DNA from: an uncultured archaeon
GTDB lineage: Archaea > Asgardarchaeota > Lokiarchaeia > Sigyniarchaeales > SOKP01
Direction of reading: 5' to 3'
Length of the DNA stretch: 64,000 bases
NCBI GenBank assembly: GCA_964447495.1
Contig: CAYUTF010000001.1
Coordinates: 116,400 to 180,399 of the forward strand
In this document: one piece after another, positions 1-64,000 of the stretch
Numbering within the stretch: position 1 is the stretch's first letter
Layout of the letters: each line of letters starts with the position of its first letter
Program-made: the position numbers and the translations under genes
Notes under the pieces: generated by a model
The model's input: the letters and a program-made list of their open reading frames with translations, nothing else
What the model was told of the DNA's origin: nothing
The model's database searches: none

Positions 1-2
1 TT

Positions 3-1223
3 ATTAATATTGCTGATGAAATAATTGATATTGGTCCTGGGGCGGGGGTAAATGGCGGCCAAATTGTTTTTCAAGGAAGTGTAAATGAGATTAAAAAGAT
101 TAAGGAATCACTAACTGGGCAATTTCTTGCTAAAAATATTATTTTACCTAAAAAGTCTGATGAGGATCGCAGATTTATTAATAGTAATACAAAATTCATA
201 ACAATTGAGAACGCAAACACTAATAATCTCAAAAATGTGAAAGTAGATATACCCTTAGGTATGATGGTTGGAATAGCAGGGGTCTCTGGTTCGGGGAAAA
301 GCTCTCTTGTATTAGATACTCTAGTTCCCCTGCTTAAACCACTTTTTAAGAGAGGAGGAAAAAAGGATACTAAAAAGAGGAATGATAATGCATACAATGA
401 AGAGAATGATGAGGATATTTTGGAATATTCCGGAAATGTGGAAGGCTGGGAAAATTTAGATGGAACTGTAGTGGTTAATCAAAAACCAATATCTAGGGTA
501 AAAACATCAACACCATGTTCTTATATCGGTATTTGGGATAAAGTACGTGATTTATTTGCTAAAACGGCGGAAGCAAAAAAAAGAAACTATAAGGCTGGAC
601 ATTTCTCCTATAATTCCGAAAATGGAAGATGTCCAGTATGTAAAGGAAGTGGGGAACAAGATTTACAGATATCATTCCTCAGCAGTTTTTCCATTCCCTG
701 CAAAGAATGTAAAGGTTTAAGATATAAACCAGAAATATTGGAAGTAGTGTATAAAGGAAAATCAATAGCAGAAGTTCTTGATATGACTGTAAGTGAAGCA
801 CTAGAATTATTTAAAACCCAATCCAATATCTCTAATGTTCTCGAAGTATTGAATGATATAGGTATGGGATATATTACGCTTGGACAACCCGCTCCAACTT
901 TAAGTGGTGGGGAAGCACAACGTATTAAGTTAGCAAAAGAATTAGGAAAAATACGTAAAGGAAATTCACTATACATATTAGATGAACCGACTGTTGGTTT
1001 ATCATTTTATGATGTAGTTAAATTAATAGAACTTTTAGAAAAATTAGTCCAAGATGGAAATAGTGTTGTCATTATTGAACATGATCTTAAAATTCTCTCA
1101 TATTGTGATTATATTATTGAATTAGGTCCCGAAGGAGGTCCTAAAGGAGGAAAAGTAATTGCTGAAGGTACTCCTGATGAAATTAAACAAAATTTGAAAT
1201 CAAAATCGGGTCCATATTTATAA
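3..1223 (+). CDS. uvrA: UvrA-family (excinuclease ABC subunit A-like) ATPase, 5'-truncated by the window edge
   Basis: Frame is open from base 3 (INIADEIIDIGPGAGVNGGQIVFQG). Has GVSGSGKSS Walker A, CPVC..CKEC zinc finger, LSGGEAQR signature and ILDEPT Walker B. Confidence 0.9.
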   Translation: MNIADEIIDIGPGAGVNGGQIVFQGSVNEIKKIKESLTGQFLAKNIILPKKSDEDRRFINSNTKFITIENANTNNLKNVKVDIPLGMMVGIAGVSGSGKSSLVLDTLVPLLKPLFKRGGKKDTKKRNDNAYNEENDEDILEYSGNVEGWENLDGTVVVNQKPISRVKTSTPCSYIGIWDKVRDLFAKTAEAKKRNYKAGHFSYNSENGRCPVCKGSGEQDLQISFLSSFSIPCKECKGLRYKPEILEVVYKGKSIAEVLDMTVSEALELFKTQSNISNVLEVLNDIGMGYITLGQPAPTLSGGEAQRIKLAKELGKIRKGNSLYILDEPTVGLSFYDVVKLIELLEKLVQDGNSVVIIEHDLKILSYCDYIIELGPEGGPKGGKVIAEGTPDEIKQNLKSKSGPYL

Positions 1224-1306
1224 TAATTTTAATAAATAATGCTAACATTTTTGATGAATTAGTTATAGTTTGATTAAAAATTATTAAAAAATATCGCGAA
1301 AACATC

Positions 1307-1921
1307 ATGGAAGATATAAATAAGAAAGAGTTTTTACCTCAGAGTCTTGTTGCTGAATCAATAAACAATCCGAAGATTCTTAAAGAATTAGTTAATAACC
1401 TACTCGTAAAAGAGGATACAATCAGATACAATAGTCATAAAGTCCTACTTCTAGTTAGTGAAAGTAATCCTGAACTTCTCTATTCTGATTGGGATTTTTT
1501 TGTAGATCTTTTAAAAAGTAAAAATAATTTTCAAAAAGTAATTGGAATTCAAATTCTTGCCAATTTAACTAAATCAGATACCAAGAACAAATTTAATGAT
1601 ATCTTCGAGCTATATTGTGAATTGATTGATTCTAAAAGTGTAATGACAGCAGCGCATATAGCTTTGAATTTAGGAAAGATTGCTAAATTTAAACCAAAAT
1701 TTAGAGAGAAGCTAGTAGAGGTATTATTGAATATTGATAAAACACATCACGAGTCAGGTCGAAAAGATTTAATAAAAGCATCGGTAATCGAAGCATTCAT
1801 GGAATTCTATACTGAAATTAAACAAAAGGAAAAAATTTTAAATTTTGTGAAGGATCAATTAAATAGCTCAAGCCCCAAAACGAGAAAATTAGCAGAGACG
1901 TTTGTGAAAAGATTTGCCTGA
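1307..1921 (+). CDS. Hypothetical alpha-helical (HEAT/ARM-like) protein
   Basis: 204-aa ORF with an amphipathic helical repeat pattern, downstream of uvrA. Confidence 0.65.
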   Translation: MEDINKKEFLPQSLVAESINNPKILKELVNNLLVKEDTIRYNSHKVLLLVSESNPELLYSDWDFFVDLLKSKNNFQKVIGIQILANLTKSDTKNKFNDIFELYCELIDSKSVMTAAHIALNLGKIAKFKPKFREKLVEVLLNIDKTHHESGRKDLIKASVIEAFMEFYTEIKQKEKILNFVKDQLNSSSPKTRKLAETFVKRFA

Positions 1922-1953
1922 TTTTATTGAGTGCAATTTTAAAAATAAAATAA

Positions 1954-2418
1954 TTAGTAAAGAGGAATTTCAGGATGCTTTTTTGCTTCCTCATAAATTG
2001 GCCCTTTAGCAATAAATCCAAGAGCTATCCCACTACCCCTTCCAACTAACAATTTAGTATTAATCTTAAAATTGAAAACTTTTAATAAAGACTCTGATAA
2101 TTTAATTGATCTATTTTGGTTTATTCCTACCCAAGAAAATATTCTTTTATTTATTTGTTTTATCTCACCCTCAGTGAGCTGATAATTTAATACATCTGGG
2201 TAATTAATTAGCATTTTTTCTATAGGGGTATTTTTTAAAAGACGTTCAGAACTTAACCCAAATCCACCTGAACGCTTACTACCTGACATTAATATGCCCT
2301 TATCATCATAATTGAAAGCATATTCTAAAAATGCTTCATCGGGAATGTTTATCACTCCCTTATTACTAACCGCTGACCATCCAAATATATATTTTCCACC
2401 TTTAACAAGTTGAGGCAT
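1954..2418 (-). CDS. Hypothetical protein, possibly with AbrB/SpoVT-like swapped-hairpin domains
   Basis: IFGWSAVSNKGVINIPDEA resembles an AbrB N-terminus. Last gene of a three-gene minus-strand run. Confidence 0.55.
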   Translation of the reverse strand: MPQLVKGGKYIFGWSAVSNKGVINIPDEAFLEYAFNYDDKGILMSGSKRSGGFGLSSERLLKNTPIEKMLINYPDVLNYQLTEGEIKQINKRIFSWVGINQNRSIKLSESLLKVFNFKINTKLLVGRGSGIALGFIAKGPIYEEAKKHPEIPLY

Positions 2419-2434
2419 TCAATCACATTTTTTA

Positions 2435-3127
2435 TTACTTATTATGAATCGTAATATCAAATAAATCAGCATTGATTACGTAATTACCTTTTAAATCAGT
2501 TTGATCAACTATATGCTTAACTTCATTAGGAGTATAACTTGCCATAATTGAACTTTTCCAGTAATAGCTCATAATATTGGATATGAACGGTTTGGCTAGG
2601 TTAAAAATAATTTTAGCTCCTAAACCTATATCTCGTCTTCCATCACCTATACAAAAGACTCCCTTTTCTTTCAAAACTCTGGCAATTTCATTTAAAATTT
2701 GAATGGGCTCTTCCCAGTGATGGAGACTATCATGAGAAATAACGGCATCAAACGAATTATCTTCAAACATATGCATATTATTAGCATTACCATTAACAAA
2801 AGTAATATTATTTTGCACTTTTTCATTATTTATATTCTGTTTTGCCACTCTTATCATATCATTAGATATCTCTAAACCAGTTAAATGAATAGTTGGATTT
2901 TCTTTAACTAATATGATGCTAATCCAAGCTGGACCTGGCCCGATTTCTAATACTTTTGCTCTATCTTTAAGATCTAAATCATTTAGAATATATTTCGCAA
3001 AATGTTTATATTCTCTCATTCGCTTTTTAAATTGTCGGTTAAGCTCTTCCATTGACATTTCTTCATGATCGTCAATAGATTCTCCCTCTGGGATTCTAGG
3101 TGGTATTTTCTTCATAGTTATTTTCAT
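2435..3127 (-). CDS. Class I SAM-dependent methyltransferase
   Basis: VLEIGPGP motif I, FDAVIS, LHHW..EIARVLK motifs. Confidence 0.9.
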   Translation of the reverse strand: MKITMKKIPPRIPEGESIDDHEEMSMEELNRQFKKRMREYKHFAKYILNDLDLKDRAKVLEIGPGPAWISIILVKENPTIHLTGLEISNDMIRVAKQNINNEKVQNNITFVNGNANNMHMFEDNSFDAVISHDSLHHWEEPIQILNEIARVLKEKGVFCIGDGRRDIGLGAKIIFNLAKPFISNIMSYYWKSSIMASYTPNEVKHIVDQTDLKGNYVINADLFDITIHNK

Positions 3128-3927
3128 TTTAACTTTACCTCCGTGACGTAAAATCGCATATAATGGGATGTAAACTTAGCAATTAGACCCTTCATCAACA
3201 TTATAGGAATCATCTTCCATAATTGTTGAATCATTGGTTGCATAACAAGTCCTGAAGGTAAAACGACCATAGATTCTCTCAAACCGGGTAATACTTTATA
3301 TGGCGCTTCCAGTAATTTGGCTCCTCCTTCTAAAAGGTGATTTGTAGCCACTTCGACATCAATACATGCTAGACTAATTCGATGCCAACCTGCAACGTTA
3401 TGAGCTGTGTCTCGGAGACTTTTCACAATTTGATTTTCTAAGAGCCTATGCTGTGTATTTTTCAAAACAAATCGGATACCGGAGAATTCTAATATATCTT
3501 CATGGTTATTTGAGTTGAAACCACATTGATTTATTAAAAAATCTCTATCTATTTCGATATTAATAGACTTTAGTTTGAGTTCTATAATTTTTGGTTTTTT
3601 AATTTCCGAATTTTTACGTATTTCTATTTTAAGATTTGTTGAAAGCTCAAAGGACCCAAAATCATCATAAGGACTCTCAAATATCACTTTATCTATGCAA
3701 CTTATTCCACTTGGAATTTCTATATCTGAAAATTCCAATAATTCAATGGTGTATTTTCCACAGTTAATTAATACTACAGGGATAACAATTGATTTGGATA
3801 CTAAAAGCTCAAACCTAACGAAGGGTTTTAATTTTAAAAGTTCATATATTCTTTTCAAGGCAACTTCTAAGTTATTTACATTACCCACAATGCTATCCAA
3901 CCTAAATGGAACTATATTATTATTCAT
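3124..3927 (-). CDS. VOC/glyoxalase-like fold protein (divergent)
   Basis: IVGNVNNLE..IELLE and HRISLACIDVE..GAKLL resemble VOC repeats. Overlaps the methyltransferase start by 4 nt. Confidence 0.5.
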   Translation of the reverse strand: MNNNIVPFRLDSIVGNVNNLEVALKRIYELLKLKPFVRFELLVSKSIVIPVVLINCGKYTIELLEFSDIEIPSGISCIDKVIFESPYDDFGSFELSTNLKIEIRKNSEIKKPKIIELKLKSINIEIDRDFLINQCGFNSNNHEDILEFSGIRFVLKNTQHRLLENQIVKSLRDTAHNVAGWHRISLACIDVEVATNHLLEGGAKLLEAPYKVLPGLRESMVVLPSGLVMQPMIQQLWKMIPIMLMKGLIAKFTSHYMRFYVTEVKLK

Positions 3928-4006
3928 AACATCACATATCTTTATAATTTTAAATCATCTTAATATCTAAACTAAGAAAGATAAGATTCATATTTAAGGA
4001 TATGGA

Positions 4007-4030
4007 AGTTGTCAAGAAGATATGACAACT
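4007..4030. promoter_or_regulatory. Putative operator: perfect 8-bp inverted repeat AGTTGTCA-N8-TGACAACT
   Basis: Seen directly in the divergent intergenic region, just upstream of the TrmB-family regulator start (4045). Confidence 0.6.
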
Positions 4031-4044
4031 GAGATTGTATATTA

Positions 4045-4959
4045 ATGAAGAATGAATTATATAAATTAATGGAAAATGATTTTAACGATACTGAAGAAGA
4101 CAGATCCGAAGAATTTATCCGAAATTTACTGAACTTTGGACTATCTGAAGAAGAAGCTAAGGTTTACTTCTCTCTATTAAAGCGAGGCAAGAGAGGTGAA
4201 ATTGTAGGACGAATTAAAGATGAATTAGAAATCGGGCGAACTACTATATATGCAGTTATGGAACGATTAAATCAGAAAAAGTGGGTATATTCCGAAGAGA
4301 TTTCAGATTCCCCGAAAAGAATAAAATATATCGCTAACCCTCCAATGGAAATGCTAGGAAACATAATAAAAGAAAGAGAAGACAATTTAAGGAATTCAAA
4401 GGATATTAGTTTAAAAATTAGAGACAAATTGGACCTAAAATATCAAGGGGCTAAAAAACTTACAATTAATACCATTCATGTTGGAGGCTATAAATACTTA
4501 AAACCGCTTGTGGAAAAAGGATGGAAAATCAAATCAGAAGTAGTTGAGCATATAGAATCACTTGAATATTTGGTTCTTGATTATGAACTTAAAGGGAGCA
4601 AAGGTATACCAAAAGATAGTGGGCTAATTATCTTTTTTTATAATAAGAATATTGAAGATGACACTAAAATCGTACAAGAGGCCGTAGAAATGTTTAAAAC
4701 AAAAACCGAATATGAAATTCGAAGGGATAAAATACCTGGTTTTCAAGATGTCAAGTTAGATGATACTAAATTCGGAGAGTATCCAGGAGCAGAAGTATAT
4801 ATTAAATTGAAATTTAAAAAAAGTTGGTGGAATGTTGGACATCAAGCAGTAATTCCACTTAAGAATAAAATATTTTTAATTTTTGGTGCCCATGAAAATT
4901 TCCAAATACTAATGGATACGATTCTTAATGCTGAGAAATTCCATCATTTGATGGAATAA
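4045..4959 (+). CDS. TrmB-family transcriptional regulator (N-terminal wHTH)
   Basis: FGLSEEEAKVYFSLL..RTTIYAVMERL..PKRIKY.A.PP matches the TrmB HTH. Confidence 0.8.
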   Translation: MKNELYKLMENDFNDTEEDRSEEFIRNLLNFGLSEEEAKVYFSLLKRGKRGEIVGRIKDELEIGRTTIYAVMERLNQKKWVYSEEISDSPKRIKYIANPPMEMLGNIIKEREDNLRNSKDISLKIRDKLDLKYQGAKKLTINTIHVGGYKYLKPLVEKGWKIKSEVVEHIESLEYLVLDYELKGSKGIPKDSGLIIFFYNKNIEDDTKIVQEAVEMFKTKTEYEIRRDKIPGFQDVKLDDTKFGEYPGAEVYIKLKFKKSWWNVGHQAVIPLKNKIFLIFGAHENFQILMDTILNAEKFHHLME

Positions 4960-4981
4960 TTAAATAATCAATTTGAGCGTC

Positions 4982-7900
4982 TTAATATTTTAATTCTACC
5001 CAATTTTCTAGTTCAAGATAGAGTTTTTTCAAATTGTTAATTTGATTATCATCTGCATCCCAGTAGCCTCTATTATTCGCTTGAAGCATATTTTTAATTA
5101 TATCCATCATTGCAAAACGGTTATTCTCTTCTAACTTTTCTCTCAATTCTTCATTATGAATATATTGATCATAAGCTTTGTCCCAAATCCAGTTATCTAC
5201 TTTATGTGTTGTAGCAGATAAGCCAAGAAGATTCTCTACGCGTTCAGCTATTTTTTGACCACCATGATATTTATGTTCGAGTAGACTCTTGATCCATTTA
5301 GGATTTAAAGAACGTGTAATTGCCCCTTCTCTGATACTTTCTTGTAGTGTGTTTACTTTTATCTCTTTACTAGAAGAATCTGCAATATATATATTTGCCT
5401 CCTTTCCACTTATTTCTTTATAGGTACGCGCTAGTCCACCAGTAAATTCATAATAGTGGTCTAAATCTGTTATTGAATATTCACTAGAATCCCGAATTTG
5501 GCTCATAATTTCAATTTCATTTATATTTTGGGAAAAATTCTCTACTAATTGCTTTACTTTTTGGTTTTTCATATAAGCAAAACTCATATTTCTAAGATAA
5601 TCCTTTGCTAATTCATTCTCCTCATCCCACTTTCCAGCAGATATAATCTCTGTTAAATTTGTATTATATTTCCCGGGAGGTGGTCCAAATACACGTGCAT
5701 CAGCATTCTCTAATCCTTTATTTTTCAATGTTAAAATTGATTTTTTCACATAGTTATGTTCAAGACTTTCATCTAAATCTGCTACTAATTCAATTGCTTT
5801 ATTAATTAATTCTAAATGATAAGGAAATGTATCCCGAAAGATTCCACATATAGTAATTATAACATTGATTCTAGGATGGGTCATTTCTTCTAATGGTATA
5901 ACCTCTAACTCAGTAGTCCAAATAGATTTATTTTTAACAGGTTTAACTCCTAAATAATTAAAAATTTGACCAATAGTTTCTCCTCCAGTTTTCATAGTTT
6001 CAAACGCCCATAGAACTACGCTTACTGTCTCGGGCCAGCTATTGTGACTATTCTTATATTCTTGGATTAACTTTTCTGCGATTAGATCTCCACGTTTTAG
6101 TGCGGTAGAATTAGGGATAAGTCGGGGATCAAACCCATAGGAATTTTTCCCTGTTGGATAAATATGTGGAGAACGGATAGGATCTCCTCCTAATCCGGGT
6201 TCAATATAACCCCCTTCTAATGCATGGATAAGATTGTCTAATTCTAAAGTTTCATCGATTTTATTTGTTAAATCTTGTATCCAGAAAGTAACAAGTTCAA
6301 TTAAACCATCGGCAATATCATAAAGGGTTATTAAATTTTGATTAATATCTCCTAATGGAGTTTTCAAGGAATATAGTTCATAGTAATCTTTCAAAAAGCT
6401 TTCTAGTTTTTCCATATTTATAGATCCATTATCTATCCTAAAATAGAATAAAAAATCCTCTATATATGAAGGTTTTTCTGAAGAGTGAATTATGATATTT
6501 TTTATAAGATTCAGTTTTTGTTGAAGTGTGTATTGAATTCCTAAAGTATGTAAGCCCATAGGTATTATGCTTTCTTTGTATCGATAGAGTTTATCTTCTA
6601 ATTCTGAAATAGTATTATAATCAAGATTCATGGAATTAGCTAATTCTCTAACTTCTTGGGTCAAATCATTGATTCTTGTATCTTTTTGATCGGGTAATAA
6701 ATAAGAGTCTGAAGAAGGAACAATCTTCTGAAATTCCGATATTAATTCTTCTAATTTATCGAATTCATCGTATAATCCTGACTCTTGGAAGGTAGGTCCT
6801 GCATGGTTTATAATCAATGCGTTACCTCTTCTCTTTGCTATAGCAGACTCACTTGTGTTTGTTATATGGTAATAATATATATTTGGGAGTGACCCCAGTA
6901 ACTTTAAATTATAATCATCAATCCAACCAGCACATTCTTTCCCAGGGAGAAATTCCTCAGTTCCATGTGTACCCACATGGACTAATGCATCTATTTTTAA
7001 AATCTTTTCAAGATAATAATAGAAAGCCAAATATTGATGATGAGGTGGTAAATTCTTATTATGATATTCATTACTATCACCTGCCACTTTACTTCTTGAT
7101 GGCTGAACGCAGAGATATACATTGCCAAATTGAATTATAGGTAATTTAATATGCGAGTTAATCGTCATTATATCTCCCGGTGGTTTACCCCAATATTGAA
7201 TAATCTCGCTTTGTTTTTCTAAAGAAAAAGTTTTAAAGAATTGATTATAGAGTTGAAGATCTAATTTTATCCCTTTATAATCCTTAATATCAGTATATTT
7301 TGGTAGATTTACTATACCAAAATTTATAAATAAATCCATTAAGTTGCTATCATTCGAAAAATCTTCTATATGATATCCTTCGTCAATCATTTTTGTTATG
7401 AGTTTCTTTATGGATTCTGAAACATCCAAATATGCTGCATTTCCGATTTTATCTTCCCCTGGAGGGTAATTATACACAATTATCGCTATTTTTTTATCCC
7501 CATTTTTTTTTAGTCTTAGTGCCAACCACTTTTTAATTCTTAGGCAATAGGCTGCTAAATTTTCTTTTAATGGCTTTACTTCTAAAATATTAGAGTTAAC
7601 TTGATCTGAAAATCCTAAATCTTCAAGCAATCCTACAGTTGTCATCTCCAATCTGCCGTCTAATTCAGGCATAACAATTGCTATTAACTGATTAATTGGT
7701 ATAATTCCTTCCTTTGATTTGGAGTATTCTTCAAAAGACATATCATACTGAATAATTGGATTAAATTGAGGTACGTCCATTTTTTTAAATAAATTTAAAG
7801 TTTTCGAACTATCTCCGCCAAAAGGTCCACCATTTAATTGAAAATACTGAAGGTTAATGATAGCACTAACTAAATTTTTTCCGTCTTGGAAGAATAAAGT

Positions 7901-8791
7901 TTCATAAGCTTCCACGTTGGTTAATACATCAGAAAAAACGGGAAGAATATTAAATTCTGAAAGATTATCGATAAATTGCTCAACAATGGGGAGAGATTGT
8001 TCAAAATATAAACCACCGTAGTAAAAAATTCCTATGGTTTGTTTGGTAGGGTTAAATTTTTTCTTTTGAAAATACTCTTCAGAAGATTGAAAGTATTCAT
8101 TTAATAATGGATCAAAGATCCCATATGGAGGAATTTTTTTTGGTTTCTCAACTTGAATACTTTTATGCCCAAGATAGTTTTTTAAAAGGAAAAGAAGCAT
8201 ATTTTTATGATTAGCGGCAATACCACCTAATCCATGTACCCAATAATCCATCATCATAACCCAGGATCGGGCATGTTTAAGTGTTTTTACCGGAAATACT
8301 TTACCTAAGAATTTCAAGAAATTGGTCATTCTCTGACCAAATCTTACAGCATTAGTTAAATCAGGGACTTCATCAATGGAATATCCTTTAGTGCTTGGAG
8401 ATGGAATTTTGCGTGCTTGAAATGACCCCATTTTAGTTAGTCCTCTTATCTCACTATTTCCACCTACAAGAGCGATGATTTGGATTCTTTCAAATAAATC
8501 AGGAGTTTCTTCTTCAATTGTTTTGTATGTGTTTACCAAAACTTCGACTGTGGGGGTATTTCCACGAATATCAAGGAGCATAATATTCGATTTATAGATG
8601 ATATTAATTAATTCCTTCTCTGATATCCTTCCTGAGTCTAGATCTTTAAGAAAATAGATTTTAAACTCAAAAATCTTGCCTAATTGTCTATAAATATCAT
8701 CAATTGCCTCGGTTAGCCATTTTAAAAAAACAGAAGCTGTAATTAAGGTTATTTGGGGCAACGTTTTTGATTTAATATCACTAGCACTCAT
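4982..8791 (-). CDS. Class I chelatase large subunit (CobN / magnesium chelatase H family)
   Basis: 1269 aa with PELDG, NYPPG, HVGTHGTEEFLPGK, SE.AIAKRR, GGDPIRSP..PTG.N, DHYYEF and LNPKW motifs. Confidence 0.92.
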   Translation of the reverse strand: MSASDIKSKTLPQITLITASVFLKWLTEAIDDIYRQLGKIFEFKIYFLKDLDSGRISEKELINIIYKSNIMLLDIRGNTPTVEVLVNTYKTIEEETPDLFERIQIIALVGGNSEIRGLTKMGSFQARKIPSPSTKGYSIDEVPDLTNAVRFGQRMTNFLKFLGKVFPVKTLKHARSWVMMMDYWVHGLGGIAANHKNMLLFLLKNYLGHKSIQVEKPKKIPPYGIFDPLLNEYFQSSEEYFQKKKFNPTKQTIGIFYYGGLYFEQSLPIVEQFIDNLSEFNILPVFSDVLTNVEAYETLFFQDGKNLVSAIINLQYFQLNGGPFGGDSSKTLNLFKKMDVPQFNPIIQYDMSFEEYSKSKEGIIPINQLIAIVMPELDGRLEMTTVGLLEDLGFSDQVNSNILEVKPLKENLAAYCLRIKKWLALRLKKNGDKKIAIIVYNYPPGEDKIGNAAYLDVSESIKKLITKMIDEGYHIEDFSNDSNLMDLFINFGIVNLPKYTDIKDYKGIKLDLQLYNQFFKTFSLEKQSEIIQYWGKPPGDIMTINSHIKLPIIQFGNVYLCVQPSRSKVAGDSNEYHNKNLPPHHQYLAFYYYLEKILKIDALVHVGTHGTEEFLPGKECAGWIDDYNLKLLGSLPNIYYYHITNTSESAIAKRRGNALIINHAGPTFQESGLYDEFDKLEELISEFQKIVPSSDSYLLPDQKDTRINDLTQEVRELANSMNLDYNTISELEDKLYRYKESIIPMGLHTLGIQYTLQQKLNLIKNIIIHSSEKPSYIEDFLFYFRIDNGSINMEKLESFLKDYYELYSLKTPLGDINQNLITLYDIADGLIELVTFWIQDLTNKIDETLELDNLIHALEGGYIEPGLGGDPIRSPHIYPTGKNSYGFDPRLIPNSTALKRGDLIAEKLIQEYKNSHNSWPETVSVVLWAFETMKTGGETIGQIFNYLGVKPVKNKSIWTTELEVIPLEEMTHPRINVIITICGIFRDTFPYHLELINKAIELVADLDESLEHNYVKKSILTLKNKGLENADARVFGPPPGKYNTNLTEIISAGKWDEENELAKDYLRNMSFAYMKNQKVKQLVENFSQNINEIEIMSQIRDSSEYSITDLDHYYEFTGGLARTYKEISGKEANIYIADSSSKEIKVNTLQESIREGAITRSLNPKWIKSLLEHKYHGGQKIAERVENLLGLSATTHKVDNWIWDKAYDQYIHNEELREKLEENNRFAMMDIIKNMLQANNRGYWDADDNQINNLKKLYLELENWVELKY

Positions 8792-8800
8792 AATTATTAT

Positions 8801-10777
8801 TCATGTTTTTGTATTCATAATTCCTTCATTTGCTAATATTCTGCTCACACTTTCTTTATTCATGCTATCGATATGATAATATAATGCATTTGATGACTCT
8901 GCAAGCTTTTTATTCATTTCTAGTTTTATATCCGTAGTTTCAGTATCAATAATTATCATATCTATCTTATTTTTTTTAATTTCTTTTCCAATATTTAGTA
9001 TATCATCGATTGGATCCTTAAAAAAGACATTTCCCCGCGCATCAGTTATAAGTGTAATCATTGGGATATATCCAGTATTCTTTCGTTTCTCTTCGAGAGC
9101 AATATTTAAAGCTTTACTCAAACCTGTTACTAAAGGCGTTGTACCACCTGTTGGGATTTCCTTTAATAATTTATAAGCTAAATCAGTACTTTTAGTGGGA
9201 GGCAAGATAATTTCGGCAGTTTCTCCTCGAAAAACTACTAATGAGACCTTATCTCTATAGACATAATTAGATTGAAGGAGTGAAAAAATTACGCCTTTAA
9301 CTGTTTCCATCCTTTCATTTGCACCCATTGAACCTGAAGCATCTACACAAAAGATAATCAAATAACTTGATTTTCCGCTTCTATTTTTAATATGGATATG
9401 GTCATCTTTTACCTTTATTTTTCCACCATTTTTAATAATTTCTTTATTTTCAGATTCTAATGCCGCAGCATTAATGGTCTGAAGAACGGCAATATCTGTT
9501 GATGTTTTAAAATTGAAATTTTTTGGCTTCTGTCCACTAATATATTTACCCTTTTTATCTTGAGTGGGATGTAATAATCGTTGACCAGAAGTGTTCATAT
9601 TCTTTTTAATTCTTTTTTTTTCCAATACATCATCTGTTCTTATGCTTCGATTAATTCCAAATACTCTTTCTTTAATATTTATGATTTCCTTTTCATCTCC
9701 TTCATCAGAATCATACTGTATATTAGTTTCTTCCTCGATTTTTAGTTGTTCATCAAAAAATTTATCAATCTCATCTTCATTTATTGTATTTTCCTCAAAG
9801 GGAAGTTTTCTTAAGCGGTGAGCTAAAGCCAATTTAGTAGCAATTTTAATATCTTCATCCCATACTGTAATCCTCCCATTAAAAGCGGCAATAGTTTTTG
9901 CTGTTAAATTAATTGTAATATCTGCTCTATGACTGTCAATATCTAATTGAACTGATAGTTGAGCAATCCTTTTTAATTGTTCTTCAGTAATTTGAACCTT
10001 ATCCAAGATTTTACGAGCATTTATAATTCTAGAGCTCAATTCTTTTTGGCTATTCTCAAACTTATCATAAAATTCATGAGGATCGTTATGATACTGCTCT
10101 GCATATTTAATAATCTGGACTCGTTTATCTATATTTAAAATAGGTTTTGCTTCCATGCTTAATCCAAACCTGTCTAAAAGTTGAGGCCGTAAATTTCCCT
10201 CTTCTGGATTCATTGTTCCTACTAAGATAAAATTAGATGGGTGATGGACACTAATTCCCTCCCGTTCAATAATATTTATCCCCATCGCAGCACTATCTAG
10301 TAAAACATCTGCTACATTATCAGCTAGGAGATTTACTTCATCTATATAAAGAATATTTCTATTTGCCTCAGCTAAAATTCCTGGTTCTAATGCCTTCAAG
10401 CCTTCTTCTAAAGCTTTCTTGATATCAATTGTTCCGACGACTCTATCCTCAGTAGCATTTATGGGTAAATTAATAACACGCATTTTTCGCTTTTCTATAT
10501 CATTATCAGTTAATTTATTGTCAATTATTTTATGTTGACAAGAATGACATGACTCCTTAAGATTGTGAGGGTTGCAATTGAAAGGACAATCCTTAATTAT
10601 TTCAATTTCGGGGAGTAGATCAGCTAGTGCTCTAACAGCAGTTGATTTCGCAGTTCCTTTTGTTCCCTTAATTAGAACGCCACCAATTTTTGGATTAATT
10701 GCGTTTAAAATCAATGCAAGTTTCATAAGGTTTTGTTCTACTATAGCAGTAAAAGGGTAGGCTTTAAAATGTGTCAT
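8801..10777 (-). CDS. Chelatase AAA+/vWA subunit (ChlI-ChlD fused, ChlD-like)
   Basis: [41 protein letters not shown], an acidic linker and a C-terminal vWA MIDAS motif DASGSM. Confidence 0.92.
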
Positions 10778-10915
10778 TTTCGATCATTCTGACTCTTTAG
10801 ATTAAATTTAATATAAATTTATAAATTTTTCATACTTTATGAAAATGAACAAATCGTAGTTAAAAAAATTATTTTTTTTTAAAAATAAGTTTTAGTTATC
10901 TAATTTGAATAACTG

Positions 10916-11506
10916 CTAGATTTCACTCTTAATCTCTTTATAAAATAAATTTAAAATTTCAAGTCTTTTTTGAGCGATTTTTTTTGAAATATCAAGAAAA
11001 AGCATTTCTCTTAATTTGAAAATTTTATTTTCGAGATGATTAATAACATCATGGAGATTACCATTATTTTTTATGGTAAATCCAATGGTTCTGTATAATC
11101 CAATAGCACCAAGGGCATCTAATTTATCTGCATCTGAAAGAATTTTGGCTTCAAGTGTTTTTGGTGTAATTTTATTTGAAAATGAATGCGATTGAATGCT
11201 ATGATATATGTTTTCAATGTCACTTTTTTGAAAGGGAAAATTAGATGTATTTATATACTTCAAAGCTATCTCTGCGGAAACCTCAGCATGATTTTTATTT
11301 TTTTGGTTAAAATTCTCAGTGTATCGACCAGTATCATGCAATAACGCAGCTATTCTAAGAAGAAATAAATTTGCTTGCAATTTATGACCAATATATATAC
11401 ACATATTATAAACTCTTTCTGTATGCCCAAAACCATGAATTTTATTAGAATCAGTTGAATTTTGGACAAATCTTCTAATATTATTTATGATTTCTTCTTC
11501 ATTCAT
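10916..11506 (-). CDS. HD-domain phosphohydrolase
   Basis: H..H.ERV, ALLHD, SH.FS and DADKLDALG motifs. Confidence 0.88.
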   Translation of the reverse strand: MNEEEIINNIRRFVQNSTDSNKIHGFGHTERVYNMCIYIGHKLQANLFLLRIAALLHDTGRYTENFNQKNKNHAEVSAEIALKYINTSNFPFQKSDIENIYHSIQSHSFSNKITPKTLEAKILSDADKLDALGAIGLYRTIGFTIKNNGNLHDVINHLENKIFKLREMLFLDISKKIAQKRLEILNLFYKEIKSEI

Positions 11507-11614
11507 ATCTTATCATAATGAATTATTCGCTAGCAAAAGAAAAAGATTGTCATAAAAAATGAAAATAATGAAATATATATTAAAAAATAAGCAGAAAATA
11601 AAGATATGAAGAGC

Positions 11615-13300
11615 TTAGACTTCCTCTCCCCGCCTTCTTGCTTCTATTTCTTTTAAATCTTTTCTTAAAACTTTCCCTACGAGAGTTTCAGGAAGTTCTT
11701 TTCTGAATTCAATAAATTTTGGTATTTTATAGGGCGCAACAACTTTTCTACAAAACTCTTTTATCTCTGCTATCATCTCATCTGATTCTTTAAAACCATC
11801 CTTAAGGACTATGTATGCTTTCACTTTTTCACTGCCAGGTAGATTAGGATCTGGAACACCTATAACTGCTGCATTTTCTATAGCTTCATTTTCAAATAAG
11901 ACATCTTCAAGTTCTCTGGGATATACTTTAAACCCACTTACATTTATCATATCTTTCTTTCTATCTACTATGTAGAAATAGCCATCATCGTCCATCTTAG
12001 CGATATCACCTGTTAATAGCCAACGATCCTTTATCTGATTATCAGTTTCTTCGGGTTTATTCCAGTATCCTTTCATAACTTGAGGACCTTTTATCATTAT
12101 TTCTCCTGATTCTCCTAATGGCATAATTTTAGTATAATCTTCAATATCAACAATTTTTACTTCTGTATCTGGAATAGGCATGCCTACTGATCCAATTTTT
12201 CGCTCTCCTTTAAATGGATTAGTGTGTGTTACTGGAGATGATTCAGTCATACCATACCCTTCAAGAATTTTACTTCCTGTTCTTTCCTCAAAATCTTTAA
12301 GTACCTCTGGTGGCATTGGAGCTGCTCCTGTATTGCAAATTCTTATAGATCTCATATCTTTTGCATAATCTTCGAGATCATCCCTTTCTAATAATCGCAT
12401 ATACATTGTAGGCACACCAGGAAACATAGTTGGACTTGTTGATTTGATCATCTCGAATAATGATTTTTGATCACGAGGATCCGGATTAAGCGCAATAGTA
12501 GAACCAATATATACATGCATATTCATGCATACTGTTTGTCCATAAATATGGAAAAGTGGTAAGTTTGTCAGAATTGTCTCTTTTCCTCTTCTAAGTTCAT
12601 CAGTACCCCAAGCAACAACAGCAACGCAATTTGAAACAAGATTATAATGAGTAAGCATTGCTCCTTTAGGTAAGCCTGTAGTCCCACCAGTATATTGAAG
12701 ACAAGCAATATCTTCTTTTGGATGAGTTTCAAACTTAGGAGGATTTGGTTTTGTATTAGTTATAAGGTTTAAAAATTGCAGAGTACCAGATATTTCTGGA
12801 GGATTTCTTGGAGCCATTGGTGAATAATCGAATACATTTGTGATGATTACATGTCTTAGTCGAGTTCTATCTCGAATATTATTTATTTTTTCGACTTGGT
12901 TATCCCATGCTATTATTATTTCTGCTCCTGAATCATTTAATTGGTATGCTAACTCATGTTCTGTATGGAGTACGCTACAAGCAGTGACAATGGCACCTGC
13001 TTTTAATATTCCATAATAACTCATTATAAATTGCGGAAAATTTGGAATCATTATCGCAACAACATCTCCTTTTTTAACTCCAAGGTCTACTAATGCTGTT
13101 GCTAATCTATCAGTGATATCATCCAACTTTTTATAAGAAATTTTATTTTTCAAAAACCAAAGTGCTGTACGACCACCAAAATTTTTTGCAGAATTCACCA
13201 AAAATTCATAAATATTGATTTCTGGGTAATCTATATGCGCTGGTACACCTTTATCATAATTCTTTAGCCAAGGCTTTGTTTTATAGGCATCTTCACTCAA
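11615..13300 (-). CDS. Long-chain fatty acid--CoA ligase (FadD-like)
   Basis: YTGGTTGLPKG AMP-binding motif, EGYGMTE, TGD, DRKKD, GKVLR. TTG start. Confidence 0.93.
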   Translation of the reverse strand: MSEDAYKTKPWLKNYDKGVPAHIDYPEINIYEFLVNSAKNFGGRTALWFLKNKISYKKLDDITDRLATALVDLGVKKGDVVAIMIPNFPQFIMSYYGILKAGAIVTACSVLHTEHELAYQLNDSGAEIIIAWDNQVEKINNIRDRTRLRHVIITNVFDYSPMAPRNPPEISGTLQFLNLITNTKPNPPKFETHPKEDIACLQYTGGTTGLPKGAMLTHYNLVSNCVAVVAWGTDELRRGKETILTNLPLFHIYGQTVCMNMHVYIGSTIALNPDPRDQKSLFEMIKSTSPTMFPGVPTMYMRLLERDDLEDYAKDMRSIRICNTGAAPMPPEVLKDFEERTGSKILEGYGMTESSPVTHTNPFKGERKIGSVGMPIPDTEVKIVDIEDYTKIMPLGESGEIMIKGPQVMKGYWNKPEETDNQIKDRWLLTGDIAKMDDDGYFYIVDRKKDMINVSGFKVYPRELEDVLFENEAIENAAVIGVPDPNLPGSEKVKAYIVLKDGFKESDEMIAEIKEFCRKVVAPYKIPKFIEFRKELPETLVGKVLRKDLKEIEARRRGEEV

Positions 13301-13401
13301 ATTATTTTCACTCCTTTTAGTATTATTTTTAATATTAAAGAATAGTGTCTTATTAATTTTATTTTAAATAAAATAATATAAAAAGAAATTATATCGTAAT
13401 T

Positions 13402-15000
13402 TTATGTGTTTTCTTTTATATTATCAATAGCTAAATCAGCTGCTTCACATACATAATCGCATTCATCATGAATCATACCTTGTAATGCAGTTATTACTTC
13501 ATTAGTATCCACATTAATTTTACCTAATGCTTCTGTTGCTCTCCATCTTACATCTTTATTCTTATCGGATAAAACCCCAATTAGAGAGGGAATTGCATCG
13601 ATGGCAAATGGACCGAGCTTTCCAAGAGAGAGTGCTGTCTCTCGTCTTACATTAGCTTTAGAGTCTTTTAAAGTCACTTCCAAAGCTTTAAGAGCTTCTT
13701 TAGAGTTAATTCCTATTTTTCCTAAAGTTCTTGCGGCTTCTAGTCTTATATATTTTTTTTTACTTTTCAGTTGTTTAATTACGAAATTTATTGGTTCTTC
13801 TTTACTTATGCCAATTCCCCCTATGGAAGATATCAACAAAACTTTATGTTTGTTACCTAGATCTAATAGCTTATGAAACCATAAATAATCTCCAAGACTA
13901 AATTTTACGATATCAATAATGCTAAATATACAATACAATATGATATAAATTACACAAATAGAATATATTAAGTCATATATAAACCACAAATTTAAAATAT
14001 CGAGTATAAAAATTAGTGATGGAGGATATAGGGTGAATAATAAACTTATAGCTAGAATGATTAAATAAATGAAAAAGCTAAAAGAAGTTTTAATATTAAG
14101 AGGAATGTGTGTTTTATCATAAGCCTTTATAATGAATGGAATACTGGGTTCGCCAATATTTCGAAGGGCATCAGCTGTTTTGCCTCTTACAGTTTCTTTT
14201 TTATCACGGAGTAATTTGGCCATTTTTTCTATAATTTCTGGATTTGACACCCTCAATTCGCCTAAAGTTTCAATTGCTCCTTCTCTTACAACTCTCTCTT
14301 TATGTTCAAGAATATCAAGTAAATAAGGAATCGTTGGTTCTCCAATTTCTGATAATGTATTAATTACTCTATTTCGAACTCTCCAATCATCATCATTAAG
14401 AGCATTAATTAGAGTAGGTATTGCTTTTATAGTATTTTTTCCTATTCCACTTATAGCTTCAGCTGAGGCTGTTCTTACAGTCCAGTTGGGATCTCTCATA
14501 CTTTTTGCTAAGTCAGGAATTACTTCATAGGCATCAGGACCTAATAAACCTAAAGATTTTGCTGATTCCTTTCGAACTTCTTCCTCTCCATCCTTTAAAC
14601 CGTTTTTTAAAATTTCAATACATTCCTTAGTAGCAGCACAAATTTTGCCTAAAGAGGTAACAACAGCGGTACGAATGCTTATTTCCTTATCTTCTGTAAG
14701 GTCGGCTAGTGTTGGAATGGCTTCAGATGCAATAGGTCCAATTTTACCAAGAGATCTTGCAGCTTCACGTCGAATACTCCAATCTTCATCATGAAGATAT
14801 TTAGAAATTTTTGATACTGCGTCACGTCCAGCTTTTTCTCCTAATTCTCCAAGTACATAAATGGAGTTAAACCGTATGGATCTAATTTCATTATCTACTT
14901 GAGTTATTACTTCATTAATGATAGAAGTATCTTTTTCAATTCTCGATAATACCAAATCAATTCTTGCATCTCTTAATAATTGTTCTAAAGAAGCAGACAT
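13402..15000 (-). CDS. HEAT-repeat (PBS lyase HEAT-like) protein interrupted by a two-helix transmembrane segment
   Basis: Many L.D....VR..AA.ALG.IG repeats, with a hydrophobic stretch at about aa 305-365. Confidence 0.85.
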   Translation of the reverse strand: MSASLEQLLRDARIDLVLSRIEKDTSIINEVITQVDNEIRSIRFNSIYVLGELGEKAGRDAVSKISKYLHDEDWSIRREAARSLGKIGPIASEAIPTLADLTEDKEISIRTAVVTSLGKICAATKECIEILKNGLKDGEEEVRKESAKSLGLLGPDAYEVIPDLAKSMRDPNWTVRTASAEAISGIGKNTIKAIPTLINALNDDDWRVRNRVINTLSEIGEPTIPYLLDILEHKERVVREGAIETLGELRVSNPEIIEKMAKLLRDKKETVRGKTADALRNIGEPSIPFIIKAYDKTHIPLNIKTSFSFFIYLIILAISLLFTLYPPSLIFILDILNLWFIYDLIYSICVIYIILYCIFSIIDIVKFSLGDYLWFHKLLDLGNKHKVLLISSIGGIGISKEEPINFVIKQLKSKKKYIRLEAARTLGKIGINSKEALKALEVTLKDSKANVRRETALSLGKLGPFAIDAIPSLIGVLSDKNKDVRWRATEALGKINVDTNEVITALQGMIHDECDYVCEAADLAIDNIKENT

Positions 15001-15011
15001 TTTATATCACC

Positions 15012-15725
15012 TTATATTCCTAAATAGACTTTTTTTATTCGTGGTTCTTTCTCAAGTTGTTCTTTCGTGCCCCTCATTTCAATCTTACCTTCTTCGAGTA
15101 CATGAATGTTATCAGCTACATTCATAGCAAGGACCGCGTCTTGTTCCACTAATAATGTTGTAGTACCTTCACGCTTAATTTTATTAATTGCTGTAAAGAT
15201 GGAATCTTTAAGTTTAGGAGCTAAACCTAGTGATGGTTCATCAAGTAAGAGTAATTTAGGGTTAGCTAATAAAGCTCTTGCTATAGCGAGCATTTGCTGT
15301 TCACCTCCACTAAGAGTTCCTGCTCGTTGTTTTCTTCTTTCTTTAAGGCGAGGGAAGATTTCAAAAACAAAATTTAATATTTCATTAAATTTGTTCTTAT
15401 CCTTAAGAGAAAAAGCTCCCATATCAAGGTTTTCCATTACAGTCATATCATAAAATAGTCTTCGCCGTTCTGGACAATGAGCAATTCCTTTTTTCGCAAT
15501 TTTATGCGCTTTTAATCCATCAATTCGTTCTCCTAAAAAAATCACTTTTCCCCGATCTGGTTCTTCTAAACCAGATATTACTCTTAAAAGGGTAGATTTT
15601 CCCGCACCATTTGGACCGATTACAGCATCAAGATTTCCCTCTTCTACTTTTAAATTTATCTCTTCTAGTGCTTTTGCTTTTTCATAATAGTGATAAATTT
15701 TTTTCATTTCAAGCAAATGTTCCAC
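15012..15725 (-). CDS. livF: Liv-type ABC transporter ATP-binding subunit
   Basis: GPNGAGKST, LSGGEQQMLAIARAL, LLDEPSLGLAP. Confidence 0.9.
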   Translation of the reverse strand: MEHLLEMKKIYHYYEKAKALEEINLKVEEGNLDAVIGPNGAGKSTLLRVISGLEEPDRGKVIFLGERIDGLKAHKIAKKGIAHCPERRRLFYDMTVMENLDMGAFSLKDKNKFNEILNFVFEIFPRLKERRKQRAGTLSGGEQQMLAIARALLANPKLLLLDEPSLGLAPKLKDSIFTAINKIKREGTTTLLVEQDAVLAMNVADNIHVLEEGKIEMRGTKEQLEKEPRIKKVYLGI

Positions 15726-16449
15726 CTCTTCCTAAATATGCTTCTAAAACAATTTTATTATTTGCAACCTCTTCTGGAGGACCATCAGCAATAAATTTCC
15801 CTTGATGCATTGCGATTACTCTTGGCACAAGATGCATCAATTCACGCAAAACATGGCCCGTAACAAACACAGTTACTCCATCAGAATAAAGACTTTTTAT
15901 TAAATCTGTAATTACATCCGCTTCTTCATGCGATAATCCACTAAAAGGCTCATCAAGAAGCAATAATTTGGGATTAGTTCCCAATGCTTTCCCAATTTGC
16001 AGTTTTCTTAGATCTCCATGCGGTAAAATTACGGGGGGGAGTCTTGCCTTATCTACAAGCCCTACAGAGGCTAAGATGGTGCTAGAATATGCATCAATAC
16101 CATATTCTTTAGCTATTTTTTTTCCTCTGGGTGATAAGCAAGAAACATTAATATTATCAAGTAAACTCATGTACTTGAATGATCTTACCAACTGAAAAGT
16201 TCTGACTAAACCGAAATTAACAATTTTGTGAGGTTTCATTCCAGTAATATCGCGTCCATCAAATCTGATCTTTCCAGATGTTGGTTTTTCAATACCAGAG
16301 ATACAATTAAATACTGTTGTCTTTCCCGCACCATTTGGTCCGATTAAGCCAACAAACTCTCCTCTATGAATTTCAAAACTAAAATCGTTAACGGCGGTTA
16401 AACCACTAAATTTTTTTGTTAAATTTTTTACCTCTAATATGATTCCCAA
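15709..16449 (-). CDS. livG: Liv-type ABC transporter ATP-binding subunit
   Basis: GLIGPNGAGKTT, RTFQ, LLDEP and C-terminal AYLG. Confidence 0.9.
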   Translation of the reverse strand: MGIILEVKNLTKKFSGLTAVNDFSFEIHRGEFVGLIGPNGAGKTTVFNCISGIEKPTSGKIRFDGRDITGMKPHKIVNFGLVRTFQLVRSFKYMSLLDNINVSCLSPRGKKIAKEYGIDAYSSTILASVGLVDKARLPPVILPHGDLRKLQIGKALGTNPKLLLLDEPFSGLSHEEADVITDLIKSLYSDGVTVFVTGHVLRELMHLVPRVIAMHQGKFIADGPPEEVANNKIVLEAYLGRGGTFA

Positions 16450-16476
16450 TTTTTTTACACATTCCTTTATTTTTAT

Positions 16477-17598
16477 TTATCTTCCTAGTACAAGATCCCA
16501 TACATTTTGTAATCGTTCTAAAGCTGGTTGTAATATTCCATGTTCTGCAAATCGGATTATTAAGATTAAAATGATTGAAAAAACAAAGATTGGTTCAACA
16601 AAACCTCCAATTGCTCCCGTAATATTCGGATTGTCCCCTAAAAGTCTTAGAAACTCTCCTAAAAACACAAAAATGAATGCTCCAAGTGCTGATCCTGAGA
16701 TCGTTGCAATTCCACCAATTGCAGCCATTATAATGCCATAAAATGAATAGATTGGTTGGAAAATACCGGGATTAACGCCACTAATACGCAAGGACCACAA
16801 ACTCCCTGCGATTCCAGCTATAAATCCACTTATCATAAATGCAATAATTTTATATTTAGTAGTATTGATCCCAGAGGCTTTTGTACCCGTCTCATCATCC
16901 CTTATTGCTTTAAATATCGTACCAGTATTTGATTTGACAAGATGAGTTAAAAATGCCATTGCAGTACACATTATAAGAAATATAATAATGTATTGTATTA
17001 TTGGATCTTGAGATATAGGAGGCACTTGTCCTATTCCGTTAGTTCCAAATAATACTGTTCCAGGAAATAGGTTACTCCATAGAGTTCCTAAACTAGACAT
17101 TTTAAAAATCTCATATAGAATTAAACTCATTGCGAGAGTTCCTAAAGCTAAATATGGTCCTTTTAATCGTAAAGAGGGTATGCCTACAATCAATCCAAAT
17201 AATACAGCGATGAAAGCACCTAGTAATAATGTAATCCACCATGGCATTGGACCAATTATGACCCATTGTGAAGTAGAAAAATCCCAGAATGCCAAGGGAA
17301 TAAATCTCGTAGTATAGGCAGTTACATAAGCTGCTACACCTAAAAAAATGGCATGCCCAAAGCTCACTTGTCCAACATAACCCGCCAGAAAATCCCAAGA
17401 TGCAGCAAAAATCGTATATATCATAAAAGTATAAAAAATTCCTAAAATATATGTATTAGTTGTAATAAATGGAATTATAAATAGACCAATCAAACAAACT
17501 AAGGTCACTTTTCCTCTAAAGGTAGTAATCCAAGATTTGAAATATAATTTAAAATCAACCAAATAATTTCTTTTATTTTGATTTTGCAGCATTTTCAC
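16477..17598 (-). CDS. livM: Liv-type ABC transporter permease
   Basis: G..GQVSFGHA.F, LRLKGPYLA..TLA and AIRDDE motifs; multi-TM. Confidence 0.9.
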   Translation of the reverse strand: MKMLQNQNKRNYLVDFKLYFKSWITTFRGKVTLVCLIGLFIIPFITTNTYILGIFYTFMIYTIFAASWDFLAGYVGQVSFGHAIFLGVAAYVTAYTTRFIPLAFWDFSTSQWVIIGPMPWWITLLLGAFIAVLFGLIVGIPSLRLKGPYLALGTLAMSLILYEIFKMSSLGTLWSNLFPGTVLFGTNGIGQVPPISQDPIIQYIIIFLIMCTAMAFLTHLVKSNTGTIFKAIRDDETGTKASGINTTKYKIIAFMISGFIAGIAGSLWSLRISGVNPGIFQPIYSFYGIIMAAIGGIATISGSALGAFIFVFLGEFLRLLGDNPNITGAIGGFVEPIFVFSIILILIIRFAEHGILQPALERLQNVWDLVLGR

Positions 17599-17617
17599 AT
17601 CCTCTTTTAATAATTAG

Positions 17618-18517
17618 TTATTTTATTTCCTTTTTTCCAAAAAGCCCTCTTGGTCTTATTACCAACATCACTACGATTACAACAATAGGGATTAAAGCTC
17701 CAAAGATAGGATCTATAAAACTATCAGTAAATTTACTTGCAAAAGCAAGAATAAAGGCACCAATTACACTTCCAGGTAAACTTCCTAAACCGCCAAGTAC
17801 TACTATTGCAAACGAATTAATTAATATGGGCCATCCAATATGAGGAGCAACAGTCCCAAGAGGACCATTTATAATTGCTGCTACTCCAGCTAAAAATGCA
17901 GAGATCATCAAGGTATAAGCAAGAATTTTATCAACATTAATACCCATTAACTCTGCTGCTTCTGAATCTTGAGCTACAGCACGTATAGACTTTCCTAATT
18001 TTGATTTTTTGATGAATATTGTGGTCAAAACCACTAGCACTATCGCTACTATTATGATTATAAGAGATTGATATTGGATATCTACCCCCAATACAGTAAA
18101 ATATTCAGGATCTACTCCAAAATATAAAAAATAATCAGGAATTTTATGATAAATTTTATCTACAAGAATTCCAACAATTTGTTCTATGAAAAAAGCAAAT
18201 GCAAAAGTAACTATAACTACACCAACATGACTTTCTTTTAAGGGTTTAATAAGTAGTAAATACATTAACCCTCCTATTATTGTGGTAATACCCAATCCAA
18301 AAATTATTCCTAAAATAAATCCTAATCCCGCAACATCTTTAATAAAAACGTACATTAAGTATGTAGCTATAACATAGAATGCTCCGTGAGCTTGATTTAA
18401 AATCCCTCCAACTCCATAAACTAAAGAAAAACCTAAAGCTAGTAAGGAATAAATGGATCCTTGTATTGCTCCACTTATTATAAAACTTAACAATTCTTCA
18501 ATCAAATTTACGTTCAC
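17618..18517 (-). CDS. livH: Liv-type ABC transporter permease
   Basis: ALGFSLVYG..N.AHG, GK.IRAVAQD..AA.LMGIN and GGLGS..G motifs. Confidence 0.9.
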   Translation of the reverse strand: MNVNLIEELLSFIISGAIQGSIYSLLALGFSLVYGVGGILNQAHGAFYVIATYLMYVFIKDVAGLGFILGIIFGLGITTIIGGLMYLLLIKPLKESHVGVVIVTFAFAFFIEQIVGILVDKIYHKIPDYFLYFGVDPEYFTVLGVDIQYQSLIIIIVAIVLVVLTTIFIKKSKLGKSIRAVAQDSEAAELMGINVDKILAYTLMISAFLAGVAAIINGPLGTVAPHIGWPILINSFAIVVLGGLGSLPGSVIGAFILAFASKFTDSFIDPIFGALIPIVVIVVMLVIRPRGLFGKKEIK

Positions 18518-18774
18518 CTAGAACAAATTATCTCTTTAGGAATTAATTACTAAATAATTTTGTTTTTATTTTATTCTTTTATTTTGTTTTCATTATATAA
18601 AAAACTATATTAATTTTACGGCAACTTGGTGTTTTTTTTTTTTAAAATTTAATTTATAGTTAAAAATATGATCATAAATCCATTTTATTCATCAAAAAAG
18701 TATAATCTTTAAATACATCTTTAACCGAAATTAACTTGTTAATCTTAATTTATATATAAAAGTGACGAACTAAA

Positions 18775-20172
18775 ATGGAACAATTAACAAAAAGAATTCT
18801 AGCTATCGTATTGATTGCTGTTATTGGAGTGGGCATTGGTATAACCGTCTGGGTTTTTGTTGCACCCTATTCGTGGGGAGCTAAAGATGTACCTGGATTA
18901 GAGGATCAAGATATTCCTGAAGACCAAATTATAAGAATGGGTGTTATCAGCGGACTTTATGATATACAAGGAGACGCCGAATTAAAAGCAGCAAGATTAG
19001 CTGCTAAGCATATTAACTTGGATGGGGGCATCAATGTAGGAGGCAAGGATTATTTTATTGGAATTACAGCGGAAGATACGGATGAATCTAATCCAAACTT
19101 AGACACTACTAAAGGGGTTGCCGCTGCTGAACGAATCATTAGTTATAAGCGTGTTCAATTCCTTTTGGGAGGGTTTAGAACAGAATCCTTAGACGTATAC
19201 TTAGAGACGATTTTAAATGCTCAAATTCCATTTATTAGTGTTGGAGCTGCCACAGATTCATTCTGTCAAAATGTTCTTGATAATTACCCTAGATACAAGT
19301 ATTTCTTTAGAATTATGCCCATCAATTCAACTTCATTAGGAGCAGAGATATTTCACTATCTTTTAACTTTTGCTGCCATGAATGGTGTAAATAAGTTCGG
19401 ACTCCTCTACGAAGATTTAGATTGGACAAAACCAACAGTAGCTGGCCTTAAAGCAGGAATACCGTATTACGGTTCTGCCCTCGGTGCCCAAGTAGTAGCT
19501 AGTGTAGGATATCCTACTACAGTTAATCAGTTGAATATGGACGATTATATTGATGATATTGATCTTAATGGTACTCAAATTCTTATCCCGATCATCTCGG
19601 CTCAAGGGGGCATCTTGATGATGGATTCCTATGCTAGAAAACAACCGGGATTTGTAATTAGCGGTATTGATGTCCAATCTCAATTAGATACGTTCTGGGA
19701 CGATACTAATGGAGACTGCTTATATGAAACTGTTTTACAAGCTGTTTATAATATATCTAAAACAGCTTATACAGTTGACTTCTGGAATGCTTATGCTGCT
19801 GAATATGGATTTGATCCACTTTATACGGGAGTTGGAGCTTATGATGCAGTGAATTTGTATGCTCAAGCAATTAATGAAACTCAATCATTTGCAGCCGATG
19901 ATATTATTGATTATTTGGAAGGTTATGACAAGGCAAACTATTATGAAGGTGTGAGTGGTCGATTAGCATTTACTCCAAGTCATGATCAGTATGAGGGTTA
20001 TCCTTATGGGTATACATTATTCGTTCAGTGGCAACCAGGTGATACCCCTGGAACGGGAAAGAAAGTAGTAGTACCTTCTCCTACTGGTGCTACTACTTGG
20101 ATTTATCCACCTTCAATGTGGACAGGAGCTTACTTATTACCAGAGTGGTCAGGTTGGGCTTTCAATACATAA
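18775..20172 (+). CDS. Liv-type ABC transporter substrate-binding protein with N-terminal membrane anchor
   Basis: N-terminal TM helix, IN..GGI.VGG, GGFRTE, YFFR and YDAV motifs. Divergent from the permease operon. Confidence 0.88.
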   Translation: MEQLTKRILAIVLIAVIGVGIGITVWVFVAPYSWGAKDVPGLEDQDIPEDQIIRMGVISGLYDIQGDAELKAARLAAKHINLDGGINVGGKDYFIGITAEDTDESNPNLDTTKGVAAAERIISYKRVQFLLGGFRTESLDVYLETILNAQIPFISVGAATDSFCQNVLDNYPRYKYFFRIMPINSTSLGAEIFHYLLTFAAMNGVNKFGLLYEDLDWTKPTVAGLKAGIPYYGSALGAQVVASVGYPTTVNQLNMDDYIDDIDLNGTQILIPIISAQGGILMMDSYARKQPGFVISGIDVQSQLDTFWDDTNGDCLYETVLQAVYNISKTAYTVDFWNAYAAEYGFDPLYTGVGAYDAVNLYAQAINETQSFAADDIIDYLEGYDKANYYEGVSGRLAFTPSHDQYEGYPYGYTLFVQWQPGDTPGTGKKVVVPSPTGATTWIYPPSMWTGAYLLPEWSGWAFNT

Positions 20173-20185
20173 ACTAAATTATTAA

Positions 20186-20196
20186 TTTTTTTTTTT
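20186..20196 (+). terminator. Archaeal-type oligo(T) terminator
   Basis: T11 run shortly after the substrate-binding protein stop, between convergent genes. Confidence 0.45.
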
Positions 20197-20238
20197 AATT
20201 TTATTGATTATACACACTAATTTAAATCAATTTTTAAC

Positions 20239-21198
20239 TTATGTTAAAGGATTTTTTGCGTGTAAGTTAAATCCTTCAGATTTATCTATTATTTTATGTG
20301 TCCTTTTATCATATTTTATTTGAAATCCGTATCCTCTGCCTCGATAATAACTTTCAGCAAGAAGAATTGTGATTTCCATTATAGATTCCGATTCTTTTAT
20401 AAAGGGAATTTTATATTCCCATTTGGAAAAAAATGCATAATTCTGTGCGATTATCAATGCTTCTTCAAACAATTTGGCTTGAAGGGAATTCTTTTCAAGG
20501 GTAGTTTCGATGAGAAGGTTAGAATGTGAATTAAATGAAAGTTTTTTGATAAGTTTAAAATTTGTTTGTTGTTCATGAAAATCAGTAGTATAAATTAAAT
20601 AAGAAAAAGGATTTATTCCAGGAATAAAGTGAGAGTTTTTTGGTAATTTAAACTGAACCCATATTTTAATGATAATTCGATATGAAAAATATAGGATATA
20701 AAAAGCTACCAAGAAAAAAATAAGCTTAGAAAAATAGAGCGCAGGCCATACAAAGAAAATGATAAAGTAAAACAAAATCATTCCGCCCGAAACTAATGCT
20801 AAATTAAAGTTAATTGCTCTATCGATAAAGAATCTTACTTTTTTTTTATAAAATGGATAAAAGAGTGGAATTTTTGAAGCGCATAAAGCATCTAAAGACA
20901 AATGTAGACTATAGAATAGAAAACCAACTATCCATGCTAATAGAAAGGGCTCATTTGTGATAAATGAGAAAATTACGCCTGTTAAACCAGACACAAGAAA
21001 AGCAAAGAAATAGGAATGGGAAATACCCTTATGAGAAAGAAGGGGAGTATTCTTTATTCTTTTAAGAGGATATAAGAATATATCGAAATCAGCTAACACA
21101 GCCATTACTATCGCATACATTACAATGCTGAAACTAAATGAATTTAGTGTGAATAGACTTAGAAATATCCCTAATAAAAAATGCGTAAAAAAATCCAT
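20239..21198 (-). CDS. YdjM-family inner-membrane metal-dependent hydrolase
   Basis: MD..TH, LAD.D, H.G.SHS and H..LD motifs. Confidence 0.85.
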   Translation of the reverse strand: MDFFTHFLLGIFLSLFTLNSFSFSIVMYAIVMAVLADFDIFLYPLKRIKNTPLLSHKGISHSYFFAFLVSGLTGVIFSFITNEPFLLAWIVGFLFYSLHLSLDALCASKIPLFYPFYKKKVRFFIDRAINFNLALVSGGMILFYFIIFFVWPALYFSKLIFFLVAFYILYFSYRIIIKIWVQFKLPKNSHFIPGINPFSYLIYTTDFHEQQTNFKLIKKLSFNSHSNLLIETTLEKNSLQAKLFEEALIIAQNYAFFSKWEYKIPFIKESESIMEITILLAESYYRGRGYGFQIKYDKRTHKIIDKSEGFNLHAKNPLT

Positions 21199-21485
21199 CT
21201 TTGCAGCATTAAAAAATTCTCTCGTCCTTTTTAACTTTAATATTATTTTTTATAGTGATGTCATATTAAAGCCATATTTGAAAATTTTATCTTAACTCAC
21301 TCTTAACATAAAGGGGGCAATCCCTTTGTCGCTCTTTCACTAACATTTTTTAAAAGAGTTCATTCCATAGTTTAATTTTAACTCTTTTTAAAATAATGAG
21401 CAAAATATTCATTATTTTTCCCAAATTTCTTTCTGATAGTCGTTTTAAATGCACCAATAGCGAGTCGATTTTTCACTTTTTCTCA

Positions 21486-21854
21486 TCAACAGCCTACATC
21501 TGGTTGTAATTGAATTTCACTCTCGGGATATACGTTGAATTCGATATTATCCCTAATTGGATTGAATTTCTGCATAATACCATTCTCATCTGGGGCATAT
21601 GCATATATTCCAACATCTTCATATATCGAATTCGTTTCAAAATTTACTAATAGTTGCATATAATTATGAATATACCCCTCATTAATCGGAAATATTGTCG
21701 TCTCTGAATTCATTGCTTCGATTTTATCGACCATTGCTAAGCATTCTAAAAAGGAGGCATCCTCTTTTATGTTGATCGTATACTTCTTCCCTTTTTGAAG
21801 TCCCTTTATTGGGAGACTTATTTCAAATTTAATTGTTTTCATATTTTCCCTCAT
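21486..21854 (-). CDS. Small hypothetical protein, possible ubiquitin/MoaD-like beta-grasp fold, ending PDVGC
   Basis: Strand-strand-helix pattern with a C-terminal EIQLQPDVGC, like MoaD/SAMP IxLxPPVxGG. Directly downstream of the ferredoxin. Confidence 0.55.
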   Translation of the reverse strand: MRENMKTIKFEISLPIKGLQKGKKYTINIKEDASFLECLAMVDKIEAMNSETTIFPINEGYIHNYMQLLVNFETNSIYEDVGIYAYAPDENGIMQKFNPIRDNIEFNVYPESEIQLQPDVGC

Positions 21855-21877
21855 TTTAATAAATATTATTAAATTAT

Positions 21878-22198
21878 TTAGCTACAGCAAGAACCGTTCT
21901 TTTTTGTTATTCTTTGTCGAGCATCCCAAAGGCATCCGCATCCTTTTTGTTCAAACATACTTATAGCACCTACAGGACAATTTCTCTTACATGCACTACA
22001 CTCCGTACATAATGCTGGATCACTAATTCTATATTTATTATTAGCTTTTTTTTGCGGAAGTCCAAATGGACATACTTCGGCACAAACCCCACATCCGATG
22101 CAAATTGATGTTATTATTGAAATGCGGATATTGTTTAATGAAGGGATGCTACAACAGGAATTTTTTTCTAATTGCTTTATATTTATCTTTTCAATCAT
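21878..22198 (-). CDS. HgcB-like 2[4Fe-4S] ferredoxin
   Basis: Two CxxCxxCxxxCP motifs, GCGC after the second cluster, C-terminal vicinal CC and an extra N-terminal CC. Follows the HgcA-like gene. Confidence 0.85.
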   Translation of the reverse strand: MIEKINIKQLEKNSCCSIPSLNNIRISIITSICIGCGVCAEVCPFGLPQKKANNKYRISDPALCTECSACKRNCPVGAISMFEQKGCGCLWDARQRITKKNGSCCS

Positions 22199-22223
22199 AA
22201 TTGATTTTCCTATAATTTTTAAT

Positions 22224-23906
22224 TTAAATTAATAAAATGCTAATTAATGAAGATATGACGCTAATAACCAATAAAATTTTATTAACTTTTGTAAATAAAC
22301 CATATTCTTCTTGAATTTCTCTTGGACTGGTACTCATTGAATATCCACTAAAGGACATCGTAGAAAAAAAGGAAATCCAAAATATCATAGGCGTATTTAA
22401 TAAAATATATGCGAAAGGCTTTTGTAATATCCAAAAAGTTCCTCCTAAGATTATAATGGTAATGATACCAAACACTAATCCTTTTAAGATAAATTTTCTG
22501 GTGAAATTTGAAAGGGGAAATAAAAATGAAATAATCAAATTTGAAGTAATAATCCATAAAATGAAATCTATCACCCAATATAGTTTATTGAACCAAGGGA
22601 ATACTACTAAAAAAATAATTAGTGATGCAATAATAGGATAAAAAAATACTTTTCTTAATAAGAAAGTGGTATGTGTTATGAAGGCTCTTGTTCTATGGAA
22701 TATATTAAATTTTGCAAGCTTCATATTTGCTGGTTTTTGAACGGGCTTATTTTTTAGATATTCTGGTATATATTTTGACCATATAGGTCCATATTTAGCT
22801 TTGAATGGAAAATTTTTTGATTTCTTTGATAGATTTGGCATTGAAACGCCTCCTGCGGAAAGTTGAGGAAGCAATAATAGTTCATTTTTTGTATAATTTT
22901 GAACTCCCGTCGCTTCAATGGCTTCAAGAACCTGTTGGTTGCCGAAATCATTACCTCTAGCAGCACACCATACATTAATACCATTTGTATCAATAACTAA
23001 GACCCATACATCAATATCTTTTAAATCTCTCATTACCTTAATGTATGTAAAATCATAGTTAGCAGTGACAATTATAGGTGATTTCCTTGTTGGATTTCCA
23101 GATTGATATATTCCTGGTTCAATAGGAACTCTATCGATTTGACCAGTGAATATACACCTAAATATTCTAAATTGAGATAAAATACCTTTATATTTTTTCA
23201 TTTTGGGTTGATAGTAGCCAGGTTCTTCTTTTCCTTCATTATTAAATTTCACTAATTCAATTACTTGAATCGAATTATGCTTCCAAGTCTTTTTATCAGT
23301 AATCTTGAACCCAATCGGGTTTAAATAGTTAAAAAAATATTTATTGAGTTGTGTATTTTTCAAGCGATATCTTCGGATTTTCTTTTTATATCGCCACCTT
23401 CTTAGACTAAAACCTATTTTCCAAATCCCTAAGGGCATAAATTCGGTAGCAATTATTAAACGCCCTCCTTTTTTTAGGATTTTCCACACATTCCGCAGAA
23501 AAATTTGTTGTTCTAAAGGCCTAAGTTCAGAAAGCATAAAAGTACTGATTACTAAATCCTGTGAACTGTGAAAGACAGTCAAGTTATTAAAAGAGCCAAT
23601 CTGATAAAGTAGTTTTCCTGCTATATCACTTGGATAATTAGCCATCGCATAATTAATCATTTGAAAATTTTTATCAATTGCTATTACATTTTTTCCTTTT
23701 TGTTTCGCAATTCTAGCGGCTAATGTACCTGGACCGCAGCCTATCTCAAAAATTGAATTATCATTATTAATACGGTCTATTATCCAATCATTTATCTCAA
23801 GGTTTATTCCTTTAGTTAGATTTGTGAACTCTTGCTCGTAAGTTTCAGGTTCCTCTTCTAACTTTTTCATATAAGTTACTGCCATAATTCTCAGATCATA
23901 ATTCAT
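22224..23906 (-). CDS. Class I SAM methyltransferase fused to an HgcA-like corrinoid-binding domain and TM helices
   Basis: N-terminal FEIGCGPG. Then EPGIY..G.P...SP.IVTANY..T, DT.GINVWCAARG (cap-helix variant), LLLPQLSA.GV, YGP and about 5 C-terminal TM helices. Confidence 0.88.
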   Translation of the reverse strand: MNYDLRIMAVTYMKKLEEEPETYEQEFTNLTKGINLEINDWIIDRINNDNSIFEIGCGPGTLAARIAKQKGKNVIAIDKNFQMINYAMANYPSDIAGKLLYQIGSFNNLTVFHSSQDLVISTFMLSELRPLEQQIFLRNVWKILKKGGRLIIATEFMPLGIWKIGFSLRRWRYKKKIRRYRLKNTQLNKYFFNYLNPIGFKITDKKTWKHNSIQVIELVKFNNEGKEEPGYYQPKMKKYKGILSQFRIFRCIFTGQIDRVPIEPGIYQSGNPTRKSPIIVTANYDFTYIKVMRDLKDIDVWVLVIDTNGINVWCAARGNDFGNQQVLEAIEATGVQNYTKNELLLLPQLSAGGVSMPNLSKKSKNFPFKAKYGPIWSKYIPEYLKNKPVQKPANMKLAKFNIFHRTRAFITHTTFLLRKVFFYPIIASLIIFLVVFPWFNKLYWVIDFILWIITSNLIISFLFPLSNFTRKFILKGLVFGIITIIILGGTFWILQKPFAYILLNTPMIFWISFFSTMSFSGYSMSTSPREIQEEYGLFTKVNKILLVISVISSLISILLI

Positions 23907-24936
23907 TGCTTTGATTTTGTGATTTCCAAAATCCTTTCTTCATTAAATATCTCCCTAAGTATACTATAGAGAGCATTACCGGGACTTCCCAGAAGAGACC
24001 CATGGTTGTTCCTAATGCTGCCACAGATCCAATCCCATACATTGCAATAGCAGTTGCGATTGCAATCTCAAAATGACTCGATGAACCGATAATTACTGTG
24101 ATTATTGCTTCTCTATATCGTAATTTGAATACTTTAGTTATGATTACATTATATAATACAACAATAACAAATCCAAGCAATAGAGGTGCTGAAACCAATA
24201 ATAGGAGGTCAGGGTTAGTAATTAGGACATTCCCATTCAATGAAAAGAGTACGATTAAGGTTACTAATAATGCGCCAATAGATACCTTTCCCACAAATGG
24301 ACGATAGGAGTTATTAAACCACTCATCTCCCTTAGTTGATATAATTAATCTCTTAGAGATTATACCTAATAGTAATGGAATACCGATAAAAACTATAAGA
24401 GATATTAGAAGCAACATAACGTCAATAGGGATATTTTGAATACCCGTGAGTAATGATACCATGCCCACATATAAAAAGATAATAGTTATGGTATTTAAAC
24501 TGGTATTAACTACATTCTGTTCTTGATTTCCACGAGCCATCCACCCCCATACAAGTACCATCGCAGTACATGGGGAACTTGATAATAAAATAACTGCAAC
24601 AGATAATTGTTCATTTCCTTGTAAAAATAGCTTCACCATGGCAAGCCCTACAAAGGGGGCAACTAACCAATTAGAAACTAATGTTAAAATTATTGGTTTT
24701 GGATTTTTACCTAACTTTTTTAACTCGGATGCTTGTAGATTGAGCATCGCAGGATACATCATTAAAAATAAACATATGCCTATAGGAATGGATATTTGTC
24801 CAATTTTTAATGAATCAATAGCTTGACTTATTTGTGGTACGAGTTGAGAAAGTAAAATTCCAATGAAGATACATAAGGCAACCCATAATGGGAGAAATTT
24901 TTCGAAATAACCAATTTTTTTCTCATCCTTACTCAT
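23896..24936 (-). CDS. acr3: Acr3-family arsenite efflux transporter
   Basis: LFLMMYP, SNW, SPCTAMVLVW (conserved Cys), FEIAIATA and EVPVML motifs. Confidence 0.93.
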   Translation of the reverse strand: MSKDEKKIGYFEKFLPLWVALCIFIGILLSQLVPQISQAIDSLKIGQISIPIGICLFLMMYPAMLNLQASELKKLGKNPKPIILTLVSNWLVAPFVGLAMVKLFLQGNEQLSVAVILLSSSPCTAMVLVWGWMARGNQEQNVVNTSLNTITIIFLYVGMVSLLTGIQNIPIDVMLLLISLIVFIGIPLLLGIISKRLIISTKGDEWFNNSYRPFVGKVSIGALLVTLIVLFSLNGNVLITNPDLLLLVSAPLLLGFVIVVLYNVIITKVFKLRYREAIITVIIGSSSHFEIAIATAIAMYGIGSVAALGTTMGLFWEVPVMLSIVYLGRYLMKKGFWKSQNQSNEL

Positions 24937-24977
24937 TATTCATCAAGGATTTCAAATCTTTGATCATATATAAACTT

Positions 24978-24995
24978 AATCGACATATATCGATT
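24978..24995. promoter_or_regulatory. Putative ArsR operator AATCGA-N6-TCGATT
   Basis: Perfect 6-bp inverted repeat between divergent acr3 and arsR. It abuts a minus-strand TTTATATA box (24967-24974) about 30 nt upstream of the acr3 ATG. Confidence 0.55.
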
Positions 24996-25085
24996 TGGGG
25001 GAATAGAGACTTGGTAATAGCTTAAATTTATATTTATCGATGTATTTAATATTATAGAGAATAAAAAAATATAGGAAATTTTAAT

Positions 25086-25475
25086 ATGAAACCCCAGAGA
25101 ATTCCTGAAATTAAAAAAATGTTGTGCTCTTGTCAAGAATGTTACGAAACAAACGGATATTTCACACAATTACATGATTTAGGGAAATCTTTAAATCAGA
25201 ATGAGAATTTAAATAGACTCATTATGTTTGCTTCAGCTTTATCTTCAAAAGACCGATTGATTATCCTTAGGACTTTAAAGGGAAGAGACAAATGTGTATG
25301 TGAATTAGAAGTAGTGTTAAACAAATCTCAATCTACTATTTCACATCATATTGGGAAGCTTTTAACTGCTGGCTTAATTGAAGGGTATAAAAAAGGGAAC
25401 TTCACTTATTATCACCTTTTAGAGGACAATTTAAAAAGTCAAATAGAAATATTAAATAAAGAGCTTCAAGTTTAA
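25086..25475 (+). CDS. arsR: ArsR/SmtB-family metalloregulator
   Basis: R..IL..L...KCVCEL...SQSTISHH..L..AGLI, with the As(III)-type CVC motif and an extra N-terminal CSCQEC. Confidence 0.9.
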   Translation: MKPQRIPEIKKMLCSCQECYETNGYFTQLHDLGKSLNQNENLNRLIMFASALSSKDRLIILRTLKGRDKCVCELEVVLNKSQSTISHHIGKLLTAGLIEGYKKGNFTYYHLLEDNLKSQIEILNKELQV

Positions 25476-25520
25476 TACTATAAAATTAACTAATAAAAGT
25501 ATAAATAATAGATTAAAGTA

Positions 25521-27776
25521 TTAGACTGGTTTTAATTTTTGCTTAGATTCAATATTTTTACTAATTGCCTCTTTTGTGAAAAGAAAAGGAATATACTTTC
25601 CCGTGACCCATAATTTGATTAAATCTTTATAGTGTTTATGAAAGGGAAGACCAGATTGTCCACCTGGAAGAGCTCCAATGGAATTATCCCAGTTGGATAG
25701 ATCATGAATTTGGCGATAAGAGGGTCCAGATATCACGTTAAAATTATCAGAAGGATCATATGAACCGGGATTTAGAGTGTTTCCATCTCCTCCTAATTTA
25801 AAAGGACCAGCATTTAAAATTTTAGCTTCTTTATTAGCACTGGAAAAAGGGTGTTCTAGTGTGAATTTGTGAAGATTCCCCCATGCCCACTTTTCAGGTT
25901 TAGAACCATATGAAGTAGTTAAATATTCTATGGTATTTTCTAATGCATTAAGAAGAATTTTTGAAATTTTATCCTCATTATTCATAAAATATAAGTCCCA
26001 AATACGTTTTAAGTCGAATGGCCTGCTGCCGGCGAACATTTGGAAAACATTTTTACCAATTAATGGTTCAAGTATAGCTTTTTGAGTTTTATGATGCCAA
26101 ATCTTAAAAAGAGTACCAGCGATGCTATTTTTAGTTAAAAAATAGTCCCAATTTTCTAAATAGGATATGATTTCTCTATAATTATTTAGGTTTTTATTTT
26201 TTTTTAAGAATGTGAGCATAATTGGTAATAATTCTGCTGCTTCTTCCGTATATCTATCAAGTTGAAAAACTTTAAAATCTTCAATGGAGAAGATGGTTTT
26301 TGATTGGAGTAATTTCTTTAATCTTACTTGTCTATAGGGAGATATTTGGTCTTCACCAATTAATAATCCATTTGGAGATTTTTCTTCATTATAATTCGCG
26401 GTATATACAAATCCACATTCTGGATTATAGAGAGAAAATAGTTGATCAAATGATGAAATTCCTTTCCAATCATATTTTTCATCATTTCCTTGATTTATGA
26501 CTGCTCCATTTCCATATTTTCTTACCGGAATTTTACCACCGTGTTGATGCCCTATATTACCTGCAACATCACCGTAAATAAAGTTTTGTGGATTTATAGT
26601 TATATATGCTAAAGCTTCTCGAAATTCTTGCCAATTTGAAGCGACATTTACCCCCTTAAACCCTTTTAAATTATTGATAAGGTTAGCATCAGAGCTTGAC
26701 CATTTTAAAGCATATTTACCCGGAATAAAAAATTGAAATATTCGATCATATCCTTCAAAAAAATTAATTACAGGACCAAATTTGCTTATTAATATAGGAT
26801 AAGTTATTGGTTTTGATTTTCCTTTCAAATAAATGATTTCTTCTCTAATTTCAAAATCAATCCAATTACCATTATATTTATATTGATGTTCATTTTCAGG
26901 ATTTATTTCTAATTTAAATAAATCTGTTGTATCCGCCATTACATTTGTAAGCCCCCAGGCAATTTTATCGTTATGACCTATTATAACTGCTGGCGCACCG
27001 GGAAGAGAGGTACCAATTACATTAAGACCGGGACAATTCAAATGGATTAAAAACCATAAAGCTGGATTTGTTAAGGGAAGATGTGGATCGTTAGCTAGTA
27101 ATACTGATTTTGATCTTGACTTTTTTGGGCTTACTGCCCAAGCATTACTACCTAAAGATTCATTAACATTCATTTCTGAATCAATTGGAATAATTTTATT
27201 GGCAGTTTCTTTTCCAAGTTTAGATAAGATATGTTCTCGCAGGATTTCATAGGGATAATTCCAACTGCTTAGTGACCATTCAATCATGCTAATAATTTTA
27301 AAAGTATCTTCAAATTTCCATTCCTTAGGCTTAAAATTTAGTATATGAAATTCGATTGGTAGATTTTCTTGCACATCTTCAATTCGTTTATTCACACCTT
27401 TAACATATGCATCCATGAATTTATAATCTTCAGAATTCTTATTCTTTTCAATATTTTGAGCACATTTTTGAGCAATTTGATATAAACTAATTTCTCTATA
27501 ATGTTTATCACTCAACAAAGAGCTTTCTCCTGTGATTTCAGAAAGAGTTCCTGATACTAATCTTTTGAAGGTTTCCATTTGCCATAATCTATGACTTGCA
27601 TGGATATAACCTTGAGTGAAATAGAGATCATATATATTTTCGGCAAAAATGTGAGGAATACCCCATTTATCCCATAAAATTTCCACATTTGCTTTTAATC
27701 CATTAATTTTTTCTTCTTCTTGCATGGATGGAAAAGATTTTTTAGCGATTTCTAATAATTCTTCCATAAATTTCAC
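25521..27776 (-). CDS. Penicillin acylase family Ntn-hydrolase
   Basis: DKWGIPHIFA, GSNAWAV (catalytic Ser), LANDPHL and PGGQSG motifs. Confidence 0.92.
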   Translation of the reverse strand: MKFMEELLEIAKKSFPSMQEEEKINGLKANVEILWDKWGIPHIFAENIYDLYFTQGYIHASHRLWQMETFKRLVSGTLSEITGESSLLSDKHYREISLYQIAQKCAQNIEKNKNSEDYKFMDAYVKGVNKRIEDVQENLPIEFHILNFKPKEWKFEDTFKIISMIEWSLSSWNYPYEILREHILSKLGKETANKIIPIDSEMNVNESLGSNAWAVSPKKSRSKSVLLANDPHLPLTNPALWFLIHLNCPGLNVIGTSLPGAPAVIIGHNDKIAWGLTNVMADTTDLFKLEINPENEHQYKYNGNWIDFEIREEIIYLKGKSKPITYPILISKFGPVINFFEGYDRIFQFFIPGKYALKWSSSDANLINNLKGFKGVNVASNWQEFREALAYITINPQNFIYGDVAGNIGHQHGGKIPVRKYGNGAVINQGNDEKYDWKGISSFDQLFSLYNPECGFVYTANYNEEKSPNGLLIGEDQISPYRQVRLKKLLQSKTIFSIEDFKVFQLDRYTEEAAELLPIMLTFLKKNKNLNNYREIISYLENWDYFLTKNSIAGTLFKIWHHKTQKAILEPLIGKNVFQMFAGSRPFDLKRIWDLYFMNNEDKISKILLNALENTIEYLTTSYGSKPEKWAWGNLHKFTLEHPFSSANKEAKILNAGPFKLGGDGNTLNPGSYDPSDNFNVISGPSYRQIHDLSNWDNSIGALPGGQSGLPFHKHYKDLIKLWVTGKYIPFLFTKEAISKNIESKQKLKPV

Positions 27777-27973
27777 GAGTATTTTGTAAATTTAAAATGT
27801 GTAATGAATTATATTATGATTTTTTGTAATTTAAAGATCTTTTATAGTATAATTAAATTTAAAGAATTTTATCTAAATAAAGCAATAAACAAATGATATT
27901 TGATTCCTTTCAATCGCTAAATATATATGCCTTAATTACCATGTAGATAATATTCAAAATAATTCCGAAGATA

Positions 27974-29248
27974 TTGTTGAATTTCATTATGGATGACGAT
28001 AATACAAATTTTGACAGTACACAGTTTCTTAAAGTTATCAATTCAATAGAGATTCGAATTGAAAGAGAAGATATATTTTATCGGGAGAAATATAATGACA
28101 TTATGAATTATTTTAAGGTAATGTTAACCGAAAATACCAACGCTTTAATCAATGATTACTCAAAAATAATTAATCTAAAGGGCGTACTATTAATCAACAT
28201 TGGTCAAAATAGTGATATCAATGATTTCTTAAAACTAATATGCAAAAACTATTACCTAGACTTTATTGAATTAAATTATGAAAAAGTTTATTTTAATCAA
28301 GAAGTTTTCCTACAAAATTTTAATGCGATTATGGAAAATATCATAAGTATAGAAACTAATAATAAAAAACCTAAAGATGATAATGATAATTCCTTAAATA
28401 TGGAATATGAATCTCATATAAAAAAATTAATAATAATTGATGAACACAAGCTGAAATTAAGGTCAAATAAAGAAATAAATCTCTTGGAAGTTTTTATAAA
28501 TTCTAAATTTAGTGAGAGAAATTTTATTGAGAGTAAAACCATATTAATTTGGATTAATGATTTAATGGAAAAGGTAGCTCGAAATTCGCAAAAGATATTC
28601 AATATTTTTGATCTTTTTATTAACATTCCTGCTTTAGACCAAGTCGAAAGAGAAGCTGTTTTAAGGCATTTTTCCGAAGTATTTCCAAAGATTGTATTTG
28701 ATCTTGATATGATGGTTAATTATACTAAATTTTGGGAAGTAAATGACATCAAAAATTTAATAAAATTAGGAATTTTTAAGCATTTTCTTAAATCTGAATT
28801 GAATGAAAAGTCAAATGAAATTACTGATTTACTAATTGAGTTAATTGAGTCAAGGGAATTCATTCCTTCAATAAATTTTGATACAAAAAATAATCAATTA
28901 ATCATAAGTGAAAATCATTTAATCCAAAAGCAAAATAAAGGTAATATAAAAATGATGGATATGAAATATGTTGAAGAAATTAACACATATCTCGAAGAAA
29001 TAAAAGGTGAAACCATTTCGGATTTTATGCTTAGCCAATTATATGAAAATGCAGCTTCAAAAAATTATAAAGAATTACAAATAATTATAGAGAAAATTAA
29101 TAAAGGGGAAATTCTCGAAGAAAATGATAGGTTGATTTTAGCAAGATATCCCTTTATCTTAAATGAAAATCCTAATAAAGCTTTAATAGCCCTTGAAAAA
29201 GCAAAAAAAACAATTAGTCGAATAAGTCAGATATTTAGAAAAGTATAA
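27974..29248 (+). CDS. Degenerate AAA+-like protein (Walker A lost)
   Basis: KGVLLINIGQNS at the Walker A position, LIIIDE Walker B, and FDLFINIPALDQVEREAVL lid motif. The start may be ATG 27989. Confidence 0.55.
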   Translation: MLNFIMDDDNTNFDSTQFLKVINSIEIRIEREDIFYREKYNDIMNYFKVMLTENTNALINDYSKIINLKGVLLINIGQNSDINDFLKLICKNYYLDFIELNYEKVYFNQEVFLQNFNAIMENIISIETNNKKPKDDNDNSLNMEYESHIKKLIIIDEHKLKLRSNKEINLLEVFINSKFSERNFIESKTILIWINDLMEKVARNSQKIFNIFDLFINIPALDQVEREAVLRHFSEVFPKIVFDLDMMVNYTKFWEVNDIKNLIKLGIFKHFLKSELNEKSNEITDLLIELIESREFIPSINFDTKNNQLIISENHLIQKQNKGNIKMMDMKYVEEINTYLEEIKGETISDFMLSQLYENAASKNYKELQIIIEKINKGEILEENDRLILARYPFILNENPNKALIALEKAKKTISRISQIFRKV

Positions 29249-29308
29249 AATGTAATTTTTCAACTTTAAGCTTTTAAATTTTAAAATTACCTGAAAAGGG
29301 GGATCAAA

Positions 29309-32300
29309 GTTTCGCAAGTCAAAAATACAACATTTATTAAAAAATTAATCTTAGAAAACTTTTTATCCTTCCAAAGAGATGAAATTGATTTTTCAAACAA
29401 TTCCCAATTCGGATTTCCAAGATTAATTTTAATAATTGGACCAAATTGGTCTGGTAAAACATCGATATTTCAAGCAATTAAATTTGTTCTAGGAAGCAAT
29501 GAAAGAGATGAACGATATAAAAAATGGTCAGATTTTATTAGGAATGGTCAAGATCATGCGATGGTAGAAATCGAAATTCAAAATCAAGATGAATTAATAA
29601 ATATAAAAAGGTATGTTCTCAGAGATAAATCCCCCTATTTTGAAATCCAAAAGCATAAAGATTCAAAATTTAAGAAAGTACAAGCGAATACAGTTCAAAA
29701 AATTATAAGCGATTTGAAGTTTAATCCTGATAATCACTTTGCTTTTGTAAGTCAAGGTAAAATCGATAGTATTAAAAATTTAAAACCTTTTGAATTGAGC
29801 AATTTTTTAGAAGAGGGAATTGGGCTCAAAGGATTACGAGAAGAGATTTTAGAAGAAAAAATTTCAATAAATAATCTTAATCAAGATTTTCAATCAATTT
29901 CTACAAAAAAGAATGCTTTAAAACTTAATTTAGAGCTTCTCACACCAAAGTTAAGAAGACTTGAAGAAAAAAAAACACTTTTAGATCAAAAAAAAAACCT
30001 AAATGATGAGTTATTATGGGCAAATAAAGAAAACCTTCAAAAGAAGATTAAAAGTCTACGCATTGAAATTCATCAAATCGAGGATTTACTTAATTCAATA
30101 AATCATGAGTTGGAGAGTTATAAAAAAATAATAGATCGCAAAGAAGAAGAGATTAATGAGATCATAGAAAAAATAAATCAATTTTCAAAGAAATTGGGAG
30201 AATTAGAATATAAGAAAAAGGATTTCATAAATCAAATTCAAAATTGGCAACAAGAAAAAGTAGCATTTAAGCAAGAATTAGATAATATGGCAGAGATTAT
30301 CTCTCAAGAGAAAATTGAATTAGAAAAATATGTAAATAAGAAGGAACACATTAATAAAGAGATTAAAATACTTGATAATGAGAAAGTTTTACATTCTAAC
30401 CATATTGATGAACTTATTAAGGAACAAAAGAATCTAAGCATAAAGATAAACGAAAACAGAGATTTTTTAGAGAAGTATAACAAGTTAGTATTTGAAAAGG
30501 AGAAGCATTCTAGAAAAATTGAAGATATCCTGACGAGAAAAGAAGATATTAATCATGATATTGAAGACATCTTTCAGAGTTTACAAGACATTGATCATAA
30601 GCTAAAAAAAAATAAATGGTTTTTAGAAAATCCGTCTAAAGATTTGTTGAAACAATTAGATCAAGATTTAAAGAAATTTACAAGGAATGTTTTTGAGCTT
30701 GAGGGAAAAATAGAACAATTAAACTATAAAAAGTCTGAAAATTTAGAAAAATTCAAATTTCTTCAAAAATCCATTCAAGAGAGGCGTATTATACTACCTT
30801 CGAGTATCATTTTATTAAAAGAAGAAATAAAAAAGCGAGATTTGGATAGCAAAGTAAAAGGTCCGATCATTGAATATCTAAAATATGATGATACTCTAAG
30901 TTATGCTATCGAATCTGTATTAGGTGAAAGATTACTTTATAGTTTTGTAGTAAATGATTGGGATACTCTTAGTTTATTGAATCGCCTAAAAAATAAGTTT
31001 AATGCATATTGTAATATTTATATTACAAAAAAGCTCATAATTTCTTCTTATCCTCAGTTTTCTGCTGAGGGGCTTATTGGTTATTTGGTTGATTTAATTC
31101 ACATTATAAGTGAGGATATTGATATTAAAAAAGTGATTTATTCAAAAGTTAAAAACTGTGTTGTTGTCAATAACTACTATTCAGGCAAGGAACTTTATAC
31201 TAAAATGGATTATAAGGGCAAATGTGTGACATTGAAAGGAGAACAGATAGTCTCATACAAATATGTTTATGAAACACCGTATCTGAAAAAACTTAAAGGT
31301 TTTCTTAGTACTGGAACGCAGAAGGAACAAGTAAGAATTTTAGAAAGTGAGATTGAAGCTCTAAATGAAAAAATCAGTAATTTAAGGATCGATTTAACTC
31401 ATCTGGATAATTATCAAAAGGAATTATATAATAAAAAAGACTCGTTTAATGATTTACTTTATAATTTCAATCAAAAACAGCGCCTTACTACAAAAAAAAA
31501 TGAATTATACTCTTTATTATATTCATTAGAAAATGATCAAGAAAACTGTAAAAAAGAAATCACCAATTTGAATGATTTGATTAAAGATTTTAAGGCTCAG
31601 AGAGATCCTGAGTTTTTCAATTGGAATGAAAGATTAAAAGAAATTCCGATTCAAATAAATGATTTAAATGATAAATTAAAAATCATTGGCAAGAAATCAA
31701 ATGAAAATAGAGAAATTTTCGATGAACTAAATAAAAAAATTATTAATTTCCAAAATAAAATAATGCTTAAATCATCTGAATATGAAAACAAGCAAAGACA
31801 TTTTCGTAAAGCTGATAAAAAAGCGTTTTTAATTTATCAAAATTTAGAGCATGTTGAAGAAGAAATTCAAAATGTGGATAAGTCTGTTTTGGAACTGCAA
31901 GAAGTAAAAAAGAGATTTCAAGAAGAAAAATTTGATGTAGAAAAGAACACACTTCATTTTAAAATAAAATTTGAACAAGAAAATTTCAAACTAGATTCTC
32001 TAAATCAAGATTTAATTATTAAAAAGCAAAATTTAGAACGTGTTAACTCTGAAATTGATCCTTTATTTTCTTCTCTTGGAACACAAATTAGGCCGATTGA
32101 AGATATAGAGGGAGATTTAGAAAAAATTGAAAGAGATTTAATAAAATATATTGATATTGATGATACGATTTTAGTTGAAAAGGAAGAAATCCTTAATAAT
32201 TTAAATCAAATTAGTAAAAATCAAAATGATTTAGAAAGAGATATAAATGCCGCTATAGATGCTGAAAAAAAAATGGAACACACATATTATGATAAGTTTA

Positions 32301-32758
32301 GTGAAATATTGGTTGAATTACAAGAAAAGATAAATCATAAATTTAAAACTGCAAACATTAAGGCATATTGTTCACTCGAATTAATGGGCAATTTTGAAGA
32401 GCTAGGAATAAATATTAGAGCAGCAACGTCAAAAGACCAATTAAAATCATGTACTGCCTTAAGTGGGGGTCAGATTTCTATGATATCTATTTGTTTAATC
32501 CTTTCTTTGCAAGAAATTAAGCCTTCCCCATTATGTATGTTTGATGAAGCAGGAATGTTTTTAGATGATAAAAATTCAGAAGCTTCTTATCAGATGATTA
32601 AATCTACACTTGAACAAAATCCAATCCAATTATTCATGTTTTTACCCAAATCATCTAATCATTTGTTTCTATTAGCGGATAAATTAATAGGAGTCGCTAG
32701 AGTGGGAAAAAATGAAGTATCAACAATATTTAACCCAAAAATTATTAGGGGAGATTGA
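29309..32758 (+). CDS. smc: SMC protein, Smc5/6-like (start extended upstream of the ORF-track call)
   Basis: The in-frame upstream region encodes KLILENFLSF..IIGPNWSGKTS (Walker A). Also SQG Q-loop, coiled coils, hinge GPIIEY..AIESVLG..L..FVV..D, LSGGQ and MFDEA..LD. The start codon is uncertain: no ATG/GTG/TTG between the stop at 29282 and 29561. Confidence 0.88.
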   Translation, partial: VSQVKNTTFIKKLILENFLSFQRDEIDFSNNSQFGFPRLILIIGPNWSGKTSIFQAIKFVLGSNERDERYKKWSDFIRNGQDHAMVEIEIQNQDELINIKRYVLRDKSPYFEIQKHKDSKFKKVQANTVQKIISDLKFNPDNHFAFVSQGKIDSIKNLKPFELSNFLEEGIGLKGLREEILEEKISINNLNQDFQSISTKKNALKLNLELLTPKLRRLEEKKTLLDQKKNLNDELLWANKENLQKKIKSLRIEIHQIEDLLNSINHELESYKKIIDRKEEEINEIIEKINQFSKKLGELEYKKKDFINQIQNWQQEKVAFKQELDNMAEIISQEKIELEKYVNKKEHINKEIKILDNEKVLHSNHIDELIKEQKNLSIKINENRDFLEKYNKLVFEKEKHSRKIEDILTRKEDINHDIEDIFQSLQDIDHKLKKNKWFLENPSKDLLKQLDQDLKKFTRNVFELEGKIEQLNYKKSENLEKFKFLQKSIQERRIILPSSIILLKEEIKKRDLDSKVKGPIIEYLKYDDTLSYAIESVLGERLLYSFVVNDWDTLSLLNRLKNKFNAYCNIYITKKLIISSYPQFSAEGLIGYLVDLIHIISEDIDIKKVIYSKVKNCVVVNNYYSGKELYTKMDYKGKCVTLKGEQIVSYKYVYETPYLKKLKGFLSTGTQKEQVRILESEIEALNEKISNLRIDLTHLDNYQKELYNKKDSFNDLLYNFNQKQRLTTKKNELYSLLYSLENDQENCKKEITNLNDLIKDFKAQRDPEFFNWNERLKEIPIQINDLNDKLKIIGKKSNENREIFDELNKKIINFQNKIMLKSSEYENKQRHFRKADKKAFLIYQNLEHVEEEIQNVDKSVLELQEVKKRFQEEKFDVEKNTLHFKIKFEQENFKLDSLNQDLIIKKQNLERVNSEIDPLFSSLGTQIRPIEDIEGDLEKIERDLIKYIDIDDTILVEKEEILNNLNQISKNQNDLERDINAAIDAEKKMEHTYYDKFSEILVELQEKINHKFKTANIKAYCSLELMGNFEELGINIRAATSKDQLKSCTALSGGQISMISICLILSLQEIKPSPLCMFDEAGMFLDDKNSEASYQMIKSTLEQNPIQLFMFLPKSSNHLFLLADKLIGVARVGKNEVSTIFNPKIIRGD

Positions 32759-33409
32759 ATGCCAGATTCCATGATCTTACCAGAAGAGATTCATAATCAG
32801 CTAATTAAAGTAAAGGAAGATATCTTATCAGGTAAGATCTATTTATTAGAATTAGAATTAAACCCTATCTTTCAAAGCATCAAAGATTCAGTCAGTAAGA
32901 ACAACATTTTTCAATATTCTCAACTTTTCAAAGAAACTTACCTGATTTTAAATCAAAAGTTTGAAGAATTAAAAAGCCTGCTTATGAGGATGGATAATGA
33001 GCAGAAATTTATAAAATACTTAGAAACAAATCCTAAGGATTTAGAAATTGCGGTTTTATATGAAGGGTGTTGGAATGGCTCTCTACAGGTTGAATCCTTA
33101 TCATTTGAATATTTACAAATGAGTAGAAATAGATTATTAAATTTTCTTAAAGAACCAATAAATATAAAGGAGTTATCAAGATTAGATTTTAAGGATCAAT
33201 TTTTTTTAGAAATACCAAAACTAAAATTTACCGAAAAAATGAATGAATATCTCCAGACAATAATAGATAAGCTACCTTGTCAATTTGGAGATATTTTTGA
33301 AAATGAGAAAGATCAAATGTTATTATATGAACATTTTATTTTTCTTTTGCATCTTCTTCAATTAGGAAAGATTAAATATCAAAAAGAAACAAAAACATTA
33401 TATATATGA
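32759..33409 (+). CDS. Kleisin-like (ScpA/Nse4-like) SMC partner
   Basis: Abuts the smc stop. C-terminal FIFLLHLLQLGKI.YQ matches the kleisin C-terminal winged helix. Confidence 0.65.
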   Translation: MPDSMILPEEIHNQLIKVKEDILSGKIYLLELELNPIFQSIKDSVSKNNIFQYSQLFKETYLILNQKFEELKSLLMRMDNEQKFIKYLETNPKDLEIAVLYEGCWNGSLQVESLSFEYLQMSRNRLLNFLKEPINIKELSRLDFKDQFFLEIPKLKFTEKMNEYLQTIIDKLPCQFGDIFENEKDQMLLYEHFIFLLHLLQLGKIKYQKETKTLYI

Positions 33410-33412
33410 GGA

Positions 33413-33943
33413 GTGAATGATATGAATGAGCTTTCAATAATAATGCATTTATTAAGTAGACGTATTAATAAGCATCAGATTGGTGCAACAGAAGATGAGA
33501 TTTGCGAAATATTAAATATTTCTGGGAAAAATCAATCACTTTTATTTAACCAATTAATGATAAATCTATCAAAATACATTGAGATATTGGGGTTAATTAT
33601 AAAATTTAATTCAATCGATTCTCATTGGTTTATATCCTTTGAAGCTGAAATGTCTGATATAATAAAAGCTAATCCCTTTGAAAATAAGCCAAGGCTAGCA
33701 GCTACTTTGTTTTGTGTTATAATAAGTTGCATAACCAATTTTGGAAAAACCACAATTTCAGAAATAGTAAAATTAAGGAAAAAGAAGGGGATTCTTGTAG
33801 ATTTAAGAGAATTAGAAAATTATGGATATATTATATTAAATAAAGATTCTGGAGAAATAAAGCTTACACCCTTAATAGGATATCAATTAGATATAAATAA
33901 ATTATTTATAAATTTGGCTTTAAAATTAAGAGAAGAAAATTAG
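33413..33943 (+). CDS. Kite-like (ScpB/Nse1-Nse3-like) tandem winged-helix protein
   Basis: 176 aa, 3 nt after the kleisin-like gene. Two wHTH-like halves (L...YIEILGL.I and L..LE..GYI...IKLTP). Confidence 0.6.
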   Translation: MNDMNELSIIMHLLSRRINKHQIGATEDEICEILNISGKNQSLLFNQLMINLSKYIEILGLIIKFNSIDSHWFISFEAEMSDIIKANPFENKPRLAATLFCVIISCITNFGKTTISEIVKLRKKKGILVDLRELENYGYIILNKDSGEIKLTPLIGYQLDINKLFINLALKLREEN

Positions 33944-33964
33944 TTCATTTTAGAGTCTTCTAGA

Positions 33965-34600
33965 CTAATGGGTTGTAGTGACATTTAAAATCATTTCGGC
34001 GACACGATTATTATATTTCTCAACATCGATAAAGTTGTCAATAGTCTCACCACAAGTTACATATACATCGTTAATTTTAATCTTTCTTGCTGTGAAAAAA
34101 TCAATTATATCTTTTTTCATTGTTTCAAGCTTCTTCTCTCTGTCTCCGTCTAATAAATCAATTTTATTAATACATACATAAATCTTATCTGGGAAAAATC
34201 GTACATCATTAAAAAAGTCAAATTGTTCATTTAATTCACGGTCACAAGAAAAAATAGCGATTATCTGAGTTGCGATCCTACTTATAGTTATAATTCCCAT
34301 TTTCACTACGGCTCGCTTTCGATCTCCTCCCGGAGCGAAAATTGTATGAGCTTTGCCAGAGTCTACTTCTCGAAAAACTACTCTATTTGGATGGATAGTT
34401 TTAGTTTCTTTTTCATTAAGAGTATCATCTTTATTTCCTGAAGGTACTGTTGCCTCGCCTGAGAAATCCGTTTTTAGAACTGTACATTTTTTCCCACCTT
34501 CTACTTTTTCAATATCTCCTTTGCTCAAATACCTAACAAAAAGACGTAAAATAGAAGTTTTACCCGCTGATACATCTCCTAGGATTCCGATATTAACCAC
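33965..34600 (-). CDS. Small Ras-superfamily-like GTPase with an atypical G3 motif
   Basis: GDVSAGKTS (G1), NKID (G4), TCG (G5), and FAPGG in place of DxxG. Confidence 0.8.
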   Translation of the reverse strand: MVNIGILGDVSAGKTSILRLFVRYLSKGDIEKVEGGKKCTVLKTDFSGEATVPSGNKDDTLNEKETKTIHPNRVVFREVDSGKAHTIFAPGGDRKRAVVKMGIITISRIATQIIAIFSCDRELNEQFDFFNDVRFFPDKIYVCINKIDLLDGDREKKLETMKKDIIDFFTARKIKINDVYVTCGETIDNFIDVEKYNNRVAEMILNVTTTH

Positions 34601-35412
34601 TAAACTTCACCCTCCAATAATTTGTTAAGTAATAATTCATAATCTGGAATTAAAAACTGTTCCAAATATGCATTATTATGAGATTCAATTAGCGCAATTA
34701 ATACTTCTTTTAAGTTTTTAGCTTTCTCAGCATATTGAATTATATGTTCAGGTGACGGATCACTATTAAATTCTCTAACTTTTTCATCAAATCCAAATTT
34801 TGAACGATCAGGTAAGCTATTAAAGAAACCAAAAGCAGAATATCCTTGATATTGGAAAAATACAAAAAATCGTGTTTTGATAGATCTTATTATTTTTGTG
34901 AGATATGCTGAAGGATAAATTTCTCCTAATGTGAGTTCTTCATCTTGTTCGATTACAAAATATGGAGATATAGGAGAAACTTGGTTTCCATACATTTCCT
35001 TAGGAGGTAATGATATGAATGGAAGTTTTTCAGCTACAATTGTCCACAAATCTTCTCGTTTTTTATCCAATAAAATATCTTTTATTTCATCGTAAGCAAA
35101 ATAAAAATCAGATTGCAAAGCTAACAATGAACTTAGATACACTGATAAAGAGGCAAATGTGGCTTCCAATAATGGTCTTCTACCTTCATCGCTATCTGAA
35201 GGCTTAACAGCGCCTTTCCATGCTCTAAGCCCAGTATATACAAAACCTTTTATATCAAAGAAGCTTCCTGAAAGAAAGATAAAAGAAGGGATGAATCCTT
35301 GTTCCTTCGTAAGAAAATCTCGTGATTTATTAATCAAGACTTCTTCAAGATACTTATCATTGAATTTCGAATGAATAATAGGCATTATTAGCCATTTTTT
35401 CTCTTTTGGCAA
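34600..35412 (-). CDS. Hypothetical protein, translationally coupled to the GTPase
   Basis: 270-aa ORF whose TAG overlaps the GTPase GTG by 1 nt. Confidence 0.75.
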   Translation of the reverse strand: MPKEKKWLIMPIIHSKFNDKYLEEVLINKSRDFLTKEQGFIPSFIFLSGSFFDIKGFVYTGLRAWKGAVKPSDSDEGRRPLLEATFASLSVYLSSLLALQSDFYFAYDEIKDILLDKKREDLWTIVAEKLPFISLPPKEMYGNQVSPISPYFVIEQDEELTLGEIYPSAYLTKIIRSIKTRFFVFFQYQGYSAFGFFNSLPDRSKFGFDEKVREFNSDPSPEHIIQYAEKAKNLKEVLIALIESHNNAYLEQFLIPDYELLLNKLLEGEV

Positions 35413-35557
35413 AGTTATCTCACTTCACATGTTATTTAAGAATATAATAAAAATGCTGAATAATTAATTTTTTGCATTTTTATTAAACAATATGTTATAC
35501 CAATATATTTATTCCTATTAGATAAATAATTTTTAATTCCAATTTAAGTTTTGAAGA

Positions 35558-36196
35558 TTAATTGGAAATTTTTTCGCAAGCTAATAATTCTCGTATTTTT
35601 TCAGTAATTAAATCGTAATCATTTATTGAGTGCAAATTAGAAATGTGGATATATTCAATTTTATCCGTGTTCTTGAAGAAGCTATAACTCACACTTAAAT
35701 TTGGGTTATTTTCCTTTATCTTGATGAGAGCCCCTCTTAAAAAGAGATTTATAAAATTTTCAGACGTTTCTCTTATAGCCCTTATTTCAGGATTCATGAA
35801 CTTAATTTCTACTTTTTTAAAATCATACAAGTTGAGGATACAAAGAAGATCTTCTTCTTTTTGCTTTTCATCTGAAAATATCTTGCGTTTTATATTAGTT
35901 CCCTTGAATTTTTCTTCTGAGATATCTTCCTTAAAATAATCTTCAACAGAAATAGTTTCCTTTTTCACTAAATCGGAGTATAGTTTATCTGCACTAGAAA
36001 ACGATTTATTCGTTATTATTGAATTGAGATAATTTAAGATTGTATGAATTTCAGAAATTTCTGTTTGTAATTCTTCTAATTGGTCTTTTTTCTTATAATA
36101 AAGACTTTGGAGCATAGAAAGTATTTGAGTTAATTTTTCCGTTTCCGTTTCTTTATTGGTATGGTCCGAGGTCTTCATATATATTTTTAAAGACAT
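35558..36196 (-). CDS. Hypothetical protein with N-terminal coiled coil
   Basis: 212-aa ORF with a heptad pattern at about aa 18-60. Confidence 0.7.
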   Translation of the reverse strand: MSLKIYMKTSDHTNKETETEKLTQILSMLQSLYYKKKDQLEELQTEISEIHTILNYLNSIITNKSFSSADKLYSDLVKKETISVEDYFKEDISEEKFKGTNIKRKIFSDEKQKEEDLLCILNLYDFKKVEIKFMNPEIRAIRETSENFINLFLRGALIKIKENNPNLSVSYSFFKNTDKIEYIHISNLHSINDYDLITEKIRELLACEKISN

Positions 36197-36245
36197 TTAT
36201 TTTATTTATTTATTTAGTATTATTTGTATTAATCAATAATTTTTA

Positions 36246-37127
36246 ATGGAAAAAATCATGCATACAATGATTATAACACCTAAACCAAATGACAACGAAG
36301 TAAAGATTCTTGCAAAAGAATTTAATAACAGGGGGTATAGTGTTGAATATTTTATCCCTGAAAAAGTTAAGGTTACAGTAAATCTTAATTATTTTGGAAA
36401 CCTTTTTGAAACACTTGAACCTAAAGCAGCATTAGTAAGAGGTTTTGGCGCTGCTGCAACCCAGAAAATCTTTTTTAGACTCGATCTATTAAGTGCAATC
36501 GAAGAATATGGAATAACTCTTATTAATTCTAGGACTGCATTAGAAATTTCAAGTGATAAATTCTTAACATCTGTATACTTGGAAAGACATAATGTGCCTA
36601 CTCCAAAGACTGTCGTATGTGAAGATCCAGAAGAAGCCTTATCTTCATTTGCGGAACTTGGAAGTGATGTGGTGATAAAACCACTATATGGATCGAAAGG
36701 TATCGGTATCTCCCGCTTGAACGATAAAGGCTTAGCAGAAAATGTAATTTATACTTTAGCAGAATTAAATGAAATATTCTATCTACAAGAATTTATTGAT
36801 CATAATAACCGAGATATTCGCATTCTCGTTATAGGTGGTAGAGCTGTAGCGGGGATGTATAGAGTAAGTGATAATTGGAAAACAAACATTCATGCCGGAG
36901 CTCATATGGAACCAATAGAATTAACTAAAGAATTGAAAAATATTGCGATTAAAGCAGCTAAAGTCACAAAAACCGAAATTGCGGGTGTAGATATAATTGA
37001 AACGGAGGATGGATTAAAGGTGTTGGAAGTGAATTCTATACCTGGTTTTACAGCATTGCAAAAGGTAACTGATATTAATCTCGCTGCGGAAATAATTTCT
37101 TATTTTCTTAAAAATGCAAAATCATAA
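36246..37127 (+). CDS. RimK/LysX/MptN-family ATP-grasp alpha-L-glutamate ligase
   Basis: DKF, VIKP.YGS.G.G, YLQEF, DIR, W.TN..G, GVDI and EVNS.PG motifs. Confidence 0.9.
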   Translation: MEKIMHTMIITPKPNDNEVKILAKEFNNRGYSVEYFIPEKVKVTVNLNYFGNLFETLEPKAALVRGFGAAATQKIFFRLDLLSAIEEYGITLINSRTALEISSDKFLTSVYLERHNVPTPKTVVCEDPEEALSSFAELGSDVVIKPLYGSKGIGISRLNDKGLAENVIYTLAELNEIFYLQEFIDHNNRDIRILVIGGRAVAGMYRVSDNWKTNIHAGAHMEPIELTKELKNIAIKAAKVTKTEIAGVDIIETEDGLKVLEVNSIPGFTALQKVTDINLAAEIISYFLKNAKS

Positions 37128-37166
37128 AAAAAAGAGTAAAAAATTAATTATTCAGTAATGCTGAAA

Positions 37167-37514
37167 TCACAATTCTTCAATCAATCCAATTAAAGCAGCA
37201 ATAATTAGCAACACACATGCCCATATTCCTGCTAGAAATATCACTAATAATATTCCAAGAATGAACAACACTAGCCAATGAAAGGGAAATGGTTTATCTG
37301 GTTTAATCCCAACTAACAAGGTTAGTACAACAATAACTAGTCCAATAATTAAAGTTAAAAACCTTTCAAGAGGTATTATATTTGGTACAATTATAGGAAC
37401 AAAACCTAATCCTGCTAGAGAAGCAAAACCAGAAATTATCCAAACTAAACCAACTAATCCACCTAATATAGTTAAAAATTTCATAATTCCTTCATTTTTA
37501 TAATGTTTCGCCAT
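37167..37514 (-). CDS. Small membrane protein
   Basis: 115 aa with 3-4 hydrophobic helices. Confidence 0.7.
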   Translation of the reverse strand: MAKHYKNEGIMKFLTILGGLVGLVWIISGFASLAGLGFVPIIVPNIIPLERFLTLIIGLVIVVLTLLVGIKPDKPFPFHWLVLFILGILLVIFLAGIWACVLLIIAALIGLIEEL

Positions 37515-37698
37515 TTTAAATCAATCACCATGTATTTATTATTATTTATAAGATAATTAGGGATAAAAATATATAATATTTTAAAAAGAAGTATGTCATT
37601 TAAAAATAAATTTTGGTAAATGACACCTCATTATGTAATATTACAATAATATCCAGATATTTTCAATTTTTAAATAAAATCTATTCTGCAAGAATTAT

Positions 37699-37863
37699 GT
37701 GATAGAAGAAAAATTAACTAAATTTAGAGACGAATTACAAACTGCTAAAAATCTAATAAATAACAGATATGCAGATCGCGATTATTATAAAGAAATGATA
37801 TCTCACTTAGAAAAAATGATTAAATTTTATGAAAGACTAAAACTTTGGAAAGAATATATTTAA
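37699..37863 (+). CDS. Small hypothetical helical protein (54 aa; below the ORF-track cutoff)
   Basis: GTG..TAA ORF MIEEKLTKFRDELQTAKNLINNRYADRDYYKEMISHLEKMIKFYERLKLWKEYI fills an otherwise empty gap. Confidence 0.5.
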   Translation: MIEEKLTKFRDELQTAKNLINNRYADRDYYKEMISHLEKMIKFYERLKLWKEYI

Positions 37864-37886
37864 AAATTGAGTTCTTAAATTAGTTT

Positions 37887-38489
37887 TTAAAGATCAAATA
37901 AATTAAGGTTAAATTCGTATTTTAGTATGTTAAATATTTTATGCATTGGTAGACCCACAACATTTGAGGGAGAACCATTAATACTTTTTATAAAGATACT
38001 AGCTTTATCTTTAATTGAATAAGCTCCAGCTCTCCCTTCCCATTCGCCTGTATCAATATACTTTTGAATCTCATCATCAGATAGCTTCATAAAAGTAACT
38101 TTTGTTTGATCAAAATCTTTAAGAATTTTATCATTGTTATTTTGAGTTATTGCAATACCAGATATTAAATTATGAGTAGAATTGTTCAAAGTTTTTAATA
38201 TCTCAAATGCATGCTCTTTATTCGTTGCCTTTCCAATGATTTTTCCGTTATATTCTATGATCGTGTCAGCAGCAATCACAATGGCATTGTCACTTCTTTT
38301 CATTAATTTTTTTTTAGCTTTAAGTGCTTTAATTTCTGACAGTTTCATCACAAGTTCAAACGGATCTAAATTTTGATCTTTATACTCATCCTCATCAACA
38401 TTTGTAATTATTATTTCAACGGGGATTCTAATTTTTTCAAAGAGTTCTCTACGATCAACTGATCTTGAAGCGAGTATTATTTTTTTCAT
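37887..38489 (-). CDS. maf: Maf-family nucleoside triphosphate pyrophosphatase
   Basis: ILAS.S..RR, KA, AADT, GK, AGAY and NVVGLP motifs. Confidence 0.92.
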   Translation of the reverse strand: MKKIILASRSVDRRELFEKIRIPVEIIITNVDEDEYKDQNLDPFELVMKLSEIKALKAKKKLMKRSDNAIVIAADTIIEYNGKIIGKATNKEHAFEILKTLNNSTHNLISGIAITQNNNDKILKDFDQTKVTFMKLSDDEIQKYIDTGEWEGRAGAYSIKDKASIFIKSINGSPSNVVGLPMHKIFNILKYEFNLNLFDL

Positions 38490-38634
38490 ATTTTAAAACG
38501 AAATTGATTATTATTAAAATAATTATTAATAAGATGAAAATAATTGTAAATTTATCGGGAGAATAAAACTATTTTAATAAAGATTTTTAATTTAAATTAA
38601 TAGCATAAATTATACTAGGTTTCATTAGGAGAAA

Positions 38635-39747
38635 ATGGTCTATTTTGTTCTTTGTTTCATTTTAATTATGTTTTCCTATCTCGTTATTCTTTATGCCTAT
38701 TTATATTTTTCAGATAAATTAGAAGCAATAAATAATTTTTTTGGATTTTCAGCGCTTTTTATCGTTTTTGCAAATATTTTAATAGTAAACATAAAAATGT
38801 ATCAAGATATCTCGCTTCGTTTAGACTTAGTACCTGGATTTTTATTTGGATTTGGATTTCCAATCATTTTAAATGGTCTATTGGTAGTGATTTCGACATT
38901 AATTGTCATCTCATATAAAAGATTTTTTAAGTCTATAGATCTTAAAGATTTCAAATTAAGGATGGAAAGGAAGTTAGCGGAAAGGAGTAAAACTAAAAAC
39001 GACACTTATCGTAAGATTCCACATGTCTTAATATTTATTGGATTACTTCTCTTATGGTTAATTGGAGCTATATTTGTAATTAATCTTACTGGATCAACTG
39101 AAGGAATGATCCCTTCTGAAAATAATATACTATATCTATATATCCAAATTTTAACTGAAACAGGCAATATAAAACCTATCCTTCTTTCATTAGGGTGGTT
39201 CTATTATTTGCTTTTTTTCTTTTTCTATATCTTTTGTATCTTTATGCTGTTTAATGAATTTACACGAAAAATAAACTCGTTATCTTATCCATTTAATCTT
39301 TTCTGTACTATTTTTTTATGTGATAATGAAAAGAAAAGTTATGGTACTTATCTACATTTCGCCATTGGCTTGATGATTGCTTCTTTTATTTCCCCTCCAA
39401 TGGTATTATTTTCCATTTTAGGGATATGTTCCATTTCAGATTTAATGACTAGTCAAATTGGAATTCGATATGGCAGAAAGCATATTAAGTGGAACAAAGA
39501 TAAAACCTGGGAGGGTGCAATTGCGGGAATAATATCATCATTTATCATATGTTTCTTTTTCATCGGAATTATATGGGCAATAATTTTTACACTTATCTTT
39601 TTCATTTTTGATATTTTAACCATGAAACCTCTTAATATATCTGATAATCTAATAGTACCAATAGCTTGTAGTGCTATTTATTTTGTAATTCGATTTACTT
39701 TTAATTTAGATTACATAATTCCAATTATAGAACTATTAGGGATCTAG
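38635..39747 (+). CDS. Dolichol/phytol kinase-like (CTP-dependent polyprenol kinase family) membrane protein
   Basis: RKIPH, SD....IG..YG, KTWEG and SDN motifs. Confidence 0.8.
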   Translation: MVYFVLCFILIMFSYLVILYAYLYFSDKLEAINNFFGFSALFIVFANILIVNIKMYQDISLRLDLVPGFLFGFGFPIILNGLLVVISTLIVISYKRFFKSIDLKDFKLRMERKLAERSKTKNDTYRKIPHVLIFIGLLLLWLIGAIFVINLTGSTEGMIPSENNILYLYIQILTETGNIKPILLSLGWFYYLLFFFFYIFCIFMLFNEFTRKINSLSYPFNLFCTIFLCDNEKKSYGTYLHFAIGLMIASFISPPMVLFSILGICSISDLMTSQIGIRYGRKHIKWNKDKTWEGAIAGIISSFIICFFFIGIIWAIIFTLIFFIFDILTMKPLNISDNLIVPIACSAIYFVIRFTFNLDYIIPIIELLGI

Positions 39748-39815
39748 ATTGATTGAAAGTATGAATAAAATCTACTCTTTTGTATTGCTAAACATTTTTA
39801 AGGTATTCAACTTTA

Positions 39816-40859
39816 GTGATTAAGATAATGTATTTCTTACCAACCAGTATTATTTTTATTGCATTTTCTATAGCAACATTGTTGTATGCCGTAAAAGTTC
39901 GGAAAAAAAAAGTGAAAAACCATCAATTTATCAATGAAATCCTTTTAGCATTACTATTACTAACTGCGGGAATTCTTTTTCCATTTATGTATCAATTTCA
40001 TACACCCTATCTCTCTTTAGATATTTTAAATATTTTATGGTTATTATCATCACTCATATTTTTAATAGAGATGGCTGTATGGATTCTAACTTTGACCTAT
40101 AATGCTGCAGTCTCTATAGAGAATCCCGAGATTATGGCAAAGCGTAATTATAATAAGTATAAAGAGATTGTGAGGAGTAATTGGAGTGACAATATTAAAG
40201 ATGAATTTGGACGAAAAATATTACACTTATTTACATGTTCTGTTGTTTTCATTTTTTGGATAATTGGTATGATCCTTGACCAATTTGGGATTTTGGAAAT
40301 GATGAATCTAGAGATATACACTTTTTCTTATTGGTGGATAATCACTATCGGTTATGCATTTGTATTTATGTTTCAGATTGCTGATTTAGCGCGCTTAAAT
40401 TATTTTTATATGCTTCCTAAATGGGCTAAGAAATGGTATTTATCAATGCGACCCAGTGAATTAGATACGTTTATTGCGTCTACTCCGTTGGTATTATCAT
40501 TTGTGCCTTTTACTTTTGCACCATTCCCTATTTTTGCTTCTGTTGCATTAATCACAACTGCTGCTGATGCTGCGGCATGTTTAGTTGGCAAAAAATTTGG
40601 AAAACACCAACTTAAAAAAGGATCTGATAAAACTGTTGAAGGTTTTATAGCAGGAGGTATATGTACTTTTATTATTGTATTTGGTATCATGCATTTATTC
40701 AATCAATATATCTTAGTAGACAGTGTTAAAATCATTTTAATGGCAACAATTTCAACAATACTGTTTCTAATGGTCGATTATTTTATAAAAAATATATCAG
40801 ATAATATATTAAATCCAATATTGACAGGGTTTGGAATGTGGATAATTTATCTACTCTAA
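39816..40859 (+). CDS. Dolichol/phytol kinase-like membrane protein (paralog)
   Basis: RKILH, AD.AA..VG..FG, KTVEG and SDN motifs. Confidence 0.8.
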   Translation: MIKIMYFLPTSIIFIAFSIATLLYAVKVRKKKVKNHQFINEILLALLLLTAGILFPFMYQFHTPYLSLDILNILWLLSSLIFLIEMAVWILTLTYNAAVSIENPEIMAKRNYNKYKEIVRSNWSDNIKDEFGRKILHLFTCSVVFIFWIIGMILDQFGILEMMNLEIYTFSYWWIITIGYAFVFMFQIADLARLNYFYMLPKWAKKWYLSMRPSELDTFIASTPLVLSFVPFTFAPFPIFASVALITTAADAAACLVGKKFGKHQLKKGSDKTVEGFIAGGICTFIIVFGIMHLFNQYILVDSVKIILMATISTILFLMVDYFIKNISDNILNPILTGFGMWIIYLL

Positions 40860-40864
40860 TAAGC

Positions 40865-41158
40865 CTATCCACCAAAATAGAGATAAAGAAATGTTATATC
40901 ATCATTATTTTTTAAAATTGTATCTAAGAAGCCTTCCTTCCTATAACTCATTCCATTAATGATAATTGAGAGAAAAGAACTAAAATCCCCTGTATTTTTC
41001 TTATCCCAGAGTAGATTATGGAAATCTTCGCCATATTCCTTTTTCAGATACTCTATTAACTCTCTTAATGTAATTTCATTTTCAAACTTGAGTTTCTTAT
41101 GAAGGCTTTTTGTCAATTCATTGAATGGAGGTTCAAATGAAAGAGAAAGTTCTATCAA
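40865..41158 (-). CDS. MoaD/ThiS/SAMP ubiquitin-like protein
   Basis: 97 aa, IING..L.T.L...D.I, C-terminal GG. Confidence 0.85.
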   Translation of the reverse strand: MIELSLSFEPPFNELTKSLHKKLKFENEITLRELIEYLKKEYGEDFHNLLWDKKNTGDFSSFLSIIINGMSYRKEGFLDTILKNNDDITFLYLYFGG

Positions 41159-41407
41159 TTTAGGTACTCATATTCATATTTTATTTAATCTTAATTCTAG
41201 TGAATTGGGGGATGTTTAAATTTTTGTTGATTATTATATATAGCGAAGTAAATTAAAAGGAAATACGATAAAAATGTTCTATGTATTAATAATTTCAATA
41301 TAAATATCCTTAAATAATGAATGAAAATGAATTTTGTTAAAGTTTTAACAATTAGATTATAAAGTTAGGAATGATATTTTGATTAATGTTAAAGATAGGT
41401 AATTATT

Positions 41408-42421
41408 ATGGCTCAAGTTATATTTATATCAAGCAGTAATGTCCGTGATGCATGGCTTTCAGCTCTAGCTCAGGTTTTGTATAACGGTGATGATATTAAG
41501 ACAGAATATGATAAAGAGAAAGATCCTCCTTCTAAAGATGCATCAGTTCTAATAGAAATTAAGGAACCAATGAGTGATCCTATTACGAGAAGGGATAAGA
41601 TCATAAAAATAAAAACCAAATATGGAAATTCATTTGAAGTCTATGGATGTATGGCCGACACGTATTTGATTGGTTCAATTCAAAGTGGTTATATCGAAGA
41701 AATTGTAGAGGGTGTTAATGATCATTACATATGGGAATCGGGCGCAAGTTTTCCCTATTCATATCATGATAGAATATTCAATTATACCCCATTTTCTTTA
41801 GAAGATAGTATTCATGTTAATTATGATTTAGAATTAGTTGATAAAGAATTTGTTAAGACGCATCAAAAATTAGCATATGCAAAGAAAATTATAAAGACGC
41901 CAGAGGGTTTAACGTGGAAATTGAAGGATCGTGTAAATTATAATTTAGACAAGAAAATTTCAGAACAAGTTGGAATCGAAAAAATCCCAATTGGTGTTAT
42001 AGATTTCCCCAAAATAAACCAGATTGAGTATATCATTCAGAAATTAAAAGAAAAGCCGTATTCTCGTAGAGCACAAGCAATTACATGGAGACCTCTTGTT
42101 GATCCCTTCCATTCAGATCCTCCTTGCCTGCAACGTATTTTTATGCGAATTAAAAATAATAAGCTTATTATGCAAACTACCTGGCGGAGTCGAGATTTAT
42201 TTAGAGCATGGGAAGCTAATGTAAATGGTATGATCAGAATCCAAAAATATGTAGCGGATCAGCTAAGTGTAGAAATAGGACATTACTTAGATTTTAGTAA
42301 TTCTCTACATATTTACGGAAATACAATAGCAGAACTTGAAGATATGCTAAAACGCATGAAGAATAAGGGCGAAGAATTCCCTAAAGACATTTTAGAATTA
42401 ATTGAAAGAAATATTCCTTAA
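41408..42421 (+). CDS. thyA: Thymidylate synthase, archaeal type
   Basis: YSYHDR, SRRA.A.TW, PPCLQ (catalytic Cys), RSRD...N and SLHIY motifs. Confidence 0.85.
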   Translation: MAQVIFISSSNVRDAWLSALAQVLYNGDDIKTEYDKEKDPPSKDASVLIEIKEPMSDPITRRDKIIKIKTKYGNSFEVYGCMADTYLIGSIQSGYIEEIVEGVNDHYIWESGASFPYSYHDRIFNYTPFSLEDSIHVNYDLELVDKEFVKTHQKLAYAKKIIKTPEGLTWKLKDRVNYNLDKKISEQVGIEKIPIGVIDFPKINQIEYIIQKLKEKPYSRRAQAITWRPLVDPFHSDPPCLQRIFMRIKNNKLIMQTTWRSRDLFRAWEANVNGMIRIQKYVADQLSVEIGHYLDFSNSLHIYGNTIAELEDMLKRMKNKGEEFPKDILELIERNIP

Positions 42422-42425
42422 TCAA

Positions 42426-43190
42426 TTATTCTTTATTAAATAGACGTGGGAAAATATTTTTGGTGTTTTGCAGGATTATTTCTTCTAGTTCGTCAATTAG
42501 TACTTTTTTTATCAAAGATATTTCGTTTAATACATCTTTAATCATAGCCGGAGTCCCTAACTTTCCAGAAAATTTAACAGGACCATCACTTTCTAATAAT
42601 AAATGGTTATTATCTAATAATGAGGCTGTTTTTTTAACAGCTGGTGAATATTTTATTGCAGGTGTTATCGAGAAATAATATCCTCGATCGATACCTAATT
42701 TGAGATATTTTTCTGGACCAGAATACCAGTGTATGTTTACATTAGTTAAATTATAAGATGTAAGCGTTTCAAAAATTAGCTTTTCAGCGCCCTTAGTATG
42801 TACATTAACAGGTAATTGTAATTTCTGAGCTAATGCGAGCATTTGGTTAAATATTTTAATTTGAAGAGGATATAACTCTTTCTCTTTAATAAAATGATGA
42901 TCTAAGCCAATTTCACCGATAGCACACAACTTACTTCCGTTTGAAGTAATCAAATCAATAACAGAATCAAGCTCAGATTCAATATTTTTATTCATTTTTA
43001 CTTCTTCAGGATGAATTCCTAAAGCAGGATATACTGATTCGTATTGTTCCGCAATCTCTAATATTCTTTTTTGACTTAACGCACTCATTCCAACTACAAT
43101 TATTTTATCAATTCCAAAATTTTTGGCTTCATTTATTATTTCATCAATATTTAAGTAAAGATTCATATGACAATGGACATCAATTAACAA
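42426..43190 (-). CDS. tatD: TatD-family nuclease
   Basis: DVHCH, GIHP, IGEIGLD, H, HW and LLESD motifs. Confidence 0.9.
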   Translation of the reverse strand: MLIDVHCHMNLYLNIDEIINEAKNFGIDKIIVVGMSALSQKRILEIAEQYESVYPALGIHPEEVKMNKNIESELDSVIDLITSNGSKLCAIGEIGLDHHFIKEKELYPLQIKIFNQMLALAQKLQLPVNVHTKGAEKLIFETLTSYNLTNVNIHWYSGPEKYLKLGIDRGYYFSITPAIKYSPAVKKTASLLDNNHLLLESDGPVKFSGKLGTPAMIKDVLNEISLIKKVLIDELEEIILQNTKNIFPRLFNKE

Positions 43191-43247
43191 ATTAAATACC
43201 TTTATGATGATTTATGATATTATACAGAATACAAGTTGATCATTAAC

Positions 43248-43589
43248 TTATAATTGATTTATTTCTTCTCTTAATTTGACAATCTTCATAACCAACTTAA
43301 ATTTACCTTGCGGATATTCTTGTTTTTCTAAATAATTTTTGAACGTTTCCAATTCTTTTAATAAATAGTTTTTAATATCTTCTTTTGTCACAAAACCTAA
43401 AATTTTAGGGAGAGGTTCAAATTTCTCAATTCTCTTGATTCTCAAGCTTGATATTGCTTTAGCTAATTGTGCTTGAAACCCTTTTGCCTCAGAGATATCT
43501 GCTCCGTCTAACATATCTAAGGAAGTTTGTAAACCGTCAATAAATGCTTCTAAATCTCGGATATCAACCTTTTTATCATCCATAATCAA
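43248..43589 (-). CDS. Hypothetical helical protein
   Basis: 113-aa ORF in a minus-strand gene run. Confidence 0.65.
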   Translation of the reverse strand: MIMDDKKVDIRDLEAFIDGLQTSLDMLDGADISEAKGFQAQLAKAISSLRIKRIEKFEPLPKILGFVTKEDIKNYLLKELETFKNYLEKQEYPQGKFKLVMKIVKLREEINQL

Positions 43590-43693
43590 AACTGACGAAA
43601 TTTTAATTGTTTAGATTGAATTTAAACGGGTTTTTAGTATTCAATATTCTTAATTATTTATTTATAATATACATTACTATTCTTTTATCAATG

Positions 43694-44458
43694 TTAGAAA
43701 TTAAAATGACTGAATTCATCAAAAATAATTTCAGCTAAGGTTTTTAACACGGTTTTTCTTAAGTCATTATCATATAACCGAATTCTATCAGAAAACTCTA
43801 TTTGCATACTTTGACTTTTAGGTATGTTACTCGCACCATATTTTTTAGTTATATACCCCCCAGAGAGCACATATTCACGTCTTCTCTGATGCCCTGGAGC
43901 AATAGGGATATTTAGTTCTAAAAACTTTTTTACTATTAGTCCGCGTAAATTTTTACTCAAATCTTTTTTCTTAAGAGAATTAGAATACATTGATTTAAGG
44001 TTATCTGTCCCTAATATTATATCTACATCACGAAATCCTTGGGGGCGCTTGTTTCTCTCAAATCCATGAATATCAATTAATAATGATCTATTATATGCTT
44101 CTATATTGTGAAATATATATTCTTGAATAGTTTTATGATAAAAATGGTAAATATATTTTGCTAGTTGGGATTCGTGATTGAAAGCTTTCTCTATTGGTCT
44201 ATTTAAATCAATTTTTCTTCTTGTCACATTACAAAAAACGAATGAGGGTTTTTTATTCTCTGAAGTTTTTCTAAAGTAAATAGATTGAAATTCTTGTATT
44301 AATTCTTGAGCGAGTTGAATAGTCTTTTTGTCAATCCCAAGGATACCAAGAGATCGTGTAGGAATTTCCTCGTATATTAATTCACCACCATGAGGTACAG
44401 ATAAAATTAGGGGTATAGCCCCTTTTTCATGTGAAACATACTTATCAACATTTACCAT
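43694..44458 (-). CDS. N-formylglutamate amidohydrolase-like zinc hydrolase
   Basis: SVPHGG, DLNR, DIHG, GGYIT and QIE motifs. Confidence 0.8.
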   Translation of the reverse strand: MVNVDKYVSHEKGAIPLILSVPHGGELIYEEIPTRSLGILGIDKKTIQLAQELIQEFQSIYFRKTSENKKPSFVFCNVTRRKIDLNRPIEKAFNHESQLAKYIYHFYHKTIQEYIFHNIEAYNRSLLIDIHGFERNKRPQGFRDVDIILGTDNLKSMYSNSLKKKDLSKNLRGLIVKKFLELNIPIAPGHQRRREYVLSGGYITKKYGASNIPKSQSMQIEFSDRIRLYDNDLRKTVLKTLAEIIFDEFSHFNF

Positions 44459-44518
44459 CTTAATATCTAATTTTGTGATTATTTAGTTAAATAGAATAAA
44501 AAATGAAAAAGGTAAAAA

Positions 44519-44971
44519 TTAATAACCGAAATATACTGCGCGAAGGATAATAAAAACACCTATCCATATTCCAAAACCAATAATTCCAAAGATATAATAT
44601 GCCCAAATATTTTTACCCTTAGTAAAAATTAAATGACAAAATAACCAAGAGCTCAATGCTCCAATAACGCCAATTATTATATCCATTGTAATGTTTTGCC
44701 AACTATCACGTCTCCCTTCAAATTTCCACCCAATTTCTACAAATAAAAGATTTTCAAGCAATTCCCATGCAATCAGAATGACAAATGTTAAAATAAAAAC
44801 AAAGAGTAATGAAAATATTGGTGTTTTTCCTTTATTTTTAGGGATTGTATAAAAAAGACTAAAAAAGAGAAAAACGCCAATTCCAAAACAAATATGGCCA
44901 ATTGAATAAAAATCAAACCAAGATTCTCCAACTTCACTAATTGTTTCAGCAAATATTTCATTAAATAACAT
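44519..44971 (-). CDS. Membrane protein (4 TM; H..WE..E..D pattern)
   Basis: DFYSIGH, AWELLEN and DS..N...D in a hydrophobic protein. Confidence 0.7.
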   Translation of the reverse strand: MLFNEIFAETISEVGESWFDFYSIGHICFGIGVFLFFSLFYTIPKNKGKTPIFSLLFVFILTFVILIAWELLENLLFVEIGWKFEGRRDSWQNITMDIIIGVIGALSSWLFCHLIFTKGKNIWAYYIFGIIGFGIWIGVFIILRAVYFGY

Positions 44972-45088
44972 TATCTTTCACATTTTTCGTATGAGTTCTT
45001 TTTTATTTAATTATAAATTTAACTTTAAAAGTATATTAAATATATTATATCAGTCTTTTAAATTTAATATAATATTTAGGGTCATTAT

Positions 45089-46372
45089 TTGATAGAAAGA
45101 ATTGCCTTTGTCGCATATTATCAGAAACAAAATATATACAGTTTTAATGCTTTGATCGGGGCAATTGAAACTGATGATGATTTAACAGATATTAAAATAT
45201 ATTTTGTACGTGGTAAGGAAAATTTATTTAGAGAATTAGTAACAATTAAAAAAGAACATCAGATTGTAATTTTGGGAATTTCTTTTTTCACTACTCAACT
45301 ATGGGAAATAAATACCCTTGTAAAAGCTTTAAGAAAAAAGTATTCTAACCAAATAATAATTATTGCAGGAGGGCCTCATCCTACGGGAGATCCTCTAAGA
45401 ACTCTTAAGATGGGTTTTGATATTGTAGTAATAGGGGAAGGAGAAGAAACCCTTCGAGATTTGCTTAAGAAAGTAAATGAAAACGCAATTTTTGACAATG
45501 TTAAAGGAATAGCATATCTTAACTCAGAAAAGAAATATCACTATACAGGTAAAAGAAAATTGATTGACTTAGATTTGTATCCACCTTTTCCTATCAAAAA
45601 TTCACAGTTCGGTGCCATTGAAATCACAAGAGGATGTCCGTATGTGTGTTATTTCTGCCAAACACCGTATATTCTAGGTACTCAACCAAGACATAGAAGT
45701 ATCAAATCTATTTGTAAATATATTGAGATCATGAAGAAAGAAAACTTGACTGATATTCGCTTTATCACTCCAAACGCATTCTCCTACGGATCAATTAATG
45801 GCAAAATAGTAAATATTTCAAAAATGGAAGAATTATTAACAAATGCGAGAACAATCATCGGAAGATCAGGAAGAATATTCTTTGGTTCATTTCCATCAGA
45901 AGTTAGACCGGAACATGTAACAAAAGAAACCTTGGGGTTAATATTAGATTATGCAAATAATGACAATATCATTATAGGTGCTCAATCTGGAAGCCAAAAA
46001 ATTTTAGATTTATGCCATCGAGATCATACAATCGAAGATGTGATTAATGCTGTCGATTTAACAGTCAATTTTGGGCTGAAAATTAATGTTGATTTCATTT
46101 TTGGGTTACCAAATGAATCTGAAGAAGACATCAAATTAACAATTAATCTGATGAATACATTAACAGCTAAAGGTGCTAAAATTCATACTCATGCATTTAT
46201 TCCACTACCCCAGACTCCGTTTGCTGAAAAAAAAATAACCCCTATTCATGAGGAAATCAAAAAAGTTGTAAATAATTTGAATACAAGGGGTTTAGCATTT
46301 GGTGATTGGAAAAAGCAGGAAAAAATCGCTTTAAAGATTTCTAAATATCTAAGACAAGCGAAAGTTGAATAA
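45089..46372 (+). CDS. B12-binding domain radical SAM protein (TIGR04013-like)
   Basis: GGPHP and GEGE B12-binding region, EITRGCPYVCYFC, GSFPSEVRPE. Confidence 0.88.
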   Translation: MIERIAFVAYYQKQNIYSFNALIGAIETDDDLTDIKIYFVRGKENLFRELVTIKKEHQIVILGISFFTTQLWEINTLVKALRKKYSNQIIIIAGGPHPTGDPLRTLKMGFDIVVIGEGEETLRDLLKKVNENAIFDNVKGIAYLNSEKKYHYTGKRKLIDLDLYPPFPIKNSQFGAIEITRGCPYVCYFCQTPYILGTQPRHRSIKSICKYIEIMKKENLTDIRFITPNAFSYGSINGKIVNISKMEELLTNARTIIGRSGRIFFGSFPSEVRPEHVTKETLGLILDYANNDNIIIGAQSGSQKILDLCHRDHTIEDVINAVDLTVNFGLKINVDFIFGLPNESEEDIKLTINLMNTLTAKGAKIHTHAFIPLPQTPFAEKKITPIHEEIKKVVNNLNTRGLAFGDWKKQEKIALKISKYLRQAKVE

Positions 46373-46380
46373 TTATATCT

Positions 46381-47235
46381 TCAAATAATACGAATCTTCT
46401 CATCTTCTATTTTTAGAAATCCTTCTTTTTCTAACTGCATTAGAACTTCCATTAATTTATTTGAATTCAATTTCAATTTTTGAGTAAGATGTGATATGAG
46501 CATTTCAGAATTCTTTACAATTAATTTGAGTATTTTACCACGTAACTCTCGAGTAGATCCCTTAAATGTTGGCTGCTTTCGATAGTGGGAACTCCTTTTA
46601 TTCAATTCGGGATGGCTTTTTTTTAGCATTACCCCATAATCCATAAGAGCATAATACCACTCTCGAGGATTATTATAATCTAAAGTTTTTTTAATAATAG
46701 GTAAGATTTTTTCATCCGATACAGAATTTGATCGTGGGAAATAAAAGTATATAAAGACACGTCTTATGTTTGTTTCAATAAAAAAAGTTGGAAGATTAAA
46801 AGCAAAAGATATAATTGAAGAGGCCGTATTATGCCCTATTTGGGGGAAAGATTTCAAAATGTCGATATCTGCAGGAAGGTTTCCTCCATACTCTTCCATA
46901 ACAATCTTTGCGATTTTCTTTAAAGCAATTGCTCGTCGATTATATCCAAGGCCCTGCCACTTTTTCAATACTTTATCTAAAGGAGCTGCCATCAAAGTGT
47001 GAAAATCAGGAAATTCATAGATAAATTCAATAAATTTATCTGATACTCTATTAGTTTGAGTTTGTTGAAGCATCATTTCTGATACTAAAACCTTATACGG
47101 TGAAATATCGCTCCTAAATGGGAAATCTCGCTTACTCTTTTTATAGTAAGAATAAATTATATCTTGAAATATTTTTACAACTTCTTTATTTAAATGGTTT
47201 TCTTGATATAATTTATGAAATTCAGTAATTAAAAT
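46381..47235 (-). CDS. mutY: MutY-like HhH-GPD A/G-specific glycosylase, lacking the Fe-S motif (start extended)
   Basis: The in-frame upstream region encodes RDFPFRSDISPYKVLVSEMMLQQTQ. Also WQGLGYNRRA, HhH and ALMDYG. Probable ATT start at 47235 behind AAGGTG. Confidence 0.8.
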   Translation of the reverse strand: MLITEFHKLYQENHLNKEVVKIFQDIIYSYYKKSKRDFPFRSDISPYKVLVSEMMLQQTQTNRVSDKFIEFIYEFPDFHTLMAAPLDKVLKKWQGLGYNRRAIALKKIAKIVMEEYGGNLPADIDILKSFPQIGHNTASSIISFAFNLPTFFIETNIRRVFIYFYFPRSNSVSDEKILPIIKKTLDYNNPREWYYALMDYGVMLKKSHPELNKRSSHYRKQPTFKGSTRELRGKILKLIVKNSEMLISHLTQKLKLNSNKLMEVLMQLEKEGFLKIEDEKIRII

Positions 47236-47334
47236 TTTAAAACACCTTACGTAATCCTTTAAAGAGTAATTTAGGAGTTTTAATTAAATTAATTACTATT
47301 AAAAATAAATTATAGTTTTCTTAAATTTATTGAA

Positions 47335-49245
47335 TTATTTAGAGATACTAAACGCAAATTCAGTCACTCCCCCTTCTATCTTCTTTAAATTCAATTTATA
47401 ACCTGAAGTATCTATAATATGTAGCATTGGGCGGTTTTCTAGTAAAATAGATCCTCCAAATGTTTTGTAATTCAACTCTCTGCCAATTTTTACTAAATAG
47501 TTTAATAAAAACCGTGAAATTCCTAATCCACGCCACTCTTTATGGACTACAAATGCTAATTCTGCGACAGATGGTTTTATTGTTTTAAAGAACGCTCCAA
47601 TTGCAATAATCTTTTCTTCTCCTCCTTCATTATATAAAGCAACTAAAATCATATCGGTTGAATAATCGATATTCACCATTGGTTGGATTTTTTTATGACG
47701 AAAATCTTGTACGGGGGAAAAAAATCTTAGATATCTATCTTGTTCATCTAATGAATAATGAAGCTCCTGCATCATTCTCTCATCGGTAGGTTTAACAGGG
47801 CGAATTTTAATTGTTTTACCATCTTTTAATTTGAGAAAGGTTTCATATTTTTCGGGATAGATACTAATTCGCCCATCTATTGAAATGGGTAATTTTTGGT
47901 CGGAATATACATAATTCCATTTCTTTGCATGTTCTAAAAGACCTTCTCGAAAATCGGGATGAGCAATGTTTATCATCTCTAAAACCCGTTCTCTTATACT
48001 TTTTCCATAGAGATAGGCAATTCCCCACTCAGTTGCAATATAATGAATATCACCTCTGGTAATTACTACTCCAGAACCCGGTTGGAGAAAAGGGACGATT
48101 CTTGAGACTATTGATCCATCTTTTAAAGTGGCGGTTGAAGGCAAAACCATTATAGGTTTTCCTTCTTTTGCCCTTCCAGCGCCTCTTACAAAATCTACTT
48201 GACCTCCTATACCACTATAAAACCGATGTCCTAACGAATCAGAATTTACTTGCCCTGTTAAATCTATAGAGAGAGCAGCATTTATTGCAACCTGTTTTTT
48301 ATTCTGACTAATGATATATGGGTCATTTGTATAATCACATGGGTGAAATTCGACCATCGGATTATCATCTACGAAATTATATAACTTTCTTGAACCCATT
48401 ACAAAAGAGCAGATTATTTTATCCCTATGAATTGTCTTCTTTTTGCATGTTACTACCCCTTCCTCGACTAAATCAACTATACCATCTGAAAATACTTCAC
48501 TATGAACCCCCAAATCTTTCTTATCTTTTAATTCTTGGGTCACCGCATTTGGAATTTGACCAATACCCATTTGAATTGTTGATTCATCCTCAATTAAAGA
48601 AGAAACAAACTTAGCTATTTTTTTTGAGACCTCATCGGGTTCACCATAGGAGAATTCTATGACGTCATGCTTAGTAGTTACATAGGCATCAATATCATCC
48701 ATATGTATAAATGAGTCTCCTAAAGTACGAGGCATATTTGGATTTACTTCTGCTATCACATATTCAGCCGCTTCAGCTATTGGTTTAACAATATCAACAT
48801 TAATTCCATAACTACAAAATCCATATCTGTCAGGGGGGCTTACTTGAATAAGGGCAGTATCTAAGTGCATTTTACCTAACTTGAATAACCACGGTATCTC
48901 AGATAAGAGCATTGGCGTATAATCTGCTTGCCCTGAATCTATGTATTTGCGAAGTGACTTTCCAATGAAAAATGCATTATGCCTAAATAAATCCTCTATA
49001 CCACCAGCTGTCTCATAGTAGTCAAGATCACTTAAACTAAGAAAGTGTAAAATCTCTATATCTGGCAATTCAGGACCAAGTTCAATTAACTTTTTAGTTA
49101 AATCAGTTGGTTCGGAACATCCAGAATCTATAAAAATTCTATCCCCTGGATTGATAAATTTCTTTATAGCATTACTTAATGAAACTTCTTTTTTAGTATA
49201 ATTCTTTAGTGGATTCAAATTCTCATCATTTTTATATGAACACAT
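47335..49245 (-). CDS. Acetyl-CoA hydrolase/transferase (4-hydroxybutyrate CoA-transferase-like) fused to a C-terminal GNAT domain
   Basis: QMGIG.IP, GVHSE, SGIGGQ.DF and TEWG, then IRP..P.D, AELAFVV..WRGLG. Confidence 0.9.
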   Translation of the reverse strand: MCSYKNDENLNPLKNYTKKEVSLSNAIKKFINPGDRIFIDSGCSEPTDLTKKLIELGPELPDIEILHFLSLSDLDYYETAGGIEDLFRHNAFFIGKSLRKYIDSGQADYTPMLLSEIPWLFKLGKMHLDTALIQVSPPDRYGFCSYGINVDIVKPIAEAAEYVIAEVNPNMPRTLGDSFIHMDDIDAYVTTKHDVIEFSYGEPDEVSKKIAKFVSSLIEDESTIQMGIGQIPNAVTQELKDKKDLGVHSEVFSDGIVDLVEEGVVTCKKKTIHRDKIICSFVMGSRKLYNFVDDNPMVEFHPCDYTNDPYIISQNKKQVAINAALSIDLTGQVNSDSLGHRFYSGIGGQVDFVRGAGRAKEGKPIMVLPSTATLKDGSIVSRIVPFLQPGSGVVITRGDIHYIATEWGIAYLYGKSIRERVLEMINIAHPDFREGLLEHAKKWNYVYSDQKLPISIDGRISIYPEKYETFLKLKDGKTIKIRPVKPTDERMMQELHYSLDEQDRYLRFFSPVQDFRHKKIQPMVNIDYSTDMILVALYNEGGEEKIIAIGAFFKTIKPSVAELAFVVHKEWRGLGISRFLLNYLVKIGRELNYKTFGGSILLENRPMLHIIDTSGYKLNLKKIEGGVTEFAFSISK

Positions 49246-49360
49246 AATTATATCTTTTTATTATTCGTCAGTCAACTATGAATAGGATTTTAATAATTTT
49301 AAATAAAACGATTAGAATTTCTAGATTTCAATTTAAAAATATTTGAAACGTTAATTTTGT

Positions 49361-50002
49361 TTATGCTTTTATAACTAAATCCACAATCTTATTCATATAT
49401 TTACCTTTTTGAATCTTGCATGTTTGTGCTACTTTTTTAAAATTAAATGATTCTGCTAAGGCATCTAGATATGAAAGATTGTATAGAATAGAAATATTTT
49501 TATTGTTTCGCATAAATAATTTATCCAATTCTCTTTTAATTTCATTTACATTTATTTTTTCATTTTTTATTTTAACTCTTTTAATTATTTCGGAAACCGA
49601 GTCATTAAAATGGGTATTTCTCATCCTAGATATTAATGAGCTAAGCACAATCGTGTATAGTATTAATACATCAAACTTTGTTTCTTGCATCGTAGTAAGT
49701 TTTATCTGAATGTCTTGTAGAATTTCTACAAAAGAATTTTCATCCATTCCCTTAATTTTCTTAAAAGGGGCAAAAAATTCCAAATACTTCTCTTCTAAAA
49801 ATAAGTGAATATTGTTGTAAAATAACGCTTTAAATCGTTTTATTACTAAACCTGAATTTTTTATACGCACTGAAACCTCAGGTGTTCTACCTAATATCGT
49901 ATCAGAACCAGTTTTATAAAACTGTTGCTCTATAAGATTATCCGTGGTAATAAATAACCTTTTCATATCCATTTCTATTATAAAACACCTAAATGAATCC
50001 AA
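49361..50002 (-). CDS. Hypothetical protein
   Basis: 213-aa ORF; the start is uncertain. Confidence 0.65.
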   Translation of the reverse strand: MDSFRCFIIEMDMKRLFITTDNLIEQQFYKTGSDTILGRTPEVSVRIKNSGLVIKRFKALFYNNIHLFLEEKYLEFFAPFKKIKGMDENSFVEILQDIQIKLTTMQETKFDVLILYTIVLSSLISRMRNTHFNDSVSEIIKRVKIKNEKINVNEIKRELDKLFMRNNKNISILYNLSYLDALAESFNFKKVAQTCKIQKGKYMNKIVDLVIKA

Positions 50003-50235
50003 TTTATTAAATAAATACGACCTGAAACAATAATAAAATTAATTTGATTTAATATTTTGCTTATAGAAAACACTCTAATATATTACCAAAGGTAAAGTAA
50101 ATTGGATTAATTGAATTAAATAATTCTACAAAATAAAATTTATTACTTAGATAATCATGTATATCATGATCATTTTATTAAAAATTTTATAATCTAATTA
50201 AAAAAAATTAACATAAAAAGACGAGGTTTTCATTA

Positions 50236-51954
50236 ATGGGATTAAAATTAGCAACTTCTTTTGCTATAATGTTTCTTTTTGCCCTTATATACGCGGTAGT
50301 TTTTACTATTGGAATTTGGTTTCTTCCAGCAGATCTTTTTGGATTATTGATAATGGTTGGTTTAACGGTATTGATTGTTCTTTTTCAATATGGAGTCTCC
50401 CCTTATATCATTCAATGGATTTATAGAATCGATTGGATTCCCTATGAAAATTTTGCAAATCAATATCCCCATCTTGCTGAAGCAGTTGATAAAGTGGCGG
50501 CATTACAGGGAATAAAGCACCCCAGAATGGGTATAATTCATGATTTAAATCCTAATGCTTTCACTTTTGGTCATACAAAAAATAATGCACGGATTGTTAT
50601 AACTGATGGGATTCTACATTACTTAGATGAAGAGGAGCAGACCGCAGTGGTAGCTCATGAATTAGGTCATGTGGTTCATAACGATTTTATAATCATGACC
50701 ATAGTTTTTGCGATTCCTTTAATTTTATTGACAATTGCTCGATGGTCATATTATGCCGTACGATTTTCAGGCAGGCGTTCTGGTGATCGTGATGAGGGAA
50801 GTTATATTGTTTTAGCATTGTTAGTAATTACAGTGATTTCTTATATCTCTTATTATCTTGGATATTTAATATCACTAGTGGTTAGTAGGATAAGAGAATA
50901 TTATGCGGATGAACATTCTGCGGAATTAACAGAAAACCCTAATACGCTATCTACAGCCTTGGTAAAGATCGCTTACGGATTGTTAGTTGGAGGTTCAGAA
51001 ACAGAAATTAAAGAAAGGAATAAATCTAAGGTAAGAGCACTCCGAGGGTTAGGAATTTTTGACCCTAAAAAAGCTAGTCTCTTAGCAGTAGAAGGAGTAG
51101 GAAAATCAGGAGTAATTTCAAATGAAGCAATACAAAAAGCAGCCGGATGGGATCTATTTAACCCTTGGGCCAAATATTTCCAAATCTTTAGTACTCACCC
51201 ATTACCCGCTAAAAGAATCCAGAGACTAAATGAGCAATGTAAAACATATGGAAAATCCGTTGAAATAGATTTTTCAGAAGCACGACAATTAAAAGAGCTT
51301 CAAGTTGGAAAATCTATGGCCGGAGAATTCTTGACCGATTGGATCATGAAGTCATTACCATCATTAATTTTTAGCTTACTGATAATTTTTACAGTAATTT
51401 GGTTTTTCGGATATATTCTTGTGACTCCCTTTAGTACATTGACAACTCTTGAAAACTTATTGCTCCTTTGGGCAGTTGGTTTCTTAATAATGGGTTTTGG
51501 TTATATTGCAAGGACTCTGTTCATGTATCGGAGTGGATTTGAGCCTAAATCTGTATTAGATCTGGTTACTGTGATCAATGTATCCCCTGTTCGCCCAGTA
51601 CCAGCAATTATAGAGGGAAGAATAGTAGGAAAGGGTATACCTGGTTATTATTTTAGTGATGATTTATTCTTTCAAGATGAAACAGGTTTATTATATATTG
51701 ATTATCGATTTGGATTACGTATTGTCGATTTTTTCTGGGCAATAACTAAAGTAAATAGATTAGTAGGACAGAGGGTAAAAATTCAGGGTTGGTACAGAAG
51801 AGGCCCTAGTCCTTATCTACAGATAGATAAACTAGAAACTGAAACGGGAAAAAGGTACCGGAATTATTCTAAGCATCTAACTTATGTAGGCGCGATAATT
51901 CTCTTTTTAATCGGAATACTTCTTTTCTATTTCTGGTTTATACTACCATTTTAA
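50236..51954 (+). CDS. htpX: HtpX-family (M48) membrane zinc metalloprotease with C-terminal extension
   Basis: PNAF, AHELGH, SR.REY.AD and STHP motifs, plus about 230 extra C-terminal residues. Confidence 0.88.
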   Translation: MGLKLATSFAIMFLFALIYAVVFTIGIWFLPADLFGLLIMVGLTVLIVLFQYGVSPYIIQWIYRIDWIPYENFANQYPHLAEAVDKVAALQGIKHPRMGIIHDLNPNAFTFGHTKNNARIVITDGILHYLDEEEQTAVVAHELGHVVHNDFIIMTIVFAIPLILLTIARWSYYAVRFSGRRSGDRDEGSYIVLALLVITVISYISYYLGYLISLVVSRIREYYADEHSAELTENPNTLSTALVKIAYGLLVGGSETEIKERNKSKVRALRGLGIFDPKKASLLAVEGVGKSGVISNEAIQKAAGWDLFNPWAKYFQIFSTHPLPAKRIQRLNEQCKTYGKSVEIDFSEARQLKELQVGKSMAGEFLTDWIMKSLPSLIFSLLIIFTVIWFFGYILVTPFSTLTTLENLLLLWAVGFLIMGFGYIARTLFMYRSGFEPKSVLDLVTVINVSPVRPVPAIIEGRIVGKGIPGYYFSDDLFFQDETGLLYIDYRFGLRIVDFFWAITKVNRLVGQRVKIQGWYRRGPSPYLQIDKLETETGKRYRNYSKHLTYVGAIILFLIGILLFYFWFILPF

Positions 51955-52043
51955 ATAATTTTTTTTTATACTTATAACCCTAAAAATTTAGTATAACTCT
52001 TCCTTATTTCAATTAATTCATAAGAAGATGAGATACATCTACC

Positions 52044-53330
52044 ATGGCAGAAAAAAAGAAAGTTGAATTGATGGCACCTTTAAAAAATGTACAATCTTTA
52101 AATGCTGTCATTTCAAATGCGAATGCGGTATATTTCGGAGTAGAATCCTTTAATATGAGAATTTTTAGTGACAATATCAAATTGAGTGATTTAAATGAAG
52201 TTGTTAAGATTTGTCATGATAATAATATAAAAGCGTATCTTACAACTAATATTATAATATATGAAAATGAATTTGAACTTCTCGACAATGTATTAGAAGA
52301 GGCTAACAACTCTGAAATTGATGCCGTTATAATTCATGATTTAGGCGCAATTCAATTAGTCAAAGAAAAAGGGCTATCGTTTCACATATCAACTCAGGCA
52401 AGTATATCAAACTCTAAGTCTGCACAGTTTTACGAAAGTTTGGGCGCATCAAGATTGATTCTCGCACGAGAATTAAGTTTAAAGCAGATAAAGGAGATTA
52501 AAAATCAAATTAACTCTGCTGAAGTTGAAACGTTTGTTCATGGTGCTCAATGTACCTCTATTTCTGGTCGTTGTTATTTCTCTGCTGAGACGTGTAATAA
52601 TCAAGAATATTCAGCAAATAGGGGAAGATGTGTACAACCATGCCGCCGAAAATGGCGTGTATATGATGATCAGTCGAATGAGTTCATATATGATGGTGTA
52701 TTCTTCATTAACGCTAAAGACTTATGTATGATTGAATACATTCCTGAGTTAATAGAAGCTAAAATTGATGCTTTCAAGATCGAAGGGCGGATGAGAGATC
52801 CCATCTATATCGATGAAGTTACTTCTTGCTATAAAGAAGCAATAGTCGCGTATTACAATAATGAATATAATCAAGAAAAGGTTGACGATTGGCTCAAAAG
52901 ATTAAAGAAGGTTTATAATCGAGGTTTTTCCACTGGTTTTTATTTTGGATATCCTAAGGGTAGTGAAATTCAGCGAGAATATGATGGAAATATATCTGAA
53001 TTCAAGAAGATTGAAATCGGAAAGGTTTTATCCTATTACCCCGATAAGAAAGCAGCTAAAATTCTATTAACTAAAGGTAAACTTAAGATAAATGATGAAA
53101 TCTATATCATTGGAACTAATACTAATACATACCTCAAACAAAAAATAATTTCACTTCAAATTAAACAGAAGCAGAATTTAGTTGAAACGCCTTTAATAAC
53201 TTCTAAAAATAATAGAATAGCCGTTGGCATTTTGGTTGATACACCTGTTAAGAAAAATGATAAAATTTTCAAACTGGGAAAAAAACGATCAAGAATCATA
53301 AATACCGCTAATAACACTAAAATTAAATAG
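52044..53330 (+). CDS. U32 'peptidase' family protein (TrhP/RlhA-like RNA hydroxylation)
   Basis: ELMAP, HISTQ, LAREL, E.FVHGA.C..SGRC..C..PCR and KIEGR motifs. Confidence 0.9.
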   Translation: MAEKKKVELMAPLKNVQSLNAVISNANAVYFGVESFNMRIFSDNIKLSDLNEVVKICHDNNIKAYLTTNIIIYENEFELLDNVLEEANNSEIDAVIIHDLGAIQLVKEKGLSFHISTQASISNSKSAQFYESLGASRLILARELSLKQIKEIKNQINSAEVETFVHGAQCTSISGRCYFSAETCNNQEYSANRGRCVQPCRRKWRVYDDQSNEFIYDGVFFINAKDLCMIEYIPELIEAKIDAFKIEGRMRDPIYIDEVTSCYKEAIVAYYNNEYNQEKVDDWLKRLKKVYNRGFSTGFYFGYPKGSEIQREYDGNISEFKKIEIGKVLSYYPDKKAAKILLTKGKLKINDEIYIIGTNTNTYLKQKIISLQIKQKQNLVETPLITSKNNRIAVGILVDTPVKKNDKIFKLGKKRSRIINTANNTKIK

Positions 53331-53394
53331 AAAAGAAAAAAAAATTAGTAAAGATTTGGCGAAAGATTGAGAGCTTTTAAAGATTATATTAAAT

Positions 53395-53829
53395 TTATAA
53401 ATCTTCTGCTAAATCTTCATACGCTTCCAAGGCTAACTCAATAATTTCTTGGAAGGCCATGGCGTCTTGAAGATTTCCCTCGACTGTGATATCTCCTGCC
53501 ATGTAAGCGCTCGTCGCATCAACCTCACCGAAAAGCATTCCTGCTCCGACTTCCTTTGTTGCTGAAAATGTAAAGGATGGACTGTCTACTTCGCCTTCGC
53601 CAAATTCTAGGGTACCATCATGGGCTTTTAACCAGAATTTCGCATCAGCATCTGTGATTACCATTTGGATGGCAATGTCCATGTCTTCTAACTCTTCTTT
53701 TAAGTCATCATTCTCTTCAGCAATTTGTTTGAAAAGCTCAAACATTTTTAATGTATCATTGACATCGGCTGCGCCTGCACCCGCGTCAATCTTGACTTTT
53801 ACTTCTTTTATTAAGCCTTCATCAACCAT
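53395..53829 (-). CDS. SCP2 sterol/lipid-binding domain protein
   Basis: GEVDATSAYMAGDITVEGNL..AM motif. Confidence 0.85.
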   Translation of the reverse strand: MVDEGLIKEVKVKIDAGAGAADVNDTLKMFELFKQIAEENDDLKEELEDMDIAIQMVITDADAKFWLKAHDGTLEFGEGEVDSPSFTFSATKEVGAGMLFGEVDATSAYMAGDITVEGNLQDAMAFQEIIELALEAYEDLAEDL

Positions 53830-54112
53830 TTTGATTTTTCAACCTATTTTTTGTATTTTTGTACTTAATTTAATTAAACGATAAAATAAATACTATTAAT
53901 TATAACTTTTTAATATATAAAAAGATTTTATTTCTTCTCATATATTAATTTATAATTTTTGAAGGATAGCTTTTTTATTTAACTATTTTTTATGAGATTT
54001 GAAGTGAATATATATTGGGAAAGAGCTAAGTTTTGTCGAATCATTGCAACGATAAGATTTATTCCAATATAGGAGAAAATGAAAATAAGTTCAAAAAAAA
54101 TTAGAGAATAAA

Positions 54113-54220
54113 TGGCGCCCACAGCGGGATTTTCATCATATGCGGAAACCACATGGAGATTTGAACCCGCGTCGCAGGAGTGACAGTCCCGAATGCTGGA
54201 CCGGGCTACACTATGTGGGC
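54113..54220 (-). tRNA. tRNA-Asp(GTC) with a 30-nt T-loop intron (position 59/60; intron about 54130-54159) and encoded CCA
   Basis: Minus strand: GCCCACA..CGGGA CT GTC AC TCCTG..GCGGG TTCAAA[intron]T CCCGC TGTGGGC G CCA. TTCA/TGAA 4-bp helix with AAT bulges. Confidence 0.92.
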
Positions 54221-54379
54221 ATAATTGCCTTGTAAAGATTAAATAAATCTTGATAGTATAACAAAAAAAAGAAAGAACCCTATAAAAATTTTATTCTCTA
54301 TTGAGAGAGAATATATTTTGTAAGATATTAGTAAACATATATAATGATTTATTAGGTATTATCAGAATTGTGATTACAT

Positions 54380-55126
54380 ATGAAAGAAATTGAAGGCAAA
54401 AAATATTCTAATGTTGATGAGATATGCGAAAAACTAGAACGTAGAATCAAAAAGAAAAAACTGAATGAATTTTTTAATAATAAGAAAATTCCGGGGAAAA
54501 TGATAGACAATCAATGGTACGGAGAGGAAAAGGTATTTGATGAAATCGAAGAAATGCTATTTAGAGAGAGAGCTGTAATGATATGTGTAGGAGAAATAGA
54601 TATTTCTGAAGTTGCTTTAAAGGGGCGTATATTAGATATTGGAGGTGGTGGAGAAGGTGTGATTGGGCAATTAAAAGGCGCTCAAGTAGTCGCAATAGAT
54701 TTACGGGCGAATGAATTACAAGAAGCTGCGGAGGGTGATTATTTAAAAATTATTATGGATGCGAAAGATTTGAAATTTTTAGATGAATATTTTGATACTA
54801 CCACTGCCTTTTTTAGTTTTATGTATGTTCCATCCTCAGATCGCAAGGAAATTTTTAATGAAGTATACCGTGTATTGAAAAAAGGTGGCGAATTTGTAAT
54901 ATGGGATTTAATGATACCAGAAAGTAAGTTAAATGCTAAGGATTTTTATGGTATAAATTTCACGATTAAAATTGGTGAAAAAAAAATCTCAACAGGGTAT
55001 GCAACTCGATGGAATAGGGTACAAAGTAGCGATATATACTCAAATCTTGGTGAAAGTATAGGATTTAAAGTTATTGAGAAATATGTCTCAGATCATACAT
55101 TTTATATTAGATTCCTTAAAAATTAG
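54380..55126 (+). CDS. Class I SAM methyltransferase with an N-terminal HTH_17/excisionase-like domain
   Basis: ILDIGGGGEG, MDA..L.F....FD and RVLK.GG. N-terminal Y.NVDEI.EKL..KIPGKMI..QWY. Confidence 0.8.
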   Translation: MKEIEGKKYSNVDEICEKLERRIKKKKLNEFFNNKKIPGKMIDNQWYGEEKVFDEIEEMLFRERAVMICVGEIDISEVALKGRILDIGGGGEGVIGQLKGAQVVAIDLRANELQEAAEGDYLKIIMDAKDLKFLDEYFDTTTAFFSFMYVPSSDRKEIFNEVYRVLKKGGEFVIWDLMIPESKLNAKDFYGINFTIKIGEKKISTGYATRWNRVQSSDIYSNLGESIGFKVIEKYVSDHTFYIRFLKN

Positions 55127-55313
55127 AAAGGATATTCAAGTAATCCTTCAAATTTTTTCTAGTATTTACTATTATATTCCTTTCACTAAGATGCTAATAC
55201 TTATTAGAATGAATGATATGCATATTAAAAAGAAATATAAGTGAGTTTTTTGATTAGTAACATATAGGTATAAGATTTAGCAAAGAGATTGTTTTTTAAG
55301 AAACAAATCTTAA

Positions 55314-55757
55314 ATGATGGTAAGTAAAACCGTGTTAAACTCAATTTTTAAAGGTGCTTTAGAAGATAACGAGAAATTTATCTCAATTACAGACAGAATT
55401 ATAAAAGCAGGAGTAAATTTAGTTAATAAAACAGAAGAGCTTAAAGAAGAATTAATGGGATATGATGGTATATACCAAACCTATATTTATGATGCTGATT
55501 TTAACTATTGGTTCGAAGTTACTGAAGGACAACTTCTATATGAAAAAGGAGTGCATCCTAATGCGCCTTTTAGTTGTTTTTTTAGTAAAGAATTATTTTT
55601 AAAAATACTCATGAGAGAGCTGAGTGGAGCGGATGAATTTTTAAAGGGAAGAATCCGAGTTGATGGGAATCTTTCTCAAGGTTTAAAATATGTGAAATTT
55701 GCTAGGACTTTTTTCAAATATTTACAATTGAAAAATGGTAATAATAACCACAAATGA
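55314..55757 (+). CDS. SCP2 sterol/lipid-binding domain protein
   Basis: ELSGADEFLKGRIRVDGNL motif. Confidence 0.78.
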   Translation: MMVSKTVLNSIFKGALEDNEKFISITDRIIKAGVNLVNKTEELKEELMGYDGIYQTYIYDADFNYWFEVTEGQLLYEKGVHPNAPFSCFFSKELFLKILMRELSGADEFLKGRIRVDGNLSQGLKYVKFARTFFKYLQLKNGNNNHK

Positions 55758-55878
55758 AATGATTATTATCGTTATATTATACTGAATTTTAAACCATCCC
55801 TTTTTAATATGATTATAATTTATTTCTTTTAATAGAAATCATATTTAATTATGAAATAACAGGTGTTAATCTTTCTCT

Positions 55879-56328
55879 ATGATGATTGACTCAAATTTGA
55901 TCACAGTTATATTAGAATCACTTGAATCAACTGACGAGCGATTTAAAACCAGCATCGGAAGAATTATTAAATTAGCTTTAGATATAGCTAATAATTCTGA
56001 AGAATTTAAAGAAGAATTGAGTACTTATGATGATTTTATTTGCCATGTTTACGTAAAAGATCTCGATTTTAATATATGGATTAATCATACTGATGGAAAA
56101 TTATCATTTAATAATAACATCTATGAAAATCATTCTAAAGAGGAAAAAATTATTCATTTTATTCTCAAGAGAGAAGTATTAAAAAAAATGTTTCGGCAAA
56201 AGTTACCTGCTTCCGAAGCATATATGAAAGGATTAATCGAAATTGATGGGTTTCTAGCCGATGCAATGATGATAAAAAATCTATGGTTATACTTCTCAAA
56301 ATTTTTTAGACATCTTATTACTAACTAA
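55879..56328 (+). CDS. SCP2 sterol/lipid-binding domain protein
   Basis: ASEAYMKGLIEIDG.L.DAM motif. Confidence 0.75.
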   Translation: MMIDSNLITVILESLESTDERFKTSIGRIIKLALDIANNSEEFKEELSTYDDFICHVYVKDLDFNIWINHTDGKLSFNNNIYENHSKEEKIIHFILKREVLKKMFRQKLPASEAYMKGLIEIDGFLADAMMIKNLWLYFSKFFRHLITN

Positions 56329-56431
56329 AACCAATCATGAGTCTATAATACCTAAAATTTTTATTCTCGTTATCTTTTATTTACAAAAGGACCTATAGAA
56401 CAATCCTATGTTCTATGCATTTTTCTATTTA

Positions 56432-56559
56432 GGGCCTATAATCTAGTCTGGATAATTTTTTTCAAAAAAAATCTGGATAGGGTGCCCGGCTTCGGACTGG
56501 GATTTTAATTCCAATTAGGAATTAACCCAAAGTCGCAGGTTCGAATCCTGCTAGGCCCA
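56432..56559 (+). tRNA. tRNA-Arg(TCG) with two non-canonical introns (D-loop about 56454-56478; variable region 45/46 about 56504-56531)
   Basis: Removing both introns gives GGGCCTATAATCTAGTCTGGATAGGGTGCCCGGCTTCGGACTGGGATGTCGCAGGTTCGAATCCTGCTAGGCCCA, a 75-nt cloverleaf. CCA is not encoded. Confidence 0.88.
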
Positions 56560-56663
56560 TCTTTAATATTTATAAAGTTCCTTCATTTATAGAATCAGTT
56601 GTGGAGTATAAATAATTTATAACGATCATACTTAAATGTAAAACTAGTCTAAATTTTTTAATA

Positions 56664-56924
56664 GAAGATGTTGAGAAACTTAAAACAAGGTTCTTAAATA
56701 TGCATGTACTTTTAGTTCATAAATCGTCGAGTTCTTTTTTATGGTTAGTATTTCGGAAAAAAGGCGTGTTGATAAAAAATTATCGACCTGATACTGGTAA
56801 AGAATCAATTTTTCTATCCTACCCTGATTTCGAAGAATATAGACCGATTTTTTTAAAAAAAAAGAAGAATAAAAAGAGAAACTCAAGATTTAATCCCCGT
56901 TAAAATATGGTTCTCAACATCTTC
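56664..56924. repeat. ~260-nt fold-back element bounded by a perfect 14-bp inverted repeat
   Basis: GAAGATGTTGAGAA (56664-56677) pairs with TTCTCAACATCTTC (56911-56924). Nested imperfect inverted repeat at 56720-56742 / 56869-56892. Confidence 0.65.
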
Positions 56925-57227
56925 CCTTTAATTTTAATTGGATTTATCTTAAAATATAAGTATAGTCCATTTAGCCTTTTATTGTGTAATATATGATCTT
57001 TCTTACAACAAATAAGAAAATGTACACCTATAAGTAGATAATTATTACTTCCTATAATTCTTAATATAATCGATTTTTAAACATGTAAAAATGATTAGGA
57101 TTATATAATCGAAAAAATCCCGTGAAAAAGAAAAACTTTAAATATATACAAAAACATTTTATTTATTAGCACAAATTAGTGTCTTTTTACACAAACAGAA
57201 TTTCTAAAAGATTTTTTACCACAAAAA

Positions 57228-58031
57228 ATGATTGTATTAGAGAATAATCTTTTTCAAGAGGAACTAAACGATTCTGATTCAATAGAATTGTTGGGAATCG
57301 GATTAGTATCAATCTCAGGGAAGAGAGTTAATACCATATATAAGAAAGGTATTGGGAATGGACTATTAAAAAGTTTAGTGAATTTTTATAAAGATCAAAT
57401 AATTGAGAAGCAGGAGGGAAAGATCATTGACTTAGTTGGAACGCATACTATCTATATTCACTTTTTTGATGTAAAGCCTGATATCTTCGCTATTTTTTAT
57501 GTAAATGAAAAAGATAAACTCATTCGATACGATAAATTGTGTGCTCTTTCTAATAAAATCCTAAAAAGCTTTTGTTCAAACAATTCTGTTTCTGAAATAA
57601 ATAAGTTATGCGATAATATAATACCGAAAGTATCTGGAATATCGGCATTATTTATTATTAGCGAAGCAGGTCATGCTTTTTTTACTAAAATTAATAAGAA
57701 AAAGAAATTTCTTTTGGATAATTACATTCAGGTTGGTGGTTTTCTCTCTGCAATTATGGCTTTTTCTCAGGAGGTGATTGGAAAGGAATCGGGAGAGAAT
57801 TTACAAGCAATTAATTTTGAAAATCAACAATTTATTCTAATTGTCAAGGATAAATTGATCTTTGCTTACTTAGTTGAAAAAGATCTAAATTTAATAGATA
57901 TCAGAAGATTTATGGAAATAATCGCAGAAGAATTTGTAGAGTCGTATCAAGATCAAATCAATGATTTTAAGGGCGATCTTGAACCTTTTGCTTACTTTAA
58001 AAATGTTGTTGATAAATATTTTATAATTTAA
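57228..58031 (+). CDS. Longin-like domain protein (possibly tandem domains), Asgard-type
   Basis: LFIISEAG..F, GGFLSAI..FS.EV, I.FE, and F...Y...F.GD...F..F pattern. Confidence 0.7.
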   Translation: MIVLENNLFQEELNDSDSIELLGIGLVSISGKRVNTIYKKGIGNGLLKSLVNFYKDQIIEKQEGKIIDLVGTHTIYIHFFDVKPDIFAIFYVNEKDKLIRYDKLCALSNKILKSFCSNNSVSEINKLCDNIIPKVSGISALFIISEAGHAFFTKINKKKKFLLDNYIQVGGFLSAIMAFSQEVIGKESGENLQAINFENQQFILIVKDKLIFAYLVEKDLNLIDIRRFMEIIAEEFVESYQDQINDFKGDLEPFAYFKNVVDKYFII

Positions 58032-58141
58032 AAATTATTATAGGATTCTCTTCATTAATTTCAGAGGTATACCCAGTAATTGTGAAAGAGATTCTTTAAT
58101 TGCAAAATTATATATTTTTGAAATTTATAAAATATTTAAGA

Positions 58142-58498
58142 ATGACTGTTTTGTTAGATTTAGATATAATTATGAATAATTTAATCGAATCTTTAGGTGT
58201 ATCAGTTTATTTCATATTAATTTCAAGTGAAAATGGTGCCGTAATTAAATCATATATTAACGAGGAAGAATTTAACAAAGCTTCAATTTCTTTAAATATA
58301 TCTCAACTTTATGAATTAGCGGAAGAAACTGCAGAATCCATTGGCTTGCATAGTCCAGATTTCAATATAATTCATTCTGAAAATTATTATATTTTATCAA
58401 TGAAAATACTAGAGAATATTATCATATTGTTAACTGTAGACCAGATTGAAGTGAAAGATGTATTTGAAATTATAAATCGGTCTGTCAATATGAATTAA
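58142..58498 (+). CDS. Roadblock/LC7-like protein
   Basis: About 118 aa, LISSENGAVIKS followed by a helix and three strands. ATG 58142 is preferred over TTG 58100. Confidence 0.65.
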   Translation: MTVLLDLDIIMNNLIESLGVSVYFILISSENGAVIKSYINEEEFNKASISLNISQLYELAEETAESIGLHSPDFNIIHSENYYILSMKILENIIILLTVDQIEVKDVFEIINRSVNMN

Positions 58499-58695
58499 AA
58501 AGATAAAAGTACCTTATTTTAAATTTTATAATGATATTAAAATGAATTTATATGAGATTTAGGATAAAATATTAAATATTGGACTAGTAAAATTCTATAT
58601 TATATCATTAAATTATAGATTATAATAATTAATAAAATAACAATACCTAATTATCTAATATAATAAATTAATTAAAAAGTTCAATGTGATAATAT

Positions 58696-59202
58696 ATGCA
58701 TTATGAGCGTAACCAATATTCTGATGGATTCTCAATTTGTGGATTGATAATATCTGGTGCATTCCTATACTGGGGGTTTAACACCCTGATGAACGGTTTT
58801 GTTATAGGTTGGGGACCTAGCTTAGTGAATTTATGGTGGTTAGGCTTCATCTGGTTAGGCATCGGAATTGCCATAATTTCTGGTCAAATTTATGCCCTTT
58901 CCAATAGAAGCAACCTGAGAAGGGTAGTAAAGCTTGAGTTTGAAGAAAATCCCAATGCTTCCATAAAAGAAATTTCTGTAAAAACAGGAATTACAACTAA
59001 AGATGTGCGTGCTATTATTTTAGACTTAAAAGCACGTGGTGAACTCAAAGGAAAATTCTCCGCTAAAACGGGTGAGATGAAATATACAGAAGTATCTCAA
59101 CCATCACAAGATGAAAGTAAAAGCCAATATTGCTCGAATTGTGGTACCCCCGTTAAAAAGGAAGATGCAATGTACTGTTCCTATTGCGGATCAAAATTAT
59201 AA
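58696..59202 (+). CDS. Two-TM + winged-helix + C-terminal zinc-ribbon protein
   Basis: Two TM helices, SIKEIS..TGI....VRAIILDL...G.L.G, and CSNCG..CSYCG. Confidence 0.8.
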   Translation: MHYERNQYSDGFSICGLIISGAFLYWGFNTLMNGFVIGWGPSLVNLWWLGFIWLGIGIAIISGQIYALSNRSNLRRVVKLEFEENPNASIKEISVKTGITTKDVRAIILDLKARGELKGKFSAKTGEMKYTEVSQPSQDESKSQYCSNCGTPVKKEDAMYCSYCGSKL

Positions 59203-59333
59203 TTCTTTTGAAATTCTAAATACTTAATTTTTTTATGTTTTTTATTAAAATGTTTTATGTACTCAATTTAAAAATTGGACTCTATTAATAATAAATAAGA
59301 TACTTTTTTTTATAATTTAAAGAATTAATGTAA

Positions 59334-59846
59334 GTGATTAATATGAAATATAAACGAGATCAATACACTAACGGATTTTCAATATGTGCACTCATATTTG
59401 GGGGAATGTTTTTTTATTGGGGTATCGATGCTTTTTTTGATGATTCTTGGCACTTTATTTTTAGTTTATGGGGGCTTTTATGGGTAGGAATAGGCGCTGC
59501 TATTTTATCATCCCAGATTGCTGTACTTGCAAATAGAAGCAAATTAAAAAACGTCGTTCTTCATGAATTTCAATCAAATCCCAATATATCCGTTGAAGAA
59601 ATTAGTGCTAATACGGGAATTTCAGTTAGAGATGCACGAGCAATCATATTAGATTTAAAAGCTGCGGGAAAGCTCAGAGGAAGCTTCTCTACAACAACCG
59701 GAGAGGCTGAATCTATGAAAACCGTCAGAAGCCCTCCTATTGAGCCACAACCTGTAGAAGAGAAAGCTGGTTTTTGTCCTAACTGTGGTACCGCAATTCA
59801 TCGAGATAAGGCAGCATACTGCTCATATTGTGGAGCAAAATTTTAA
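59334..59846 (+). CDS. Two-TM + winged-helix + zinc-ribbon protein (tandem paralog)
   Basis: Closely similar to the preceding ORF (GFSIC, NRS.L..VV..EF..NPN, RAIILDLKA.G.L.G, CPNCG..CSYCG). Confidence 0.8.
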   Translation: MINMKYKRDQYTNGFSICALIFGGMFFYWGIDAFFDDSWHFIFSLWGLLWVGIGAAILSSQIAVLANRSKLKNVVLHEFQSNPNISVEEISANTGISVRDARAIILDLKAAGKLRGSFSTTTGEAESMKTVRSPPIEPQPVEEKAGFCPNCGTAIHRDKAAYCSYCGAKF

Positions 59847-60034
59847 ACCTATTTTTTATTCTTTTTACATTTTTCCTTTTCTATTCTAAACTGAAATCTT
59901 TTAATTGTGTTATAAAATTCTTAAAGAATCAATCAAAATTTGAATAAATAATTAGATTTGAAGAAATAATTCTTTTATTGAATAAATAATAGATTATTAT
60001 ATTTTGACTTTTCTATCAAAATTAGTGATAAATT

Positions 60035-60529
60035 ATGACAAAAAAATATAATGAATTAGAATTAAAGTCTCATGAAAAGATGGCAAAAGACTGTTTCAAT
60101 AAAACTTGGACGCTATTAGAAAAAGCAAACAGAACCGAAGATGAGGACAATGAAATGGTTCATACAGCACATGCATCGAGATATCATTGGGGTATATTAG
60201 TAGCCAATGGAAAAGGTAAACCCGTAAATCTTCAACGTGGAGAGTGGCAAATTGCTCGAGTGTATACAGTTCTAAATAGAGTAGAACCTGCCTTACATCA
60301 TGCGAAATTATGTTTGAAACTAACGGAGGATAACGATATAAAAGATTTTGATCTTGGATTTGCTTATGAAGCAATGGCTAGAGCGATGGCAGCTGCGGGT
60401 GATAAAACAGGATATGAAAAGTATATTAAGTTAGTATTAGAGGCAGGAGAAAAAATAAAAGATAAAGGAGATAGAGATTATTTCTTTGAGGATCTACATA
60501 AAGGCCAATGGTTTGGCATGAAAAAATAA
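60035..60529 (+). CDS. Conserved hypothetical helical (TPR-like) protein
   Basis: AHASRYHW, RGEWQIARVY and AYEAMARA motifs. Confidence 0.75.
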   Translation: MTKKYNELELKSHEKMAKDCFNKTWTLLEKANRTEDEDNEMVHTAHASRYHWGILVANGKGKPVNLQRGEWQIARVYTVLNRVEPALHHAKLCLKLTEDNDIKDFDLGFAYEAMARAMAAAGDKTGYEKYIKLVLEAGEKIKDKGDRDYFFEDLHKGQWFGMKK

Positions 60530-60557
60530 AAAAAAGAAAATTTTTTTATATTATTAT

Positions 60558-61526
60558 TTATGGGGGATATCTTAACTCATATATACTTTTTCCGCCGTTA
60601 AGTGGTCCTTTTATATATGGTTCTATTTCTTTTGGGTCTCTCTGTGTTATTCCCTCAATTGGAGGTAATTTCCCAGGAGGAAATGTTTTTAAAATATCTT
60701 CAACCAATTTTTTTAAATAATCTAAGAATGCTTCCATACCTGGAAGTCCTTTTTCAATGGTTGCTTTACTTGGGCAGCCAACATGTCCTTCAGGATAGGC
60801 GGTGACTTCAATTGGTCCAAATCCAACTTGCCCATACCAACGAATAGGTTTTTGATACACATTTCCTGCTTTATCTACATGTCCATCTGGCATCCATCCA
60901 ACAACCTCATTATCGTTGCAAGCATCTATTTCTTTAAGTAGTTCAGGAAATAATGTCATCGAAAATGACGTCTCAGCTTCATCAGCATGAATAAATGGAG
61001 TTTCGAAAGGTCCACCGTGTTCTTTATCTTTACAATACTCAGGGATTGCATGATACCAATTTAAATTACAAATCACAGCAGGAAGTTGATAATTTTTTGC
61101 CCACTCATGAATTGCACTGGGAATTACATACTCATGACCATGTCCATTAAGCAAAATCATCTTTCTAAAGCCCATATTCCAACATCCAGCCATAATTGCT
61201 CGTAATAGCCCCTTAAATGTTTCTTCAGGTACAATTATAGTACCAGGCATACCTAAATGATGATAAGGATGAGATCCATACCAGCTTGGTTGGGCTACTG
61301 TGCATCCCGTTTTCTCTGCTACTAATTCTGCCATTCTGGTCACTAAAAATGTGTCTTCTCCAACACAGGCTGCTGCTCCATGATTTTCTGTGGAGCCTAT
61401 AGGTATTATAATTACATCATTTTTTTTAACTCGTTCTTTTATTTCAACAATACTCATATTTTGAAGGTATATCCCATCGGGTAAATCCATATGTCCCGAT
61501 TTAGGAGGAAGATTCCAATCTGTCAT
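60558..61526 (-). CDS. iolN: 3-dehydro-scyllo-inosose hydrolase (creatininase family)
   Basis: GSTENHG..GED, NGHG and PFIHADE.ETS motifs. Clustered with iolM- and iolO-like genes. Confidence 0.82.
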   Translation of the reverse strand: MTDWNLPPKSGHMDLPDGIYLQNMSIVEIKERVKKNDVIIIPIGSTENHGAAACVGEDTFLVTRMAELVAEKTGCTVAQPSWYGSHPYHHLGMPGTIIVPEETFKGLLRAIMAGCWNMGFRKMILLNGHGHEYVIPSAIHEWAKNYQLPAVICNLNWYHAIPEYCKDKEHGGPFETPFIHADEAETSFSMTLFPELLKEIDACNDNEVVGWMPDGHVDKAGNVYQKPIRWYGQVGFGPIEVTAYPEGHVGCPSKATIEKGLPGMEAFLDYLKKLVEDILKTFPPGKLPPIEGITQRDPKEIEPYIKGPLNGGKSIYELRYPP

Positions 61527-61620
61527 ATTCTCATCTCATTTTAATAATAATTTATTAATAATATTATTAAGCAAATATATATGTTAAATTTTTTAACGAT
61601 TGAAAATAATTAGCTAAATA

Positions 61621-62433
61621 ATGAAATTAAGTATTGTTTCTGGGCTTAATGAATCCACGAAGAAACAAGAAGAAGTCTATGATAAATTTTCAAATATTTG
61701 TGAGTTAATTAAACCTTTTAATTATGATGGCGTTGAGTTAAGTTTACTTGAACCAGAACGATTAGATGCAAATAAACTCAATGAAATCAAAGATACATAT
61801 AATATGGAAATATCTGCGATAGGAACAGGCAATACATTTATTCGATTCGGATATTCATTAGGACACCATGATGAAAGTATAAGGGCTAAAGCAATTGAAA
61901 GAGTAAAAAGATATATTAGTTTTGCTCGAGAAACCGAATCAAAAGTCATAATTGGTTTAATTAGGGGTCGATATAGCTTTGAAAGTAATCCAAAAAGAGA
62001 GAAATTGAACATTAAATCTTCATTAAAACAGTGCTGTCAAATTGCCGAAAATGAAGATGTTATTTTATTATTTGAACCTATTAATAGGTTTGAAATTGAT
62101 TCATATAATACCATAGCAGATTCTGTTGAGTTGCTTCAAGAAATCGCCTCCGATCAGTTGAGGTTGCTTATTGATACATATCATACACATTTAGAGGAGG
62201 ATCCTGTCCTAATTTGGGATTATCTTCCCGAGATAGTACCTCTTGTCTCCCATATTCACTTAGCAGATTGCACGCGCAGAGCACCAGGTTCAGGTCATTT
62301 AGATTTTAGATCTTTCCTTAATATTTTTAAAGATGTGGGATACCAAGAATTTATTTCAGTAGAAACCATAATGAAACCCTCATTTGAAGAAGTTGCACGG
62401 GAGGCTTCTGAACTCATAAGCCTTATCCTTTAA
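61621..62433 (+). CDS. iolO: Sugar-phosphate isomerase/epimerase (5-keto-L-gluconate epimerase-like)
   Basis: YDGVEL, AIGTG, IIGLIRG, EPINRFE, DTYH, H.AD..R.APG.G motifs. Confidence 0.75.
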   Translation: MKLSIVSGLNESTKKQEEVYDKFSNICELIKPFNYDGVELSLLEPERLDANKLNEIKDTYNMEISAIGTGNTFIRFGYSLGHHDESIRAKAIERVKRYISFARETESKVIIGLIRGRYSFESNPKREKLNIKSSLKQCCQIAENEDVILLFEPINRFEIDSYNTIADSVELLQEIASDQLRLLIDTYHTHLEEDPVLIWDYLPEIVPLVSHIHLADCTRRAPGSGHLDFRSFLNIFKDVGYQEFISVETIMKPSFEEVAREASELISLIL

Positions 62434-62460
62434 TGATGTAGTGTTATAATCCATTTTTTA

Positions 62461-63651
62461 TTATTTTGAGATAATTGCTGAAATTTTACAATTTACTTTA
62501 TCAGTTTGAAGTAGTTTTAAATTTTCCGGAACCTTCTCTAAGGTGATCTCTTTTGTAATCATAGGAGTGACATCCATTCCTGCTGCCATACAACTAATTA
62601 CATTAGGAAATGTTCCATGCCCCGAATGTCCTTGAGCACCAACTATACGAGCTCTTCTAACTTGTAAATATTCTCCACATACAGGCATTCTCTGCTCAGC
62701 TCGAGCAACAACAACTATCGTACTATTTACATTTTTACACTCCCAAATAGTATTCTGTATATCATCAGTGACCTTTTCTGGAAGACCTGTAGCTTCAAGA
62801 TACAAAGCAGCACCCTCATTATCAGTGTATTCTTTTACTTTTTCTGTAAAATTTTCTCTAATGGGATTTATAACATAATCTGCCCCCATTTTCTTAGCTA
62901 GATTAGCTCTAGTTTCTTCTGGCTCAGAAATAATACATACTGATGCCCCAGCTGTTTTCAAAATTTTAGATGCTGCTAATCCAATAGGACCTGCTCCCAA
63001 AATTATTACATTTTCACCGGGTTTTATTCCCCCTCCTCTTTCTATTACTGCATTGTATGCAACCGAAGTGGGTTCGACTAGACTTCCTATTTTATAAATA
63101 TCCTCATAGCGATTTTCAAGTTTTTTTAGACTCCAACAAAGTTTAGCTGGAACAGAGAGATATTCGCTAAATGCCCCATCAATTGAAAATCCAATTTCCT
63201 GCAATCGTTCGCAATGATTCGGAAATCCATCACAACATGGCTTGCATTCTCCACACCAAACCATTTCTTCAACGGTGACTGGTTCTCCTATTTCATATAA
63301 TTTTCCAGTTCGTTTATTTAACGCATGATCACCAACCTCTACTATTTCGCCAGAAAATTCATGTCCTAAAGTAACAGGAAAAGCAGTTAGTCCCGGATAA
63401 TAAATGTAACCATCATCATAGGTTTGATTCATATGCACATCTGAGCCACATATCCCACAACGTCTAACCTTAATAAGAACTTCATTAGGTTTAATCTGAG
63501 GCTTCTTTTTATCCACTACTTTTACTATAGGATTACGCCACACTTTCGAACCTAAATAAGTTAACTTTCCTTCTATATCTTTTGATCCCAATTTAAATTC
63601 TGTTTTTGGATTCCATTTAGCATTAATTTCTATCGCTTTCATATTCTTCAT
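62461..63651 (-). CDS. iolM: scyllo-Inosose 3-dehydrogenase (Zn-dependent MDR)
   Basis: GS.VWRNP, CGICGSDVH, YPGLT.FPVTLGHE, C..C..C...C and QGHSGHG.FP motifs. Confidence 0.85.
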   Translation of the reverse strand: MKNMKAIEINAKWNPKTEFKLGSKDIEGKLTYLGSKVWRNPIVKVVDKKKPQIKPNEVLIKVRRCGICGSDVHMNQTYDDGYIYYPGLTAFPVTLGHEFSGEIVEVGDHALNKRTGKLYEIGEPVTVEEMVWCGECKPCCDGFPNHCERLQEIGFSIDGAFSEYLSVPAKLCWSLKKLENRYEDIYKIGSLVEPTSVAYNAVIERGGGIKPGENVIILGAGPIGLAASKILKTAGASVCIISEPEETRANLAKKMGADYVINPIRENFTEKVKEYTDNEGAALYLEATGLPEKVTDDIQNTIWECKNVNSTIVVVARAEQRMPVCGEYLQVRRARIVGAQGHSGHGTFPNVISCMAAGMDVTPMITKEITLEKVPENLKLLQTDKVNCKISAIISK

Positions 63652-63882
63652 CGATCCATAATTAATAATTAAGTGTATAAGAATTTTTAAAAAATAAAAG
63701 GATTAGTATCACATTCTAATTTTATATTTTCTTTTTTGTTACATTTTTAATAAGATTTCTACACACTCTATTTTGTGAATTTAGACCTATTTATAGATAA
63801 GACTTTTAGGAAATTAAGTTGATAAAAACAATTTTTAAATTTAATGAAGATAAAGTAAGAAAAAAAAGAAAATTTTGATTTA

Positions 63883-63999
63883 TTATTTCACTCTTTTAAG
63901 AAAGAATGATGACACTAAGGAAACAGTAATTAAAATAGCTTCAAAAAGTAATGCTGGTAGATAATCCCCGCTTGGTAAGGTAAAATCTGCTAGACCAAG
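63883..63999 (-). CDS. C-terminal fragment of a membrane protein (possibly an MFS transporter), truncated by the window edge
   Basis: Minus-strand frame reads LGLADFTLPSGDYLPALLFEAILITVSLVSSFFLKRVK*. Confidence 0.5.
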   Translation of the reverse strand, partial: LGLADFTLPSGDYLPALLFEAILITVSLVSSFFLKRVK

Positions 64000-64000
64000 A

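Follow-up and report, generated by a model that had tools for sequence, protein, structure and literature searches.

An acr3-linked operon of an Asgard archaeon encodes a candidate cobalamin-dependent metal(loid) methylation system

Corrinoid iron-sulfur proteins (CFeSP) are methyl carriers that require low-potential reduction. Their methyl donor is methyl-tetrahydrofolate or -pterin, delivered via a separate methyltransferase, and not SAM. ArsM/AS3MT is a class I SAM methyltransferase of ars operons with several conserved arsenic-binding cysteines. In the HgcAB-like/CpaM system, the corrinoid protein and the ferredoxin are joined and the methyltransferase is free; this partner is named 'corrinoid protein-associated methyltransferase CpaM' in NCBIfam (NF043040). 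The cap helix of the mercury methylase HgcA is defined as N[V/I]WC[A/S][A/G/S]GK (PMC10087281). PMC11588087 reports that SAM methylates the cobalamin of HgcA in true HgcAB, and that C73, C94, and C95 of HgcB are required. True hgcAB genes are at times linked to ars genes and induced by arsenic, yet they methylate Hg. This indicates that gene context does not fix the substrate.

The operon described herein lies in the window, the whole 64,000-nucleotide stretch of DNA that was analysed. Its features are collected in Table 1. The initial annotation of this region had described five genes with their motifs and gaps and about five transmembrane (TM) helices, and all of these were recovered in the open reading frames and the AlphaFold2 model. 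The gap between the fusion and ferredoxin genes is 25 nt, and that between the ferredoxin and small protein genes is 23 nt. The 11-nt overlap of acr3 and the fusion gene held only in part. It is present when the first ATG at 23906 is used (560 aa), and it becomes a 10-nt gap when the Met8 ATG at 23885 is used (553 aa). Both the gene as called in the database (P0001, 553 aa) and the family alignment begin at Met8, and fusion residues 1-7 were modelled with a pLDDT below 50. The acr3 and fusion genes are closely spaced whichever start codon is used. The gene order of the operon is repeated in related genomes, and the fusion architecture is found in all 120 matches listed, at 541-578 aa, out of 1304 database matches to this large Asgard family. 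The recurrence of both indicates that the arrangement did not arise by chance.

Table 1. Positions of the operon features within the window.
Feature	Position	Strand	Description
arsR (ArsR/SmtB-family regulator)	25086-25475	+	129 aa, divergent from operon
arsR/acr3 divergent intergenic region, candidate promoter/operator	24937-25085	.	short palindromes with ATCGAT/TCGA boxes
acr3 (Acr3-type arsenite efflux permease)	23896-24936	-	346 aa, first gene of operon
fusion (CpaM-like SAM methyltransferase + HgcA-like corrinoid/membrane protein)	22224-23906	-	560 aa
class I SAM methyltransferase domain	23247-23885	-	fusion residues ~8-220; best named match CpaM
corrinoid-binding domain	22719-23186	-	fusion residues ~241-396; PF03599; contains cap helix
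five-helix TM domain	22230-22703	-	fusion residues 402-559; model and hydrophobic segments
HgcB-like 2x[4Fe-4S] ferredoxin	21878-22198	-	106 aa
small conserved protein	21486-21854	-	122 aa, C-terminus QPDVGC

The locus has the make-up of an ars operon, with an ArsR/SmtB regulator that carries a CVC site and diverges from an Acr3 permease. The regulator matched PF01022 with 48.4 bits and NF033788 with 64.4 bits (cut-off 55). Its cysteines form an N-terminal C14-x-C16-xx-C19 cluster and a C70-V-C72 site ahead of the HTH, and both clusters, CVC included, are kept in 16/16 homologues adjoining related fusions. This five-cysteine layout fits a CadC-like sensor (Cd/Pb/Bi-type) as well as it fits ArsR, which weakens the arsenic part of the initial annotation. 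Acr3 scored 274.9 bits on TIGR00832, marginally below the equivalog cut-off of 282.8, and 129.5 bits on PF01758. In 15 of the 28 related loci, an Acr3 homologue with 78-89% identity precedes the fusion. Inverted repeats with ATCGAT/TCGA boxes were located between arsR and acr3 at 25036-25041, 24989-24994, and 24980-24983. Boxes containing TCGA occur in 17/17 corresponding intergenic regions of related loci, and these palindromes may serve as promoter/operator elements.

The N-terminal part of the fusion was matched by Pfam class I methyltransferase domains over residues ~45-175 and contains the motif EIGCGPG at residues 54-60. Residues G56, G58, G60, D78, D117, E127, and E155 are invariant in 48/48 aligned sequences, and C57 is the only cysteine of the domain. 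Foldseek matches of this domain were small-molecule SAM methyltransferases, with TMt values up to 0.77. The middle part was matched by CdhD/PF03599 at residues 242-351 with 58.9 bits (cut-off 24.8). The cap helix NVWCAARG occupies residues 311-318 (window 22953-22976), and its C314 is kept in 120/120 family members. The full-length AlphaFold2 model has a mean pLDDT of 90.3 and a pTM of 0.88, and ends in five long helices (402-435, kinked; 443-466; 472-495; 498-519; 528-559). The best fold match of the model is the deposited HgcAB model 9a0b_A, with about 330 C-terminal residues aligned at an E-value of 1.6e-12.

The fusion and HgcA have in common a CFeSP-type corrinoid domain, a cap helix in which the cysteine stands within N-V-W-C-A-A, and a C-terminal part of five TM helices. 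Each is adjoined by a 2x[4Fe-4S] ferredoxin that has a Cys in mid-chain and a Cys pair at its C-terminus. SAM is the likely methyl source in both, and ars genes are occasionally found near hgcAB. Unlike HgcA, the fusion has an additional N-terminal class I SAM methyltransferase domain and sits in an acr3 operon. The fusion is not HgcA. Its cap helix lacks the GK signature, as had been annotated, and it scored 172.5 bits on NF040863 against an equivalog cut-off of 275; all four sampled GK-clade representatives scored 374-429 bits. A quick IQ-TREE analysis of 125 rows, unrooted and without bootstrap, split 91 HgcA-type rows from 34 rows including the window protein with 100% SH-aLRT and a branch length of 1.22. 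The window protein thus falls outside the 91-row HgcA clade. The GK motif is present in 87/91 rows on the HgcA side and in 0/34 rows on the other. A tree against HgcA and HgcAB-like proteins had been proposed as a check in the initial annotation, and it bore out the separation of the fusion from HgcA.

The HgcAB-like paralogues share the non-HgcA side of the split with the fusion. Seven ferredoxin-fused rows lie on this side of the 100% branch, and the two that were sampled (P0184 and P0246) scored 375-376 bits on NF043039, the HgcAB-like fusion protein family. The window fusion was rejected as a member of that family, with 170.8 bits against a cut-off of 285 and a match that ends at profile position 251 of 350; its ferredoxin is a separate gene. 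Both types nevertheless stand on the non-HgcA side with a CpaM-type partner, which is here the fused N-terminal domain. CpaM (NF043040) is the best named NCBIfam match of this domain, though below cut-off (120.1 bits against 180, profile positions 3-213 of 216), and the CpaM-type features, class I SAM-binding motifs and a covalent link to an HgcA-like corrinoid domain, are present. The window locus and the HgcAB-like/CpaM system have the same three parts and a cap helix without GK. They differ in that the window locus joins the methyltransferase to the corrinoid protein and leaves the ferredoxin free. The operon is a variant of a system already named in NCBIfam. The CFeSP large subunit has a homologous cobalamin-binding domain (PDB sequence matches 9fzy, 2h9a, and 4c1n, E ~1e-7) but is without a TM domain. 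ArsM shares the class I SAM methyltransferase fold and ars-operon membership, whereas the window domain would act on cobalamin and not on arsenic directly. The domain was rejected as ArsM, with 29.4 bits on NF008823 (cut-off 263) and its one Cys.

The ferredoxin contains two CxxCxxCxxxCP motifs, the pair C15-C16, a GCGC motif (G-C87-G-C89), and a terminal C104-C105. HgcB has a single Cys at the position of GCGC, and the N-terminal CC occurs in some members of the family. The score on the HgcB profile NF040864 was 53.9 bits (cut-off 99). The ferredoxin gene lies immediately 3' of the fusion in 24/24 loci long enough to show it. All 23 readable ferredoxin sequences carry GCGCL[WY] and a C-terminal CC (CNC in 4).

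In the taxonomic family to which the source genome belongs, 91 genomes were sampled, and 66 of them have the fusion. Depending on the genome, the methyltransferase (M), corrinoid protein (A), and ferredoxin (B) are separate or fused as M-A, A-B, or M-A-B; the triple fusions are P0229 and L046. The source genome itself has a second, canonical module (L032, C2) with a free CpaM of 251.5 bits (cut-off 180) and an A-B fusion. That module differs from the window locus in that its fused ferredoxin ends without a CC tail and its locus showed no ars neighbours. Other CdhD-family genes of this genome are at C6 and C30. The occurrence of the three parts as separate, pairwise fused, or triply fused proteins supports the reading that they would form one functional module. 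The joint action of the three parts, already proposed in the initial annotation, is also in line with the constant ferredoxin, the CpaM naming, and the SAM-dependent methylation of HgcAB cobalamin reported in PMC11588087.

The arsenic linkage of the fusion is real and confined to one subclade. arsR and/or acr3 adjoin the fusion in 20 of the 28 related loci, and some of these clusters also hold ArsM or ArsC (an ArsC-family gene in L013). The other 8 loci, from a sister subclade with 55-58% identity and the same ferredoxin Cys features, had no ars genes and carry a ~194-aa membrane protein in their place. Among 6 distant two-domain fusions of other Asgard families (7 loci), no acr3 was found nearby, and 2 have an ArsR-family gene close by. 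The arsenic substrate suggested in the initial annotation is partly supported, by a gene context that is strong in the one subclade and lacking in the sister subclade and the second module. The assumption of an Asgard source in that annotation was correct. The further claim of an ArsM-independent route failed as a general property. ArsM was counted by hand in 23/66 sampled genomes of the family with the fusion and in 7/25 without it. The co-occurrence is about equal, and in phyletic terms the fusion is no substitute for ArsM. ArsM adjoins the fusion in two genomes (L026, which is the same locus as G190, and G109); in L026 it lies between acr3 and the fusion, with 347 bits (cut-off 263). In the source genome, no ArsM above cut-off was found (best 68 bits). 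This genome does carry ArsP/ArsE/DGC genes, clustered as is typical of organoarsenical resistance. The CxC protein of that cluster lies within the fusion operon in 12 relatives. The cluster and its CxC protein count in favour of an arsenic acceptor.

We infer from the sequences and their neighbourhood that a cofactor is bound, in which direction methyl groups flow, and what the substrate is. The operon would encode a three-part machine for methyl transfer, anchored in the membrane and controlled by an ArsR-type metal(loid) sensor. In this machine, the N-terminal class I domain would bind SAM and methylate the reduced, Cys314-ligated cobalamin of the HgcA-like domain. By analogy with HgcB, the ferredoxin would give low-potential electrons to regenerate Co(I), and its conserved Cys pairs would hold a thiophilic substrate, to which the methyl group would move from methyl-cobalamin. 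Such a SAM-to-corrinoid-to-acceptor module is very probably what these genes encode. The likeliest acceptor would be As(III) or the related Sb(III), with a methylated arsenical as the product, since the fusion lies ~10 nt from acr3 under an arsR-type regulator and the clusters of relatives add ArsM and ArsC. The acceptor is put forward tentatively. Methylation of As(III)/Sb(III) is the leading hypothesis for this candidate system, and the probability of the whole operon reading, module and substrate together, is put at roughly 0.45. If true, it would represent a second, B12-dependent way to methylate arsenic.

The same module could serve an acceptor other than inorganic As or Sb, such as a thiol compound, some other small molecule, or a methylarsenical (made by ArsM or imported). 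In that case the ars genes would be linked by co-regulation or by a step further downstream, and not by primary arsenite methylation. The finding of ArsM beside or together with the fusion fits sequential rather than redundant roles, and the ars-free subclade and paralogous module suggest that the chemistry of the family is not bound to arsenic. The methyltransferase domain is also without arsenic-binding cysteines. However, the source genome lacks an ArsM that could provide a methylarsenical, and the closest-packed and commonest neighbour is Acr3, which belongs to a family with As(III)/Sb(III) as substrate. The vicinal Cys pairs of the ferredoxin are conserved, and such pairs are typical soft-metal(loid) ligands. 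Another acceptor is thus considered rather unlikely. A further reading is an HgcAB-like methylase for mercury or another soft metal (such as Bi, Cd, or Pb), expressed through an ArsR/CadC-type sensor with the ars genes as mere neighbours. The Cys-ligand cap helix, TM helices, and CC tail resemble HgcA/HgcB, the regulator layout is CadC-like, and hgcAB-ars linkage with arsenic induction is documented. This reading is distinctly improbable given that the fusion failed in profile score, cap motif, and tree position as HgcA, that no mer genes were seen among the open reading frames read at 17.6-29.2 kb of the window, on either side of the operon, and that cultured organisms with related fused HgcAB formed no methylmercury (PMC4646819; PMC10087281).

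Reductive chemistry in place of metal(loid) methylation, for example halomethane dehalogenation with the methyltransferase repairing or reactivating the cofactor, is given very little weight. Methionine synthase provides a precedent with its SAM-dependent reductive reactivation of cobalamin. Dechlorination of CCl4 by heterologously expressed HgcAB is reported in a 2026 preprint (10.64898/2026.04.26.720869), but for true HgcAB and not for the clade of the fusion. The gene context gives no pointer to halocarbons, and the ever-present SAM methyltransferase partner, fused or adjoining in the paralogue group, suggests a stoichiometric methyl supply.

The small protein gave no match in Pfam and NCBIfam searches. 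Its homologues are present in 13/13 Acr3-linked loci reaching that position. The predicted structure is beta-grasp-like (pLDDT 82.7), confident in only 1 of 5 models, and there were weak leads toward cobalamin-binding domains. In one RNA library, short contigs with 90-99% likeness fell on all four genes from acr3 to the small protein, a weak hint from a single study.

The five genes described in the initial annotation were confirmed as open reading frames, and their coordinates are collected in the table. The four minus-strand ORFs are consecutive, with gaps of no more than 25 nt. An 11-nt overlap of acr3 with the fusion gene had also been reported. This overlap applies to the first ATG of the fusion, and it becomes a 10-nt gap with a start at Met8. 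The Met8 start is favoured because of the database gene call (P0001, 553 aa), the family consensus, and the low model confidence of residues 1-7. The genome is 3.8 Mb in size and 98% complete, and close relatives are labelled Promethearchaeota, Hermod-, Hod-, Thor-, Odin-, and Heimdallarchaeota.

Features of the operon and its flanks in the window
Feature	Position	Strand	Size or content
YdjM-family membrane protein	20239-21198		
Small protein ORF	21486-21854	minus	122 aa
Ferredoxin	21878-22198	minus	106 aa
Fusion ORF	22224-23906	minus	560 aa
acr3 ORF	23896-24936	minus	
arsR-acr3 intergenic region	24937-25085		short palindromes
arsR	25086-25475	divergent from the four minus-strand ORFs	
Protein without known family	27974-29248		about 420 aa

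The palindromes between arsR and acr3 contain ATCGAT/TCGA, and similar boxes were found in 17 of 17 corresponding regions of relatives. They are a possible operator or promoter element. Homologues of the flanking genes adjoin related operons (e.g. L001 3461-4711 and L002 10095-11054); conservation of the neighbourhood thus extends beyond the five genes.

The domains of the fusion were assigned with Pfam and NCBIfam. In Pfam, the N-terminal third matched class I methyltransferase domains, and residues 242-351 matched CdhD (PF03599). The best NCBIfam match of residues 11-217 was CpaM, with 120.1 bits, under the cut-off of 180. Residues from about 260 to 556 stayed below the cut-offs of both HgcA (172.5 bits; cut-off 275) and HgcAB-like (170.8 bits; cut-off 285). 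The ferredoxin scored 53.9 bits against HgcB (cut-off 99) and Acr3 scored 274.9 (cut-off 282.8), while ArsR passed its subfamily cut-off. AlphaFold2, supplied with an alignment of 48 relatives, gave a confident model of the fusion with a pLDDT of 90.3 and a pTM of 0.88. The predicted structure is a methyltransferase fold followed by an alpha/beta domain and five membrane-length helices, and Cys314 is predicted to sit on a short helix (312-315) of the alpha/beta domain. Cysteine occurs at only three positions of the fusion (C57, C251, and C314). Cys314 is kept in 120 of 120 homologues among the matches listed, and the residues of the SAM motif do not vary among the 48 aligned sequences. Foldseek matched the C-terminal 330 residues best to a computational model of HgcAB deposited as 9a0b_A (E 1.6e-12); the other Foldseek matches of the fusion were SAM methyltransferases acting on small molecules. 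Its sequence relatives in the PDB were CFeSP large subunits and generic methyltransferases only.

The relation to HgcA was analyzed with the corrinoid and membrane part alone, for which an exhaustive search returned 950 relatives at E <= 0.001. Among the 150 matches listed, most proteins of about 300-450 aa have NVWCAAGKGTFG. The cap helix of the window's group is NVWCAARG, and other N-extended or ferredoxin-fused forms among these matches have other non-GK variants. A quick, unrooted IQ-TREE analysis without a CdhD/CdhE outgroup was performed on 125 rows, after 34 of 159 candidate rows had been dropped as fragments under 270 residues or for want of a recognisable cap motif. The tree is split by a branch of length 1.22 with 100% SH-aLRT support. 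The HgcA side holds 91 rows, and GK is present in 87 of them. The window's side holds 34 rows (21 N-extended, 7 ferredoxin-fused, one triple fusion, and 5 short), and GK is present in none. The window's protein falls in a 16-row clade of this unrooted tree with 98% support. The NCBI curated models served as anchors: four of four sampled GK-side rows passed the HgcA cut-off, and two of two ferredoxin-fused rows passed the HgcAB-like cut-off. The GK ending of the cap motif is a requirement for true HgcA in the community definition (PMC10087281). Judged by its sequence, the fusion is not HgcA. Asgard sequences appear in the 'fused HgcAB' subtree of Lin et al. (PMC10083202), in which the first 327 alignment columns were trimmed; the methyltransferase domain of the fusion would lie in this trimmed region.

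The same three parts were found in other arrangements. On contig C2 of the window's genome (L032 743-2526; also L049 9089-10872), the gene of a free-standing CpaM of 228 aa (251.5 bits, above cut-off) shares 4 nt with that of a 366-aa HgcAB-like protein. This protein carries a fused ferredoxin and the cap helix NVWCGACG, and it lacks a CC tail. Around the pair lie genes of SufC/SufBD, a peroxiredoxin, and an F420H2-quinone-reductase-family protein, but no ars genes. Triple fusions of CpaM, an HgcA-like part, and a ferredoxin are represented by database protein P0229 (591 aa) and by L046 6860-8665 of Asgard genome G011 (601 aa). In the window's family, a separate ferredoxin gene lies directly 3' of the fusion in 24 of the 24 loci that extend beyond it; the other four of the 28 loci stop within the fusion gene. 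All 23 readable ferredoxin sequences have G-C-G-C-L-[WY] and a C-terminal CC (CNC in four), and six have an N-terminal CC. The best evidence for joint action of the methyltransferase, the corrinoid protein, and the ferredoxin is this fusion and fission pattern, which also makes contact between ferredoxin and fusion likely. In purified HgcAB, the methyl group comes from SAM and passes through Cys-ligated methyl-cob(III)alamin; C73, C94, and C95 of HgcB matter (PMC11588087). An attached SAM domain on an HgcA paralogue therefore makes mechanistic sense. By analogy, we infer that methyl groups would pass from SAM to the corrinoid within the fusion.

The small protein had no family match in Pfam or NCBIfam. 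It was found in all 13 of the Acr3-linked loci extending this far, and the arsR-only loci L004, L005, and L028 lack it. Its tail is QPDVGC in seven aligned copies and QPDSGC in one, and a paralogous form ends in VHAD. The predicted fold is beta-grasp-like, with only one of five models confident. Weak pointers to the cobalamin-binding DUF4430/transcobalamin group were obtained from Foldseek (E 0.017) and Atlas (0.86 and 0.84, both under 0.9), and a Pfam/HMMER scan of 11 members at E <= 10 did not find DUF4430. Cobalamin binding by the small protein is thus a lead only. The remaining weak matches, among them staphylococcal superantigen-like and EAP proteins, were to beta-grasp domains of a generic kind and were taken as an indication of fold class only.

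A word-indexed search with 8000 scored candidates gave 1304 homologues of the fusion at E <= 0.001. The 120 among the matches listed are all 541-578 aa long with methyltransferase and PF03599 domains, and the most specific name among them is 'methyltransferase domain-containing protein'. The distribution was surveyed in 301 Asgard genomes that are at least 80% complete, with the close family defined by E <= 1e-60. Within the window's own taxonomic family, 66 of the 91 other genomes have the close family; so do four further genomes of the same order. Two further Asgard families have more distant N-extended forms, at 130-162 bits and in open frames of mostly 550-595 aa.

The initial annotation had proposed a survey of acr3/arsR linkage, and 28 related loci from species-representative genomes were compared. 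An arsR homologue was found in 16, acr3 in 15, and at least one of the two in 20, four of which end early on the upstream side. Both the CVC motif and an N-terminal CxCxxC-type cluster are kept in 16 of 16 ArsR homologues. L026 has a true ArsM between acr3 and the fusion (347.3 bits against 263), and L013 has an ArsC-family gene (138.7 bits against 174.3); DUF166 and DUF2769 genes also occur in related loci. The linkage held in 20 of 28 loci but failed in a subclade of eight at 55-58% identity, which had no ars genes. In this subclade (L016-L022 and L025), a divergent, single-pass-looking membrane protein of about 194-202 aa lies upstream of the fusion in 8 of 8 loci, often with one or two secreted-looking proteins of 750-770 aa; neither type had a family match. 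In other Asgard families, six two-domain fusions, in seven loci, were examined. A CC-tailed ferredoxin adjoins four of the six, an ArsR-family gene lies directly upstream in two, and acr3 was found with none. In 12 loci of relatives, the genes of ferredoxin and small protein are separated by that of a CxC protein of 90-139 aa (e.g. L001 9020-9436 and L024 9037-9306). The CxC protein has a D-x-C-x-C-E-W motif, the tail DLPxLLxxKGL, and often a Cys-rich N-terminal extension; it had no Pfam or NCBIfam match and is absent from the window's operon.

The proposed route had also been called ArsM-independent. No ArsM above cut-off was found in the window's genome (best 68 bits; tblastn agrees), and the term may hold for this organism. 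It does not hold as a family property. ArsM was counted by hand in 23 of 66 genomes of the window's family with the fusion versus 7 of 25 without, among related, non-independent genomes and with a close fusion again defined by E <= 1e-60; the contig-end fragments of G055 and G136 were scored as without fusion. These counts indicate that ArsM and the fusion are distributed about independently. ArsM adjoins the fusion in L026 (the same place as G190) and in G109. Replacement of ArsM by the fusion was rejected, as the counts show no complementarity within the family. One in-frame TAA or TAG is reported within many of the Asgard ArsM matches (e.g. in G060, G076, and G066), which may be overruns of the match, split genes, or of another origin.

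Contig C10 of the window's genome (L041 4893-7533) carries a second cluster of the ars type, with an ArsP-family (ArsP_1) permease (169.7 bits), an ArsE/Thioredoxin_3 protein, another ArsR, the CxC protein described above, for which no family is known, and a DGC-domain protein. The same gene set was described by Gionfriddo et al. as an arsenic-induced operon of the organoarsenical-resistance type in Pseudodesulfovibrio mercurii ND132 (10.1101/2022.10.17.512643). Its retention in an organism without ArsM is suggestive of methylarsenicals that are met from outside or made another way.

The fusion is a variant of a known system without characterised function. The interpretation given in the initial annotation is supported in part. 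Its module logic is well supported by the comparative data and was partly anticipated by the CpaM and HgcAB-like models of NCBIfam; the arsenic substrate is a reasonable hypothesis from gene context for one subclade. The arsenic reading competes with an acceptor other than inorganic As or Sb, and with methylation of mercury or another soft metal. The genomic address of the fusion in most close relatives is inside an arsenic operon, and the eight-locus subclade keeps the fusion without ars genes. We tentatively put at about 35% the probability that the fusion is the first recognisable cobalamin- and SAM-dependent As(III)/Sb(III) methylase, a membrane-bound HgcA paralogue with its own methyl loader that is common among Asgard archaea in anoxic sediments and needs no ArsM in genomes like this one. 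If true, the As/Sb reading would suggest that the wider HgcAB superfamily natively methylates metalloids rather than mercury.

Arsenic methylation governs arsenic toxicity and mobility in anoxic sediments and paddy soils, and to our knowledge it is at present ascribed genetically to ArsM alone there. Surveys counting arsM alone would miss arsenic methylators if the As/Sb hypothesis is true. Should the hypothesis fail, the family would still stand for a candidate B12-dependent methyl transfer common in Asgard archaea. For mercury biogeochemistry, the operon makes concrete the question of the native role of HgcAB and of its non-methylating 'fused' paralogues, with a conserved, abundant family whose architecture traces a putative methyl path (a SAM domain, Cys-ligated cobalamin, and a Cys-rich ferredoxin). 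No description of a methyltransferase-fused HgcA or of its ars linkage was found in the mostly open literature; supplementary trees and tables (e.g. of PMC10083202) may include such sequences. CpaM was likewise not found described, and the preprint version of Haft & Gwadz 2023 (PMC9879109) does not mention it.

In the sediment metatranscriptome X15, from one study, short contigs 90-99% alike were found on acr3, the fusion, the ferredoxin, and the small protein, leaving arsR and parts of the fusion uncovered, gaps that were given no weight. This RNA comes from a relative rather than from the strain itself, and DNA may be carried along in an RNA library. Near-identical DNA was found in several salt-marsh metagenome runs. 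Two runs, X2 and X4, were aligned, and 9 of 9 pieces from X2 are at least 99% alike.
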